Origin: Stegostoma tigrinum
Lineage: Eukaryota
Direction of reading: 5' to 3'
Assembly: GCF_030684315.1 (NCBI RefSeq)
Contig: NC_081387.1
Location: 26,964,647 to 27,028,646, forward strand
DNA: 64,000 nt
The notes below the pieces were generated by a model. It made no database searches. It was given only the letters and a program-made list of their open reading frames with translations, and was not told the origin of the DNA. Made by a program: the position numbers and the translations under genes. This document shows, one piece after another, positions 1 to 64,000 of this stretch (within the stretch, counting starts at the first letter, position 1; every line of letters begins with the position of its first letter).

Positions 1-1894
1 AAGACAGTGACTTTCTGGGCGATCGCTGAGGTCATTGAAGAGCTCAACTCCATTTGCTGTGGGTTTGGAATCACATGTCGCTCATGCAAACAAACAATGG
101 CAGATTTCCTCCCATAAAGTGAACCAAGGTTACACATCAATGCACAATAGTTGAGTGGCTTCCATTACACAGTCGAACTTTGAGTGTGTGTTCCCCAGAG
201 TATTAACGTCTGGATTAATAATCCAGTAATATTATCACTATATCACCATTTTTCTCCCAGTTGAACTGAGTGCCCTTTTAACCTTTTCAAAGGGCAGCTA
301 CCATTCTTCCCTCCTCCTTTGTTTTTACGTGGTAGCTGAGTGAATTGAACAGGCAATTCAAAGGGAAGCTTCGAGTCAACACATTGCTGTGGTTCTGGAG
401 TTCCATTAAGGTCAGGTAGGGGCAGCACATTTCACATTAGTGTACCTGCTAAGTTTTTGCACAATCTATATTAAGCCATGGTCACCTTTTCTTCCTTTCA
501 GTTTCAAGAATTATTAATGAAATTTAGCATATACAAGCGCTGAGTTAGGATTTCAAGCCATGCCTGAGAGTATTAATCCAGAATTTCCAAAACACTAGCT
601 GCTTTAAATACAATCTTCAATCAGAGCCTCCCTCGCGTTAATTTTTATTTTTTAAAATCCTTTATTCATTCATGAATTTAGGCATCATTGGCGAGACCAA
701 CATTTATAGTTCATCCCTAATTTGCCCTTGAGCTGAATGGCTTAATCAGCAAGGTTAACTTTCTTTCTCCCCTTTATTCCTTCATAATGACTGAATGACC
801 CTTTCAGCCCTGTGAAAAGACATTGAAAAGCCAACTCCATTATTGTGGGTCAAGAATTGCATTAACTGGACTAAATATGAAAGGTAGATCTTCTTTACTG
901 AAGGATGCTAGTGGACCAGACAATTTTTAAATTTAAATACAACAATTAACAATAATCAGATAGTTACTATTAGGCTAACATTTTAAATCCACATTTTTTA
1001 GAACAAATTCAAATGCTACTGTCCAATGCCATTCAAACCTATGTCTTCTTAACATTAGCCTGGGATTTCTGGATTGGTACTAGTCCAATGGCATTACCAT
1101 GAACAAACAACACCGATGAGCAATTTCAGATTTTTAATAGATTGAGTTGAAATTTTACCATCCACCAGATGGGACTAGAACCTATGTCTCCAGAACTGTA
1201 CTTCAAATAATAGTGAGCCTCTAGAATTCTCCACCACAACTGCCTGTGGAGGCCAGGCCACTTAAAATATTTGAGGAAGAGATAAATAATCTTTGAGATT
1301 TTAAAGACGTCAAGGGGTGTGGGAGAAAACAGAGATATAACCTTGAGCTAGAGGATCAGCCATGATCCTATTGAATGATGGACAGCAGGCTCGAGGGGCC
1401 GAATGGCCTACTCCTGCTCTTACTTTCAATGTTTCCATGAACCAAGGTGTCAGGATTGCTCCCAGTCTAGTGATATTGTCATGAGCAAAATATCACTGAC
1501 GACTAATTTCAGATGCTTATTGAATTGAATTTAAATTGTACCAGGTCCCAGTGTAGGATTAGAAACCGAGTCTCCTACAGCATGAGGCTGCAGTGTCTGG
1601 ATTGCTCCCAGTCCAGTGACAGTACCGAATATTACTGACCACCAGTTGAAGGTTTGCGATGAATCGGGATTCAAATCGGTCAGACCCCCGGGGTAGATTT
1701 GAAACAGTGCTTCTAGAGCGTGGAACTGGGATTTCCAGTCCAGCGGCATTGCCACGTTAATTAAATTGAGTTTAAATTCTATCAGGTCCCGGAGTCGGAC
1801 TCGAACTCGTATCTCCATGAGCGCTGGTGCCTGGGCAGGGAGACTCGTACCATTCCCGTTCTGCCACCATCACCCCTCCCTCGCATTTAAAGGA

Positions 1895-1927
1895 GTCTCC
1901 ATTGCGCCCGCCCCAAGTCTTTAAATA
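1895..1927 (+). promoter_or_regulatory. Promoter of gene A: shared GTCTCCATTGCGCCCGCCC element plus TATA-like TTTAAATA
   Basis: Motif at 1895-1913 is 18/19 identical to the motif upstream of gene B (6176-6194, minus strand). TTTAAATA at 1920-1927 lies 47 nt before the ATG. Confidence 0.7.
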
Positions 1928-1974
1928 GGACGAGGAGGGACAGCGGCGGCTCAGTCTGCCTGAATGCAGAGACC

Positions 1975-2493
1975 ATGCCGAAGGCTCCCCGAGCCTGGGC
2001 CGGCAACCCGGCGGCCAGGAGGCAGCAACAGCAGCCTCCTTCGCCTCAGCAGCGGCAGCAACAACAGAAGCAGCTGCGGCCTGACCGTCGCCAGCGGCGG
2101 CAGGAGGTGCGGATCTCGCAGCTGATCCTCCAGGCGCTGTCGGCCCGCAAGCAGCGGGGCGCCCTGTCGCTCAACTCCCTCCGCAAGGCGCTGCTGGACA
2201 GCGGCTACGACGTGGAGCGCAACAAGAACCGGGTGCAGCTGGCCATCCAGAACTTAGTCAGCAGCGGCTCGCTGGTACAGACCACGGCCACCGGCTCTCT
2301 CAAGCTCGGCGCCTGCCACAAGCAGGAGGCCGAACCACCTCCAGGGGCGGAGCCGCCGACAACCACGTCCCTAATCCCAGCCAAAGAAGGGAGTGTTTCT
2401 GCCTGCGCCAGGGACGAAGCTCAGCCACCCAATAAGAAACCCCGCAGGAGACGGGTCACGAGGAAGTCAAGGACGAAGAAGACTAGGAAGTGA
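1975..2493 (+). CDS. Histone H1-derived, protamine-like basic protein A (172 aa)
   Basis: Intronless ATG ORF. It has an H1 winged-helix-like segment ISQLILQALSARKQRGALSLNSLRKALLDSGYDVERNKNRVQLAIQNLVSSGSLVQT, a Q/R-rich N-terminus and a basic C-end (about 23 R, 14 K). TATA-like box upstream and histone stem-loop downstream. Confidence 0.85.
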   Translation: MPKAPRAWAGNPAARRQQQQPPSPQQRQQQQKQLRPDRRQRRQEVRISQLILQALSARKQRGALSLNSLRKALLDSGYDVERNKNRVQLAIQNLVSSGSLVQTTATGSLKLGACHKQEAEPPPGAEPPTTTSLIPAKEGSVSACARDEAQPPNKKPRRRRVTRKSRTKKTRK

Positions 2494-2543
2494 GCAGAGA
2501 ACAATCCCATTTTTTTTCTCTTTTCACGACTCTGAACACAAAC

Positions 2544-2559
2544 GGCTCTTTTGAGAGCC
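2544..2559 (+). terminator. Histone 3' stem-loop (gene A)
   Basis: AAC-GGCTCT TTTG AGAGCC-ACAAA, 50 nt after the stop. The downstream U7 element is weak. Confidence 0.9.
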
Positions 2560-3441
2560 ACAAACTCTCCCCAGACAAAAGTAGGTACCGGTCTCTCACG
2601 TCCATCTAAATGTAAACTCATAAGTCCACTAAAATAACACCCTATACAAACTTTATACCTGCACTGAACTAAAGGAAAGCCTCTGTCAAAGTTGAGGACT
2701 TGGCGAGAGGGTGTACATTTAATGATTCCTAATACTTTCAGGGGAACCTCGCTGTGCTTCTTCGTATCTGCTTCAAAGCAATAGGACAGGTAGATAAGGT
2801 GGTTAAGAAAGCATACGGGATTATTGCTTTTATTTGTGAAGGCAAAGACGGCAAGAGTTTCTCATAAAGCTATGTGTATTGCTAATTAGACCACAGCCAG
2901 GAGCACTGTGTGCAGTTCTGGTTACCATGCTATAAGGAGGACGTGATTACCTGAAGAGGGTCCAGGGGAGGATCATCAGGATGTTCCCTGGGTTGGAGCA
3001 TTTTAACAATGAAGTGAGACTAAGTAGGCGAAATAAAAACCAAAAGATTTGTGGATGTTGGAAATCAGAAACAAAAATAATTCTTTAAAATAGCAAAATA
3101 CAAGCAAAGCACTGAGGATGTGGAATAAAAACAAAGTGCTGGAGAAACACAGGTTTAGCAACGTCCATGGAGAGAAACAAGGTTAACGTTTCCAGTTCAG
3201 GATGACTTCTTTAGAACTCTAGGCAACTTCATTTCTCTCTCCACAGATGCTGCCAGCTGAGTTTCTCCAATGTTTTAATTTTTGATCTTCTAACATTCTC
3301 AATTTGTTTTCTTTTAAATTTCACTATCTGATGAATAAATACTGTACTTTAAATGGAATATGTTGCAGGTTTGTGGAGAATGGCATTAATTTTTCACATC
3401 ATTTTCACCAGTGGTGCAGGGCCAAATCCTAATTCTACCAA

Positions 3442-3627
3442 CAAGGTGCAGAGCTGGATGTGTGTGAACACAACAGGCCAGGCAGCATCAGAGGAGCAGG
3501 AAAGCCGTCGTTTTAGGTCTGGACTCCTCTGCAGCTTTCCTGCTCCTCTGATGCTGCCTAACTGGCTGTGTTCATCCAGCTCTTCACCTTGTACCTCAGA
3601 ATCCAGCATCAGCAATTACTACTATCT
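3442..3627. mobile_element. Short Penelope-derived hairpin insertion with 13-bp TSD
   Basis: CTAATTCTACCAA at 3429-3441 and 3628-3640 flanks imperfect inverted arms of the Penelope terminal repeat. Confidence 0.65.
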
Positions 3628-4850
3628 CTAATTCTACCAAAATGATGAAGGCGCTAGGCCCAAAACGTCAGGTTTTGTGCTCCTAAGATGCTGCTTGGCC
3701 TGCTGTGTTCATCCAGCTCCACACTTTGTTATCTCGGATTCTCCAGCATCTGCAGTCCCCATTATCTCTGTTTTCATAGAGGGATATGGGTCAAATGCTG
3801 GAAAATGGGACGAGATTAATTTGGGATATCTGGTCGGCATGGACGAGTTGAACCGAAGGGTCTGTTTATACATAGTACAATGCAAAAGGAAGTTTTCACT
3901 GCACTAGCCTGGAATATCAGCCCAGTTCTACCCTCCACAAAACTTTTTTTAAGCTGTTGTCATTCTGGTCCTAACAGTTTAAAGAAAGGAGATCGTGGAT
4001 CAATTAAAGCTTGGCCAGCCACCCTGTCCCATCCCCTTTTACGTTCAACATTTTATTTTCCGCCCCTAGTTGCCTTTGAGAAGGTGGTGATGAGCTGCTT
4101 TCTTGTGAAATAATTTTATGGGTCATTGTGGAACACGATAAAGATAGGCTCTTAAAGAAAACCATCAATTTAAATAAATCCCAAACCGGCTAACTTCATG
4201 ATCAGTTGATGCAATACTGGACAATCTTGTTCAGCGAAAATTGGCATATAAAATAAATCGCCAGTGAAATAGCTTTATGATCTCTGTGGAACACAAGGTA
4301 GTAGACTATTAAATCAGCGAGTTCAGCAAATCCCTAAAACAACTTTCTGATCTGGTATGTTCACTACTTGTGATTTTCTAAAAGATAAATAAATAAATCC
4401 TGTGTAGAACGGCTGTTTAGTTTTCGTGAAAAATGAGTCTGTGTTCCGTGTCTCAGGGCTGGAATTGCACTCTGGCATAATAAAACTAGTGGAGATCTGA
4501 AACAAAAGCAGAAATTGCTGGATAAACCCAACAGGTCTGGCAGCATCTGTGGAAAAATCAAGTTAACGCTTCGGGTCGAATGACTCTTCCTCAAAAATGA
4601 TGTTGCCAGACCTGCTGAGATTATCCAACGATTCCTGGTTTTTGTTGGTGCTTTTCAGCATTCGCCGTTCTTTCAGCTTTCCAAAAGAAAACCAATTTCT
4701 AGAGGAGCTCAGCTCAGCACCTCTGTCCGTACCTGTGAAAAAAAGCAAGAGTTAACGTTTCGATTTCATTGACTCTCCTTCAGAATTTCGGTGTGTTCTG
4801 ATTTCTGTGATAAGACGAAGCGGGAGAATAACGCGTTGAGTGGAGGTGAG

Positions 4851-4892
4851 CCAGCTCTTTCTAGCCGCGGTGTGGTGGCTCTGAAAAGAGCC
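4851..4892 (-). terminator. Histone 3' stem-loop plus U7 histone downstream element (gene B)
   Basis: Minus strand GGCTCTTTTCAGAGCC (4877-4892), then ACCAC, then AAAGAGCTGG (4851-4860). Confidence 0.93.
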
Positions 4893-4970
4893 GTTTGTAC
4901 AGGAGACAGAGGTGAGGGCGTCAGACCGCTCCATCCTCTCCCCCGGAAATAATCGGTTGAACGGGGCGTC

Positions 4971-5945
4971 TCAGTATTTCCTCTGGCGGGCAGCCAACCT
5001 CTTCCCCCGGGATCCCCGCGGCTTGCCGCGGGAGGTGCCGTACCCGGGCAGCTTCCGGCCGCGATGCCGAGCCGCCGGCTTGTACTTAGCGTAGAGCCGG
5101 GCAGGCCTGCGGGTGGGAGCCGAGTAGTAATAGTAGTGGGTGGCAGCAGCGGCGGAGGTGCCGGAGCTGCTTTTCAGGCGGGCGGTCTTGGCCGGGCCCC
5201 GGCGGCCGGTGAAGCGCGGTTTGCGACGGCCTCCTCGTCCTCCGTTGCGGCGGTAGCGGGCTCGGTACTGCTGCTGGCGGCGTCGAACAGTGACCTTCCG
5301 ACCCTTGGACCCTGCTCCCGTCCATGCTCCTCCTTCGGAGGCGGCAGCGGCGTCTTTGCGCCGGGTGTATTTCTTCCGGAGCCGGGCCGGTGGCGATCTC
5401 CGGGAGACGGGGTGTTGGCGCTGGCGTTTGGCCGCCCGTTTCTTCTTGGCTTTGTCCTTCCTGGATCCTCCGCCGCCTCCTGCTCCTCCACCGCCCACCG
5501 CGCCCCGGTTCAAGCGGAACGAGCCCGAGGCCCCGATGCCCGCCGTCTGCACCAGGGAGCCTTTGAGGACCAGGTTCTTCACCGTCTGGTTGACCCGCGT
5601 GTTGTTGCGGCTCACGTCGCAGCCCTTGGCCGACAGAGCCTTCTTGAGGGCGGCCAGCGAGATGCCGCGCCGCTCCTTGGTGGCGGCCGCCACGTGGAGG
5701 ATCTGCTCGGCCATGGTAGGACCCCCCTTGCGGCGCTGCGCTAAGCGAGGCCGGAGCTGCTGCTGAGACTGCTGCGGCTGCTGTAGGTTCTGCTGCTGCG
5801 GGGACTGCTGCTGCTGGTTTTGCTTCCTTTTTTTCTTGCCCGCCGCCTTCTCGGCGCCCGTTCGAGGCTGAGAGCCGGGTGGCGTATCCCCTCCACCCGC
5901 GGCCGACTCGCCGGCGTCGTCCGCCTTCTGGCTGCCGTCAGCCAT
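4971..5945 (-). CDS. Histone H1-derived, protamine-like basic protein B (324 aa)
   Basis: Best-conserved H1 globular domain here: AEQILHVAAATKERRGISLAALKKALSAKGCDVSRNNTRVNQTVKNLVLKGSLVQTAGIGASGSFRLN. Q-rich N-terminus and a long R/G/Y-rich tail (about 49 R, 33 K, 11 Y). Stem-loop and HDE downstream. Confidence 0.9.
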   Translation of the reverse strand: MADGSQKADDAGESAAGGGDTPPGSQPRTGAEKAAGKKKRKQNQQQQSPQQQNLQQPQQSQQQLRPRLAQRRKGGPTMAEQILHVAAATKERRGISLAALKKALSAKGCDVSRNNTRVNQTVKNLVLKGSLVQTAGIGASGSFRLNRGAVGGGGAGGGGGSRKDKAKKKRAAKRQRQHPVSRRSPPARLRKKYTRRKDAAAASEGGAWTGAGSKGRKVTVRRRQQQYRARYRRNGGRGGRRKPRFTGRRGPAKTARLKSSSGTSAAAATHYYYYSAPTRRPARLYAKYKPAARHRGRKLPGYGTSRGKPRGSRGKRLAARQRKY

Positions 5946-6162
5946 GCCTTCTTCCTCCCCCCTCCGCCGATACTGGTGGCGGTCGTCGTTATTCTGGTTT
6001 CTGTCTGTATCCTCGAACTTCCTTCAATGCACGCAATGTTTAAACGTTAAAGCAATGGATAACAACAATTATAACAAGGCGACGGCGGGATGGCGCTACA
6101 AATAGCCAACTGTCGAGCTCAACGTCTGTCAAGGGAAGCCTCTACAGGCTCGGAACCGCCGC

Positions 6163-6194
6163 TTTTATAAGGCGAGGGCGGACGCAATGGAGAC
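6163..6194 (-). promoter_or_regulatory. Promoter of gene B: GTCTCCATTGCGTCCGCCC plus TATAAAA
   Basis: Minus strand reads GTCTCCATTGCGTCCGCCCTCGCCTTATAAAAG, the same architecture as gene A. Confidence 0.72.
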
Positions 6195-8140
6195 AGATCC
6201 CGCCTCCTTTCATCTCCCCTCCCTCAAATTCCTCTTCCTCCAACCCTCCATTACTGTTCTCTTCTGCCATTTAATCGCGATCCGAACTCTGCGTCTGTTC
6301 GATTTATTAATCCCGGTTCTTCCTTCACTAATCTCCTCGCCTCCTATCCTTGGTTTCTTTTTGTCCCTCGATATTTCGACAGTTTTCGTCTTTTTAACAT
6401 AGGCGCCACCCAACGTGTTGAGTTTTCTCCAGCACCTTTCTGTGTTTATTTTGGCTTCAGAAAACTATAGGTACAGCTTTTTTTTTAATAGTTGCGTGAA
6501 TGTTCAGCAAGACATCAACATGGTATTAATTCATGTGAAAATTAATACTTAAACGAATACTTCAAATAGCACCCCCATTGTTACGTTAACCGTTTAATTT
6601 TGCAACAACCAGCTACTTAGACACTGAAAAATCCAGCTGTCCATTATTGTACCTGATAAATATAATTTTAAATTAGTAATTACTGTAATCATAATGAATC
6701 ATTGAATTGAGTGTTTATAATCTTGTCGCTACTGTTTGAATGAGCGGCTGAGGCAAATTCTATCGCAGCTTTGAAAAGAGAATTAGATTTGAGCTCCTTC
6801 GAAGAAGGACAGTGAAAGAGAGAGGAATGCGATCTTCAGAGCAGTCCTCAAACAACGGACCTCAAGGCATTGTCTGTTATTTTTAATGATATAGTTGGGT
6901 GATTCTACACTAAGCATTCACGCTGTTTCTCCACATGTTTTCTGTAACTTCAGGACTCTCGTTTAATTCCGTTTCAGGACTTTCCCATTCTCTGAAAGTC
7001 TACATCTGGCTTCTTCCCTGAATATCGTTTCTTGCTGGGCGGTTTGGAATCAGCAAGGGTCAATAATATCATACGGAAATTGAATGGGCCCAAGGGTGAA
7101 GTAGGCTTGCAGAGAGGGCCACGAGGATCCAGCGGAGGAAATGGGTTCAAATGCACTGGTCTGCAGAGAGCAGGCTCGATGGTGTGAATGGCCTCCTGTC
7201 CTGTACATGACGATGATTCCGCTGGAGTATTATTTATAATTCTGGGCTCGTTGGGAAAGATTTGAAGATTACAGAAGAGCTTTAAATGATTGCTCCCAGG
7301 AATGAGAGACGGAAGGGCACATGTAATGTGCAAATGAAGTAAATGTGATGTGAGTGGGTTTTTTGTTCCACATAATGAATGATCTGGGTCTGGATTGCAC
7401 TGCCAGCAAGCGTGCTGCAGGCACGTTCAATGATGCATTCCAGAATGAAAACCATGCAGGAGCCTGGTCCTGCGCCGGGAGACGGTGTAGACACGGCGGG
7501 CCGAGCAGCCTCCTTCTCCGCTGTAACAGTACTGTGATTTTATCATGCTACCCTTCGATATCACTTTATCCCCTAACGCTTCTAATCGAAGATGAAGTTT
7601 ATGGTCGATGACTGTATTCAGATACGACGCGCCATTTTATGTGATTCAATTCTACAATTCTTTCTTATTATTCTATTTTATGACCGCTGAATCGATTCTG
7701 TTAAAATTTCAGCCAACTGGCCAAATAAAACAACAATTTGAATTGGCAGTTCCTAGAGCGCAGGTATGCAAATGATAAATCAAACTTACGAATTTAAATG
7801 AAAATGCAATTTTTTTACGGGAAGTGGAGGGAGGAATGATAACGCTCATCTCCCCAATCCTGGTTCACTCTGACCCTACGGGTTCTCTTATCTACGAATC
7901 TATTCTGATTATTTTCTACTGATGCTGTGTTTGTTTTAAACGCAGTCGCATTCAGTGACAATCCAGAATTAGATCGGCAAGTAACTCCGCCGGGATTCGG
8001 CCAGCGCGGCAAGTGGGAAGGGCGTGACGGCAGGTTGCTCCTACCCCGTCCGCCCGCGCCCTTTATCTGGGCCGCGGCCGTCGCTGCTCCGTCATTCCTT
8101 CCGCCCGCTGCTCAGGCCGGGGTCGGTGACCGATGTGGTT

Positions 8141-8679
8141 GTTGTGGAGCCTGTGATTCCCGGTTTTCGCGGTTCCAACTCCATCACTTCGCGTCTCAAG
8201 CGTTTCCGTCGTCCTCCCAACTGGCGCCAAGAAAACGACGGCCTAACGAGTGCGGCAAACGGGCTGCGGTTGCCGAGTGGATCCTGGAGGCGGGAGCCGC
8301 CACCGGGGAATGCCAGCCGCCAGCCAAACCGAAGAAAACCCCTGCGACCGCGGGATACAAATCGAGGGGCGGTCCCAGCCAACTGGACCCGTCCTATAGT
8401 ACCGTGGCTAACAAAGGCTCCTCGGTCTCCTTGCACCCGCGCCTGGTGCTGAAAAAGAACAGAGAAAGACAGACTAGAAGGGCTGGGAGCAGCGCCAGAA
8501 GTATCAGGAAAGTGCCGGCAGCAGCCAAGATCTCGAAAACCTCGACAAAAATAACTGCGAGGAGTCCCAGGAAGAAAATAAAAGCAGTGGCCAAGACGAA
8601 AAAACCGTCCAGCCGGGCGACAACGACTGGGTGCAGACTCCGGGGGAGGAAGCAGGTAACTGCGATGAAGAGAAGATAA
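8141..8679 (+). pseudogene. Probable pseudogene of an H1-like gene (locus C), paralogue of gene D at 32166-32747
   Basis: VAEWILEAGAATGECQPPAK..KKTPATAGY..ANKGS aligns with gene D and has an H1-like K/A tail with SPRK. There is no in-frame start ATG: GTT GTG GAG CCT GTG stands where D has ATG GCG GAG ACT GTG, and in a different frame from the rest. The TATA is degraded to TTTATCT. The 3' UTR closely matches gene D. Confidence 0.7.
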
Positions 8680-8712
8680 AAGTGCAGGAGCAGAGACAGT
8701 TCAATGAGAAAA

Positions 8713-8755
8713 GGCTCTTTTGAGAGCCACTCGCATTTTCGACGTGAAAGAGCTT
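8713..8755 (+). terminator. Histone 3' stem-loop plus HDE (locus C)
   Basis: GGCTCTTTTGAGAGCC at 8713-8728 and AAAGAGCTT at 8747-8755. Confidence 0.9.
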
Positions 8756-9059
8756 TCACAAGTTGGAGGCAAATAACTCAGACAATAACTGGACTGAGAA
8801 GATTTTAGTGTTTAAGTCGTAAACATATTTCATGCATCTTACGAGGACATAGGTACATCTTACTTTGTAGCGTGTGCTGATGCAGGTGTGGAAATATAGA
8901 TTAATATTTCGAGTTTGAAAGGACCTAAAAAGAATGGCCATGCTCCTTTTCGCATGTTGCTCAATGAGTATTGTCAGGACTTTTCATCAATTCCGACATG
9001 AAATCATTTACTAAATCAGACCAGTGCCTCTTTTAAGTGAATATAGGCGAACCAAAACT

Positions 9060-9490
9060 AATTCGAAAAACTCAACAGGTCTGGCAGCATCTGGAGACAG
9101 CCAGTCACCCACGGATCTGATGGTAGTCAGGAAAGTTTTTTTTTAAAACTGAAGATTGGGTGGGGATGGCTGAGTGGGCACCGAATAAGCGAAAGGCGAA
9201 GATAGCGCCCCAAGGAGAGAGATTAGCCTGGGAGGATGAGTAGCTGCTACTGGGGACTATTAGTAGCTAACGATAGAAAGTGTGTAATAGCACATGTGAT
9301 AGATAGCAAGGCCGGGTCAGTGGGTTGAGGTGAGGACATGCGAGAAGTTGCCTCAAAATCAAATATTCTTAAACTCGATGTAGGGTCCAGAAAGCCGCGG
9401 GATTTCCCAAGCGGAAAATGAGGTGGTGTTCTTCCAGCTTCGCTCGGGCTCTGCAGCAAGCCCGAGACAGATGTTGGTCAGGGAACACTG
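9060..9490 (-). mobile_element. Degenerate Penelope-like element 3' fragment
   Basis: Reverse complement resembles the KLEEQHLIF end and terminal repeat of the element at 15245-16890. Confidence 0.55.
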
Positions 9491-10328
9491 TCAGCAGTTG
9501 TTCGAGTTTTTATTCGAACAGAGACAGCGGGTAACGACAGGAGCAATCGGCGGACGCACAGATATCTTTCTTCTAATCGCTTAATGTCACTAACACCTTA
9601 TCCAATCAGAAGGTGACATTTCAGTCCCATGTAAGGTCGCGTGTATGTATATAAGATACTGTCGATACAACTGACAGGGAGGTTAGTGTCCGAGGGCGCA
9701 GTGAGGAAAATGTACTGTCTTATGTCTTTGACAGAAAGTATACCGAGGATCCGCTCAAATGTATGTAGTGTCCTGCATGAGTAGGAAATGCTTTTCGTTT
9801 TGCTACTGCAGGAAATGTCAAATTCCATTTTGTTTTGAAAATACTACACAGAGCTGCTTTAGTGTCTGTGTACGTATATTTTTTCGAATAAAGTGTATTT
9901 TTGCAATTAAAAATTTCGGTTACAGCAAAGCAGAAGGGGAAAGCCTGGGCTAATTTGATGGCCTGCTCCCCCTGAGCTGGCGCCTAATTCTTGGATTGCG
10001 AACATATCAAGGCGCATGCCTGAACGTGGGGCACAGCCAGAAGGGGCAAAAAAATCACAATGAGCTGAAAATTCTAGGTGTTTTTGTTTCAAGACCATCC
10101 ACTCGTTTGTTCCTAAAGGAGTCACATAACAATGACTTATTTTTCAGAGTGTAATCCACTGTATGTGACACAGTTGCTTCACAATGTTTACTGGTGCCCA
10201 AAGGATTGCTTATAAATCTCCTATATATCTTTCATCTGCATTTGTCTTTCAGGATAAATTTGTTCTGGATTACACAAAACAAACTACTTTTTAAAGAGTA
10301 TTACCATAAGCAAGACCTCATTATTTAG

Positions 10329-10491
10329 ATACAACAGTGTGGATCTGGAGGAACACAGCAGGCCAGGCAGCATCAGGGGAGCAGGAAAGTCGACGTTTTG
10401 AAATGCTCCTCTAATGCTTCTGGCCTGCTGTGTTTCTCCAGCTCCACATGTGTTGTCTCTGACTCCAGCATCTGCAGCTCTTGCTATCTAA
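10329..10491. mobile_element. Short Penelope-derived hairpin insertion with 12-bp TSD
   Basis: CTCATTATTTAG at 10317-10328 and 10492-10503, with inverted arms inside. Confidence 0.65.
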
Positions 10492-10902
10492 CTCATTATT
10501 TAGTTAGCGATTTTGTGGGAGGGGAAGTGCATCAGAAAAGTAGAAGATAATTGTGTCAGTTATTGAGGGCATTGGATGTAAGAACAGGAAGATGTCAGTC
10601 AGCCCCTCCAGTTTATTCAACTAGATCATTTCATTTTTCATGCACTGACCCAACATTCCTTAATACCTCGACATCAAATGATTTCTGTCTTGAGCCTGCT
10701 CAATCATTGTTCTTCAATGCCCTCTGATACTACAAAGATGGATCAGCCTCCAAGTGAAGATGCTCTTCCTCATTTTTGTCTTAAATAGCTTGCCACTTAT
10801 TCTAAGACTCTGTCTCCTGGACCTACATACCTGGGCCAAGAGAAATTACCTCTGCAAACACCCTGGATACTCTGAAAGAACTTTGTACATTTCAATCAGA
10901 TT

Positions 10903-11730
10903 TTGCAGAAGGATTTGTACAGGTTAGGAGATTGACCAAAGAAGACGCAGATGGAGTACCCTGGGGCAAGTGTGACGGCATGCACTTTGGTTAGAATAGA
11001 GGTATCGATTATTTTCTAAATGGTGAGAAAATTCAGAGTGTGAAGAGACTTGAGAGTTCTAGTCCAGGTTTCTCTCACGGTAAACTTGCGGGTTGAGTCA
11101 GTAGTTGGGAAGACAAATGCAACTTTGGCACTTATTTTGAGAGGATATAAGTATAAAAGCAGGGATGTACTTCTGAGGCTTTATAAGGCCCTGGTCAGGC
11201 CATATTTGGAGTATTGTGTGCAGCTTGAGGCCCCGTACCTCTGGAAAGATGTACTGGCCCTGGAGCGGGTTCAGGGGACAATCACAAGAATGGTCCCAGG
11301 AATGAAAAGCTTAACATGTGAGGAATATTTGAAGGCTCTAGGTCTATACTCGATGGAGTTTAGAAGAACGAGGGGCGATCTAATTGAAACTTACATAAGA
11401 CTGATTGGCCTGGACAGAGTGGACTTTGGGACATTTTTAGGAGAGACTAGGACCTGAGGGTACAGCTTTAGAATAAAGGGAAGACCTTTTAGAACGGAGG
11501 TAAGGAGATGCTTCTTCAGCCAGAGGGAGGTGAATCTATGGAATTAACTGCCACAGAAGTCTGCAGAGGCCAGGTCATTGAACATATTTAATCTTGATTG
11601 TCAAGGGGTTCAAGGATTATTGGGAGAAAGTGGGATATTGGGGTTGAGAGCTTATCAACCATGATTGAATGGTGGAGCTGACTCAATGGGCTGAATAGAC
11701 TAACTCCTGCTCCTACGTCTTACGGTCTAA
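10903..11730 (+). mobile_element. CR1-type LINE 3' fragment
   Basis: ORF 11050-11457 LYKALVRPYLEYCVQ..LERVQ is a typical CR1 ORF2 C-terminus, followed by a CR1-like 3' UTR. Confidence 0.85.
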
Positions 11731-12820
11731 CTCCAGTTTCCTCAATTTTCCCCAATAAGACAGCCCCACAATCCAAGAGATTAATCCGACGATGCTCTGT
11801 TGTTCTCCTATGATAAGGAAATCTTTCACATTAAGGAGACCAAAACTTTACACAATAGTCCAGGTGAGGTCTCGTCAAGGCTCTGTACAAATACAGCAAG
11901 ACATTTTTACTCCTGTACCCAAATTCTTTCAGAATAAATGCAGTAATACCATATGTCTTCCCAATTGCTTGTCGCACCTTCATTGTAGCTTTTAGTGACT
12001 CATGGTCAAGGACACCCAAGTTCATTTGGACATCAATGCTCACCATAGAGTCACAGAGCCATAGAGATCTACAGCACAGAAACAGACCCATCGGCCCACC
12101 TCATCCATGCTGACCAGATATCCTGAATTAATCTCGTCTTATTTGCCAGCCTTGACTCAAATCCCTCTAAACATTTCCTATTCATATGCCCAAACAAATG
12201 ACTTTTAAATGTTGTTATTGTACCAGCCTCCACCACTTCCTCTGGCACCTCAATGCATATTTGTCCACCACCTGAGTGAAACAGTTGCCCATTAGGTCCC
12301 TTTCAAATTGTTCCCTTCTCACCTTAAACCTATGACCTCTAGTTTTGGATTCCCTTACCCTGGGAAAAAGACCTTAGCTATTCACCCAATGCTTGCTTCT
12401 CATGATTTTATGAACCTTTATAAAGTCTTTTTGTTCAGCAACCTTACCATTTATTGTGTAAGTCCTGCCCTGATTTGTCCTACCAAAATGCATCACCTCA
12501 CATTTATCTAAATTAAACTCCAGGTGCCACTCCTCAGCCCATCTGCTGATCCAATCCAGGTCCAGTCGTACTGTGAGGTAAATTTCTTCACTATCTACTA
12601 CACTTCCTGCAAACTTACCAACCCTACCTCCATGTGATCTAACCTTGCTAGTCAGCCTACCATGCGGATCCTTATCAAATGCCTTGCTGAAGCTCAAATA
12701 GACATTATCCACTACCCTGCCTTTATCAATCATCTTTGTCACCTGTTCAAAGAACTCAAACAAGTTTGGGAGATTTTCCATGCACAAAGCAATGTTGACT
12801 ATCCCTAACTATTCCTTGCC
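11731..12820 (-). mobile_element. Adjacent CR1-type LINE fragments
   Basis: ORFs 11831-12091 (LYRALTRPHLDYCVKFWSP) and 12374-12787 (FSKAFDK.PHGRL, KCEVMHFGR). Confidence 0.8.
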
Positions 12821-12824
12821 GTTA

Positions 12825-13670
12825 AGGCTTTAGAGTAGATTTGTAGCTCGGGTTGTGGGTGTTGAGATTGGTTGGCTCACCCAGCTGGTTTCTTGTTTCG
12901 CAGATGTTTTGTTACCTTGCTAGGTAATCCTTAATGCTGCCTCAGATGAAGCATCGGTGTGTTTTCCCACCTGGTTTCTAAACTCTGGGGTCCGTTGAGA
13001 TGGATTGCCTCACTCCCGCTTTTCCTTGGTAGTGGAATGTATATGGGATCGAGTTCAATATGTTTATTAATAGCATGCTTCGTGGAGCGCTAGGCTTCTA
13101 GGAATTCTCGTGCCTTCTCTGCCAAGCCTGTCCCAGGATCTTGGTGTTGTCCCAGTTGAAATGGTGGTTCTCCTTGCCCATGTGGATTGAGATGACTGAG
13201 TATTAGTCGTGTCTTTTTGTAGCCAATTGGTGTTCAAGTTCTCTTGTTAGTTTTCTTCCTGTTTGCCCAATGTAGTGTTTCTCACAGTCTCTGCAGGTGA
13301 TCTTGTGCATAACATTGGTCCTGTCCATGGCAGACAGTGGGTGAGCAGTTGTTGTAGGGTTAATGTGGACTTGTGTATGCCACTCTGAAGCCCAGCAGTT
13401 GTTGGAATCTTGTGGTGAGTTCTGACGTGTCTCTGATATAGGGCAATCTGATGAGTGTGTCAGGGTGTGTAATCTTTCTCATGCTGTTCGTGTAGACATC
13501 TTCTAACCCAGTCCTTTGGATATCCATTATCCATGAATATCTGGAAGAGGTATTCTTCTTCCTTTTGACGTAGTTCCGCGTTGCTGCAGTGTGCTGTTGC
13601 CCTTTTAAATAGTGTTTGCGCACAGCTTCATTTGTGTGTGCTGGGATGCCTACTCTTGAAGTTCATGTAA
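12825..13670 (-). mobile_element. Penelope-like element fragment, second family (GIY-YIG endonuclease region)
   Basis: Minus strand translates to TNVMHKITCRDCEKHYIGQTGRKL and NHHFNWDNTKIL; ORF 13360-13623 contains LPYI. Confidence 0.75.
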
Positions 13671-13689
13671 ATCCATTCCATCACAATCA

Positions 13690-15230
13690 CCTCCAACAAC
13701 TAACCCATCTCTATCGTCTGGCTCACCAGTTTATAATTCCCTGGCTTTTCCTTACCACCTTTCTTCAATAATGCCACCACATTAGCCACCCTCCAGTTTT
13801 CCAGCACCTTGGGCGTGGCTGTCAATGATACAAATATCTCAACGAGGGGCCCAGCAATATTTTTCCTAGCCTCCCACAAAGTTCTGGAGTAAATCTGATC
13901 AGCTCCCAAAGATTTATCCACCTTTAGTGTTTTAAAACTCCCAGCGCCTCCTTCTCTGTAATATGGATACTTTCCAAGATATCGCTATTATTTCCCCAAT
14001 TTCTCTCACTTTCATATCCTTCTCCATAGGAAACACTAATGGAAACACTTGTTTAGTGCTTCAACTATCTCCTGCATTTCCACACATACATGGCCTGGCT
14101 GATCTTTAACGGGCTCTGTCCTCTCCCTAGTTACTCTTTTGTCCTTAATGCGTTTATAGAATCTCTTTGGATTCTCCCTAACCTTACTTGCCACACCAGT
14201 TAACAAACATTTCACACTTCTGTGTTTTTTATCCTACTGAAGTGGATAAATTTACAGTCTTACACAATGTTTCGTGTGTCATCCTGTCCGATCATTTAAC
14301 AAGACAAAATCTCCCAAAACGTCCATTGATCGTCTTCACAATTCACACTTTCATCTAAGTTTTGCGCCAACACAAAATGTGGAAATACTATACTTGATTT
14401 CCAAATCTGAATCATTAAGATGGACTGCAGTTATGGATCTAGCACTGGTCCCACAATTTAAATTATAGAGTCATGGTCACATAGTCATACAACACGGAAG
14501 CAGACTCTTCGTTCCAACCAGTCCATGCTGACCATCATCCCAAGCCAAACTAGTCTCACCTGCCTGCACTTGGCCCATATCCCTCCAAACCATTCTCATT
14601 CATATACTTGTCAAAATGTTCCACCATAGAAATTGTACCCACATCCAATGCTTCCTCTGGAAGATCATTCCACACATGAACTACTCTCTGTTTTAAAACA
14701 AAAATGCCTCTCATATCTTTTTGAAGTCTTTCTCTCTCACCTTAAAAATATGCCCCTAATCTTGAAATCCCATCCTAGGGAAAAGACACTTGCCATTCAC
14801 CTTATCCTTAACTCATGATTTTTTTAAATATCCAGAAGATCACCCCTCCAGTGGAAAACATTCTAGTCTATCCAGCATCACCTTGTAACTCAAATCCTCC
14901 ATACCCAGCAACATCCTGGTAAATCTCTTCTGAACCCTTTCCAGCTTAATAATATCCTAGCTATTACTGGGCAACTAGAGCTGGACGCAGTACTCCAGAA
15001 CAGGTCTCACCAATGTGCAGTAAAACCTCAACATAACACCCTAACTGCTATACTCAACGGTCTGAGCAATGAAGCCAAGCATGCCTTTTTCACCATCCTG
15101 TCTACATGTGGCACGGATTTCAAAGAATTATGTACCTGTTCCACAACACCACCAAAGACTGTACTTTATTACCTTTATTTTTATATAAGTCCTGCCTTTG
15201 TAATATCCTGTCATTATCAGAATGTTCCAT
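13690..15230 (-). mobile_element. CR1-type LINE fragments
   Basis: ORF 13700-13921 (WRVANVV.L.KKGGKEKPGNY) plus CR1 3' sequence at 14465-15230. Confidence 0.7.
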
Positions 15231-15244
15231 GTATTCAGGCTTAG

Positions 15245-16890
15245 TGCTCTCTGCTTCTTCCTGGAGTATCCCCACCCACCACCACCCTCCTCCGCTTGGC
15301 CGAGCTTGTCTTCACCCTCAACAACTTCTCTTTTAACTCGTCTCATTTTCGTCAGGTCAGAGGGGTGGCTATAGTTACCCGCATAGGCCCAGTTACGCCT
15401 GTCTCTTCATGGGGTACCTGAAACATTCCTTGTTCGAGCCCTTTTCCAGATCCCACCCAAACTCTCTTCCGATACATTGATGATATCATTGGGGCTGCTT
15501 CCCTCCTTCATCTGTAATTGGAAAACTTCATCAATTTTGCTTCCAATTTCCACCCTGCCCTCACTTCCACATGGTCTGTCTCTGACTGCTCCCTTCCCTT
15601 CCTCAATATTTCTGTTTCCATTTCTGGGGATAGACTGGCCACTAATATCCATTACAAACCCATCGACTCCCACAGACCTGGACCATACATCCTCACACCC
15701 CACTTCCTGTAAAGATTCCATCCCATTCTCTCAGTTCTTCTGTCTCTGTCGCATATGTTCAGATGAGGCCAAATTCTACAAGGGAGCCTCCGAAATGCCC
15801 ATCTTCTTCCTCAACTGAGAATTCCCCAGCTCCATTGTTGACAGGGCCCTCAACCAGGCCCAACCCATCTCCCAAACTTCCACTCTCACCCCTTCTCTTC
15901 CCTAGCGCAACAGCAATAGGGTTCCTCTTGTCTTTACCTACTATCCCATCAACATCCACATCCAGGTGATCATCAGATACTATTTCTGCCACCTCCAGCA
16001 AGATGCCACCACCAGACACATATTCCCCTCCCCTCCCTTGTCCACCTTCCTCAGGGACCGTTCCCTCTGGGACACACTGGCCCCACTTCCTTCATCTCCA
16101 ACAACTCCGCAGCCCCCGCCACCCTGCCACTCACCCCTCTGGTACATTCCCCTGTAACTGGCAACACCTGCCCATTTACCCCCTCCATCCCCAATATCCA
16201 AGGACCGAAGCTCACCTTCCAGGTGAAGCAACACTTCACCCACACTTCCCAGAATCTAGTCTCCTGCATTTGCTGCTCACAATGTCGTCTCCTCTATATT
16301 GGGGAAATGAACCATAGACTAGGCAACTGCTTCACAGAACATCTACATTCTGCTCGCAAAAATCACCCTGAACTTCCAGTCGCCTGCAACTTTCAGGCAC
16401 CACCCTGTTCCCTGGCCAACATCTCTGTCTCAGGCCTGCTGCATTGTTCCAGTGAATCTCAGTGCAAGCTGGAAGAACAACACCTCATTTTCTGCTGGGC
16501 ACCCTGAAGCCCTCCGGCCTCAATATCGAGTTTAATAATTTTAGGGCCTAAACTATCCCATGTCCCAGCCCCCAGCCCACCTGCCAGGCCTGGTTACCAC
16601 ATAGCCTGCCATTACACACCCCCTTTTTGTTAGTCAGTAATAGTCCCCATTAACAGCACTCCCAGCCTGATTGTTATCAACTCTCTGTCTGTCCAACACT
16701 CTTCTCTCTCTTTAGGCACCATCCTATGATTTACTCCCTACACGTCCCCTTTTTTCTGCATAGAAGCTGACGTTTTCCCAGCCACTATCAGTTCTGAGGA
16801 AGGGTCACCTGACCCCAAACATTAACTCTTTTTTTCTTCACAGATGCTGCCAGACCTGCTGAGCTTTTCCAGCAACTTTGTTTTTGTTCC
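15245..16890 (+). mobile_element. Penelope-like retroelement, truncated and frameshifted (RT, GIY-YIG, terminal repeat)
   Basis: LFRYIDDI RT motif near 15463, SIPFSQF motif, ORF 16223-16507 CICCSQCRLLYIGE..RL...F.EH, and a degenerate hammerhead at 16794-16830. Confidence 0.85.
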
Positions 16891-18279
16891 TGTGTATGTA
16901 TTCAGGCTGTCTGCCTTTTTTTTTCAGTCTTTTAGCTGTTATCAACCTACACCAGTGTATTGCCAGCAAATAATCTCACACGCTTTAATTTTATTTACTA
17001 ATTTTCCGTTTGGCACTTCATCAAAAATCTTCTGAAAATCCAAGCACACTATTTCCACTACTTTTTCTTGTCTACACTACAAGTTGTATCCTTTAAAAAA
17101 ACGCTCTGACAAAGTTGATTTCCATTTTGAGATTCTGTGCTGACTCCCCTTAATCCTACCATTACTTGATTAGTTAGCTTGTCAGCTTTTGTGCTCCTGA
17201 GGTGCTGCTTGGCCTGCTGTGTTCATTCAGCTTCACATTTTGTTGTCTTGGATTCTCCAGCATCTGCAGTTCCCATTATCTCTGATGCAAGCCTAATGGC
17301 TCTGTAGATTCCCATTCACTTTTCTCTCCCTTTTTCTTAAATAGTGGGGTGACCGTTGCTATCTGCTAATCTACAGATATCTTTCGTGAATCTGTAAAAA
17401 TTTGAAAGGTGATGATCAATGCTTTCCCTGCAGCCACTTCCTTCAACACTCGGAAGTGTATATCTTTCAGGCCCAGCATATTTATCAACTTTCAGTCCCA
17501 TTATTTTCTCCAATCTTACTTTTTTAGTAATACATTGGAGTTGTGGTGACATACCAGAAATGTCACTGGACTGATAATGCAGAATCTCAAGCCAAATCAG
17601 ACTGTGGCAGGTAGTGAAATTCAAGATCAGTTATGAAAAGAAATAATTCTGGAGCTAAAAACTGGCTTGATGGTGACTATGTAACTGATTGATCGTTGTA
17701 AAAACCATCAGATTTACTACTACCCTTTAGGAGAAGAAATCCACTGTCGAGTCTTGGCATAGCCTCCACTTGACTCCAGCTCTATAGCAATGTGGTTGAT
17801 ACTGAACTTTCCTCTGAAATGCCCCAGACAGCTAGACAATTCAAGTGCCAGAAATGCTGGCCTTTCCAGTGACACCCATACAAAATAAAATCTTTTCTTC
17901 CTCTTTCTCATCAGCGTATCCTTGATTCTCACCGACTTCTAGAAAATATATTTTATTTACTTGTTTCACCATAAATGGGATGAAATATGTGCTTAATTCC
18001 TCTGACATTTAGTTGCTACCCATTATAAATTCTCCTTCTCTGCCTATAATGGACTTCCAAATGTCTTTACAAATCTTTTTTTCTTTTTTTTACAGGCAAA
18101 AAGAAGCTGCTATGCTACATGTTTTACATATGTCTCACTTATTTACTTCCATATTTTATTTTCCTAATTTCTATTCAGTTTCTTTGGCCCTGCATCGTTG
18201 AATTCTGTTTTGCTCTCAACTCTCAGGCTTACTGCATCCAAGAAATAGTGAGAATGAAATAGGATATTTGCAGAAAGCA

Positions 18280-19230
18280 GGATGTGAGGAGGAGAAAGGA
18301 GTTATTTAACAGCTTGGCAATCTGTGATAAGTAAGGTTCCAACAGGGATCAATGCTGGGACCTTAACTATTCACAATATATGTTAAGGTAGTCAACGTCC
18401 TACAGAAATTAATGTGTGGAAAGGCAAGTTGCAAGAGATACAGTTTATAGAAAGCTACTAATAGGTTAAGTAAGTAGACAAAATGTTTGCAAATGGAATA
18501 CAAGTGTGAAGTTGTTCATTTAGGAAGGGAGACAAAATAACGTATAATATTATTTTTAAAACTGCAGAAAGCTGAAGCGCAAACAGTCTTGAGGATAACT
18601 TGTGAAAGAAACATAGAAAAATCGCACAGTGCAGCAGGCAATTTGGAAGTCGAAAGGAATGTGTCTCTTAGGTCAAAACACTTGGAGTACAAGAGTAGGG
18701 AAGTCTTACTGAACTGTACAAGACGCTGGTGAGATCAAATGTGGAGTTCTATGATCAGCTTTGGTCCACTTCTTGAAGGTATAATTTCATTGAAGACAGT
18801 CAGGGAAAGTTCACAACGATGCTTCCTGACATGGATGGATTGCCTTGCCAGCAAAGGTTGCGTCTCTGAGATAATGGGAACTGCAGATGCTGGAGAATTC
18901 CAAGATAATAAAATGTGAGGCTGGATGAACACAGCAGGCCAAGCAGCATCTCATGTGCTCCTGAGATGCTGCTTGGCCTGCTGTGTTCATCCAGCCTCAC
19001 ATTTTATTATCAAGGTTGCGTCTCTACTCACTGCAGTTTAGAAGAATGAGGGATGATCTCTTTAAAACATATAGGATTCTTAAAGGGCTTGACAGGGTAA
19101 ATGTTGATAGGATGTTTTCCCTTTAGGAGAGTCGAGGACGAAAGGGCATATTGGGCGTGAGAAATGTCGGATCAGCCGTGCTCACTCTCCAGGGGCCGAA
19201 CGGCCTACTCATGTTCCAACTTCTTATGGC
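18280..19230 (+). mobile_element. Degenerate CR1-type LINE fragment, interrupted by the 18868-19011 insertion
   Basis: VPTGINAG, LYKTLVRS and GGGCCGAACGGCCTACTC 3' end resemble the other CR1 copies. Confidence 0.7.
18868..19011. mobile_element. Young 144-bp Penelope-derived hairpin insertion with 14-bp TSD
   Basis: Perfect 50-bp inverted repeat (18904-18953 and 18962-19011, 8-nt loop). AAGGTTGCGTCTCT is duplicated at 18854-18867 and 19012-19025. Confidence 0.85.
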
Positions 19231-19322
19231 TGTTTCGTGTAGTCGATGTAACCACAAGAGTCAGTAGTTTATAAAATTCAGGAGTTCAGTTTCGAATAAC
19301 TATAATGATGGAATGTAATGAT

Positions 19323-19482
19323 ATGCTAATGAAGGATGGACGATAGGACTGTTCCCATTGGCTAAAATAAGACGCTGGATTGTTTCGTCTTGCGTCGTGA
19401 AAGAAGAACCAATCGGAAACAAAGGGTTGTAAATCAACCAATACAAAACTGCAGCAGTCTAATCCCGGCAGAAGATATAAAA
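19323..19482 (+). promoter_or_regulatory. H2A promoter
   Basis: TATAAAA 19476-19482, CCAAT at 19409 and 19438, inverted CCAAT at 19357-19361, octamer-like ATGCTAAT at 19323-19330. Confidence 0.75.
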
Positions 19483-19530
19483 GGGAAGAACGGCAGCCGT
19501 GGCTACCTAATTAGAGCTTTATTTGTCAGA

Positions 19531-19920
19531 ATGTCAGGTCGTGGAAAAACTGGAGGGAAAGGCCGTGCTAAGGCCAAGACCCGCTCCTCCCGAGCTGGTC
19601 TCCAATTCCCGGTCGGTCGTATCCACCGCCTGTTGCGTAAAGGACACTATGCGGAGCGGGTCGGAGCTGGAGCCCCTGTTTATCTGGCTGCCGTCCTCGA
19701 GTACCTGACCGCCGAGATCCTCGAGTTGGCTGGTAACGCGGCCCGGGATAACAAGAAAACTCGTATTATTCCGCGCCACCTGCAGCTGGCCATCCGCAAC
19801 GACGAGGAGCTCAACAAGCTGTTGGGAGGGGTTACCATCGCCCAGGGCGGCGTCTTGCCCAACATTCAGGCCGTGCTGCTTCCCAAGAAAACGGGCCACC
19901 CCAGCAAAGTTTACGCCTGA
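19531..19920 (+). CDS. H2A: Histone H2A (129 aa), stem-loop type
   Basis: [30 protein letters not shown]...[15 protein letters not shown]. The true ATG is at 19531; the ORF-track start at 19390 lies upstream of the TATA box. Confidence 0.97.
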
Positions 19921-19968
19921 AGAAGACGCGGGATAAAGGAAAAATCAGAAGTTACAACACCCAACAAA

Positions 19969-20008
19969 GGCTCTTTTCAGAGCCGCCTACTTTTTCTGCA
20001 AGAGCTTT
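19969..20008 (+). terminator. Histone 3' stem-loop plus HDE (H2A)
   Basis: CAAA-GGCTCTTTTCAGAGCC at 19969-19984 and AAGAGCTTT at 20000-20008. Confidence 0.93.
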
Positions 20009-20826
20009 AACTGAATTGTCTAACAAGATTTGAGCAAGTTTCTTCCAGAATCTGATGAACGTTTTTCCGAGATACGATATTTGAAAGACATTTTCCAAAT
20101 CACTGGATGTGGTTGTCTTAAACGCAATAATTGCTGCAGGGTGCTGTGTGTTTCGCGTTCTTTCAACTATAACGATATGAATTCAGGGCCAGTGTTGAGT
20201 TATAAAGCGACTTGTCAAAAAAAGTTATCAAGTATAATGAATAAAATTTAAGGATCTAGCAAGAAAACATGCGTTACTCTGTGTTCTTTCAAAGGAGCTT
20301 TGTTTGGAGTCCGAGTGGACATTTCAAAATCGATTTTAATCTCATCATAACCTTTCTACAGCAACTGTGACCGAATTTCTCTCAGACTTTTTTTACGATT
20401 TCCAATCTCTAAACTGTAGTCCACTATATTTCATAGAATAGTTTATTCGTGTCTTCGAATAGGTTCTCATTGGTTACAAACAACAAGGAGTTTACCCCCG
20501 ATTGAAGTGGGAGAGTTCCAGTTCAGGTTAATCGTTTTTTAAGGCAGGAGAAACTTAGTACGATATGAAACAAAGATAATGGGAACTGCAGATGCTGGAG
20601 AATCCAAGACAACAAAGTGTGAGGCTGTACTTGGTTCGGATGTCCCGCTCCCGCAGTACTTAGTTTTATTTCAGTGTATGATGTGCTTTATCTGGTAATT
20701 GGTTTTTCTAACGGGGGATGTAGAAACGAAAGAGAGCGGGGCGATTGATATTTAAACGGTTAAAACCGTTGGATCGTGCTGAGAATTTAAAAATTCAAGT
20801 CTCGCGCAATGAGACAGTTTCAGGCA

Positions 20827-21043
20827 ATTTGCATAAGAACGGCCTAAAACGGCTCAGCTCCGACCCAAAAACAACCAATCACAAGCTGGAATACCATCCA
20901 ATGAATGCGCTTCCTCGCCGACCAATCGGAGCATGGAACTCTCAACATATCAGGAGGCTGCTTTCCCCACTAGCCAATGGGAAAGAGCCTGATTTCGCGC
21001 GGGTTTTAGAGAAACGCGTTGAGGGGAGAGAGGAAGCGCCAAT
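20827..21043 (+). promoter_or_regulatory. Orphan promoter-like motif cluster
   Basis: Octamer ATTTGCAT at 20827, CCAAT at 20875, 20898, 20922, 20974 and 21039, E2F-type TTTCGCGC at 20993. No recognisable gene adjacent. Confidence 0.45.
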
Positions 21044-22380
21044 AAATGGAGAGACCCTGAAAGTACTGAGGCCCTATTCGTCTCACATGCGCATCAGGAT
21101 TCACGTTAACAGAGAAATGCAAAAGCGATTCAACAATAAAAACAGGTTAAAACAAAACAACACAACCCGTAAAATTTACAGCAATGACCATACAAGACAA
21201 CCTGTTGATGTTACATTAACAGCAACTGCACTGCCCTGTGGTATCCCTAGTTTAGAATCGCGGCAGAAGAAAGTGGGCTATTCGGCCCATCGCGCGGGTG
21301 CCATCATCTGCTCGAAAGAACATTTGGTACTTTCTCACCCATTATGTCAGATCGACCGCTGAAGTCCCATGTGGAGAAAGCTAAATTGCACCTGCCTCCA
21401 ACGCAGTCTCAGGCACCAACATCCTATGTTCATTCTCATTTCATCATTCAAGGTGGGATGGAGGGGGGAGTAGGAGGGAGGTAGCTTCACTCTGTCCTTT
21501 TGCCTCAGTTTTAACATGGCCTTGTTTTGCAAAGGAACACTAGAATCAAAGCATTCTGCGCTTCTTAGATATCAGCCAGCCATAGAGTCATACAGCACAG
21601 AAGCTTCAGTACAACCAGTCGATGTTGAACATCATCCCAAACTAAACAAGCCCCACCTGCCTGTGCTTGGCCCATATCTCTCCAAACCTTCCCTATTCAT
21701 GAAATTATCTAAATGTTTTTTAAACATTGTAACTGTATTCACATCCACCATTCTTTCTGGCTTACTTTGAATATCTATCTAATTCTCCTTTGAAATCCAT
21801 CATTGAATTTTCTTCCACCATAATTTCAGACATCACTGGGTAACTAAAAGTGGAATAATATTTTATGTTACTGGTGGTGTAATCCCTTCCTTTGCCAGTT
21901 ACTTTACAGTATTGACATGTTTTGGTTAGGGAGACACACACATTCTGGTCCTTCTTCTTATCACAACCTTCAGAACTTGAAAACATAAGATTTTAAAGTA
22001 ATAGCCTGGATTTATTGTGTCTACACCCACCTTGTGTTCTCTGATTGAACAGGTTGCGTTAACTGAGTTTGAATTGATAGATCACATTTCTGTTTGATTG
22101 TGTCCTGGAACTTAATCTGAACTTGGGCATCATGCTCTGTCTCGCATTTGAACTTTGATTGAAATTCCAATAAGACTTTCCCAACAATTGACCCTTAACA
22201 TTCCATAGTGTTACCATCACCGAATCCCTTCTTATCAACATCCTTGAGGGTTACCATAGACCAAAAACCCAACTGGATTCACCACATAAACACAGCGGCT
22301 AAAAGAGCAGGTCAGAGGCTGGGAATCCTGTGGTGAATAGCTCACCTCCTGACTCCCCAAAGCCTGTCCCACCATCTACA

Positions 22381-22626
22381 GGGCTGGAACTCCCGGCCTC
22401 AGTGCGGGCTCAAACTTCCAGCCTCAGCGCGGCCTCAAACTCCCAGCCTCAGCGCGGGCTTAAACCTCCGGCCTCAGCACGGGCTCTTACTCCCGGCCTC
22501 AGCACAGGATCGAACTCCCGGCCTCAGCGCGGGATCGAACTCCCAGCCTCAGCGTGGCCTTGAACTCGCGGCCTCATCGTGGACTCGAACCCTCGGCCTC
22601 AGCGCGGACTCGAACTCCCGGCCTCG
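22381..22626. repeat. 25-bp minisatellite, about 10 copies
   Basis: Consensus GGGCTCGAACTCCCGGCCTCAGCGC in exact 25-nt register, starting directly after a LINE fragment (22240-22380). Confidence 0.9.
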
Positions 22627-23169
22627 AGGAGATGCCTGATGTGTTCTGGGCTATTCCAAACTCCTATTTCTCTATTTTTCTAATTTATTGCTGGACTTCT
22701 TATTTATTTATTTTCTTTATTTTTTAATTCCCCTAAGCATTTGTAGTTAAGAATCTGCACCTAGATATCTTGATACCTGAGGTAAGTGGTAACTTGTAAA
22801 CTTTGAACTGTATTCATGCAAGTACATGTGACAATAAAGCTAATTCTCGTATCACTGCACCACAAGAGCCCTAACCAGGGAGACAGCTCATTGCTAAATA
22901 CCAGTAATGTGTTCACTGCAAAGTGGTGTTGACCATCACAGATTGGCTCAGTGTTTTTGAGTTGTTGGGCAACATGCAGTTCACAGCCTGTATCATTAAA
23001 TGTAGACAGAAGAACAAATATTCAATACAGGATGATCTGGAGAACTGCATATCTTAGCAATAGAATGAATGATGGGAACCACAGCCTGTAGTTACATTTT
23101 AAAAATTCCAGAGTTGACCAGATTGATCCCTGGAAGGAGGGAGTGCACTAATTCCTGCAGTGCCATGAC

Positions 23170-24360
23170 TGACGAGTGGAGAGGGACTGGATCAGTTAGG
23201 ACTATATTTACTGGAGTTTAGAAGAGTGGCAGGAGGGCGATTTCATCGAAACTTATTAAATTCTAACAGGACTAGACAGGATAAGCACAGGAAGAATGTT
23301 CCCAATGACCAGGGAGACCAGGGACCAGGGGGGTCATGGTTTAAAGATACAGGGCAGGCCATTTAGGACAGAGATAGGGATAAATTTCTTCACCCAGAAA
23401 GTGGGAAGCCTGTGGAAATCCGTGCCACAGAAAGTGGTTGAGGCCAAAACATTGAATGTTTTCAAGAAGAAATTAGATATAGTTCTTAGTGCCAAAGAGA
23501 TCAAAGGATACAAGGAAGAAAATGGGAATAGGGGACTCAGTTGGATGATCAGCCGTGATCATATTGAATGGCAGAAGGGTTGAAGGGCAGAATGGCCTCC
23601 ACTTGTTCCTATTCCTTAAGCTTTATTCACAGGAGCAGACCGATACAATTATTGGAAGGATCCTAGGGTAGTGTTGTCGAACAAAGAGACCTACAGGTTC
23701 AGGTACATAATTCTTTGAAATTTGAGTCACATTTGGGCAGGATGACTAAGAAGGCATTTAGTACGCCTTCCTTCATTACTCAGGCCTTTGCCTGTCAAGC
23801 TGTGGTTGTACAGGACGTTGGTGAGGGCTCTTCTGGAGCACTGTGTCCAGTTCCGATCACCCAGTTATAGGAAAGATATTACTAAACTGGGGAGGGGTCA
23901 GGAGACATTTATCGTGATGTTGCCACAAGGAATGGAGCGTTTGAGTTATAGGGAGAAGTTGGATTGCTGGGACTTTTTTCACTGAATCATTGGAGGTGGA
24001 GGGTTCTAGAGGTTTATAAAATCTTGAGGAACATACATAAGGTGAATAACAAGGGTGAGGGAGTTCAAAACTCACTGGGGGGGACATATATTTAAGGTGA
24101 GAGAGGAAAAATTTAAAAAGGAAGTGAGCAGCAACTTTTTTTTACGCAGAGTGTCTTGTGGGTGGAATGAACTTTCAGATGAAATAGTGGATGCGGTACA
24201 GTTAATAACATTTAAAAGATATTTGAATAAGTACACGAATAGGAAAGATTTGGAGGGATATGGGCTAAATGCAGGCAGATGGGGCTAGTTTAGTTTGGGA
24301 ACAGGGTCTGGTTGGGCCGTAGGGTCTGTTTCTGTGCTGTGTGACTCTATGGCTCTATAA
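23170..24360 (+). mobile_element. Two tandem CR1-type LINE 3' fragments
   Basis: ORFs 23296-23583 (FFTQKV..LW), 23788-23985 (LYRTLVRALLEHCVQF) and 24055-24288. Confidence 0.8.
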
Positions 24361-26589
24361 ATGGTTCTCAAAACACTTGGCGAGAGGTTTTCCTTTTGAG
24401 TAGGTCCCTTACCTTTCAGCGTTGGGGGTGGAAAGAGGCCATGGAAGGATTCAGAAACAGGGATGAGATATTTAAGGTTGATGTGTTGTCCAAACAGGCC
24501 AGTGAGCCTTGGAGTGATGGATGAATTGACCTGCCGTGAATTAGGAGAGGGGCAGCAGAGCTATGGATGAGCTCCATTTATAGAGAGTAGAAAGTGGGAG
24601 GCCGATAGTAATGTATTCAAGTAGCAGAGTGCTGGAGGTAACAAAGAGCTAGGTGAAGGTTTCTGCAGTGGATTACCCAAAACAGTTGCGGGGACCTGGG
24701 AGGATAGGACAGTGATGAGAAAAGCTGACCTTCACATGAATGGTGAATTTAAATCAGCTGCAGGTATCCATCTTATTTTTCAGCTGCCCTTCTTCGCATT
24801 TTTGTTCCAACTCCCTCCATTTGACCAGAGAAAATGGCCAAGAAAAGCGACCAGAATTCCCAGTCAGTTGACAGAGCTTGGAGTGAAATCAGTGACTTTG
24901 GTCACCAGGCAGGATGGTGCAGGAATGTCCCAAACACAGGAAAAGGAGTTAGATTCACTCATTCCTCAAATTCTGATTCCACTTTCCCCATTTTGGGACG
25001 ATAACAGCTCATTCTGCTATTAAAATACAATCAATTGAAAAAGCAAAAACGAACAAAAATTGGCATTTCACCAAATCACGGAATTGTTATGGTGCAGGAA
25101 ACCATTCAGCCCATCCTGCCTACACTGGCTCGTTAAATTCCCTGGCGCCTGTCTCCTGCCTTTTCCCCCTAACCTTGTCCCCCATTTCTATCCAAATATC
25201 CATCCAATATCCCTCTGGAATGCCTCAGTTGTACCTGCGCACCCCCCCCCCCCCCCCACCACCTCCTGTCATTGTGTTCAGGTAGTACATCCACACCCTC
25301 ACTACCCTCTGGGTAAGTCATCCCTAACTTCACTCTCGCATTGTCTATACATCAGTTAAATCTAATCCCCTCTTGCTCTTGTTCCTTTTCCAAGTGGGAA
25401 CCGCTTTCCCCCCTCTCCTCTGTCCAGTCCTTGCTGACAAATTTGTAAACCTCAACCAGACCTCCCCCTCAGCCTTCTTCTCTCCAAAGAGAACAACGCC
25501 AACTTCTTTGTTCTACCCTGTATCCATATATCTGCCAAAACCTCAGCATGTTCCATTCATGACCAGCCACTGCTGTAAAGTACAAAGATCAATATTTGTT
25601 CTGTGGGCCACCAACAAAACCGTGACTGATCAGATTGATGTTGGACGGGTGAGAAATGAAGTGGCGCACTGCGAATAAATCCTACACTCTCCTTCTCACG
25701 GCATCAGGGGCTCAAGCCTCTGCAGCCTTTGAGAATGGTATAAGATTGACCAATTTGAAAAACCATTCCTTTGTAAGTTGTGGGCTTCACTGCTCGGTCT
25801 GGCAATTAAGAGCAAGCTCCATTGTTGAGAGTCTGGACAGGATTTGGGGAGTCAGAAAGTGAGTTACTCATTGCAGTATTCCTAGCTGCTGAACTGGTCT
25901 TGAATCCATTATATTTATATGGCAAGTCCAATTAAGTTTCTGTTAACGATAGCCCCCAGGATGATGATAGTGGGGGATTCAGTGATGGTAACGCCATTGA
26001 ATGCCTAGGGCAAGTGGTTAGATTGTCTGTTATTGGAGATGGTCATAGCCTGGCATTTGTGTGGCACAAATGCTACTTGCAACTTGTCAGCCCATGCCTG
26101 GGCATTGTGCTGATTCTTTTGAATTTGAACATGAATTGCTTCAGCAGGGAAGCTAATGACCTAATGGTATCATCACTAGCCTATTAATCTAGGAAACCAG
26201 CTAATGTTCTGGGTTTAAATCCCAATGAGGCAGATGATGGAATATGAATTCACCTTTTCCAGAACAAATCTGGAATTCAAGATTCTGCTGACGTCTACTT
26301 GATTGTCAGGAAAAAGTATCAACTAATTCATTGATGTCCTTCAGGTAAGGAAAATTCCTTGGGTGGTCTGGCCTCCAGACCTGCAGCAATGTGGTTCACT
26401 CCTAATTGTTCTCTGAAATGGCCTAGCATTTGTTTCAAACATGAAGTTTTTAATCAAAAATATTTACAGCATTGTTCATAACATCAAGTGGAAGCTTCAA
26501 TAACCTAGACGCTATTGTGGAGGTGCATTGACTCTGGACATCATGCAGTTTCATGGCTTAAAATCAAATAAGATCAAATGGCAAGGGCA

Positions 26590-28870
26590 CACAATATACA
26601 ATGTCCACCACAAAGAGTGGCTCCACAGCAGTAATACTGATCGAGCTGGTCAGGTCCTAAAGGACATAGCTGCTAGACTGGGTCTGCAGCAGGTGGTGAG
26701 GGAATCAACAGGAGGAAAAATCATACTCGACCTCATCCTCACATATCTGCCCATTGCACAGACATCAGTCCATGACAGTATCTGTAAGAGTGATCGCTGC
26801 ACAGTCCTTGTGGAGATGAAGTCCCACCTTCACATTGAGAGTAACCTCCATGATGTTGTGTGGCACTATCACCGTGCTAAATGGGACAGACTTCACACAC
26901 ACCTAGCAACAGAAAACTGGGCTTCCATGAGGCACTGTGGGCCATCAACAACAACAGAACTGTACTCTAGCACAATCTGTAATGTCTTGGCCCAGCATAT
27001 TCCCCACTCAACCATTATCATCAAGCCAGGGGATCAACCCTGGTTCAATGGAGAGTGCAGGTGGGTGTGCCAGGAACAGCACCAGGCATTCCTGTAGATG
27101 AGGTGTCAACCTGGTGCAGCCACCAAACAGGACGACTTGTATGTGCGTTTGTATAAGCTGCAACTGATAGACAGAGTTAGCAATCCCACAAACAGTGGAT
27201 CAGATCTAAGGCCTGCAGCCTTGCCACATCCAGTCATGATTTGATAGAGAGTTGATGTGATTGTCATTTTCTAAATCATGAGTGGGCAGGACATAGTAGA
27301 TGGGGGAAGTTGCTATTGCTCATAAAAGAAGATAAAGAACGAGAGAATGTAGATTTAAAGTGATGTGCAAATGATGCAAGAAGACAAAACCTTTGCACAG
27401 TAGTTAGGGTCTGGAATGCACGGCCTCAAAATGTGATTGAGGCAGATTCAATTCAAGCATTCTGGAGGGACATTTAAAGAGAAATGGTGTGGAAAAATGG
27501 GGGTGGAGGGAGGGAAGACAGGAGTTTGGAACTATGCTATATAACAAGTATAAGGCTGAATTGCCTCCTCTTGTATTGTAACAATTCTGTGGATTCTGTG
27601 AATGGTGTGGAAGTTAAACAACTCTTTGGAGGAGGTAGGTCCACAAATATTCTATCCTCAACGATATGACAACCCAACATGCAAGTGTGAATGGTAAGGC
27701 TGAAGCATTCACAGCAATATTCAGCTAGAATTGCCAAACGCATGATCTTTCTTGGCCTTCTCTGGTGATCCCAGCTTTACAAATATTAGTTTTCATCCAA
27801 TTCAATTAACTCCATGTGATATCAAAAGATGAGTGGAGGCACTAGATACTGTAAAGGCTGTGGGCCCTGTGAACATTCCAGCAATAGTGCTGAAGACTCA
27901 TGCTCCAGAGCTTGCCATTCCCCTAGCCAAATGTGTTCCAGTACAGTTACAGCACTGGTATCTACCCAACAATGTGGAAAACAGCCCATTTATGTCTTAA
28001 ACATAAAAATGTAGGACAAATCCAACAAAGGCCAATTACCGCCCCATCTGTCTACTCTCACCCAACAGTCGAGTGATGGGAGGTGTAACCAACAGCGCTG
28101 TCTAACATAACCTGCTCAGTAATGCATAGTTGGGTCCTGCTAAGGCCACTCAACTTCTGCCCTCATTACAGCCTTTGTTCAAACATGGGCAAAAGAGCTG
28201 TATTCCAGAGGTGAGGTGAAAATGACAGCCCCTAACATCAAGGTTGCGTTCAACTGACTGTGACATCAAGGAGCCGAAGCAAAGCTGGAATCAATGGGCC
28301 TCAGGGGGCAAACTCTCCGGTGGGTGGAGTCATACCTGACACAGAGGAAGAAGGTCGTGGTTATTCAAAGTCAATCATCTCAGCTCCAGGATATCTCTGC
28401 AGGAATTCTTCAGGATAGTGTCCAAAGCCCAACCATCTTCAGCTGCTTCATCAATGAGCTTCCCTCCATCATAAGGTCAGAAGTGGAGATATTCGCCGAT
28501 GATCTCACAATATTTAAAACTATTTGCATCTCGTCAGATACTGAAACAGACAATGTTTAAGTGCAACAAGACCTGTTAAATTGCTAATTTGGGGCTGACA
28601 ATTGGCAGTAACGTTCATGCCATACAAATGCCATACAATGATCACCACCAACAAGAGAGAATCTAACCACTGTCACTTAACATTCAATCACATGGCCATT
28701 AACGAATACCCCACCAGGGGTTACCTTTGAGCAGAAACTGAATTGGACTTGCCACATAAACACAGCGGGTACAAGAGCAGGTCAGAGGTTGGGAATCCTG
28801 CAACGAGTAACTCACCTCCTGCCTCCCCAAAACCTGCCCCACCATCTACAAGGTACAAGTCCTGAATATA
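26590..28870 (+). mobile_element. Degenerate LINE of a second CR1/L2-group family, interrupted by a CR1 3' piece at about 27245-27600
   Basis: APE-like LDLILT...SD..TV and PWF in ORF 26528-27097. RT motifs W.ESYL..R and IFADD in ORF 28294-28560. Confidence 0.75.
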
Positions 28871-29616
28871 GTTCTGCATATTTTTTGAAAAAAAACATTA
28901 AATATAGTTCCTGTATAACCACTTAGGTAAGTGTGAAATGTAACATGTTATTTAAAAATGATCCGGGAGTTTCTTTCTGCCCCAACTATTTTTCATCCCA
29001 ACCAACATCATCAAAGCCTGACAACATGGTTGTGTAATTTTGCTGTACAATAAATATTGCTGCATTGTTTCCTTATCTGGCAACAGTGACCACACCTGAA
29101 AGGCATAACAGTTCAAGCCTTTCATTTACATCTGACCAATTGCAAAACAATTTTACACCCATGATTGGTGAAAATGCACTGTTTTCTTGTCATAACATTC
29201 TGGCTGGAGTTTGATGCCAGAGTCAATAATAGACTAATAGAAATGTAGTTTATCTTAATAGAGTCCTGTCCTCGGTAGGATATAGAATTCCTATGATTTT
29301 ATTTGCATGTTCAACAATTCTTTCATGTAATATTATGCTTTCCAAGAATCATTTCTTTCCTTTCCATGTTTTGCTAAGTGGTTTAAAATAATCCAGGTCG
29401 TAGAGCATAGACTAATTTGTTTTCAGCTTAGTGCTAGATCTTCATTAACAAATGGCCAGAAACATGTTGCTTGTAGGCACGAGGTAGCGAGACACTTATT
29501 ATCCCGAAGAGATAGGAACGGACAGTACCGGGGTTCCATTTGAAAACGGCGGGCTTCGGAAGCGAGGCCACGTGACCTATGCGTGCGGCTCGCGGCCCTC
29601 TTCTGTTCTTCACCCA

Positions 29617-30001
<385 letters not shown>

Positions 30002-30039
30002 AGATAGCATTTAATAGGACATGTGATTTGTAAACCAAA

Positions 30040-30055
30040 GGTTCTTTTAAGAACC
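30040..30055 (+). terminator. Histone 3' stem-loop (H4)
   Basis: CCAAA-GGTTCT TTTA AGAACC-ACCAA, with a paired T-A at stem position 3. Confidence 0.9.
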
Positions 30056-32084
30056 ACCAAAATACCTTTAAAGGCACGGAACCGGCTAAAACAGGTCACT
30101 TGATTATGCGGGAGGAGGTTTCTACAAACAATAAGTATTGTTGAATTTTTATACTGGATTTATACAATTGACTCATCGATTTCCCTTATCTGACGGCAAC
30201 GTGGTGCAGTCAACACGATCATTGCATTAGTTGAGGATTTCTTGTCTTTCATTTCAGATCAGCTATGATCTTATTAAATGGTGGGGCAGGCTCGAGGGAC
30301 CAGATGACCTACTCCTGCGCCTAGCCACTCAACCTTAAGAATTACTTTCCCCAGAGCACAGCCAGTCACAGAACTTACTGAGTTAGATCTTCGACAGACG
30401 CTCCAAATTTTACTTACAACGTATTATTTGAGATGTATTGGAGAAGGTGCAAAATAATTTATTACAACATTTCTGTAGATTTTCTCATTGCATAGCACTA
30501 AATCTAAAGTAGCCCAATCTCTAATTGGTTGTCTTACGTTAAGTTTCAACTGAGGAGTTGTGGATGCTGTTAAACATGGTGCATTTGTCGGTGAAGATCC
30601 CAACTATTGAACTAATGAAGCAGGTGAAAATGGTTTGGCCTGGGATATTTCGCTGAAGAATTAGGCCCTTGTAGTGCAGCAGGAGTGCCCGTACCTCTGG
30701 ACCAGGATGCCCAGATTCAAGTTCCACCACCTCTAGATGTGTGTAATTACATTCCTGAATGGGTCAATCAGAAAATACCTACCTTGAAGAATTCTTACAG
30801 AGATCTCCCTGGAACTCAGATGCCGGACCACCGACACTCGTACCATCTTCCTTTGTGCTAGATATGATTGCCTGGCTCTGAAATGCCACACACGGTGTAG
30901 CCTTGAAATTAAAAGTATTCATTCACCTGACCTTTGGCTTCATTTTAAATTTATTATGTGGGTGGCATCTGGAGATTTATGGTGCCTACTTGCACTTGAA
31001 TAGTGTCTTTGAAATCATGAGGTTTCATACAGTAGAAAACAGTGTGAATGAGAAAAAGGGCTGTAGTCTAGCAACAAGAAGTCCAATGTCACAGAAAGGG
31101 AGACAGAAGCTTTGCCTCAAAAAGTAATACGCACGCTCAATCAGTCAGAAAGTTTTTATAACAGCAACGTGTTAATTTATCTTTTGCAAATGGGGTTATG
31201 ATAGAAGAAAAGAAATCCTGTATAGATGATAAGTTGGTAGTAAACGTATGAGATCCAGAATGTTTTTGAAGTGTCGGAGAGGAAGACATTCTGCAAAGCT
31301 GCAAAAGACATATGTTGAAGGAGTACATGCTAAGGAATAAATGAGCTGAGTTAGCTCACTTAACAATCATAGCAAGAGGCATTTACTAAACAAAATAACA
31401 AATGTAAAAATTGGTTGTAAAGGCGATAGTCACACCAACTGTGCAAGGGCCTTTAAATTGTTCTTCAATGAGCTTGGAGTGTCGGTAAGGTTGTTGTTGA
31501 GGGAACAGGTGTTAAATATTTATTTAGACTATTTACAATGGGGCAATTTCAACCATTTCTGGCATAGTGCAATATCGGTCAATATAAGAAACATTTAAAG
31601 TTCTTCCCTAAGAATACATCGACGGCCACTCGGGAATATTCACCACCTGGCTCCCAGTCTGGTATCGGCCTCTTGCTGGCTTTTCTGTGAAATTCCACAT
31701 CGACAGGAGGGATTACTGAAACACACTTTTGACTGAGCAGTGCATAGCTTAACAGTGCGAGTGTCCTGCTACTCACATCTCCTCCTTCAAGTGCCCATCG
31801 CCTCTTACACATACCAGGAAACCTCTTCTGAGCTAAACTTTGTCGACAGCAGACCTACTTGGTTATGGGATATGTCGAAAACAAGACGAACGTTTTGTTA
31901 AGAAAACTATGGTAATGCTCGGTTGGAGCTGATCAAATTAAAAAGCTGACCCTTCGAGTCCATTGCTGTTCACGTGTTTAGCATCTGCAATACTTTCTAC
32001 CAATATTTGTCACTTCTGATACTATTGGCCACTTCTAAATAATTTCTCTTCATCCTGCCTTCTGCATTTGCTATTTCTCTGGCT

Positions 32085-32131
32085 GTAGCTTTTCTTTTGG
32101 TGACAATACTTGAGTGGCTCTGAAAAGAGCC
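32085..32131 (-). terminator. Histone 3' stem-loop plus purine-rich HDE (gene D)
   Basis: Minus strand GGCTCTTTTCAGAGCC at 32116-32131, with AAAAGAAAAGCTAC downstream. Confidence 0.88.
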
Positions 32132-32165
32132 TTTTTGTGTTGAGCTGTCTCTGCTCCTTGCACTT

Positions 32166-32747
32166 CTACCTTCTCTTCTTCCCCGTCGTCGCCCGTTTCC
32201 CCGCCGCCCGCTTGGGGGTTTTCCTGGCCTTGGCCGCCGTCCCCTTCCGGGGGCTTTTGGCCGCCGCTTTCTTGGTGCCTTTGGCCGCCGCCGCCCTTTT
32301 GGGGGCCGCTTTCCTCTTGGTTGCTCTTTTCTTGGGCCGATCCTGAACTTCTTCCTCCTTCACCTCCTGCTGCTGCCTCTGCTCCGGCTGCAAGGTGGAG
32401 GCGGAGGTTCCGGGCCCGCTTTCGCTCGCCGAGCCCCCCTTGTTGGCCGAAGAGCTACCGGGCGGCGGGTTGGGCCGACCCGGGCCACCCTTCTCCATCG
32501 GCTCGTAACCCGCGGCCGAGATGGTTTTCTTCAGAGACCCGCCGAGCTTGGCTGGCGCCTGGCGCTCCTTGGCAGCGGCCACCGCCTCCAGAATCTGCTC
32601 TGCCGCCGCGGTGGTAGCGCCACCTCCACCACCTTTCTGAGGTCGGTAAGCGGCTTTCTTCTTGGCGGCGGCGGCGGCTGGGACTGCGGCAGATTCCGGG
32701 GCAGTAGCCGCCGGGACGTCACCTCTAACAGGCACAGTCTCCGCCAT
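32166..32747 (-). CDS. Histone H1-like protein D (193 aa) with degenerate globular domain
   Basis: H1-type start MAETVP and K/A tail with SPRK and TPKR. AEQILEAVAAAKER..SLKKTISAAGY is retained, but helix 3 and the wing are P/G/S-rich. ATG at 32747 follows the TATA at 32807-32813. Confidence 0.85.
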   Translation of the reverse strand: MAETVPVRGDVPAATAPESAAVPAAAAAKKKAAYRPQKGGGGGATTAAAEQILEAVAAAKERQAPAKLGGSLKKTISAAGYEPMEKGGPGRPNPPPGSSSANKGGSASESGPGTSASTLQPEQRQQQEVKEEEVQDRPKKRATKRKAAPKRAAAAKGTKKAAAKSPRKGTAAKARKTPKRAAGKRATTGKKRR

Positions 32748-32806
32748 CAAACACCACAACGCACCCGTCGCAACCAACAACTGGCGGAGCCGCCGCGGCG
32801 ACGTTC

Positions 32807-32839
32807 TATATAAGCGAAGGGAGCGGACGGCGTGGAGAC
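32807..32839 (-). promoter_or_regulatory. Promoter of gene D: GTCTCCACGCCGTCCGC plus TTATATA
   Basis: Minus strand reads GTCTCCACGCCGTCCGCTCCCTTCGCTTATATAGA. Confidence 0.7.
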
Positions 32840-34795
32840 AACTTGCGGCTAATCTCCGCCCCCTCCGCCCCACCCACCGTGAGGTGGCCGCGCCCCCTCA
32901 TTTGGACCACGCCCGTAGCCGCTAGGCCACACCCCCTTCTCGTGTCACCTCTCGGAAATGAGACGGCACCAGGTTTATTTGAAGACGCGAGTTCCTGGTT
33001 CAAACCAGCTCAACACCGGCACCTCCATATCAGAAAGGAGCGACAGCAGCAAGTCTGTATCGTCGCTTCATCTTGTCAGTTATGTCTGTTCGCCAATTGT
33101 CTGACCCTTGTCTGTCTGCCTCTTGGCCGTTTATTACCTGAAACAAAAACCAAGTTGTCACTTAGTACTAACTGCTTCTACCTGCTTCCTGCGGGTCCGG
33201 CAGCATCTGTGAAGATGGAAATCAGAGTTAACGTTCCGGCTCCAGTGACTCCAGGTCTCAGAGTCCCCTTGTCATCTCCGATGGCGGAGACCGTGCCTTT
33301 CCTTTATTATCCGTTGTCTTGTCGTTTCTCTCTCTTGTATATAGAATCATAAAATCTACAGTGTGGGAACAGGCCATTCCGTCCATCGAGTCCAGACCTA
33401 CCCGCCAAAGGGTCCCATCCAGACCCACCCAATCTCTTGAACTTTGCATTTCTTATGGCTAACCCACTAATCTGCGCATCTTTGCACTGTCTTCCATGTT
33501 CTGGATGGGTCCTGACATGTGTTATCAATCTGCCCGTCTCCTAGACCATTTGCCTATTCCGTCGTTTACGCGTTTATTGCCTGTGTACATCTGTCCATTT
33601 TCTGTTTCCTTTTTTGTCTATTTCCTCTCTGTTATCTGCCTTTGTGTGACGGGGTCGGGGCTATGGTTAAATCGTCAAGATGCTTGCACGACTCAAGTCT
33701 GGCAAATGGGGGTAAACTGTCCAATTCTACAAAAGTCAATCGAAGAATTTTTTTCACCATTAAAACGCCAAACAAGGTCCCTGGGATTTGGTAAACGATG
33801 CCACTGCTTTCCCAAGAGTTTTTTTTTGTTTTTGTTTGTTTGTTCGATTACAAAACTTTTCAGAAAATGAATTGTAGGATCTTTCTCCCCGTAGGTTTTC
33901 CTTTGGCCGCTTCATAGTGCACGAGGTTTTAGGACGAGATTTCCACCTTAAACTTCCAACCTGGGATTAATGACACCACACTTGGTCTGTCTGTCTATGA
34001 AGCTGACAACGATTTCCTCGATTCGGCGGTTATGAATAAGTCTGCAATGTGGCTATGCTTTATCATTAGTCAGGAATCTCTCGACCACTTTGGACGAGAA
34101 CCTTTCTCTTACATTGTCGATGCTGGTGAAGCCTTCAGCGAGGATACTCGAGTCGCTTGGTCAATGTAGCCCATTGATATAGCCTGTGATAGAATGCAAT
34201 AAAAAATACTTGTAACTGGCATACATTTTATAGATTAAAACACACAAATTTACCTTCGCTGGTCATCGAGTAACAAAGAGCAACCTTTCGGCACTGTCCG
34301 GTTTGGAAGGGAGGGATAAAAGGCAAGGAAGAAAAGATGGTGTGGGGTTATAACCTGAGGTGAGGGTGAATGTAACAAAAGTGTTCGGGCAACAGCAGAG
34401 ACTAAACGCCAGCGGGGCAGTAACTTTTACCAGTTAGAAATGAGAGAAGTACGGGAAAGGGGGGAGGAGTATAAACTGGAAACTTTTAGTGAAAGCAGGG
34501 AAACTAGAGGACTGTGTAAATTTGGGCAACAAAACAAAATAGCGGGAAAAGCCCAGCAAGTCTAGCAGCAACAGTGGGTGAAATCTCGGATCGATGGAGC
34601 CTTCCTATGGCTTCACCTTCGTAGATGCCGCCAGACCTGCTGAGCTTTTCCAGCAAATTCTGTTTTCGTTCCTGGTTCACAGCATCCGCAGTTCTTTCGG
34701 TTCTTGGGGATGGTTAAAAAGGGGGAGGATGTGTCTCTCAGCCGCCGCCGGAGTCTGCCCGAAGGATCATCGCCGCTTTTCGGAGGCGGGTTTGT

Positions 34796-34811
34796 GGCTC
34801 TGAAAAGAGCC
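34796..34811 (-). terminator. Histone 3' stem-loop (gene E)
   Basis: Minus strand CCAAAA-GGCTCTTTTCAGAGCC-ACAAA. Confidence 0.9.
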
Positions 34812-34895
34812 TTTTGGTTTTGTGTGTGTGGGCTCCTGTTTGGAAGGGACGGGTGGCCTGGGTCTTCTAATTCGCGGAGAACGCGAGGCAGACGT

Positions 34896-35588
34896 TTAAT
34901 TTCTGCGCCTGGTCCTAGTTTTTCTGGAGGTGACCGTTGTGTGGGTGGCGGTGGTCGCCTTTTCCCCGGCTCCTTTCCTGACCCTCGCCCGGGTGGTGGT
35001 CGTAGCGGCGGTGGGCTTGCCCGACTTCCTCTTCCGCCGGGGGCCGCTGCCGCCTCTCGCAGCCGGGGACCTCCTCCCCTTGACGGCGGCAGCGGTGGTC
35101 GCCCGCTGACCTCTCGCCCTGGTGCGCGTCTGCCTTTGCTGCTGCTTCTTCAGCTGCTGCTTCTGTCTCCGGCTGAGCCGCAGGCAGCCGCCTGCCTCCC
35201 CTCTCCCACCACCCCTGGTCCCCCGGCCCCGGGTCCGCACCAACGAGCCGTTGCGGACCAAGCCGCCGACTGCCGTGCGGAGCTGCGACTTGTTCTTCTC
35301 CACGTCGTAGCCGCTGGAGAGCAGGGCCTCCCGCAGGGAGGTCAGGGACACGCCGCCCGGCTGCTTGCGGGCCGACAGTGCCTGCAGGATCAGCTTATTG
35401 ATGCCCTGCATCCTACGGCGCCTCCTCCGCCGCCGGCCCTGCTCCAAGTGCTCGGGCAGCGGCAGCGGCGGCAGCACGGCCCGCATCTGCGGCCGCTTTT
35501 TCCGCCGCCGCTTCCTGCTGGCTCCCCCGCAGCCGCGGCCCGCCCCCTTCTTTTTCTTCCGCTGCTGTGGGCCGCCGGTGGTCACCAT
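34896..35588 (-). CDS. Histone H1-derived, protamine-like basic protein E (230 aa)
   Basis: Globular segment LILQALSARKQPGGVSLTSLREALLSSGYDVEKNKSQLRTAVGGLVRNGSLVRT is paralogous to gene A. It has an R8 run and about 47 R, 21 K. Stem-loop downstream. Confidence 0.87.
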   Translation of the reverse strand: MVTTGGPQQRKKKKGAGRGCGGASRKRRRKKRPQMRAVLPPLPLPEHLEQGRRRRRRRRMQGINKLILQALSARKQPGGVSLTSLREALLSSGYDVEKNKSQLRTAVGGLVRNGSLVRTRGRGTRGGGRGEAGGCLRLSRRQKQQLKKQQQRQTRTRARGQRATTAAAVKGRRSPAARGGSGPRRKRKSGKPTAATTTTRARVRKGAGEKATTATHTTVTSRKTRTRRRN

Positions 35589-35733
35589 CCGGCGTCGGCG
35601 GGGATTTTAAGCGGAAACTGAGACGGCTGCAGCGTTTCCCCAGCAGCAGCGATGCCCCCGCCCCCCGCCCCAGACACTCGGCGCAACCCCGGACGCGGCT
35701 GCGGACTGCGGGAGGCGGTCGCTGGCCGCCGCT

Positions 35734-35824
35734 ACTTCAAGGCTCAAGGCGGACCGAGGAGGGCGGGCCGGAGCCCTCAGGCCGCCGGCCAATCCGAGGG
35801 CAGGGTGTAGGGCGGCCGCCCAAT
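35734..35824 (-). promoter_or_regulatory. GC-rich promoter of gene E
   Basis: Minus-strand GGTCCGCC (35748-35755) with TTGAAGT at the TATA position, GC boxes, and two inverted CCAAT boxes (35789, 35820). Confidence 0.5.
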
Positions 35825-36009
35825 CGCAACACGCTGCCCGCGAGCGTACGCGCCCCTCCTTCACGGGTCACGCCCCCGCGCCTGTTGGAGACGCCCATCA
35901 CCCCCAACAGGGCACGCCCCGTGCATGTAACACGCCCGTTTGCCACATGATGATATGGTACAGGAGCCCACCCATGTTGCTCGCTCATGCAATGAATTTG
36001 TGACTGGTA

Positions 36010-36860
36010 TAGAACATAGAACATAGAACAGTACAGCACAGAACAGGCCCTTCAGCCCACAATGTTGTGCCGACCATTGATCCTCATGTATGCACCCTCA
36101 AATTTCTGTGACCATATACATGTCCAGCAGTCTCTTAAATGACCCCAATGACCTTGCTTCCACAACTGCTGCTGGCAACGCATTCCATGCTCTCACAACT
36201 CTCTGCGTAAAGAACCCGCCTCTGACATCCCCTCTATACTTTCCACCAACCAGCTTAAAACTATGACCCCTCGTGCTAGCCATTTCTGCCCTGGGAAATA
36301 GTCTCTGGCTATCAACTCTATCTATGCCTCTCATTATCTTGTGTACCTCAATTAGGTCACCTCCCCTCCTCCTTTTCTCCAGTGAAAAAAGTCCGAACTC
36401 AGTCAACCTCTCTTCATAAGATAAGCCCTCCAGTCCAGGCAGCATCCTGGTAAACCTCCTCTGAACCCTCTCCAAAGCATCCACATCTTTCCTACAATAG
36501 GGCGACCAGAACTGGACGCAGTATTCCAAGTGCGGTCTAACCAAAGTTTTATAGAGTGCAACAAGATCTCACAACTCTTAAACTCAATACCCCTGTTAAT
36601 GAAAGCCAAAACACCATATGCTTTCTTAACAACCCTGTCCACTTGGGTGGCCATTTTAAGGGATCTATGTATCTGCACACCAAGATCCCTCTGTTCCTCC
36701 ACACTGCCAAGAATCCTATCCTTAATCCTGTACTCAGCTTTCAAATTCGACCTTCCAAAATGCATCACCTCGCATTTATCCAGGTTGAACTCCATCTGCC
36801 ACTTCTCAGCCCATCTCTGCATCCTGTCAATGTGCCGCTGCAGCCTACAACATCCCTCTA
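36010..36860 (-). mobile_element. Relatively young CR1-type LINE, 5'-truncated
   Basis: ORFs 36403-36822 and 36098-36544 are joined by one frameshift (VRPHLEYCVQFWSP...FFTQRVVRAWNALP). (TTCTATG)n tail at 36011-36030. Confidence 0.92.
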
Positions 36861-37049
36861 TACTGACAATGAATCATCTTCAGAGATAACAAGGTGTAGA
36901 GATCACGGGAACTGCAGATGCTGGAGAATCCGAGATAACCACGTGTGGAGCTGGATGAACACAGCACGCCAAGCAGCACAAAGCTAACCCTTCGTCACAA
37001 ATGGGGGAAGGGGAAGGGAGACCTGAAATAAATAGGGAGAGAGGGGGAA

Positions 37050-38015
37050 GAGACAGTGGGAACTGCAGATGCTGGAGAATCCAAGATAAAGTGCAAAGCA
37101 CGGTGAACACAGCAGGCCAAGCAGCATCTCAGGAGCACAAAAGCTGACGCTTCGGGCCTAGACCCTTCATCAGACAGGGGGATGGGGGAGAGGGAACTGG
37201 AATAAATAGGGAGAGGCAGACCGAAGATGGAGAGAGGAGAAGATAGGTGGAGAGGAGAGTATAGATGGGGAGGTAGGGAGGGGATAGGTCAGTCCAGGGA
37301 GGACGGACAGGTCAAGGAGGCAGGATGAGGTTAGTAGGTCGGAAATGGAGGTGCGAGGAGGGGATAGATGAGAGGAAAAACAGGTTAGGGAGGAGGGGAT
37401 GAACTGGCTGGTATTGGGATGCGGTGGTGGAAGGGGAGATTCGAAGCTTGGGAAGTCCACATTGACACCATTGGGCTGCAGGGTTCCCAAGCGGAATATG
37501 AGTTGCTGTTCCTGCAACCTTCGGGTGGCATCATTGTGGCACTGCAGGAGGCCCAGGATGGACATGTCGTCTAAAGAATGGGAGGGGGAGTGGAAATGGT
37601 TCGCGACTGGGAGGTGCAGTTGTTTGTTGCGAACCGAGCGGAGGTGTTCTGCAAAGCGGTACCCAAGCCTCCACTTGGTTTCCCCAATGTAGAGGAAGCC
37701 ACACTGCATAGAGTGGATACAGTACACCACATTGGCAGATGTGCAGGTGAACATCTGCTTGACATGGAAAGTCATCTTGGGGCCTGGGATGGGGCTGAGG
37801 GAGGTGGTGTGGGGGCAAGTGTAGCATTTCCTGCGGTTGCAGGGAAAGGTGCCAGGTATTGGAGGGGAGTGTGGAGCGGACAAGGGAGTCACGGAGAGAG
37901 TGGTCTCTCCGGAAAGCAGAGAAGGGTGGGGAGGGAAAAATGTCCTGGGTGGTGGGGTCGGATTGTAGCTGGCGGAAGTGTTGGAGGATGATGTGTTGTA
38001 TGCGGGAGGTCGGTG
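37050..38015 (-). mobile_element. Penelope-like element 3' part (GIY-YIG plus terminal repeat with hammerhead motif)
   Basis: ORF 37170-38195 contains CNRRKCYTC..FTCTSANVVYCI...FLYIGETKWRLGYRFAEHL..VANHF..P.G.N. Confidence 0.9.
37146..37173 (-). ncRNA. Minimal hammerhead ribozyme motif of the Penelope terminal repeat (GAAA changed to GAAG)
   Basis: Minus strand CTGATGA-A-GGGTC TAG GCCC-GAAG-C-GTC directly at the end of the GIY-YIG ORF. Confidence 0.55.
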
Positions 38016-38673
38016 GGGTGTAGAGCTAGCAGAACAGAGCAGGCCAAGCAGCAGAGGAGCAGGACATGTCCAGCTCCACTTTCCTGCTTTAATCCCCATA
38101 ACCATCGAGTGCCGTCCTGAATAAAAATCTCTATCACCAATGGTTGTACGAAGTGACCCAACATCCACAGCCCCCTGCAGTAAAGGATTCTGCAAATTCT
38201 TGCCCCGGGAGAGTAGAAACTCCTCCTAATCGTTGTCTTCAATGAGTCACCCCTTACTCAGAGACTGCCCTCTAGTCCTAGGCTCTCCCATCAAGGGTAA
38301 CAGCCTCTCCCAATCTCCCCTGTCAAAGTCCCTAAGCCTCATCGTTCAAGCACATTTCAATCAGGACTTTTCCGATTCTAAACCATCATGCATACAGGTT
38401 CAACTTCTCCTCAAAGATAAATCCCTCTGTTCCTGACACCAGCAAATTGAACCTTTTCTGTACTGTCTGCAATGCCAGTGCAGTAATATCCAGCTCCTCG
38501 ATTCTTCCTGCCAAAATTGCATAACCTCACATATCATAAGACTAGATAGGACCCTCAACGCTCTCACTCTGTCTCTACTCTCCTCCTATTCCTCCCCTGC
38601 CAGTCACTACCCCACTCCAGACCCTCCATCTGCCAATCCCTCAGTTTGCACCTCAATAAGTGATAATTAAGTT

Positions 38674-38703
38674 CTGAGGAAGGGTTGCCAGACCTGAAAC
38701 GTT
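38674..38703 (+). ncRNA. Minimal hammerhead ribozyme core (Penelope-derived)
   Basis: CTGAGGA-A-GGGTT GCCA GACCT-GAAA-CGTT. The core is intact but the 3' strand of helix I is lost. Confidence 0.5.
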
Positions 38704-39759
38704 TTGTCCTCCACAGATGCTGCCAGGCTGCTGAGGTTCTCCAGCAACTTTGTTTTTGTTCCTGATTTACAGCATCTGCAGTTCTTTTGGTTTTTAAAGT
38801 GATAATTAGCCTCTCCCAACTCATCGTGTGAGATTTAAAAGATGGCTTTAAAAGGAGTTTAGTTTAGCAGTATGTGACTTCCGCCACAATTACTGATTTT
38901 AAAACAGTTTCACCTTGGCAATCTGAGCAAAATCACTCAAAAGCTGAGGACAACCAAAATTAATCAGTGTTTATTGAAAAAGAAAGAAAATCTCAAAAGG
39001 AAAATACAAAAACAAAACAAACTTTGGATCCAAGATGCAAATCATCACAAAGAATGAAGTGTGAACTTGCAGGCTCCCGAAACCCTGCCCATCCAGCGAT
39101 GGTCACAAATTTACATCCTAACATGGGAATGACATCGAGCAGCTAGTCTGAGACACAAACCATATCCTTTGAATTAGACAGTAATTCACCTGCAGATAGA
39201 TGATTTATTGTTTAAGATTGCATTCATTTAAATGGAGTCAGTAATGTGTTCTAATGGCTTGATGCTGCTTCAGAGGGGGTTACGTAAGGATCTTAGTCCA
39301 AAGTCTTACTTAATCCCTTTCGCTCTCTCTCGCCATTTACTTCCCCACACTGCAACGGCAAACACTGACCTTCAATTCTAAATGGCACTGGCACCTTAAC
39401 CACCTTTAGTCACTTATTCTCTCAAGATCATATGGAGGCTCACAACATAAAGTGCTTTATGGGGAAATGGTAGTGCCCCTTACCTCTGGAGCAGGTGCTC
39501 TGGGTTGAAGTCCCATTCTGTGTCTTGTTGGCTGTGGAAGGTTGCATTTGTGTTGTGGCCAAACAGGGTCATCGTTAGCCTGGAAATCCTTCTAAAGCAC
39601 CTGATTGGCAGGCAGTGAGTGAGGAGGGTTTCCTGCTCATCCAATCTACAGCCCTTAAGCCACAAACATGGACCAAAAGAGCTAATGGCCCAACCCTCAG
39701 TAACTGAGGAACAAACTGACACACTCCGTTTTGCTGCCTGGTTGCGATCTATTGTCACT

Positions 39760-41170
39760 GTTGGTTAATAGATGGTTAATGTTAGAGCTCTCACAGCTGA
39801 GAGAACCACATGGCCATGATCAACATCCTGGGGGGTTACCTTTAACCATTAAACTGAAGTGGTCCACACCGTGGCTACAAACAGCAGGTCAGAGGCCAGG
39901 TAAATGTCAGCAAGTAACTCACCTCCTGACCAGCAACCCCCCACCGCCAACCCCACCCCCCACCCCACCCCCAGGCCTGTCCCACCATCCATGGCTTTGG
40001 TGGAAGTTTCCTCCCTGCCCAGTGACGAAGTGGCTTCCGACAGCACAGCACAGCAGTCACCCAGCGCCAAGGTCTCACCCCCATGTGAAGCTCTCCTTCG
40101 TCTTTGGCTTCAAATAGTCATCCAGGAGGTAGAGGTTTTGGACTGGCACAGCTGTTTCCTTTGGTGGAAGCTCCCAGCCCAGTATTCCAGCAGCCAGGCT
40201 TGGCAGTCTCGTCTCGGCATGCTGGTCTCATTCCAGCCGTCCCATCGTTCCTTATTCGGCCTTCCCCAAGCCCAGGAGCCATTAACCGAATTGTGAAGAA
40301 TTAAGAGTACATTTGGAACAAGTTCATATGTATGATACCTGTCATTAATACAGGAGCCACGGTTGGACAATTCATGTAAAAAAATACATGGGGGCAATAA
40401 ATTTGTATTCTATCCTCTTCCGTTCTGATGAAGCTCGACACCATCCAGGACAAAGCAGCCCCCGCTCGATTGGCACCACATCCACAAACATCCCACTCCC
40501 TCCCCCCACCGACGCTCAGTCGCAGCAGTGTGTACCATCTACAAGATGCTCTGCAGAGATTCACCAAAGACCCTCAGGTAGCACCTTCCAAACCCACGGC
40601 CTACTTCCATCCAGAAGGACAAGGGGCAGCCCCCTGCAAGCTCCCCTCTTTCTCCAGTACATTGAACAACATTATCAGTGCTCCCTCCTCTCTCATCCAG
40701 AATTGGAAATGTTTATCCTCCTCACTTCCAGTTTCCACCCCACCCTCACCCTAACCCTAACCTGATCTATCTCTAACTCCTCCCTTCCCTTCCTTGACAT
40801 CTGTTTCCATTTCTGAGGCTTGACTGGCCACAAATATCTATTACAAATGCACAGACGCCCACAGCTCCCTGTTTCCTGTAAAGACTCCATCCCATTCTCT
40901 CAGTTCCTCCGTCTCCCTCGCATATGGTCAGATGAGGCCAACTTCGACAAGGGAGCCTCTGAAATGTCCACCTTCTTCCTCATCCAAGGATTCCCCAGCT
41001 CTATTGTCGACAGGCCCCTCAACCAGGTCTGATCTATCTCCAGCACTTCCACCCTCACCCCGATAACAGTGACAGGGATCCCCCATCCCACCAGCATCCA
41101 CAACCAGAGGATCATTAGGTGCTATTTCCACCAACTCCAGCGAGACCTCTCCACCGGACACACATTCCCC
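39760..41170 (+). mobile_element. Nested LINE (second family) and Penelope RT fragments
   Basis: 39760-40640 repeats the GCAGGTCAGAGG...GTAACTCACCTCCTG sequence of 28740-28860. 40690-41170 encodes SCKDSIPFSQFLRL.RI.SD. Confidence 0.65.
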
Positions 41171-41174
41171 TCCT

Positions 41175-43085
41175 ATAGAAACAGTAGATAGGAGCAGGAG
41201 AGGCCATTCGGCCCTTCGATCCTGCTCTGCCATTCATCATGATCATGGCTGATTGTCTAACTCAATAGACAAATCCTTCTTTCTCCATAACCTTTGAACC
41301 CATTCGCCCCAAGAGCTATAATCTAGCCGCCTGTTGAACACATTCAATGTTTTGGCACCAACTACTCCATGTGGTAATGAATTCCACAGGCTCACCACTC
41401 TTTAGGAGAAGAAATGTCTCCTCATCTCCGTCCTGAATGGTCTACCCTGAATCCTCAGACTGTGACACACCCATCATCAGGAACATCCTCCCTGCATCTA
41501 CCCTGTCTAGTTCTGTTAGAGTTTTCCATGTCTCTATGAGATTCCCCTCATTTGTCTGAACTCCAGCAAAAACAATGCTAACCCACTCAATCTCTCCTCA
41601 TCCATCAGACCCACCATCCCCAGAATCAGCCTGGTAAACCTTTGCTGCACTTCCTCAAGAGCAACAACATCCTTCCTCAGAAAAGGAGGCCAAAACTGCA
41701 CACAATATTCCAGGTGTGACCTCACCAAGGCCCTGTATAACTGCAACAACACATCCCTGCTCCAGTACTCAAAGCCTCTCACAATGAAGGCCGACACACC
41801 ATTTACTTCTTTAACACCTGCTGCACCTGCATGCTTCCCTTCAACGACTGGTGCACAAGGACACCCAGGTCCCACTGCACACACCCCTCTCCCAATTTAC
41901 AGCTGTGCAGGTAGTAATCTGCCGTCTCGTTTTTACTTCCGAAGTAAATAACCTCTCATTTTATCCAATTTATACTGCATCTGCCATTTGCCCACTCACC
42001 CAACCTGACCAGATCATGCTGAAGTATCTCTGCATTCTTCTCACAGTTCACCCTCCCACCCAACTTGGTATCATCTGCAAACTTGGAGATGTTACATTTT
42101 GTTCCCTCATCCAAATCATTATTATATATTGTGAATAGCTGGGGTCCCTGCACCAATCCCTGTGTACCCCACTAGTTACTGCCAATTTGAAAAGGACCCA
42201 TTAATTCCTACACTTTGTTTCCTCTCTGCCAACCAGTTTCCTGTCCATCTCAATACACTTCCCCCAATTCCATGCACTTAATCTTGCACATTAATCTCTT
42301 ATGCGGGACTTTGTCAAATGCTTTCTGAATGTCCAAATATACCACATGGACTAGCTCTCCCTTGTCAACTTTACTAGTTACATCTTCATAGAATTGCAAC
42401 AGATTTGTCAAACATGATTTTCTCTTCATAAATCCATGCTGATACTGTCTGATCCTGTCACTGCTTTCTCAATGTTCCGCTATAAAATCCTTGGTAATGA
42501 ATTTGAGAATATTCCCCACTCCTGATGTTAGGCTTACTGGACTATAATTTTCTGTTTTCTCTCTCCCTCCCTTTTTGAATATTGGAGTGACCCTCCAATC
42601 TGCATAGACTGTTCCAGCTTCTATAGAATTCTGGAAGATGACCACAAATGTATCCACTGGAGCCACTTCTTTAAGTACTGTGGGATGTTGACCATCAGGC
42701 CCTGAGGATGTATCCGCCTTCAATCCCATCATTTTCCCAGCACCATTTCTCTATTAATATTGATCTCCCTCAATTCCTCCCTCTCACTAAATCTTGCATT
42801 CTGCAACATTTCTCATATCTGATTTTTGCCCTCTTTTGTGAAGGCAGAACCAAAGTAATATTCAGTTGCTCAGCAATTTCTTTGTCCCCTATTGTGCATT
42901 TCCCCCCTGTTTCTGTCTATAGGGGACCTATGTTTGTCTTCAATCTTCTTCTCTTCACGTACCTATAGAAACTCTTAGTGTCAGTCTTTATGTTACCTGC
43001 AAGCTTACTTCCGCACTGTATTTTCCCCTTCTTAATCAATCCCTTGGTCCTTCGTTGTTGAATTCTAAACTGCTCCCAATCCTCT
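41175..43085 (-). mobile_element. CR1-type LINE, degenerate ORF2 RT region
   Basis: ORFs 42469-42732 (GPDG.HP.VLKE), 41956-42156 (KFADDTKLGG) and 41534-41884 (LVRSHLEYCVQFW). Confidence 0.88.
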
Positions 43086-43124
43086 GGCCAAGAAAAATAT
43101 GGCTATCTGTACATTTCTTCATTA

Positions 43125-46100
43125 GAAGAGAGAACATAGAACAGAATGTAGAACAGTACAACACAGTAAAGGCCCTTGAGCCCACGATGTTGTGCCAAAC
43201 TTCACCCTCAGCCTATCTAACCTCCACCCCTACCTTATACTGTCATCCAAATGCCTATCTAATAGCCGCTTAAATGTCCCTAACGAGGCCAACTCCACTA
43301 CCCTCTCCGGCAATGCATTCCACGCCCCGACCACTCTGAGTAAAGAACCTACCTCTGATGTCTCCCCTGTATCTACCTCCACTCACTTTAAAACAATGCC
43401 CCCTTGTAATAGCTACCTCCACCTGAGGAAAAACTCTTTGGCTGTCCACTCTATCTGTACCTCTGATCATTTTGTACACCTCTATCAAGTCACCTCTCCT
43501 CCTTTGTCATTCTAAAAAAAAGCCGTAGCTCTCTCAAACTTTCCTCGTAAGAACTTCCCTCCATTCCAGGCAACATCCTGGGAAATCTCCTCTGTACCTT
43601 TTCCAACACTTCCACATCTTTCCTATAAGAGGTGACCGGAACTGGACACAATACTCCAGATGTGGCTGAACCAGGGTCTTGTGTAGCTGGAGCATAACTT
43701 CATGGCTCTTGAACTCGGTCCCTCTATTAATGAAAGTGAACACACCATACACCTTCTTAACAACTCTATCCACCTGGGTGGCAGCTTTCAGGGAACTGTG
43801 GACATGAACCCCAAAACCCATGCTCCTCAGTACTGCTAATCTTTCCATTAACCCTGTATTCTGCTTTCAAGTTTGTCCTTCCAAAATGAATCACCTCATA
43901 CTTTTCAGTGTTAAACTCAATTTGCCACTTCTCAGCCCAGCTCTGCATCCTATCAACGTCCCTTTGTAACCTAGAACAGCCCTCCACACTGTCCACAACG
44001 TGACCCACCTTCGTATCGTCCACGAACATGCTAATCAACCGTCCACTCCTACATCCTAATCATTTACAAAAGTCACAAATAGAAGAGGACCCAGAACAGA
44101 TCCTTGTGGTACAGCACTTGTAACTGAGCACTATGGTGAATATTTTCTGTTCACTACCACCCTTTAGATTCAGAATTGGCTGACCCTTAGAAAACAAATC
44201 TGCCACATTTCCCCCTATCCCATGACTCCTTACTTTCTGCATGAGCCAACCATGGGGAACCTTATCAAATACCTTGCTTAAATCCACATATACACTGCTC
44301 TACCTTCATCCATGTGTTTGGTCACCTCTTCAAAAGAATTCAGTAAGGCTTGGTGAGGCATGATCTACCACTCACAAATCCAAGCTGACTATCAGAAATC
44401 AAACTGTGCCTTTCCAAGGTGACTATAAATCCTATCTCAGAGCCCTCACCAATAATTTGCCCACCACTGAAGTAAGACTAAACTGCCTGCAATTTCTGGG
44501 GTTATCCCTGTTCCGAATTTTGAACAAGGGAATGACGTTTGCCTCTCTCCAATGTTCTGGCACTATACCTGTGGTTAGGTATAAGCCAAAGGCCCTGCGA
44601 TCTCTTCCCTCATTTCCCATAGAATCCTTGGATAAATCCCATCAGACCCAGGGGACTTATTTATCTTCAGTTCCTCAAAATTCCTAGTACATCTTCCTTA
44701 CTAACATCCACCTCCTCTAGCCTACCAGCCTGTTTTACACTGTCCTCCTCTACAACTAGGTCCCTCTCAGTTGTGAATAGCCAAGAAAAGTATTCATTAA
44801 GGACCTCTCCTCTCTCTTTAGGCCCCGTCCAGAAATTCCCTTTACGATCCTTGATTAGCCCTACCCTTTCTTTGGTCGTTCTCTTATTCCTCACGTACAT
44901 GTAAAAAGCCTTGGAGTTTTCTCTGATCCTATCTGCCAAGGTTTTCTCATGTCCCTTATAGCTCTCCTAAGGCCTTTCTTCACCCCCTTCCTGGATAACT
45001 TGTATCCCTCTAGAGCCTTTTCCAATCCTTGTTTCCTAAACCTTACATAAGCCTCCTTCTTCCTCTTAACCAGTTGTTCGACCTTTGAGAGCCAAGGTGC
45101 TCCCTCACTCGACCGCATCTTCCCTGCCTGCTAGGGACAAACATATCGAGCACACGCAGTATGCGTTCCTTTTAACAATCCCACATTTCAATATTACTCT
45201 TCCCTGACAGCAACTGTTCCCATTTTATGTTACCCACTTCTTGCCTAACAGAATTGTAGATACCCTTCCCCCAATTATAAACCTTACCCCGCTGTATGTA
45301 GCTATCCTTTTCTATGACCAGTGTAAAAGTAACAGAGTTACGATCGCTACTGCCAAAATGCTCTCCTACCAACAGGTTTAACACTTGGTCCGGTTCATTG
45401 CCAAGCACCAAATACAAAGTGGCCTCTCCTTGTGTTGGTGTATCTACTTACTGTGTCAGGAATCCTTCCTGAACGCACTGGACAAAATTCGCTCCGTCTA
45501 AACTATTAGAACTAAAATGTTTCCAATCAATATTTGGAAAGTTGAAGTCACCCATGACTACAACCCTGTGATTTCTGCACCTTTCGAGTATCTGCCTCCC
45601 AATCCACTCCTCCGCTTCTCTGCAACTATTAGGGGGTCTGTGGAAAAAAAACTCCAACAAAGTGACTGTTCTTTTCTTGTTCCGGACCTCAACCCAAACT
45701 GACTTTGGAGGCATATCATTCTCGAACTGCCTTTCAGCAGCTGCTATACTTGCCCTGACTAGTAATGCCGCTCCCCCATCCCTTTTTCTACCCTTCCTAT
45801 TTCTTTTAAAGCATCTAAATTCCAAAACTTACGGCAACCATTCCTGTCCCTGAGTTACCCAAGTTTCTGTAATGGCCACAACATTGTAGTTCCAAGTACT
45901 GACCCATGCTCTAAGTTCATCCACCTTATTTCTGATACTTCTAACATTGAAGTGTACACACCTCGAACCATCTCTGTGTCCACAATTATGCTCCATCGAC
46001 TGCATTTCTTTATTAACAACCTCAATCCCAGTTGTGTCTGTTGTGTCGGTTGAATACCTTATCCTCTGAATTACAAATCCAGTTCCCCATCTGCCGATCT

Positions 46101-46610
46101 AGTTTAAACCATCCTGTATCGGTCGAGCAAACCTCCCTCCCAGGATATTTGTGCCCTTCCAGTTCAAGTGCAACCTCTCCTTACTGTACAGGCCCCACCT
46201 TCTCCAGAATGTTCTCCAGTTATCCACATAATGGAAGCCCTCCCTCCAACACCAGCCCTGTAGGCACGTGTTTACCTGCACTCCCTCCCTGTTTCTTACC
46301 TCGTTATCACGTGGCACCGCAAGTAATCCAGCAATAACGACCCTGTTTGTCCTGGACTTCAGCTTCCAACCTCACTCCGTGTACTCGTTTTTCACATTCT
46401 CAGTCCTATTTCTACCAATGCCCCTGGTACCGATGTGTATCATGTTGCTCACCCTCCCCCTTAAGGATCTTGAAGACACAATCTGAGACGTGACCGACCC
46501 TGGCCCCCGGGAGGCAACATACTATCTGTTCATCTCGTTCACATCCACAGAACCACCTGTCTGTGACTCTTACTATTGAGTCCCCCACGACAATTGCTCT
46601 CCTATTCTTC
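43125..46610 (-). mobile_element. Long degenerate CR1-type LINE: ORF1 esterase remnant, APE endonuclease, RT, 3' tail
   Basis: 46099-46317 WC.REGF..VDNW..FW....LY....LHLN.KG (SGNH esterase-type ORF1), 45448-45825 VVMGDFNFPNIDW, 44060-44287 D.SK.FDKVPH, 43766-44038 F.DDTK. Confidence 0.9.
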
Positions 46611-46619
46611 CGTCCCCCC

Positions 46620-47480
46620 GCCAGATCAGATACTGTCTCTAATTCCCTTCGTAAGCCATGGATTGGCCCTTTTACCCATTTTAGCTTGTGTCAGACAGGA
46701 ATAAACAGTTGTTGCAGTTCCCCCATGCATTCCCTGAATGTCTGCCATTGCCTATCCACTGTCATCCCTTTAAGTAACTCTTCCCAATCTATCAAGGCCA
46801 ACTCACACCTTACATCCTTGCAGTTTCCTTTATTAAGATGCAACACCTCCCCATCTCCAAATCAACTACCTCTCTCTCCAACTTGAGAAAAAATATTATT
46901 TCATGTTATGTCAGCTCATCCCCAAGGGGTAGCTCCCTAGTTGGTTCCTATACATATTGGTCAAGAAAACCACCCTTCATACACTCCAGGAATTTTTCCT
47001 CTAAAAGGCATTGGGCAGATCAAAATCAGCCACAATCTATGTGCAGATTAGAGCTCACCCATCACTGATATTCCCTGACCACATGCATTTCTAATTTCCA
47101 GTTTAATGCCATTCCCAACATCACTACTGCAGTTTGGGGTCTATAGATGATACCCACTAAGATCCTTTGCCCATTGACATTTCTCAACTCTAATAGCCAT
47201 ACAGACTCCACATTGTCAGAGCCAGTATCCTTTCTCACTATTGAGAGAATTTCCTCTTTAAGCAGTAATGCCACTGTACCCACCTTGTCCTATTTGTCTG
47301 TCCTTCCTCAATACTGAAGGTGGGACATTCAGTTCCCATCCCTGGTATCCTGCAGCCATGTCACCTTAATCCCAATTATGTCATACCCTGTTTACATCTA
47401 TCTATGTGTTTAGTTCAGCCACTGTATTAAGAAAACGCTCTGCACATTAAGGCACTAACCCTTTAAGCTCATTTTTTTCA
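46620..47480 (-). mobile_element. CR1-type endonuclease fragment
   Basis: ORF 47062-47283 VALL.KE...VESVW.EL...G....VG.IYRP. Confidence 0.7.
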
Positions 47481-47529
47481 ACATAGTTGTCTCCTCCTTA
47501 CTTTTCCTCAATAGCCCTGTTTGAATCTT

Positions 47530-48020
47530 GTCCTTCACAGAACGTCTACATTCTGCTCACAAAAAAGACCCTGAACTACCCGCTGCCTGCCAATTTAACT
47601 CACCACCCTGTTCCCTGGCCAACATCTCTGTCTCTGGCTTGCTGCAGAAGAACATCATCTTGTTTTCTAGACTCACCCTTGAGTCTAGGGCCTAAGCACT
47701 TTCTACCACGTCCTTTCCCCACTCCTGTACACCTTGTCATCACATGGTCTACCATTACACACAGCCCTTTATCAGCGACTACAAGTCCCCAGTATTCTCC
47801 TAGGCTGGCCATTAGCAACTCCTATGTCTGTCCAACTGGTTTTCTCACTCACACTCTCTAGGCTCCATCTCTACCTATCACTTACTCTCTTCATTCCCCC
47901 ACCTCCCACATGAAAACCAACCCTTTCCTAGGTACAGTCAGTTCTGAAGAAGGGCAACTGGGCCCAGAACATCTGCTTTCTGTCCCCAGATACTGCCAGA
48001 CCTGTTGGGAATTTGTTTTT
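47530..48020 (+). mobile_element. Penelope-like 3' fragment
   Basis: Similar to 16330-16890, with a degenerate hammerhead at 47944-47970. Confidence 0.65.
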
Positions 48021-48615
48021 CCTTCACTCTGTCCTTGAATCATGTGACCTTAAGCCTACAGCATCAAGATCAGAGAAACGACACCCATTCCTCTTAGTTG
48101 CCAATCAGGTTGTCATTATGTTGTCCTGAGCAATTTCACAAAAGCCTCATTTTTTAAAGGGACACAGAAAGTGTGTCCTCAATGATCCTAACCCTCCAGT
48201 GCACTCCAGCTTTAGAAGTTCTCCACTGAGGCGACTGCCCTGTCTAGTTTAGGAGTAGTCACATCTCAATACAACACAAAGATGACTGTCTCTTTAAGAC
48301 AGAGACGACCAGCTGGGCTGTGTCTGAGGTCAATGAGCAGTAAATGAGCTGAGGATAAAAGCCTTCAATCCTGTGCATGCCATCAGTGAATTGGTGTTGT
48401 AGCAAAGGTAAGGGACTGGGTCATGTTACAGCACTACCCTTAATAGACTTAGAGATTGTAGGAGCTGGAGAATCTGAGATAATGAGGTGTAGAGTTGGAT
48501 GCACAGGCCAGGCCAAGCAGCAGGAAAGCTGATGCTTTGGGTCTGGACTGTTCTTCAAAAATTTCTGAAAAAAGTCAGCTTTCCTGCTGTGTTCATCCAG
48601 CTCCTAACCTTAATA

Positions 48616-48694
48616 ATAAAATGTGAGGCTGGATGAACACAGCAGGCCCAGCAGCATCTCAGGAGCACAAAAGCTGATGTTTTGGGCCTAGACC
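48616..48694. mobile_element. Short Penelope terminal-repeat insertion with 15-bp TSD
   Basis: CTCCTAACCTTAATA at 48601-48615 and 48695-48709. Confidence 0.7.
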
Positions 48695-49849
48695 CTCCTA
48701 ACCTTAATAGGCTGGTTGTTTCACTTCAGAGAGCTATGAGTGAGGTGCTCTCCAGTGAGTGACTCCCTCTTATCTCTGGTTGGGTTTGGGAAAGTGACTT
48801 GAGAATCTTGTCCCTCCCTGTCTGATTAATGTTCTTCCTGGAAGTTCCTATTGCTCAATGTTCTTAGAGACCAGCTACACACAAATGACCCTTGCAGGAA
48901 GAGATGCCATCCTGTTGGCTCTAGCCTGAACCTGTTCTTCAAGGGCAGACCTAGAATGGTAACCCCTGCATGAGGAGTTGGCTGTGGTTCAGTGGTGGCC
49001 TCTGAGTCAGAGGACTGTGGGTTTGAGGTTTGCTCCACCTGCACAGAAATGCAAAGGTGCAGGCATAGGATACTTGGCCCTTTGAGACTGTCCTAATGTC
49101 CAACAAGGTCATGGCTCAGCATTGAGCTCAACATCTGAATCCCATCGTTACCTCCCCTCATCTAACCTTTAATCCAATCCCCTTCTTGTCTTAAGAACTG
49201 TCTAACAAAACTTTGGAACCATTCAATATTTTGACCTTGAATGGTTTGTGTGAGAATCCCACAGCTCCCTGCTGCCTAGGTGAAGAAATTTATCCTCTCA
49301 GTCTGATGTGGCTTACCCCAAATCCCCACACTGTGACCCCTTGGTCTGGACTCACTGGCCATTGAGAATATCCTTTTACCCCTGTCTAGTACTGTTTAGT
49401 GTTTTATAGCCTTCAATGGTTCCCTTGCCCCCAAGTGCTCCTTTCCTGAACCCCACACACAACAATGTGTAGTAAAAGTGATGGGCTGCAGAGTGGGGGA
49501 GTGAGTCTGTTGAGATTTCCCAGGGAAAGCTAGGGGGAGGAAGAGTTGGAAGGAAAGCACCGAGTGAAAATGGTGAGGAGGCTCTAGACAATGAGAGAGA
49601 AGCTCCTGCATTTGCAATGGAATGCTGTATTATTCTCCTCTGAGCTGGGATTATGAAAGGAAGGAGTGGGATGTAGGATGGAGGAGAATTCCATTCAGAA
49701 CCAAACACTACTCTTCCATCCTCCTGCCTGGCCTGTTCCCAATCAGCTATTGGCTTGTCATGGTGAAGCATGGTTGTCAATTGGCCTGATTTTAGTATTT
49801 AAGGCTGGGTCAAATAGCAGACTGTGAGCTGAGTTGTCTGTTCATTCAT

Positions 49850-50140
49850 AGGGTGAGGGCATCACTGACCAGGCCAGCATTTATTGACCAGAAGGCAGTC
49901 CAGAGTCACATGTTGCTGTGGGTCTGGAGTCACCTGTAGGTCAGACCAGGTAAGGATGGTGGCTTCCTTCCCTAAAGGACACTAGTGAACCAGATGGGTT
50001 TCGCATTTCACAATTCACAATGGATTCATGGTCATCATTAGGTTTTTAATTCATATTCCACTATCTGCCTGAGCAGGATTCAAGCCTGGGTCCCCAGAGC
50101 ATTCCCTCTGTCTTTGGATTAACACTTCAGTGATGAAAAG
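49850..50140 (-). mobile_element. tRNA-derived SINE (same family as 59545-60040)
   Basis: Shares AGACCAGGTAAGGATGG..TTCCTTCCCTAAAGGAC..AGTGAACCAGATGGGT with copies near 1-250, 17540-17880 and 26150-26420. Confidence 0.65.
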
Positions 50141-51169
50141 TCCCTCAATCAAAGCAGCTTGAGGAAGCTAGCAAGGCTCATGTTTCGATGTAGTGTTGAG
50201 GGGCACTGCACTACCAGAGGGTACTCTCCTTTTGGTCGAGGGGAAAACAGTGAACCATGCTGTGGCCATCTCCTACAGGGTCATTACTGCAATTCTCCAG
50301 TGTATCTCTGACTGTTCTTGGACCTTGCAGACATCAGCTGGTTTTTTCCTAATGTTTTTGGAGAGGTGGATTACAGAAATTGTAGACTTGACCATGATCT
50401 CACTTGCAGTGAGGGTTTTACTGGAACAATAGAGCACTGAGGCAGGACCCTGTTAATGTTACGATCAATATGAACCCTGCCATCCACTGATGATTGATCT
50501 CCTGTTGCCCCCTTCAGTGACATCCGACCTGCTAACATTTTCCTGATCTCAAACGGAGATGAGCTCCAGTGAGCAGGTACCATACACTTTGAAACAAATT
50601 GGTCAGTGAGTGTTTTCCAGTCTCTCTCTTGCTTTCTTTTTAAGCGCCATAAGTCTCTCCACAGGAAACCATGGAGAATAGAATCGCTTGTGGTGCTGAG
50701 CAATCTGGGAGGTGCCAAGTGGCAGATGCCAATCATGGGTTTGAAAATCTCTACCCTTGTGTAAGTTCAGCTAACTTTTTTTTTGTTTCTCTCTAAACAC
50801 TAGGAGTAGGAGCGTTTCAAGCCTGCTCTGACATTTCAATGTGATTGTGGTTGATCATTGAAATCAGTCACCTGTTCCTATTTCCTTCCCAATTCCATTT
50901 TGATCCCTTTTGCCCCAAGAACCATGTCTAACTCCTTCTCAATCAATCATCTACAACATATGGAAGATTGATTAGTGTTCCAGGTAGTCTGCTTTTGAGA
51001 TGTGGGGCACCCTGAAAACCCCACACTACTTGCCCGTCCCTAGTTGCCCGCTTTGGAAAAAGTGAAGGTAAGTGGCTTTCTTGAACCACTGCGATCTGAA
51101 ACAGACCCAAAATGCCCTTGGAGGGCATGATGTGCTTCCATCGTCACTGATGGACAGGATAATCTTTCA

Positions 51170-51500
51170 TTGCCCAGGTGCAATTCACACCACCACCTCC
51201 AGGGTGTGCTGCCTCCTTGAACTGCTGCAGTCCATGTGATCTGGGTTGACCCACAATGTCCCTTAGGGAGGGAATTCCAGGATTCTGACCCATTGACACT
51301 GAAGGAACGGGAATATATTTCCAAGTCAGGGTGGGGAGGGGCTCGGAGGGGAACTTGCAGGGGGCTGGTGTTCCCATGTATCTGCTGCCCCTTGTCCTTC
51401 TGGATGGAAGTGGGTCGTGGGTTTGGAAGGTGCTGCCTGAGGGTCTCTGGTGAATCCCTGCAGAGCATCTTGTAGATGGTACACACTGCTGCGACTGAAC
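51170..51500 (-). mobile_element. LINE (second family) 3' fragment
   Basis: Reverse complement of the CAGCAGTGTGTACCATCTACAAGATGC...CCAGAAGGACAAGGG segment at 40520-40630. Confidence 0.65.
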
Positions 51501-54500
51501 ATTGGGGGAGGGAATGGAATTTTCTACGTCTCTGATTGGGAAAGAACTCCCACCAAAGGATTGAGTTCACTTTCCCAAGTATTAGAAAGCCAATGGGGAT
51601 TTGTGCAAAATGTACATTGTTTCCTGTGTAAATTGAGGGAATCAAGACTCTGTTTTCCCAGGAGCTCAATCAGGTTGTGGTAAATGTCCGACAACCAACT
51701 TCCTTGCAAAATTCCATTCAAACCCAACATGCTAATCCACTTTCTTCTGAAAAGAATGTGCTCATCTCTTTAATTTTCTCCTCCCTTTTTGTCAAGATGT
51801 CTGGCTACATTTGCAGTCTGGGGATTGACTTGCATCCCTGTTCACTTTCGATCTACAACCAACCTGAGCTGGTTGTGTCTAAGGGAAGATTACCTCCTGT
51901 AGAAAATGAAATGGAATGCATCCCCAATTAAAAGCCCTCAGTTTGACGACAAAGCACCGGAGGAGGAGAAGGAGGAGGAGGGTTCCTGGCTGAGGTCCCT
52001 GCAATATACCCACAACATTTTTGTCTCAATCTAGAGCGTTTGCGGTCACTTTGAAGATGGGACAGAAATCCATGGAGCTGCTGCTGACGATGATGATGAG
52101 GTATTTATACCACTATGTGGGAAATGGGTTTCATGGATGAGCTGGGCCAAAGAGCCTGTTTCTGTGTTGTAGGACTATGTTCAATCCCTATCCTGGAGTA
52201 GCTACTGGTCCACAATCTTGTCATCTCAAAAGCAACTAAGAAGTGGAAGAAGGAGTAAACTTAAAACTTGTTTGCCTTCACTTCAGAAGGCTTTAGAGGC
52301 TGCTACTCACTGGGTACAAGTAGTACAGTGTGGGTGGAGTTAAGGGCAAGGGGAGACGTGCACTGAATAGTCCGAAGCCTGATGTCTAGCTGCATGAATG
52401 TTAGAAAGGTGTACAGGGAGGCAAGTTGGGTGGATTGATTTTAGCTTGAGGGGTAGAGTTCATGGAATAATTGTTTTAAGAATCTGTAAGATTTGAAGAC
52501 TGTATCTCTGAATGCCATGTGTCATAGTGCCCAATGTTATAAAAGTCAAACTTAAAGATCATTCTTGATCAGTCTACCTTGAATCCAAACCCATGGATGA
52601 GTGAAACTATCATGTGACATCCAGAGAAACATAGAGTAAACCTGCAAGGAATATGAGAGAACAGACAAGTGAGGATAAAATGGGGAGAGGGGAGAGGCTG
52701 GTAGGAAAAGTGTTATTGGCAAAACTAATGGGTCAGAAGTTTAGAAATTAGCACCCTGCTTCCCAAAGGCTGTTTAACAGTACCTATCAGAGATGGTGGA
52801 TGTGTAATTAATCCTTCCTGCAGACTTTGTTTGTTTAAGGAGGGAGATAGAAAATTGGAGGTTTCAGACCTTGTCCTACGTATGTTAGAAAAGTAAGTCT
52901 GTCACTCTTGTACTTAAGAAAAAAGTGGGAACCAGATATGAAAAGAAATAATGGATTGGGTGAGCCCACTTGGATTTATGAGGGAACTGTTTGATAAACC
53001 TATTCCCATCTCCTGTTTGTTACTGGTGGAGTAGACACTGGGTGGGTTATCCAGTGAGTGAAGTATGGCTTCCTCATTCCTTGGAAGGATTTTGATCAGC
53101 TCCTGTGTAGGACGTTAGTGAACAAATACTTATTCTAGTTAGTAGATAAATGGACAGCAAACAGTGGGAATAAGTTGGCCATTCTGACTTGAGGCAGACC
53201 AAATGCTAGTCTGGTACCACAAGGATCAAATGTCGGACCCTAACTCTTCAGTCTACTTCAATGATCTTGATGTCTACCTAATTACAACACTTCCAAGTTT
53301 GCATCGGGGCAACTTTACATGTTATGATCCCACAGATCTAACTAACCTTGCCCATGGCCCTGCTGTTTCAGGATCCTTTCTCACTTCACATGGTCCATCT
53401 ACATGGATTTAGGTTTAAACATAAACTCCAGAGCAACACTACCAGGTAGTGTTCCCGAAGCTCAACTTGCAACATCACAGCAGTGTGGACGAGGAGACCA
53501 CGTGTGCCGGAGCTAAAGCTGATGTAACCAGGACGGGTAGCAAAATAAGTCAAAGGTGGTAGAAAATCTGAATAGAGAGGGTAAATAAGCTGATGGGTGT
53601 GGGCTGGGGAAGAAAGTGTGGAAAGGCAGAGTATAATTTGAATACTTTCATTCTTTCAAGAAGAGAGTGTACTGTCTAAATGGAGAGAAAGTATGGAGGG
53701 ATTTGGATGGCTGAATATTCGAATCACAATTGTATTGCAGATGCAGCAAGTGAAAAATATTGCTGATGTAGTTTCAGCTTACTGCATTGGTAGGGATGTC
53801 AGTGACTTTTACTGCAGCTGTGACTGTACCATGCACTTCTCATCTCCTGTGTTAGACACCATTCGGAGAAAGGTTCACCTGACCCATTTTTGGGATGAAG
53901 GGCTTCTCTTGTGACGAACAATCCCATTGGCTGGCCGTCTATCTGTGGCAGTTTAGAGGGGATACAAATTGAAAAGTAAAATCCCAAACATTCTTGAGAG
54001 TGCATACTGAGACAGTTGCACCCTTTTTTTAAATCTTTAAGTTTTATTTTACCATGTCAATGAGGAGCATTCTACATTTTCTCTCGCTGCAACCAGCAGG
54101 AGAAATTTCTCCAGCAGTGCAAAGGCTAGAGGGTTGAATCCTGCACCTTTTGAGAGCTGATCCTGTTGAGAAACATTGGGGGACAGTCTTTTGGTTCTGT
54201 TTAGGGAAGCCTGACAGTCAGGGAGAAAGACCCCAGTCATGGTCAGACATAACGGGAAATGAAGTGTCAGATGCTGCAAATACTAACAGCTCTAAACTTG
54301 CTGTCACCTCAGGTCTCTGCTACCAAGGACAATCATGGCAGGCTGGGTGAGGACTACCTCGATGACACTCTGGAGTACTTATTGGATCAAGTGGAGCTTC
54401 CTTGTATAGGTGTCTCCAAGTGACAATATCTCATTGAGACAAAGTTGAGTGCTGTATAATGTGAACAACTAAATTACGTTCTAAATGTCTGTAGAGCTGA

Positions 54501-56759
54501 ACTTTAACTTTTCTGCTTGTTTAAGTCTTTTTGGTTGCAGGATTGTAAATCCAGGGTCTCTTTCTCCCCTCACCCTCCTTTCTGTACATTAGGTCTCTTC
54601 TCATTTATTTGAATGTAAATTTCAGACACTGCTCCAAATAGCATTATGCTAAATTGGTCAGATTTTTAATTGACAAGGGAACCTAGACTTGTAGGGGAAA
54701 AGGCATAAAAAGCTTAAGCCACAACCCAATCTACTATGATGACAGCTGGGCTTTATTTTTATACCCAGACTATCTCTCAGCTCTGCAACTTTCCCACCAC
54801 CAAATCACCATGACTTTCTTGTTTTAGTTTTTAACTAACCACCACCAGCATAGCCAATTAGATGGTCACAAGCAAAGCCAACTGGGCAATGTGAATAATC
54901 ACAATTGAGTAGTGCAAGGGAGGATCAGAAGGGGTTAAATCAAAATGGAGTTGGGGGGGGGGGGGTTTGTATTAAGCTCTCTATGCCTTTAGATGTGGGC
55001 ACTGTGGGGCTAGAAAGTATCGATGGACATCATATATTCCCTTGCATGGCAGCGGAACAAACGAGCTGGGCTGCAAATGATCTCCTCGTGTGAATTCATT
55101 GCAATAGAGCAGAGATTTGACAGAGATTGTATCATGTGTCTCTCTTTTAACATCCATCTGAGCAAAGTTGGTTGCGATGAACACTGATTGGAAAAATGAT
55201 ATTCCCTCCAAGTCTAGCATCTTGCACTCAGCAATAAAATTTGTGAAAATATTAACTTGAGGGGAAATAATCATTTCCATTTAGTGGATTGGGTAGCCTT
55301 TGGTAAAGACATTAACTGGTACATTCACTATGTCAATGACTGGCAGTTAACAGTTACCTTTGGTTAAAATTTAAACAAGGAAGCTTGTTTGGTCAAGGCA
55401 TTGCCTGAGAAATGAGATGGCACGTTTATATTCTGCTGAACTGAAATGAGAGCAGTATGTCTCCATCTGCTCTCTGTAAAGGGCAGAACTCTGGGTATTG
55501 TATGTCCAGTACAAGAGCATATCAGCCTGTCAGAATAATTACTTACAAACTCAGGACTGTGTAGGAAGTGCTGTCCAATTGTGAAATTGCACCTAACATC
55601 TGATGCAGTTGTCAGGCTTGACTGGTTATAATCAGTGCTTTTGCTGTTCACTACAGAAGGATATGCAGAGTGATTAAAATCCCCCAGTAGTGGGGGGACA
55701 CAGCTATTTTACCTGGCGTCACTGGCACTGAAATTCAGATACCACTTTAATCACTTAGGCGATGGGCAGACTGTCTGTCCCACATGGCAGTGAGAAATGG
55801 CTAGGCTCATGTATTGTTCAAGATTCACATACCTTCCCCTTCTCGGATTATCTGGAGTAGACTGGGAACTTTAGTTACATGAGTTAACCACACTTTTTCT
55901 GGGGGAGCCTTTTCCCTGACTCTGTTCCCAATCCAGTAAGAATCAGCCCAATCAGTGTCAGCACTGGGATGTGTTTGATGCTCCCAAATACCGCAGCTTC
56001 CCTTCTCCCCCCTGCTCCTTCATAGAGGGTGAACAAATGGCTTCAGGGTCTATACATGTCTCTTAGGCCAATCTAGTAGAAGGTAGCATGGCAGGGATCA
56101 GTAGACCGGCCAGTGGGGGCAGTCAATAGAAGGCTGCAGGAGATTTCCCACCCCCCTTCCGTGTCTCGTGGAGGACAGCGAGGCAAGGCAGTTCATTTAG
56201 CTGCCCCACTTCAGACAGGAGTGTGAGCATGGGTCAGAGTTCGTTACTACCTCGGAAGGAATTTCTCTCTGGTGCCAACAAACAAACTATCTTTTCTGCA
56301 AACTTATTTTCTACGTTAAAATCACCGACAAATGACTGACTAATGCTATAGTTAGCACCCACAAACTCAAGGGTACTGGAGATGGCCGGCCAGTGACACC
56401 CACATCTCCCAAGTGTGTTCATTTTGAAGAGAAAATAATTGTTTGCTTCCTGTGCCTGGTTAACAGCCTTTTGAGGATTTGCTGTAGATTTCTTTGCCCA
56501 GCTTCCAGTTAACTACAGACCTGTCGCAATCTTGCTGACCCACTGGGCAATTAGGGATGGGGAACAAATGCTGGCCTGGCCAGTGATACGACGATCTCCT
56601 GAATGATCGGCTGCTTTTCCAAACATGAGCTGGTTATGTTTGAACTCAATCTAGCTAAACTATACCCAGCTCCATGGCAGCATAGAATTCCTACAGTATG
56701 GAGGCAGGCCACTCAGCCCATCAAGTCTATCCCACACAGACCAAATGTCTCCCTACCCT

Positions 56760-56965
56760 ACAATTCCCATGACTCATCCACCCAGCCTGCATAGCCTGGG
56801 ACACCGGGGCAATTTAGCATGGCCACACAATCCTAACCTGCACGTCTTTGGGCTGTGGGAGGGAACTGGAGCACCCGGAGGAAACCCACACAGACCGCTG
56901 CCCATCGGTGGTATGAGACCTGGGTCACTAGGGCTGAGGCAGCAGCACTAACTACTGTGCCATCC
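56760..56965 (-). mobile_element. V-SINE / HE1-like SINE fragment
   Basis: TGTGGGAGGGAACTGGAGCACCCGGAGGAAACCCAC is the reverse complement of the V-SINE conserved core, with a tRNA-like head at about 56915-56965. Confidence 0.65.
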
Positions 56966-57172
56966 AAAACAAACAGACTCTGTTTAAAGACGCAATGTTG
57001 ATCAATTCCTGGAAGTCACATTGATTAACTTCCTTCACTGGAATAACTGCAAACCTATTTCAGGTCTCCAGTTCTTTAGTTAAGTAAGCCCATCTGTAAT
57101 TGTATAGTCTTGTCTTTGTTAGTGGCAGTATCTGAAGGAGAAAACAGGTAACATTTTGGGTTTGGTAACCCG

Positions 57173-57212
57173 CAGTTCTGAGGAAGGGTCACCAGACCCG
57201 AAATGTTAACTG
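57173..57212 (+). ncRNA. Most complete minimal type I hammerhead ribozyme motif (Penelope-derived)
   Basis: CAGTT-CTGAGGA-A-GGGTC ACCA GACCC-GAAA-T-GTT-AACTG. Helix I (5 bp) and helix II (5 bp) pair perfectly and the core is intact. An inverted copy precedes it (57123-57171 versus 57186-57236). Confidence 0.6.
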
Positions 57213-59544
57213 TTTTCTCCTTCACAGATGCTGCCAGACCTGCTGAGCTTTTCCAGCAACTTTTGTTTCTGCTCCTGATTTACAGCATCCACAGTTCTTT
57301 TGGTTTTTATTTTGTCTTTTTCGCTGTTGGAGAGTCAGATCCATGCAGCAAGGAAATGGACCCTTCGGTCCAAACTGGTCATAATCCCAAACCAAACAAG
57401 TCCCACCTGCCTGCTCCTGACTCTCATCCCTCCAAACCTTTCTTATTTATCTTTTAAACACTAATTGTGTCCATATCCACTTTCTCAGGTATTTCATTCC
57501 ACATATGAAAGACCCTCTGGTCTTTATTTTAAGAAAAAGAAACATCTCTTTCAGCGCTCTCACTCTCTCTAACTGTGCCCCCTAGTATTGAAATCCCCCA
57601 TCCTAAGGGAAAGGAACCACCATTAACTCTATCTATACTGCTCATCACTTTATAAATTTCTGGGGGTGAGGTGGGATGGGTGGGGGTTGAAGGGAGGAGT
57701 GCCAGCCTGTATAGGATGGGCTGAAGGGCTAAACTTGATGATGGTAGTCAATAGCTACATGACTTTGGTTTGAATCCTATGAACATTCCTGGCACACATC
57801 AGTGAGGTTTCTTTTTCTGTGCCTGGCTGCTTCGTACACTGTGTGTAAGTTTTGTTCCAAGTCGCTGGACTTCACTTCAGACAGGAATCGCAAACAGTGC
57901 CAGGAACAACCTCAGTCTTCAGACGAGCCATCAGTCAAGGGGTCCCTGATGGGCAGAAAGGCGTGAGGTGCCTTGTTTGTTTTCCTCTAAGTAAATAAAA
58001 AGAATGAGGGGGGAAAAGGTGTTTTGTTTTTCTTTTCTTTATTATTCAACAAATGTTGGTATTTTAAGCAAATTACTTGAGCCTTCTCTTACCTACGTTT
58101 AACCAAATCTGAAAAGAGCCGAGTGGATACACTCTGTGATCCAAGACACAGTTTTTGGCAATGATGAGGATGTGAGTCAGAAAATGTGAGAAGGGAGAAA
58201 TGACTTAATCCTCCCATGTCCAGTTGGCCACATTTTCCTATTTCTTTGTGCGTCCTGTTGAATTGGTTTTCTTTCAATTACAATGTCAGCTTCCTGAAAG
58301 TGGGGTGAAATTTAAAGTTGCTCTCTAAACTTTTGATTGTATCAGCTTTCCCAATAGAGCCATTTTGTCAGAAAATCCTGTTAGAACCCTCATTGACCTC
58401 ATTATTTTTATTCATGTTTGGAGCTAGGACTTGGGACTGACAGTGACTTGTGGACTTTGGGAACCGGCTTGCACTAAAAGGGAAATGAATATGCCAAACA
58501 AGTCTCCAGGCTTGGAGGCTAATTACAGGCTAATCCATGAATAAAAGGATTTCTGCTGACACCCAAAAAGAGCATGGTGTTCAAACAGATAGCAGAAGTT
58601 GGCCATTGAGGTCAATAGCTAGGAATTGGTTCTGGCAAGTCTGAAAAAGACCTGAAGTTCAACAAGGTGTCAGATGTTTGATGGCAGTAGAGGTGTCAGA
58701 AAAAGACAGTCAGTCTTGGGGCAGAATCATTTTTTCTTTTTGGAACTGTTTCCTGGCTAGATGTGGTTGGCTACAGTTGGAAAGCACCCTGCCAAACATC
58801 ACCAGCTTTCAGAAGACTGAAGAGTAGGGAGCAGAGTTTAGCCTTGACCTGAGTAAGATGAAATGGTAATCCTGATCAGTTCCAGAAGAGCAATCTGTGC
58901 CTGAGAAGCTATTCATAATGAAGGCCACTTGAGTAATCTGGCCACTTTGCTGTTTTGTTTTCTTCCTGTATTTGCTTGCATGTCTGTCTATCTGGTGTGA
59001 ATGGGTCTTAAACAATAGTTTTGAGTTTAAAGCATAGACGTGGAATAATAGACATACAACACAGAAACCAAACCTTCGCACCCCCTCTTCCAGGCTGTCC
59101 AGATATCCTAAACTGACCTAGTCCCGTTTGGCCCATATCCCCCTAAACCCCTCCTATTCATGTACCCATCCAGATGCCTTTTAAATGTTGTCATTTATTA
59201 AATTTATTTGCAAAGTGTGGGACTGGTCATTCCAAAGTTTGCTTAGGGATCATTGGAATAACTTGTGGGGATCTTTGGCAATTTTTGTTTCACTCTGTTC
59301 TCACAACAGAGGTAGAAGGGCTGATTTATGTATGTTTAATTTTTCATGTTATTTACTGTGATCCTGAGTTATTAACCTCTGGGTGGATGAAGCTAATCAT
59401 TAATTTGTAAGCATTTAAGTATCCATGGTGATTTCTTTTAAAGCAGTTTTTCAAGCCCAGCTTTAAAATGAATGGGTTTTTGCACACTCCTAATGGACTT
59501 CAGTTTATCTTATAAATTTGGTGACTCAGCAAGTTATTTAATCT

Positions 59545-60040
59545 GGGGAGGCAATGGCCTAGTGGTATAATCGCTGGACTGTTAATCCAGATGCTCAGCT
59601 AATGCTCTGCTAGACCCAGGTTCCACTCTTGCCACAGCAGACGGTGGAATTTAAATTCAATAAATATCTGGAATTGAGAGTCTAACAATGACCATGAATC
59701 CATTGCTGATTCATGGGGAAACACCCATCTGGTTCACTCATTTCCTTCGGGGAAGGAAACTGCCATCCTTGATAACAAAGTGTGAAGCTGGATGAACATA
59801 GCAGGCCAAGCAGCATCTCGGGAGCACAAAAGCTGACGTTTCAGGCCTAGACCCTTCATCCTGCCATCCTTACCTGGTCTGGTAAAACTGTGAAACTATT
59901 CATAATGAAGGCCACTTGAGTAATCTGACCAGCTTTGCTGTTTAGTTTTCTTCCTGTATTTGTTTGCATGTCTGTCTATCTGACTCCAAACCCACAGCAA
60001 TGTGGTTGACTCTCTGAACTGCCCTGTGAGCAATCAGCTG
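59545..60040 (+). mobile_element. tRNA-derived SINE with two internal insertions
   Basis: A-box TGGCCTAGTGG and B-box-like GGTTCCACTC. Contains a Penelope-repeat insert at 59771-59860 (TSD CTGCCATCCTT) and a local duplication at 59896-59982. Confidence 0.7.
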
Positions 60041-61449
60041 GTAGGAAATTGATATTACAGTGGTACTGATCAGTGAGAGAGGTTAATGTTGTGTCACAGA
60101 GTGCTCCATGCAGGGTGGTAACTGAGTTTGGTGACGTTGGGTGCACGTGGAAAGAGAAACTATTACCTTTTTTTCCCCCCCTCGACATTCCACCTCCTGC
60201 TGTCCACGAGTCAAAAAGCTGCCCAAGTGGGGCATCTGGTTTGAAAATATCCCAGAGTAACATCGTAGGGAAAAGAAACGCTCCCTTGAGCTGGACTCGG
60301 AGCTTGAATTCAAGTGAATTTCACATTCACTGTGTGACGTGCAGTGACCTTTGGTAATTAGGATGCGGTGAGGATTTAATATTGTCTGGTCTTTCCAAAG
60401 CGAAGAACAGGTCTTTAGCTCACATCCAGGAGCAGGAGGCCGGAGGCAAGTTCTGATGGATCTATTTAATATTCCTTGAACATGTAAAATTCTTTTATAG
60501 GCCTAGACCAGGTGAAAGAAGCGGCTACGTTCTTCCCCACCCCCCGGCTGGGGGAGCCAGGAATAAGAGGTGGCTGTCTCGGGCTGGGATATTTCAGATT
60601 GAGCTGAGGAGAAATGACCTCTGTCACAGGGTGATAGCAGTGAACCCATGGAGCCCAATGGCACAGGGATCTGTGCAGGCCGAATCCCTGAGTCTCTTCA
60701 AGAAAGTGATGGATTTGTGGAAAGCAACAGCATTGAGGGGGTTTGGGGAGAGTGCAGTGTTAAACGTTTGGCCGTGACCACGTAGAATGGTGGAGCGTGT
60801 CTGCTAGACTGAATGGCGTACTCCCTGCTCCTACTTGCTATCTGTCTGCTCCCCCCACCCCCCCCACCTCATGGCCTTTTCTACAGATAGCTAAAACAAA
60901 CACAGTGGACTCAGGAAATCATTGGACATTCACGACGAGACACAGCTAGTGTTGAGTATCAAAATATATTAAGATTTCCAACATGTAAATATTTGCAACC
61001 TGGCCACACACAGTACAAATCAGTTTACAGTGAGTCCTCCTATTAGATTGTTGTGCATTGGATCCACCATAAAGGTACCTCAACTCTGCCTTTTTAGGGA
61101 ACATCCTCTATCTCTGGCAGATGGCCCGGCAGAGCGTATGCATTCCTCGGGTGATGCCCATCTCCTGTGCCCAGAAACCAGGCTGTTACTTGTCAGAGGG
61201 TTGGAAGCAGATTGAAAGCAATGCTGCTCCCTGATCCGTTTTGATCCAGCTCCAGCTGTGTCTTCCAATGAATCACTTTTTTTCTGGGACGGTACAGAAC
61301 TCCAGCCAAAGACAGAGATATGGAGTTGAAGTTTTCTGTCTTATGCTCATGAGGACTGAAACATGGGGGTGGGGGAAACTTCACAAGGAAACAAGGTCTC
61401 CTGCAGCTTGTAAAAGGATCCTGATTGGTTGAAATATGGCTTGGCAAGG

Positions 61450-61720
61450 AAACATGGCAGAAACTAACCGTTTTAGGACTGAGATGAGGAGAAATACCTT
61501 CACCCTTATGGTGGGTGAATCTGTGGAATTCTCTGCTACAGAAAATGGAGGGCCAAAACATTGTATGACTTCAAGAAGGAGTTGGATGTAGAACTTGGGG
61601 CTAAAGGATGTGGGGGAGAAAGCAGGGAAAGGGGACCGAGGTGGAAGATCAGCCATGATCATATTGAATGGTGGAGCAGGCTTGAGGGGCCAAATGGCCT
61701 ATTGCTGCTCTTTTCTATCT
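61450..61720 (+). mobile_element. CR1-type 3' fragment
   Basis: TTTAGGACTGAGATGAGGAGAAA...GATCAGCCATGATCATATTGAATGG...GGGCCAAATGGCCTA matches the other CR1 3' ends. Confidence 0.7.
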
Positions 61721-63009
61721 CTTTAGTGTTAACTGTGTCTGGATTGCTGGTAAAGTCTGGATGATCAATCTTAGATATTGACGGTGATATGGCTGTTCAC
61801 TAAACATTTGTTAAAAATATTTGTTGTGGTGAAATGAGCTGGGGGAAGCAGGCACTGATTCAAACCCCTCTCCCCACCGTCCACCCGGCAAAAATCTGAA
61901 ACCAGGCATGTCACTGCTAAAGCTGTTATTTTGTTTTCTTGCTTTCTTCCTGAAGAGTGCAAGATAAACAGCTTTAACCCACTGGCAATATGTAGCGTAA
62001 TTTTAAGAAAGGATTGTGAAGGATAGGGGCATTTGGTATAACTTCAAAGCCACCCCCCTCGACCTTGTGCAGGTAACACGTTAGTTCTCTCAAAGCCTGG
62101 GAGATGTGGATAAATATTTTGAAGGGGAGGAAACTACTTGCAGGACTAAGATCCAGGGCAGGCCCGAGAGATTACGAGCATAGCTCTAGCAAAGAGCTGG
62201 CACATGTATGAGGAAATGAATGGCCTCCTCCTCACTTCCTGTGGGCGTTGATGCCCATAGCAGCAAACCTAAGGAGCCCAGTGTGATGTACCCGGAGAGA
62301 CAGAAGGCTGTGTCAGGGACACACATACTCTGCACAATTATACGCGTGCTTGCATGCGCTCTTGCACGCATCTCCAAATCTCCTGAAGTCACTGGTCCTG
62401 CCATGGCCAAACTGGGCATCTCTCCACTGGAGCCCACCAACACCTGCCCCACTCTCTCGTGCCAGCACACAGAAGGGGCACCTGCCTAAGACATGCTGCC
62501 CAATACCACAAGCTCAGCATTCTGCCGCATCCTCCAGAGCGAGTCGGGAGGGGGAGTTTCAATTGGGAAAGCTGGGTGGACAGGAGGGGACAGTGGAGAA
62601 TGCGTGTGGGATGGGAGGGGGGTACGGAGGAGGTCACAAGGAGAGCGGGAGCCTTCACCAGTCAATAAGCATCTTTTATCTCCCTGGGCCCAACCTTGTC
62701 TCCAAAAGGGTCTCAGAATAAGCTATACTTTCATCTCAAGAAGGGATGGGGGTTGAGTGGGTCTTCCCTACCCTTTGCCACCGCACCCCCCCACCCCCGA
62801 CACTCCCTTCCACCCCGGGTCATACAGCAGTCCTTGCCAATACCAGGCCTGTCACCCACCCACCGTTCTACTATCCTGCCACTGGAGGGCAGCAGCTGGC
62901 TGGAGATTCTGGTGGTGCCCAGCGCACAGTCCAATCCCACACTGAGCCGTCACCTCAGTGACTCCCAATCACCACGGGCACGTAGTCATTCACGGCCTGC
63001 CTGCAGAGA

Positions 63010-63590
63010 CAGAGAGAGCAAGTGTTGAGGTTTGATTTATTGTTGTCCCATGTACCGGGGTACAGTGAAAAGTTTCGTTCTGTGTGCAGTACAGGCGGTA
63101 CACGGTGCATTAGGGTAACACTACAGAGCGAGGAACACAATGTTACAGGGAAGGTGCACAGAGTGAGAACAACATTGATCAGAGAGGCCCATTCAGAATG
63201 TAATAACATCGGGGAAGGAGCTGTCCTTGAACCTGCTGGTACGTGGGTTTAAGCTTCTGTATCTACTGCCTGATGGAAGGGGTTGGAAGGGGTTATAACC
63301 CGGGGTGGGATGCTGGCTGCCTTCCCGAGGCAGGGGGTGGGAGCCTGGTTTGTGTGACAGACTGTGCTGTGCTCACAATTCCCTGGAGTTTCTTACAGCC
63401 CTGGGCAGAGCAGTGCAGTACCAGGCCGTGATTCAATGGGATAGAATACTTTCTGTGGTATATCTGTAAAAGTTGGTCAGAGTGATGAAAGACATGCTGC
63501 ATTTCCTTAGCCTCCTGAGGAGGTAGAGGTGTTGTTCTGCCTTGTTGACCATCGCATCAACGTGGATGCGACCAGGACAGATTGTTAGTG
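63010..63590 (-). mobile_element. Rex1/Babar-like LINE 3' fragment
   Basis: Minus strand encodes MVNKAEQHLYLLRRLRK and CKKLQGIVSTAQ, resembling the Rex1 RT C-terminal KAQQRLYFLRRL motif. Confidence 0.55.
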
Positions 63591-64000
63591 ATTGTCACTT
63601 GGGAGACAAGCAGCAGCTTTATTGGACAAAACTATGAGGGGTCCAGGCAGAGCAGAGAGAAATTCTTCCCATTGACTGAATCCAGGCAATCGGTGAGATA
63701 CGCAATGGAGGTGGGAGGAAAACCTTTCCTTTTCAAAAGCCCAGCTAACAGTGAGGATGTGCCCACAGCCCGTGGAGTTGGGAGATAGATTCCACCTGAG
63801 CCAGGGAAAGGGAGGCTGGGCCTGGACAGTCTACTTTAGCAGGTGGCCAGTGCAGGCCCGTGCTGTGACCATTCTGCAAACCCTCTGCCCTGCATTATTA
63901 CAGCAACTCGAGAGGAGGAATCCAGCAGATCTCGACACAGAGCCACGAGGAGGAATGCCCAAGGCAGGAGTGTGATGGAAATCCTCCCCCCGCCCCCGCA

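Follow-up and report, generated by a model that had tools for sequence, protein, structure and literature searches.

The DNA analysed here (the window, 64,000 nt of the Stegostoma tigrinum genome) is part of a histone cluster on contig C44 that holds H2A, H4 and the arginine-rich H1 genes A, B and E together with gene D, an H1-derived gene that is the subject of this report. The canonical lysine-rich H1 genes are located elsewhere, in arrays on contigs C56 and C62. The following features were identified at D.

32166..32747, minus strand: intronless, H1-derived open reading frame of gene D, 193 aa (from the sequence; the family profile matches H1.2, H1.3 and GH1 in PDB)
32806..32812, minus strand: TATA box TATATAG, 65 nt 5′ of the ATG (from the sequence)
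32821..32842, minus strand: 22-nt proximal promoter element common to canonical H1 genes (single match in the window)
32856..32870, minus strand: two GC boxes, GGGCGG (from the sequence)
32114..32134, minus strand: histone 3′ stem-loop, perfect match (stem-loop pattern search)
32087..32098, minus strand: candidate U7 downstream element, a purine-rich stretch 15 nt past the stem-loop (from the sequence)

The open reading frame, TATA box and stem-loop, described as intact in the first-pass annotation, were all confirmed at these positions. The stem-loop pattern matched seven times in the window against 0 expected from 100 shuffles. The purine-rich stretch may serve as the U7 downstream element. 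Neither an AAACACA box nor CCAAT was found within 260 nt at the D promoter. CpG observed/expected was 0.87 in D and 0.45 in the flank. Being intronless and clustered, with a 3′ stem-loop and histone promoter elements, D has the features of a replication-dependent histone gene. A frameshifted winged helix in the D region was considered and rejected; the core is not a frameshift artefact, because no other frame of the region encodes a winged helix. A single contig from public DNA run X4 (record 12, possibly the same sample) spans the whole D gene with no frameshift. D does not have the marks of a pseudogene: helix 1 is constrained, and the frames are open in both copies here and stay open in the orthologue models, so the stops or frameshifts named in the annotation as grounds for refutation did not appear. 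Run X1, from a related species and RNA only by guess, gave a 232-nt contig over the D 3′ end, but it also covers two intergenic stretches and none of H4 and is therefore no evidence of D expression. The X1 contig differs from D at 2 of 67 coding bases and at 16 listed of 167 flanking bases, a difference that is not significant (p = 0.11).

A second copy, D′ (L046:5494-6084, plus strand; C44:26720494), lies about 276 kb from D and has three extra alanines and three substitutions relative to it. The two are 97% identical over only about 800 nt, from promoter to stem-loop. As the similarity ends shortly beyond the promoter element on one side and the stem-loop on the other, it suggests gene conversion or a recent duplication. 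A paralogue, D2 (L044:4844-5455, minus strand; C44 about 26699850), is intact and has a degenerate core, lacks the acidic linker described below, and carries a stem-loop with one change; a divergent H2B variant with a stem-loop adjoins it (L044:3580-3966, minus strand). The window also holds a third degenerate-core H1 copy at 7990-8730 (plus strand), with an open frame at 8254-8676, a stem-loop at 8710-8730, a weakened TATA box, no in-frame ATG and a high CpG content (observed/expected 1.0). The annotation of its closest relative, Chiloscyllium punctatum GCC21450 (P0024), does include a start codon. Two C44 sub-clusters hold at least seven more divergent H1 genes with stem-loops, mostly arginine-rich (window 1975-2493, 4971-5945 and 34896-35588; L045, L051 and L041), and one pair among them is nearly identical and inverted. 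The C56/C62 arrays gave about 65 near-identical canonical H1 matches, of which copy L013 is frameshifted; their globular domain seems further from tetrapod somatic H1 than that of the C44 genes.

The 22-nt promoter element lies 30 nt upstream of the D TATA box, and its one match in the window compares with 0 by chance. When 58 loci were scanned with one degenerate position allowed, the element was present in D, in D′ and in 23/23 canonical H1 loci fetched from C56/C62. The D element is identical to that of L012 at 21/22 positions, where the best shuffled sequence reached 14. The other H1 genes of the C44 cluster scored 12-16/22, close to the best shuffled scores (14-17), and for most of them the match lies at the equivalent position 5′ of TATA. 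The upstream AC box of the canonical H1 gene is absent from D. The element may resemble the H4 site II/HiNF-P element; the H4 promoter of the window matched the 22-mer only at chance level. No published sequence confirming a HiNF-P identity was found in the literature searched, including the available portion of PMC12979687. The shared promoter element and stem-loop suggest that dividing cells would produce D together with canonical H1.

The D family descends from the H1 globular domain. Its profile can be aligned to chicken GH1 and human H1.2/H1.3 over the entire globular domain, without gaps and with an E value of 3.2e-10 against chicken GH1 (PDB 1ghc) in HMMER, and profile-profile alignment (hhalign) to folded shark H1s gave a probability of 98.9% (E 2.7e-17). 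Both alignments reproduced the residue register between genes B and D that the annotation had proposed. By the HMM score check that had been suggested, the family nevertheless fell short of the Pfam linker histone model: 0/23 family proteins reached the PF00538 cut-off of 22.4 bits, only 4/23 gave sub-threshold matches (best 21.3 bits; 14.8-21.3 for the Heptranchias and Pristis members), and gene D itself had no Pfam match at E up to 10, whereas A, B, E and the folded elasmobranch type F pass PF00538. The parts of the D protein are listed below.

32631..32663, minus strand: basic motif KKKAAYRPQKG, residues 29-39 (shark-ray identity 0.83, 40 pairs)
32559..32618, minus strand: helix 1 and loop 1 of the former globular domain, residues 44-63, retained (AlphaFold helix 44-61; shark-ray identity 0.86)
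32502..32549, minus strand: helix 2 region, residues 67-82, still with its hydrophobic pattern but not predicted as a helix (core alignment; AlphaFold)
32439..32477, minus strand: former helix 3, residues 91-103, with P, G, S and A in place of the core residues (core alignment, codons)
32385..32438, minus strand: former wing, residues 104-121, degenerate (identity 0.36, tail-like)
32337..32384, minus strand: acidic/Gln linker, residues 122-137 (net charge)
32169..32336, minus strand: short K/A/R C-terminal tail, residues 138-193, with two S/TPxK/R sites (from the sequence)

To describe the core, we used 18 positions at which at least 80% of 13 folded H1s have a hydrophobic residue, nine in the front half (helix 1/2) and nine in the back half (helix 3/wing). 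On average, 7.5 front and 1.8 back positions are still hydrophobic in the D-types (n = 13), 7.8 and 2.8 in D2 (n = 6), and 8.7 and 8.6 in the folded proteins (n = 13). D itself keeps 7/9 and 0/9, respectively (1/9 back in an alternative wing register). Only the end of loop 2, helix 3 and the wing (residues ~83-121) are affected, and the 7/9 retained lie in residues 44-82; the first-pass claim of a winged-helix core unfolded within an intact gene thus holds for the back half and fails for the front half. The ex-helix 3/wing segment of D contains six prolines, compared with 0-1 in the 13 folded H1s. Core position 43 is non-hydrophobic in 13/13 D-types. The ex-helix 3 residues still conserved among D-types are P43 (12/13), N52 (12/13) and K53 (13/13), and L50 is retained in 7/13. 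Hydrophobic moments did not cleanly separate the D-types from the folded group.

The annotation had read the replacements as hydrophobic residues turned into P, S or A through second-position T-to-C changes. The codons at the former back-half core positions of D (CCG, CCC, GGT, TCG, GCC, TCG, GCG, ACC and CCG) agree with this, with C in the second position in 8/9. The alternative that it named, GC-biased substitution, is not needed, as GC3 (0.87) and GC1 (0.55) of the ex-helix 3/wing segment lie within the ranges of eight folded paralogues (0.53-0.97 and 0.50-0.73), and only second-position T has collapsed, to 0.03 against 0.22-0.35 in the folded paralogues. This collapse is the genetic-code signature of losing hydrophobic residues. 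The codon pattern reflects hydrophobic loss at the protein level; GC pressure may have steered the choice of replacements but does not explain the split between front and back.

AlphaFold2, run on D with 16 family sequences, predicted one helix (44-61) and no helix 2 or 3, with a pTM of 0.18 and block pLDDT values of 45-67. The model had no match in PDB, as is expected of a low-confidence model. For the folded sister type F (13 sequences), used as a control, three helices were predicted (blocks at pLDDT 79-87) and the best matches were the H1 chains of chromatosomes; the control model is also without the wing (pLDDT ~45), which is degenerate in F of the source genome. The pLDDT check proposed in the annotation therefore came out as foreseen for helices 2 and 3 and otherwise for helix 1. 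By prediction, D probably does not form a three-helix winged helix, though helix 1 is still expected in it. A rather unlikely alternative is that the domain is destabilised and not abolished: a shortened helix 3, starting from the conserved proline, would refold onto helices 1 and 2 on nucleosomes and yield a weak, dyad-positioned H1, with carpet-shark and catshark versions such as D at the extreme of a gradient. The gap-free GH1 alignment, the preserved core faces of helices 1 and 2, the near-invariant N52 and K53, the partly retained L50 and the sub-threshold Pfam scores of Heptranchias and Pristis are in keeping with such a residual fold, as is the Atlas model of the Heptranchias relative P0007 (TM 0.66 to histone H1.3 over residues 41-122; pTM 0.27, mean pLDDT 0.47). 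Low in confidence as it is, this H1-like model suggests that the least derived members, such as Heptranchias, may retain a labile fold. For D, the residual fold is at odds with the empty back core, the six prolines, the single predicted helix and a dN/dS of about 1 in the segment (see below).

Relatives of D were found in seven shark genera (Scyliorhinus, Heterodontus, Pristiophorus, Heptranchias, Chiloscyllium, Carcharodon and Stegostoma, the source genome) and four ray and skate genera (Pristis, Mobula, Leucoraja and Rhinoraja), under the database labels 'histone H1-like' or 'uncharacterized'. A single-sequence search with D gave five matches among 8000 scored, all from sharks; a profile search gave 17, all from sharks, rays or skates; and an exhaustive search of representatives gave 23, with a gradual transition to ordinary H1. 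The protein-search matches included no member from holocephalans or bony fishes, which is not proof of absence. P0006, P0015, P0018, P0021, P0027, P0028, P0030 and the near-identical D′ were excluded from the counts and the tree. P0006 (Scyliorhinus canicula XP_038672875, 'dapper homolog 3-like') is a fused gene model of three neighbouring H1 genes, the last being the D orthologue. P0015, P0018 and P0021 have large internal deletions, which cut helix 1 in two of the three; P0015 (Chiloscyllium punctatum chiPu_0020038) is the closest to D by identity and lacks about 75 central residues, either because they are truly deleted or because the gene model is wrong. A tree of 34 cores placed the 21 rows with a degenerate core on one side of a branch and the 13 folded rows on the other (support 100/98), and D and D2 were not cleanly separate clades. 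A single origin of the degenerate-core family is likely, and no more than likely because the root of the tree is not fixed.

Conservation differs sharply along the protein. Between shark and ray D-types (40 pairs, not independent), identity was 0.83 in the KKKxxYRPQKG motif and 0.86 in helix 1, falling to 0.59 in helix 2 (residues 67-86), 0.46-0.49 in ex-helix 3, 0.36 in the ex-wing, 0.26 in the linker, and 0.37 and 0.43 in the tails (C-tail 0.43). D is thus not the 'tail-only' linker histone of the first-pass annotation, because its basic motif and helix 1 are the most conserved part. In folded type F, helix 1 identity was 0.94 and helix 3 identity 0.33-0.50, so that the D-types are no lower in the latter. 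For dN/dS, within-genome paralogues were compared, over 21-31 codons of one pair (D/D2) near saturation. The ratio was ~0.16 in the motif and helix 1, 0.5 in helix 2 and 0.98 in ex-helix 3/wing. The motif and helix 1 (16/24 synonymous, 17/69 non-synonymous; p = 0.0004) were the sole segment departing from neutrality; the ex-helix 3/wing counts were 10/21 and 28/57 (p = 1). Over helix 3/wing, the folded control pair F/B2 gave 0.18 (16/23 synonymous, 20/64 non-synonymous; p = 0.003), and the folded pair A/E also gave about 1.1. Codon comparisons of D/F and D2/F were saturated in part. On this small, near-saturated paralogue comparison, the motif and helix 1 of D appear to be under purifying selection and the helix 3/wing segment relaxed; the relaxed selection proposed earlier therefore applies to the ex-helix 3/wing segment and not to the gene as a whole.

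These data bear on whether D is simply a slowly decaying, near-neutral gene whose frame is held by gene conversion in a GC-rich cluster while GC bias turns T into C. The short tract of D/D′ identity, the dN/dS of about 1 in the former helix 3/wing, and the copies that are deleted or have no ATG would fit decay. The reading is largely refuted and highly improbable given a helix 1 that is 86% identical between sharks and rays with a significant non-synonymous deficit, GC3 and GC1 values not above those of the folded paralogues, and a preserved promoter element. In a neutral simulation with assumed rates, moreover, the D frame survived 0.2 substitutions/site in 3.6% of 2000 runs per lineage (0.1% with assumed indels).

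The acidic patch followed by a K/A tail with CDK sites, noted at first pass, is present. The tail, 56 residues long, is of the basic K/A/P type expected of H1, with sites SPRK at 165 and TPKR at 177, and is shorter and less charged than the canonical one. Net charge over 20 residues in the linker region was −5 to −11 in seven other shark D-types, 0 in D and −1 to +3 in five batoid D-types. D contains 14% K and 7.8% R with a net charge of 0.14 per residue; the D-types span 0.11-0.16, compared with 0.28 for canonical H1. Their R/(K+R) of 0.32-0.44 lies between canonical H1 (0.12) and the folded neighbours B, A, E and F (0.58-0.69).

This composition weighs on the route to protamines that had been drawn as a parallel, in which D would be a spermatid protein, basic and dominated by its tail, that helps to replace sperm histones. 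The neighbours of D are indeed divergent H1 genes rich in arginine, in a cluster separate from the canonical arrays, and the R/(K+R) of D exceeds that of canonical H1. Mammalian HILS1 (H1.9), listed here with H1T2 (H1.7), offers a likeness in its divergent globular domain and poor DNA condensation (PMC6069787, available part). HILS1 is assigned a full globular domain, however, is encoded within the intron of a different gene and has no S/TPxK sites, whereas D is a clustered stem-loop gene. Neither HILS1 nor H1T2 was among the sequence-search matches of the D family; one Atlas structure row named 'testis-specific H1 histone-like' fell under the bar for naming. Protamine-like (PL) proteins are, like D, H1-derived and mostly disordered, and some mollusc PL fragments are without the winged-helix domain. 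According to the accessible text of PMC13148410, however, PL proteins are dense in arginine and lysine and retain the winged helix, the basic tail being cleaved off in some taxa. The low net charge of D, without high Arg+Lys density or arginine enrichment, and the acidic linker in sharks are opposite to protamine chemistry; R/(K+R) is below that of B, A, E and F, and D has the stem-loop and canonical H1 promoter element, of which its arginine-rich neighbours reach only 12-16/22. A spermatid protein on the way to protamines is accordingly quite improbable and the parallel is not supported, although a germline role of D as a loosening H1 would be compatible with the same evidence. From their sequences, the arginine-rich C44 H1 genes appear to be better protamine-like candidates than D.

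We therefore favour, at a probability of roughly 0.55, the reading that D belongs, as an intact gene, to an H1 subfamily of sharks and rays in which the helix 3/wing core is lost and the motif and helix 1 are kept, and that its product is likely a mostly unfolded, weak-binding linker protein unable to lock onto the dyad. Chromatosome structures show contacts of the wing and the beginning of helix 2 with the dyad, and of loop 1 and helix 3 with the two linkers (PMC13510831, available part). Because D has lost helix 3 and the wing, two of the three chromatosome DNA contacts would be gone and dyad recognition with them. The short tail with half the usual charge density, and the acidic linker beside it in sharks, would make DNA binding loose. 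The KKKxxYRPQK-helix 1 segment could be a docking site for a protein partner that folds on binding, inherited from folded type F; an import factor or an H1 chaperone is a first guess for the partner, and the KKKAAYRPQKG motif is a possible import or docking signal. The motif and helix 1, including surface residues, are common to type F, which suggests that the partner interaction is older than the unfolding. The role of the D product would then be to modulate normal H1 or compete with it, not to compact chromatin. In its strongest and more tentative form, which we consider possible but doubtful, this would be an ancient subfamily in which a winged helix became a single docking helix, co-expressed with canonical H1 as a decoy or anti-H1, taking up H1 partners or linker DNA but leaving the nucleosome unsealed.

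Among known proteins, the replication-dependent vertebrate H1s (PF00538, 1ghc, human H1.2/H1.3) share with D the collinear former globular domain, the intronless, clustered stem-loop gene, the promoter element and the K/A tail with S/TPxK/R sites; D differs in the lost helix 3/wing core, the score below the Pfam cut-off, the half charge density, the acidic linker and the short tail. The H1s of Tetrahymena macronuclei and other protists that have no globular domain are similarly basic, largely disordered and without a working winged helix, but in the available part of PMC6615755 the domain was never there or is wholly lacking, whereas D descends from a winged-helix H1, keeps the domain length and conserves helix 1. 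The nearest folded group in the midpoint-drawn tree is elasmobranch type F (Heterodontus XP_067865052, Leucoraja XP_055486377 and C44 locus L054), which has a related basic motif (KKK..YR..K) and the VAEQI..AVAATKER helix 1 in common with D but keeps the helix 3 hydrophobics, passes Pfam and folds in AlphaFold. The type F gene at L054:1366-2130 (minus strand) has a poly-proline N-terminus and no stem-loop within 130 nt of the stop. No published description of the D family was found in the literature searched, which lay largely outside subscription journals, older dogfish sperm-protein work included; the available part of PMC13251019 contained nothing on shark H1. All metazoan H1s are said to be tripartite with a winged-helix domain in the accessible text of a 2026 review (PMC13510831). 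On its sequence and models, the D family would be an H1 descendant that fails fold-based tests of membership.

Sharks and rays split more than 250 million years ago. A vertebrate H1 family without helix 3 and wing, kept since before that split, would amount to a natural deletion experiment, separating the H1 roles exerted through the tail and helix 1 from those that need dyad binding. With type F folded, Heptranchias intermediate and D at the extreme, it may also provide a graded series for studying the unfolding of a domain under selection, and the conserved surface of helix 1 points to an H1 interaction other than DNA binding. If the decoy reading is true, an anti-H1 would have arisen in a lineage where every H1 was believed to keep its fold.

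Follow-up and report, generated by a model that had tools for sequence, protein, structure and literature searches.

Gene E, an intronless minus-strand reading frame (35588 to 34896) in a 64,000-nucleotide stretch of the Stegostoma tigrinum genome (the window, analysed at its full length; Table 1), encodes a linker histone H1 of 230 residues that apparently represents a conserved, undescribed and unannotated H1 subtype of sharks and rays. The unusual trait of the protein is the exchange of Lys for Arg at an ordinary total content of basic residues. Judged from the sequence, chances are about even that gene E encodes an H1 variant of the male germ line, whose binding to DNA would show little specificity for nucleosomes. 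A full-text literature search, with most subscription papers outside its scope, found no account of these shark H1 variants. The exact protein was not found in a collection of 15 billion proteins, is present in the ESM Atlas, and seems to be missing from the annotation.

Table 1. Features of gene E and neighbouring genes, in positions of the window
Feature	Position	Strand	Basis
Gene A, H1-like, 5-residue wing	1975-2493	+	stem-loop 2539-2584
Gene B, H1-like, 324 aa, canonical 8-residue wing	4971-5945	-	ORF
Gene C, H1-like	about 8100-8679	+	stem-loop
Gene D	32166-32747	-	stem-loop, intact ORF, TATA box
Gene E, histone 3' stem-loop (hairpin 34811-34796) with purine-rich element behind	34771-34816	-	Rfam-type search, z -4.1
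Gene E, CDS, intronless, 230-aa linker histone H1 variant	34896-35588	-	ORF list, Pfam
Gene E, disordered Arg/Thr/Ala tail without S/T-P-x-K/R motifs	34899-35087	-	sequence, model
Gene E, predicted Gln/Arg/Lys helix just past the wing, residues 140-167	35088-35171	-	model only
Gene E, winged-helix globular domain, residues 61-138	35175-35408	-	Pfam, structure model, fold match
Gene E, expanded RG-rich wing, residues 120-135 (16 vs 8 residues)	35184-35231	-	sequence, model, alignment
Gene E, second Arg cluster R8, residues 52-59; predicted helix 1 extension	35412-35435	-	sequence, model
Gene E, first Arg cluster RKRRRKKR, residues 25-32	35493-35516	-	one copy of 75-nt spaced repeat
Gene E, TATA-less CpG-island 5' region with GC boxes	35589-35830	-	sequence scan
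Gene E, TTAAAA, probably inside the 5' UTR	35605-35610	-	22 nt before ATG
Gene E, inverted CCAAT boxes (-205, -236)	35789-35793, 35820-35824	-	sequence scan

Residues 64-126 matched Pfam PF00538 (E 6e-9, 36.4 bits against a cut-off of 22.4), and the protein has the build of the linker histone H1/H5 family, a winged helix with basic disordered arms. In the predicted structure, helices extending to residue 73 and over residues 82-92 and 100-113 are followed by strands at 116-119 and 135-138; pLDDT is low outside residues 61-160, and the helix behind the wing has values of 90, 82 and 59 for residues 141-150, 151-160 and 161-170, respectively. The best structural match of the model was human H1.1 (E 7e-6, rmsd 1.9). 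The domain scored 52-57 bits on H1.1-H1.4 and 14-22 bits on H1.0, H5 and H1x (16-22 on H1.0 and H5), and the fold match gave the same order. By these scores gene E appears clearly to derive from a replication-dependent H1 and not from H5.

Both in sequence and in fold, the globular domain is closest to replication-dependent H1 (human H1.1-H1.5) and H1t (H1.6). Rhinoceros H1t showed 41% identity over 86 columns, with an 8-residue gap in the alignment at the wing. These histones share with gene E the absence of introns, the stem-loop and the location in a histone cluster, whereas gene E differs by eight additional wing residues, Arg in place of Lys, an N-terminal arm of 60 residues with two Arg clusters and the absence of S/TPxK. 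From canonical somatic H1 it departs in wing length (16), tail Lys (11%) and number of S/TPxK motifs (0). In a tree of 42 rows and 61 columns, the H1t-type rows P0087, P0110 and P0117 formed a clade of their own among tetrapod-type H1 (support 100/98) with gene E outside, and on this placement gene E is not an H1t (H1.6) orthologue.

The gene itself is of the replication-dependent histone type: intronless, clustered, provided with a 3' stem-loop and devoid of AATAAA or ATTAAA within 300 nt on the 3' side. The stem-loop begins 85 nt past the stop codon, scores 31.4 bits (E 4.6e-5), which is under the gathering score of 34 bits, and its hairpin is identical to those of genes B and D. One contig of the DNA run X4 spans positions 34671-35950, ungapped and with a single different letter, so an assembly artefact in the wing, which we had considered, is excluded.

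To place gene E among known proteins, a profile of four A/E domains was used, which retrieved 459 library proteins at E 0.001 or better; the best 150 of the 459 were considered, and a further homologue search added 16 named hits. A homologue search with the whole protein gave just 2 proteins among 8000 scored candidates and a search with the region 1 among 184. In the 42-row tree, whose rows were picked from a 156-row quick tree, A- and E-type proteins grouped together in a single clade (100/96) made up of 11 shark and ray rows. Within it, gene E, Heptranchias XP_067830038.1 and Mobula XP_062903895.1 were united as a subclade (95/94), with a long branch for Mobula. No bony fish or chimaera protein fell into the A/E clade among the 42 rows, a set that is not genome-wide. 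Gene E thus appears to be a member of an elasmobranch-only H1 lineage shared with gene A.

Orthologues of gene E were recognized in Heptranchias (a hexanchiform shark), in Mobula (a ray) and in a relative, organism A; for several sharks having an A-type record, no E-type record was found in the homologue search. Aligning the orthologues, a check proposed in the first-pass annotation of this DNA, showed that the wing varies in length and that the Arg-rich N-terminal arm is kept, its Arg content being 26-28% in all three named E-type proteins. The two database entries, both carrying the automatic name 'histone H1-like', resemble gene E in this arm and in a lengthened wing. The Heptranchias perlo protein, which starts with MV like gene E and shows 82% identity over 69% of the domain region, differs by an 11-residue wing and a Lys-rich tail. 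In the Mobula protein (P0062), an Arg/Gln run stands in place of helix 3 and the first strand, and the Pfam score (13.5 bits) is below the cut-off. This protein may have moved still further from the H1 fold, or its sequence may carry a local frameshift or an error.

Contigs of organism A (893, 953 and 401 letters) were present in all three small runs, which come from 2 studies. Cover at 80% likeness leaves out most of the tail, the 3' end and the upstream promoter. Among the differences listed, those in the core (residues 61-119) comprise 7 synonymous ones (49.7 sites) and 3 replacements (127.3 sites), corresponding to a dN/dS of about 0.15 (Fisher p 0.006), a value that rests on 10 changes. 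Since the core is under purifying selection, gene E is not a pseudogene. In the N-terminal arm, 12 of the 20 changed codons listed carry replacements and both Arg clusters are kept; the reading frame is retained through several indels. In length the three contigs roughly fit a transcript that runs from the 5' region up to the stem-loop; they extend 75-100 letters upstream of the ATG, and two of them match 27 letters from position 35681. The runs are classed as RNA by a program's guess, and as contigs show neither starts nor levels, this is a weak hint that the gene E orthologue is transcribed; the contig ends are likewise a weak hint of the 5' end of a transcript. A search of sequencing runs with gene E listed no RNA run, a result without bearing on its expression.

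The same comparison settled the start codon. Translation from M35 or M60 had been weighed since TTAAAA lies so near to the ATG, and was rejected: both codons read Thr in organism A, so Met 1 is the start and the Arg clusters are translated. M1 is the only start common to gene E and organism A, and the named orthologues also begin with MV.

The first-pass annotation had placed Arg clusters ahead of the domain and an R/T-rich tail behind it; they are there, starting at residue 25 (RKRRRKKR) and residue 52 (R8), with the terminal motif SRKTRTRRRN from residue 221. Its figure of about 30% Arg+Lys was also correct (29.6%; Arg 20.4%, Lys 9.1%; 38% in the N-terminal arm and 33% in the tail), but it is not diagnostic, as two canonical Lys-rich H1s reach 29.9 and 32.5%. 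What sets the protein apart from these two is an Arg/Lys ratio of 2.2 against 0.03-0.05. An Arg fraction as high was found in one of the 150 library representatives, namely the Mobula orthologue, and a run of at least eight Arg in none of the 150. The tail contains 23% Arg and 11% Lys, with 18.9% Thr across residues 141-230, and a motif scan found no S/T-P-x-K/R in the protein. As the Heptranchias tail is Lys-rich (36% Lys, 9% Arg; Mobula 21% of each), tail Arg is not a conserved trait. The two Cys claimed earlier are present at residues 20 and 135; with no Cys in the Heptranchias orthologue and 5 in that of Mobula, they are not conserved and a disulfide role finds no support.

Whether gene E is the most protamine-like member of the group, as had also been proposed, depends on the measure. 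Its Arg fraction is the highest in the window (20.4% vs 15.1% in B, 13.4% in A and 7.8% in D) and its Arg run the longest, but gene B exceeds it in the number of Arg (49 vs 47) and in net charge (+70 vs +61). Gene B carries a tail of 179 residues, 21% of them Arg, in which there are Tyr runs and an ARYRR stretch that resembles the start of protamine P1; it is as good a protamine-like candidate as gene E. It belongs to another clade with members from Callorhinchus, Hypanus, Carcharodon and Pristiophorus.

How the Arg-rich segments may have arisen is indicated by repeats. The two Arg clusters are linked by the 75-nt spaced repeat (71% over 31 nt), and a 15-nt tandem with 11 of 15 letters matching lies inside the wing. 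Among 20,000 shuffled versions of the protein, 0.055% contained R8 and 0.375% had four RG pairs inside 12 residues, under a null that ignores slippage. The R8 run and the RG-rich wing look like duplication products, for which slippage would have supplied the raw material. We see a small chance that gene E is simply a redundant paralogue under relaxed selection, its Arg clusters and RG wing having come about as side effects of slippage and GC-biased substitution within a CpG island. Its GC3 of 0.87, the highest among the 6 genes measured, the tandem duplications in arm and wing, the degenerate Mobula orthologue, the neighbouring genes C and D without a detectable H1 domain and the E-type records not found for several sharks would all agree with such decay. 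On the other hand, the core dN/dS and the frame kept despite indels in organism A argue against it, as do the retention of the gene in a hexanchiform shark, a carpet shark and a ray and the intact stem-loop and CpG island. Moreover, GC bias alone would not explain why Ala (9%) and Pro (4%), the GC-richest residues, are rare and Thr is abundant.

The 16-residue wing, against 8 in canonical H1, had been read correctly from the letters: the strands on either side are intact in the model and are joined by a low-confidence 15-residue loop (pLDDT 51 for residues 121-130), where human H1.0 has 7 residues. The offsets of -3, 0 and +8 given for genes A, B and E likewise agree with measured lengths of 5, 8 and 16. 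That the wing is a hotspot of change turned out to be an understatement, with lengths of 5, 8, 11, 16 and 19 in the lineage against 8 in 118 of the 134 scored H1 rows outside A/E. For this tally 151 rows were examined and 17 left unscored, and five rows scored as 13 are mis-registered 8s by eye; besides mis-registered rows, the non-8 rows outside A/E comprise gene models that are broken, one wing of 11 and a few proteins with short wings. Among 12 proteins of the A/E lineage, seven have 5 residues, one (the Heptranchias E type) 11, one 16 and two 8 (one by eye), and Mobula is degenerate; the wing therefore differs from 8 in 9 of the 11 readable rows of the clade. In the organism A orthologue, 9 additional nucleotides give, by hand reading, 19 residues with four RG pairs, and apart from this orthologue no H1 protein examined has a longer wing than gene E. 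In other H1s, short wings were linked to Arg share (7 vs 118 rows, p 0.04), an association that was discarded as too weak and as drawn from rows that are not independent. Four RG pairs fall within residues 120-130 of gene E, and the Heptranchias wing has one RG and Lys at the other positions. The RG pairs may have come from a Lys-to-Arg change together with slippage in a Lys-Gly loop, and by motif match they are candidate sites of arginine methylation.

Changes also reach conserved basic positions of the core. Residues 77, 87 and 102, basic in at least 90% of 50 aligned rows, are Pro, Glu and Gln in gene E. With the offset taken from the H1.0 strand boundaries, residues 77 and 87 match R42 and K52 of H5 and Gly 108 matches position 73, whereas the equivalents of K40, K69, K85 and R94 remain basic. 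All of these positions belong to the two-site list of H5 DNA contacts. The core keeps a net charge of +6, compared with +6 and +8 in canonical H1, so charge was moved and not lost. K52, K69 and K85 are given as DNA contacts in PMC6129471, where single changes in the hairpin loop are also described to alter docking; this loop forms the dyad interface according to PMC8927875.

Taken together, these features suggest how a male-germline H1 could have been shaped. Gene E would have arisen from a replication-dependent H1 inside a histone cluster as an elasmobranch-specific functional subtype, serving in spermatocytes or spermatids much as H1t, HILS1 or an early protamine-like protein does. The wing and several conserved basic residues may have been freed from constraint as the dyad fit was given up, in which case the domain would bind nucleosomes weakly or in another mode. 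The flanking Arg clusters could bind and bridge DNA directly, as would be needed while nucleosomes are loosened or removed, and the enlarged wing and the predicted basic helix behind it might bind DNA as well. The best outside support for this germline reading comes, by analogy, from hairpin changes elsewhere: the conserved hairpin appears dispensable in the sperm PL-I of Mullus, where nucleosomes are absent, according to the review PMC4584325, and a spider PL precursor is described in PMC11607694 as devoid of it.

By features, the nearest ESM Atlas cluster is HILS1 (H1.9), the mammalian spermatid H1. When the globular part was compared by itself, the match became one to generic H1 clusters (0.82), which means that gene E owes the 'spermatid' label to its tails. 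This counts against the germline reading, as do the undiminished core charge, the Lys-rich Heptranchias tail and the degenerate Mobula orthologue. HILS1 is divergent and, in the account of PMC6069787, lacks S/TPxK and is a poor condenser; with the motif likewise absent, strong compaction by gene E should not be assumed. The HILS1 gene lies inside an Sgca intron in the same account, gene E in a histone cluster. No HILS1 or H1T2 sequences were among the homologue hits of gene E.

Upstream of gene E, the CpG island has a GC content of 0.70-0.72 and a CpG o/e of 0.85-0.95. A sequence scan found no TATA consensus near the gene, as the remark 'no proper TATA' had anticipated, TTAAAA being just 22 nt ahead of the ATG. 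Such a TATA-less promoter fits broad expression equally well and, like the presence of the orthologue in three different samples, speaks against the germline reading; so does the Arg enrichment of the somatic erythrocyte histone H5 reported in PMC4584325. These same points, with the CCAAT and GC boxes and the fact that both hairpin strands are still predicted, would suit a differentiation variant of somatic or embryonic cells (similar to H5 in nucleated red cells, or belonging to the oocyte or early embryo) in which Arg raises the compaction of nucleosomal chromatin. We nevertheless regard such a role as rather unlikely, given that H5, H1.0 and H1x are described in PMC4584325 as replication-independent, poly(A)+ and still equipped with the conserved hairpin, that gene E is unrelated to all three by domain score and fold, and that nucleosome-binding H1s nearly always have 8 wing residues (118 of the 134 scored).

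A rival to the male-germline H1 reading is that gene E is a sperm protein of the PL type. Fish PL-I (Mullus surmuletus) is described with a winged helix, Arg/Lys-rich arms and an altered hairpin, all of which gene E has too. The Platichthys flounder-type relative of sperm H1 differs from gene E, with a 6-residue wing instead of a lengthened one and 21 SPxK/R motifs against 0, and gene E also lacks Ser-Pro/Arg-Ser repeats. Compared with both, gene E has lower Arg+Lys, a stem-loop instead of poly(A) and a separate clade; in the 42-row tree it did not group with the flounder-type teleost proteins. Dogfish sperm proteins, the scylliorhinines, are short and not known to have a winged helix, which we count against gene E being a true PL-I-type sperm nuclear basic protein, or a precursor from which Arg-rich peptides are cut to take the place of histones in late spermatids or sperm. 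This identity seems to us quite unlikely, although the tripartite build with Arg clusters, the altered hairpin, its counterparts in Mullus and the spider, the single copy of gene E in the window and the use of PLs by sharks (stated by PMC13148410 citing Bloch 1976) are in its favour. Its Arg+Lys content of 29.6% lies outside the 35-50 mol% given for PLs in PMC12159748; PLs are described as H5-derived, that is of H5/H1.0 descent, whereas the domain sides with H1.1-H1.4; and gene E has a stem-loop without a poly(A) signal, whereas the Mullus PL-I mRNA is poly(A)+ (PMC4584325). By composition, gene E is not a PL protein. Nor does it resemble P-type protamines, which are short, contain 50-80% Arg and have no globular domain, being 230 residues long with 20% Arg.

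The origin of protamines from H1 has been argued mainly from invertebrates and one teleost. A shark and ray H1 lineage with varied tail Arg and wing length offers a vertebrate series to test this origin, for which existing testis transcriptomes could be used. The lineage likewise serves as a natural experiment on the H1 wing: lengths from 5 to 19 residues within a single clade raise the question whether nucleosome binding requires the loop that contacts the dyad. We consider it quite improbable that the whole of a more far-reaching scenario applies, in which gene E is a spermatid protein that came from a replication-dependent H1 independently of the H5-derived PLs, the wing is an Arg-Gly DNA-binding loop switched by methylation, and the orthologues are stages from H1 to protamine (Heptranchias with a Lys tail, gene E with an Arg tail and a longer wing, Mobula with a collapsing domain). 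Should expression of gene E prove to be somatic or weak, the gene would simply join the other divergent H1 paralogues.

The window contains seven stem-loop genes (A, B, C, H2A, H4, D and E), that is five H1-like genes, one H2A and one H4. H2B and H3 were not found in it by motif search or tblastn; it contains no canonical Lys-rich H1 and no tRNA genes. Opposite gene E, a 303-residue antisense ORF (34710-35621, +) without Pfam match was rejected as a gene and interpreted as a by-product of GC-rich codons; gene prediction may have been led astray by it here. About 70 nt behind the stem-loop of gene E, positions 34617-34706 are a very high-copy short repeat, present in hundreds to thousands of contigs per run and probably a SINE fragment. 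Genes C and D are a related pair (86% over 70 nt at the 3' end) in which no Pfam H1 domain was detected, and the main frame of gene C has no ATG; they are either decayed H1s or H1 derivatives without the fold. Gene A corresponds to the first 172 residues of Stegostoma tigrinum XP_048375812.2, and the last 55 residues of that entry match positions 4785-4949, antisense to the 3' end of gene B and across its stem-loop. Since gene A has its own stop and stem-loop, the extension is probably a mis-splice. In Heptranchias perlo, one E-type and two A-type proteins (P0003, P0187 and P0189) are each encoded on a contig of 21,079,719 bases; the A/E cluster is probably syntenic there, and the A types of this shark retain the 8-residue wing.
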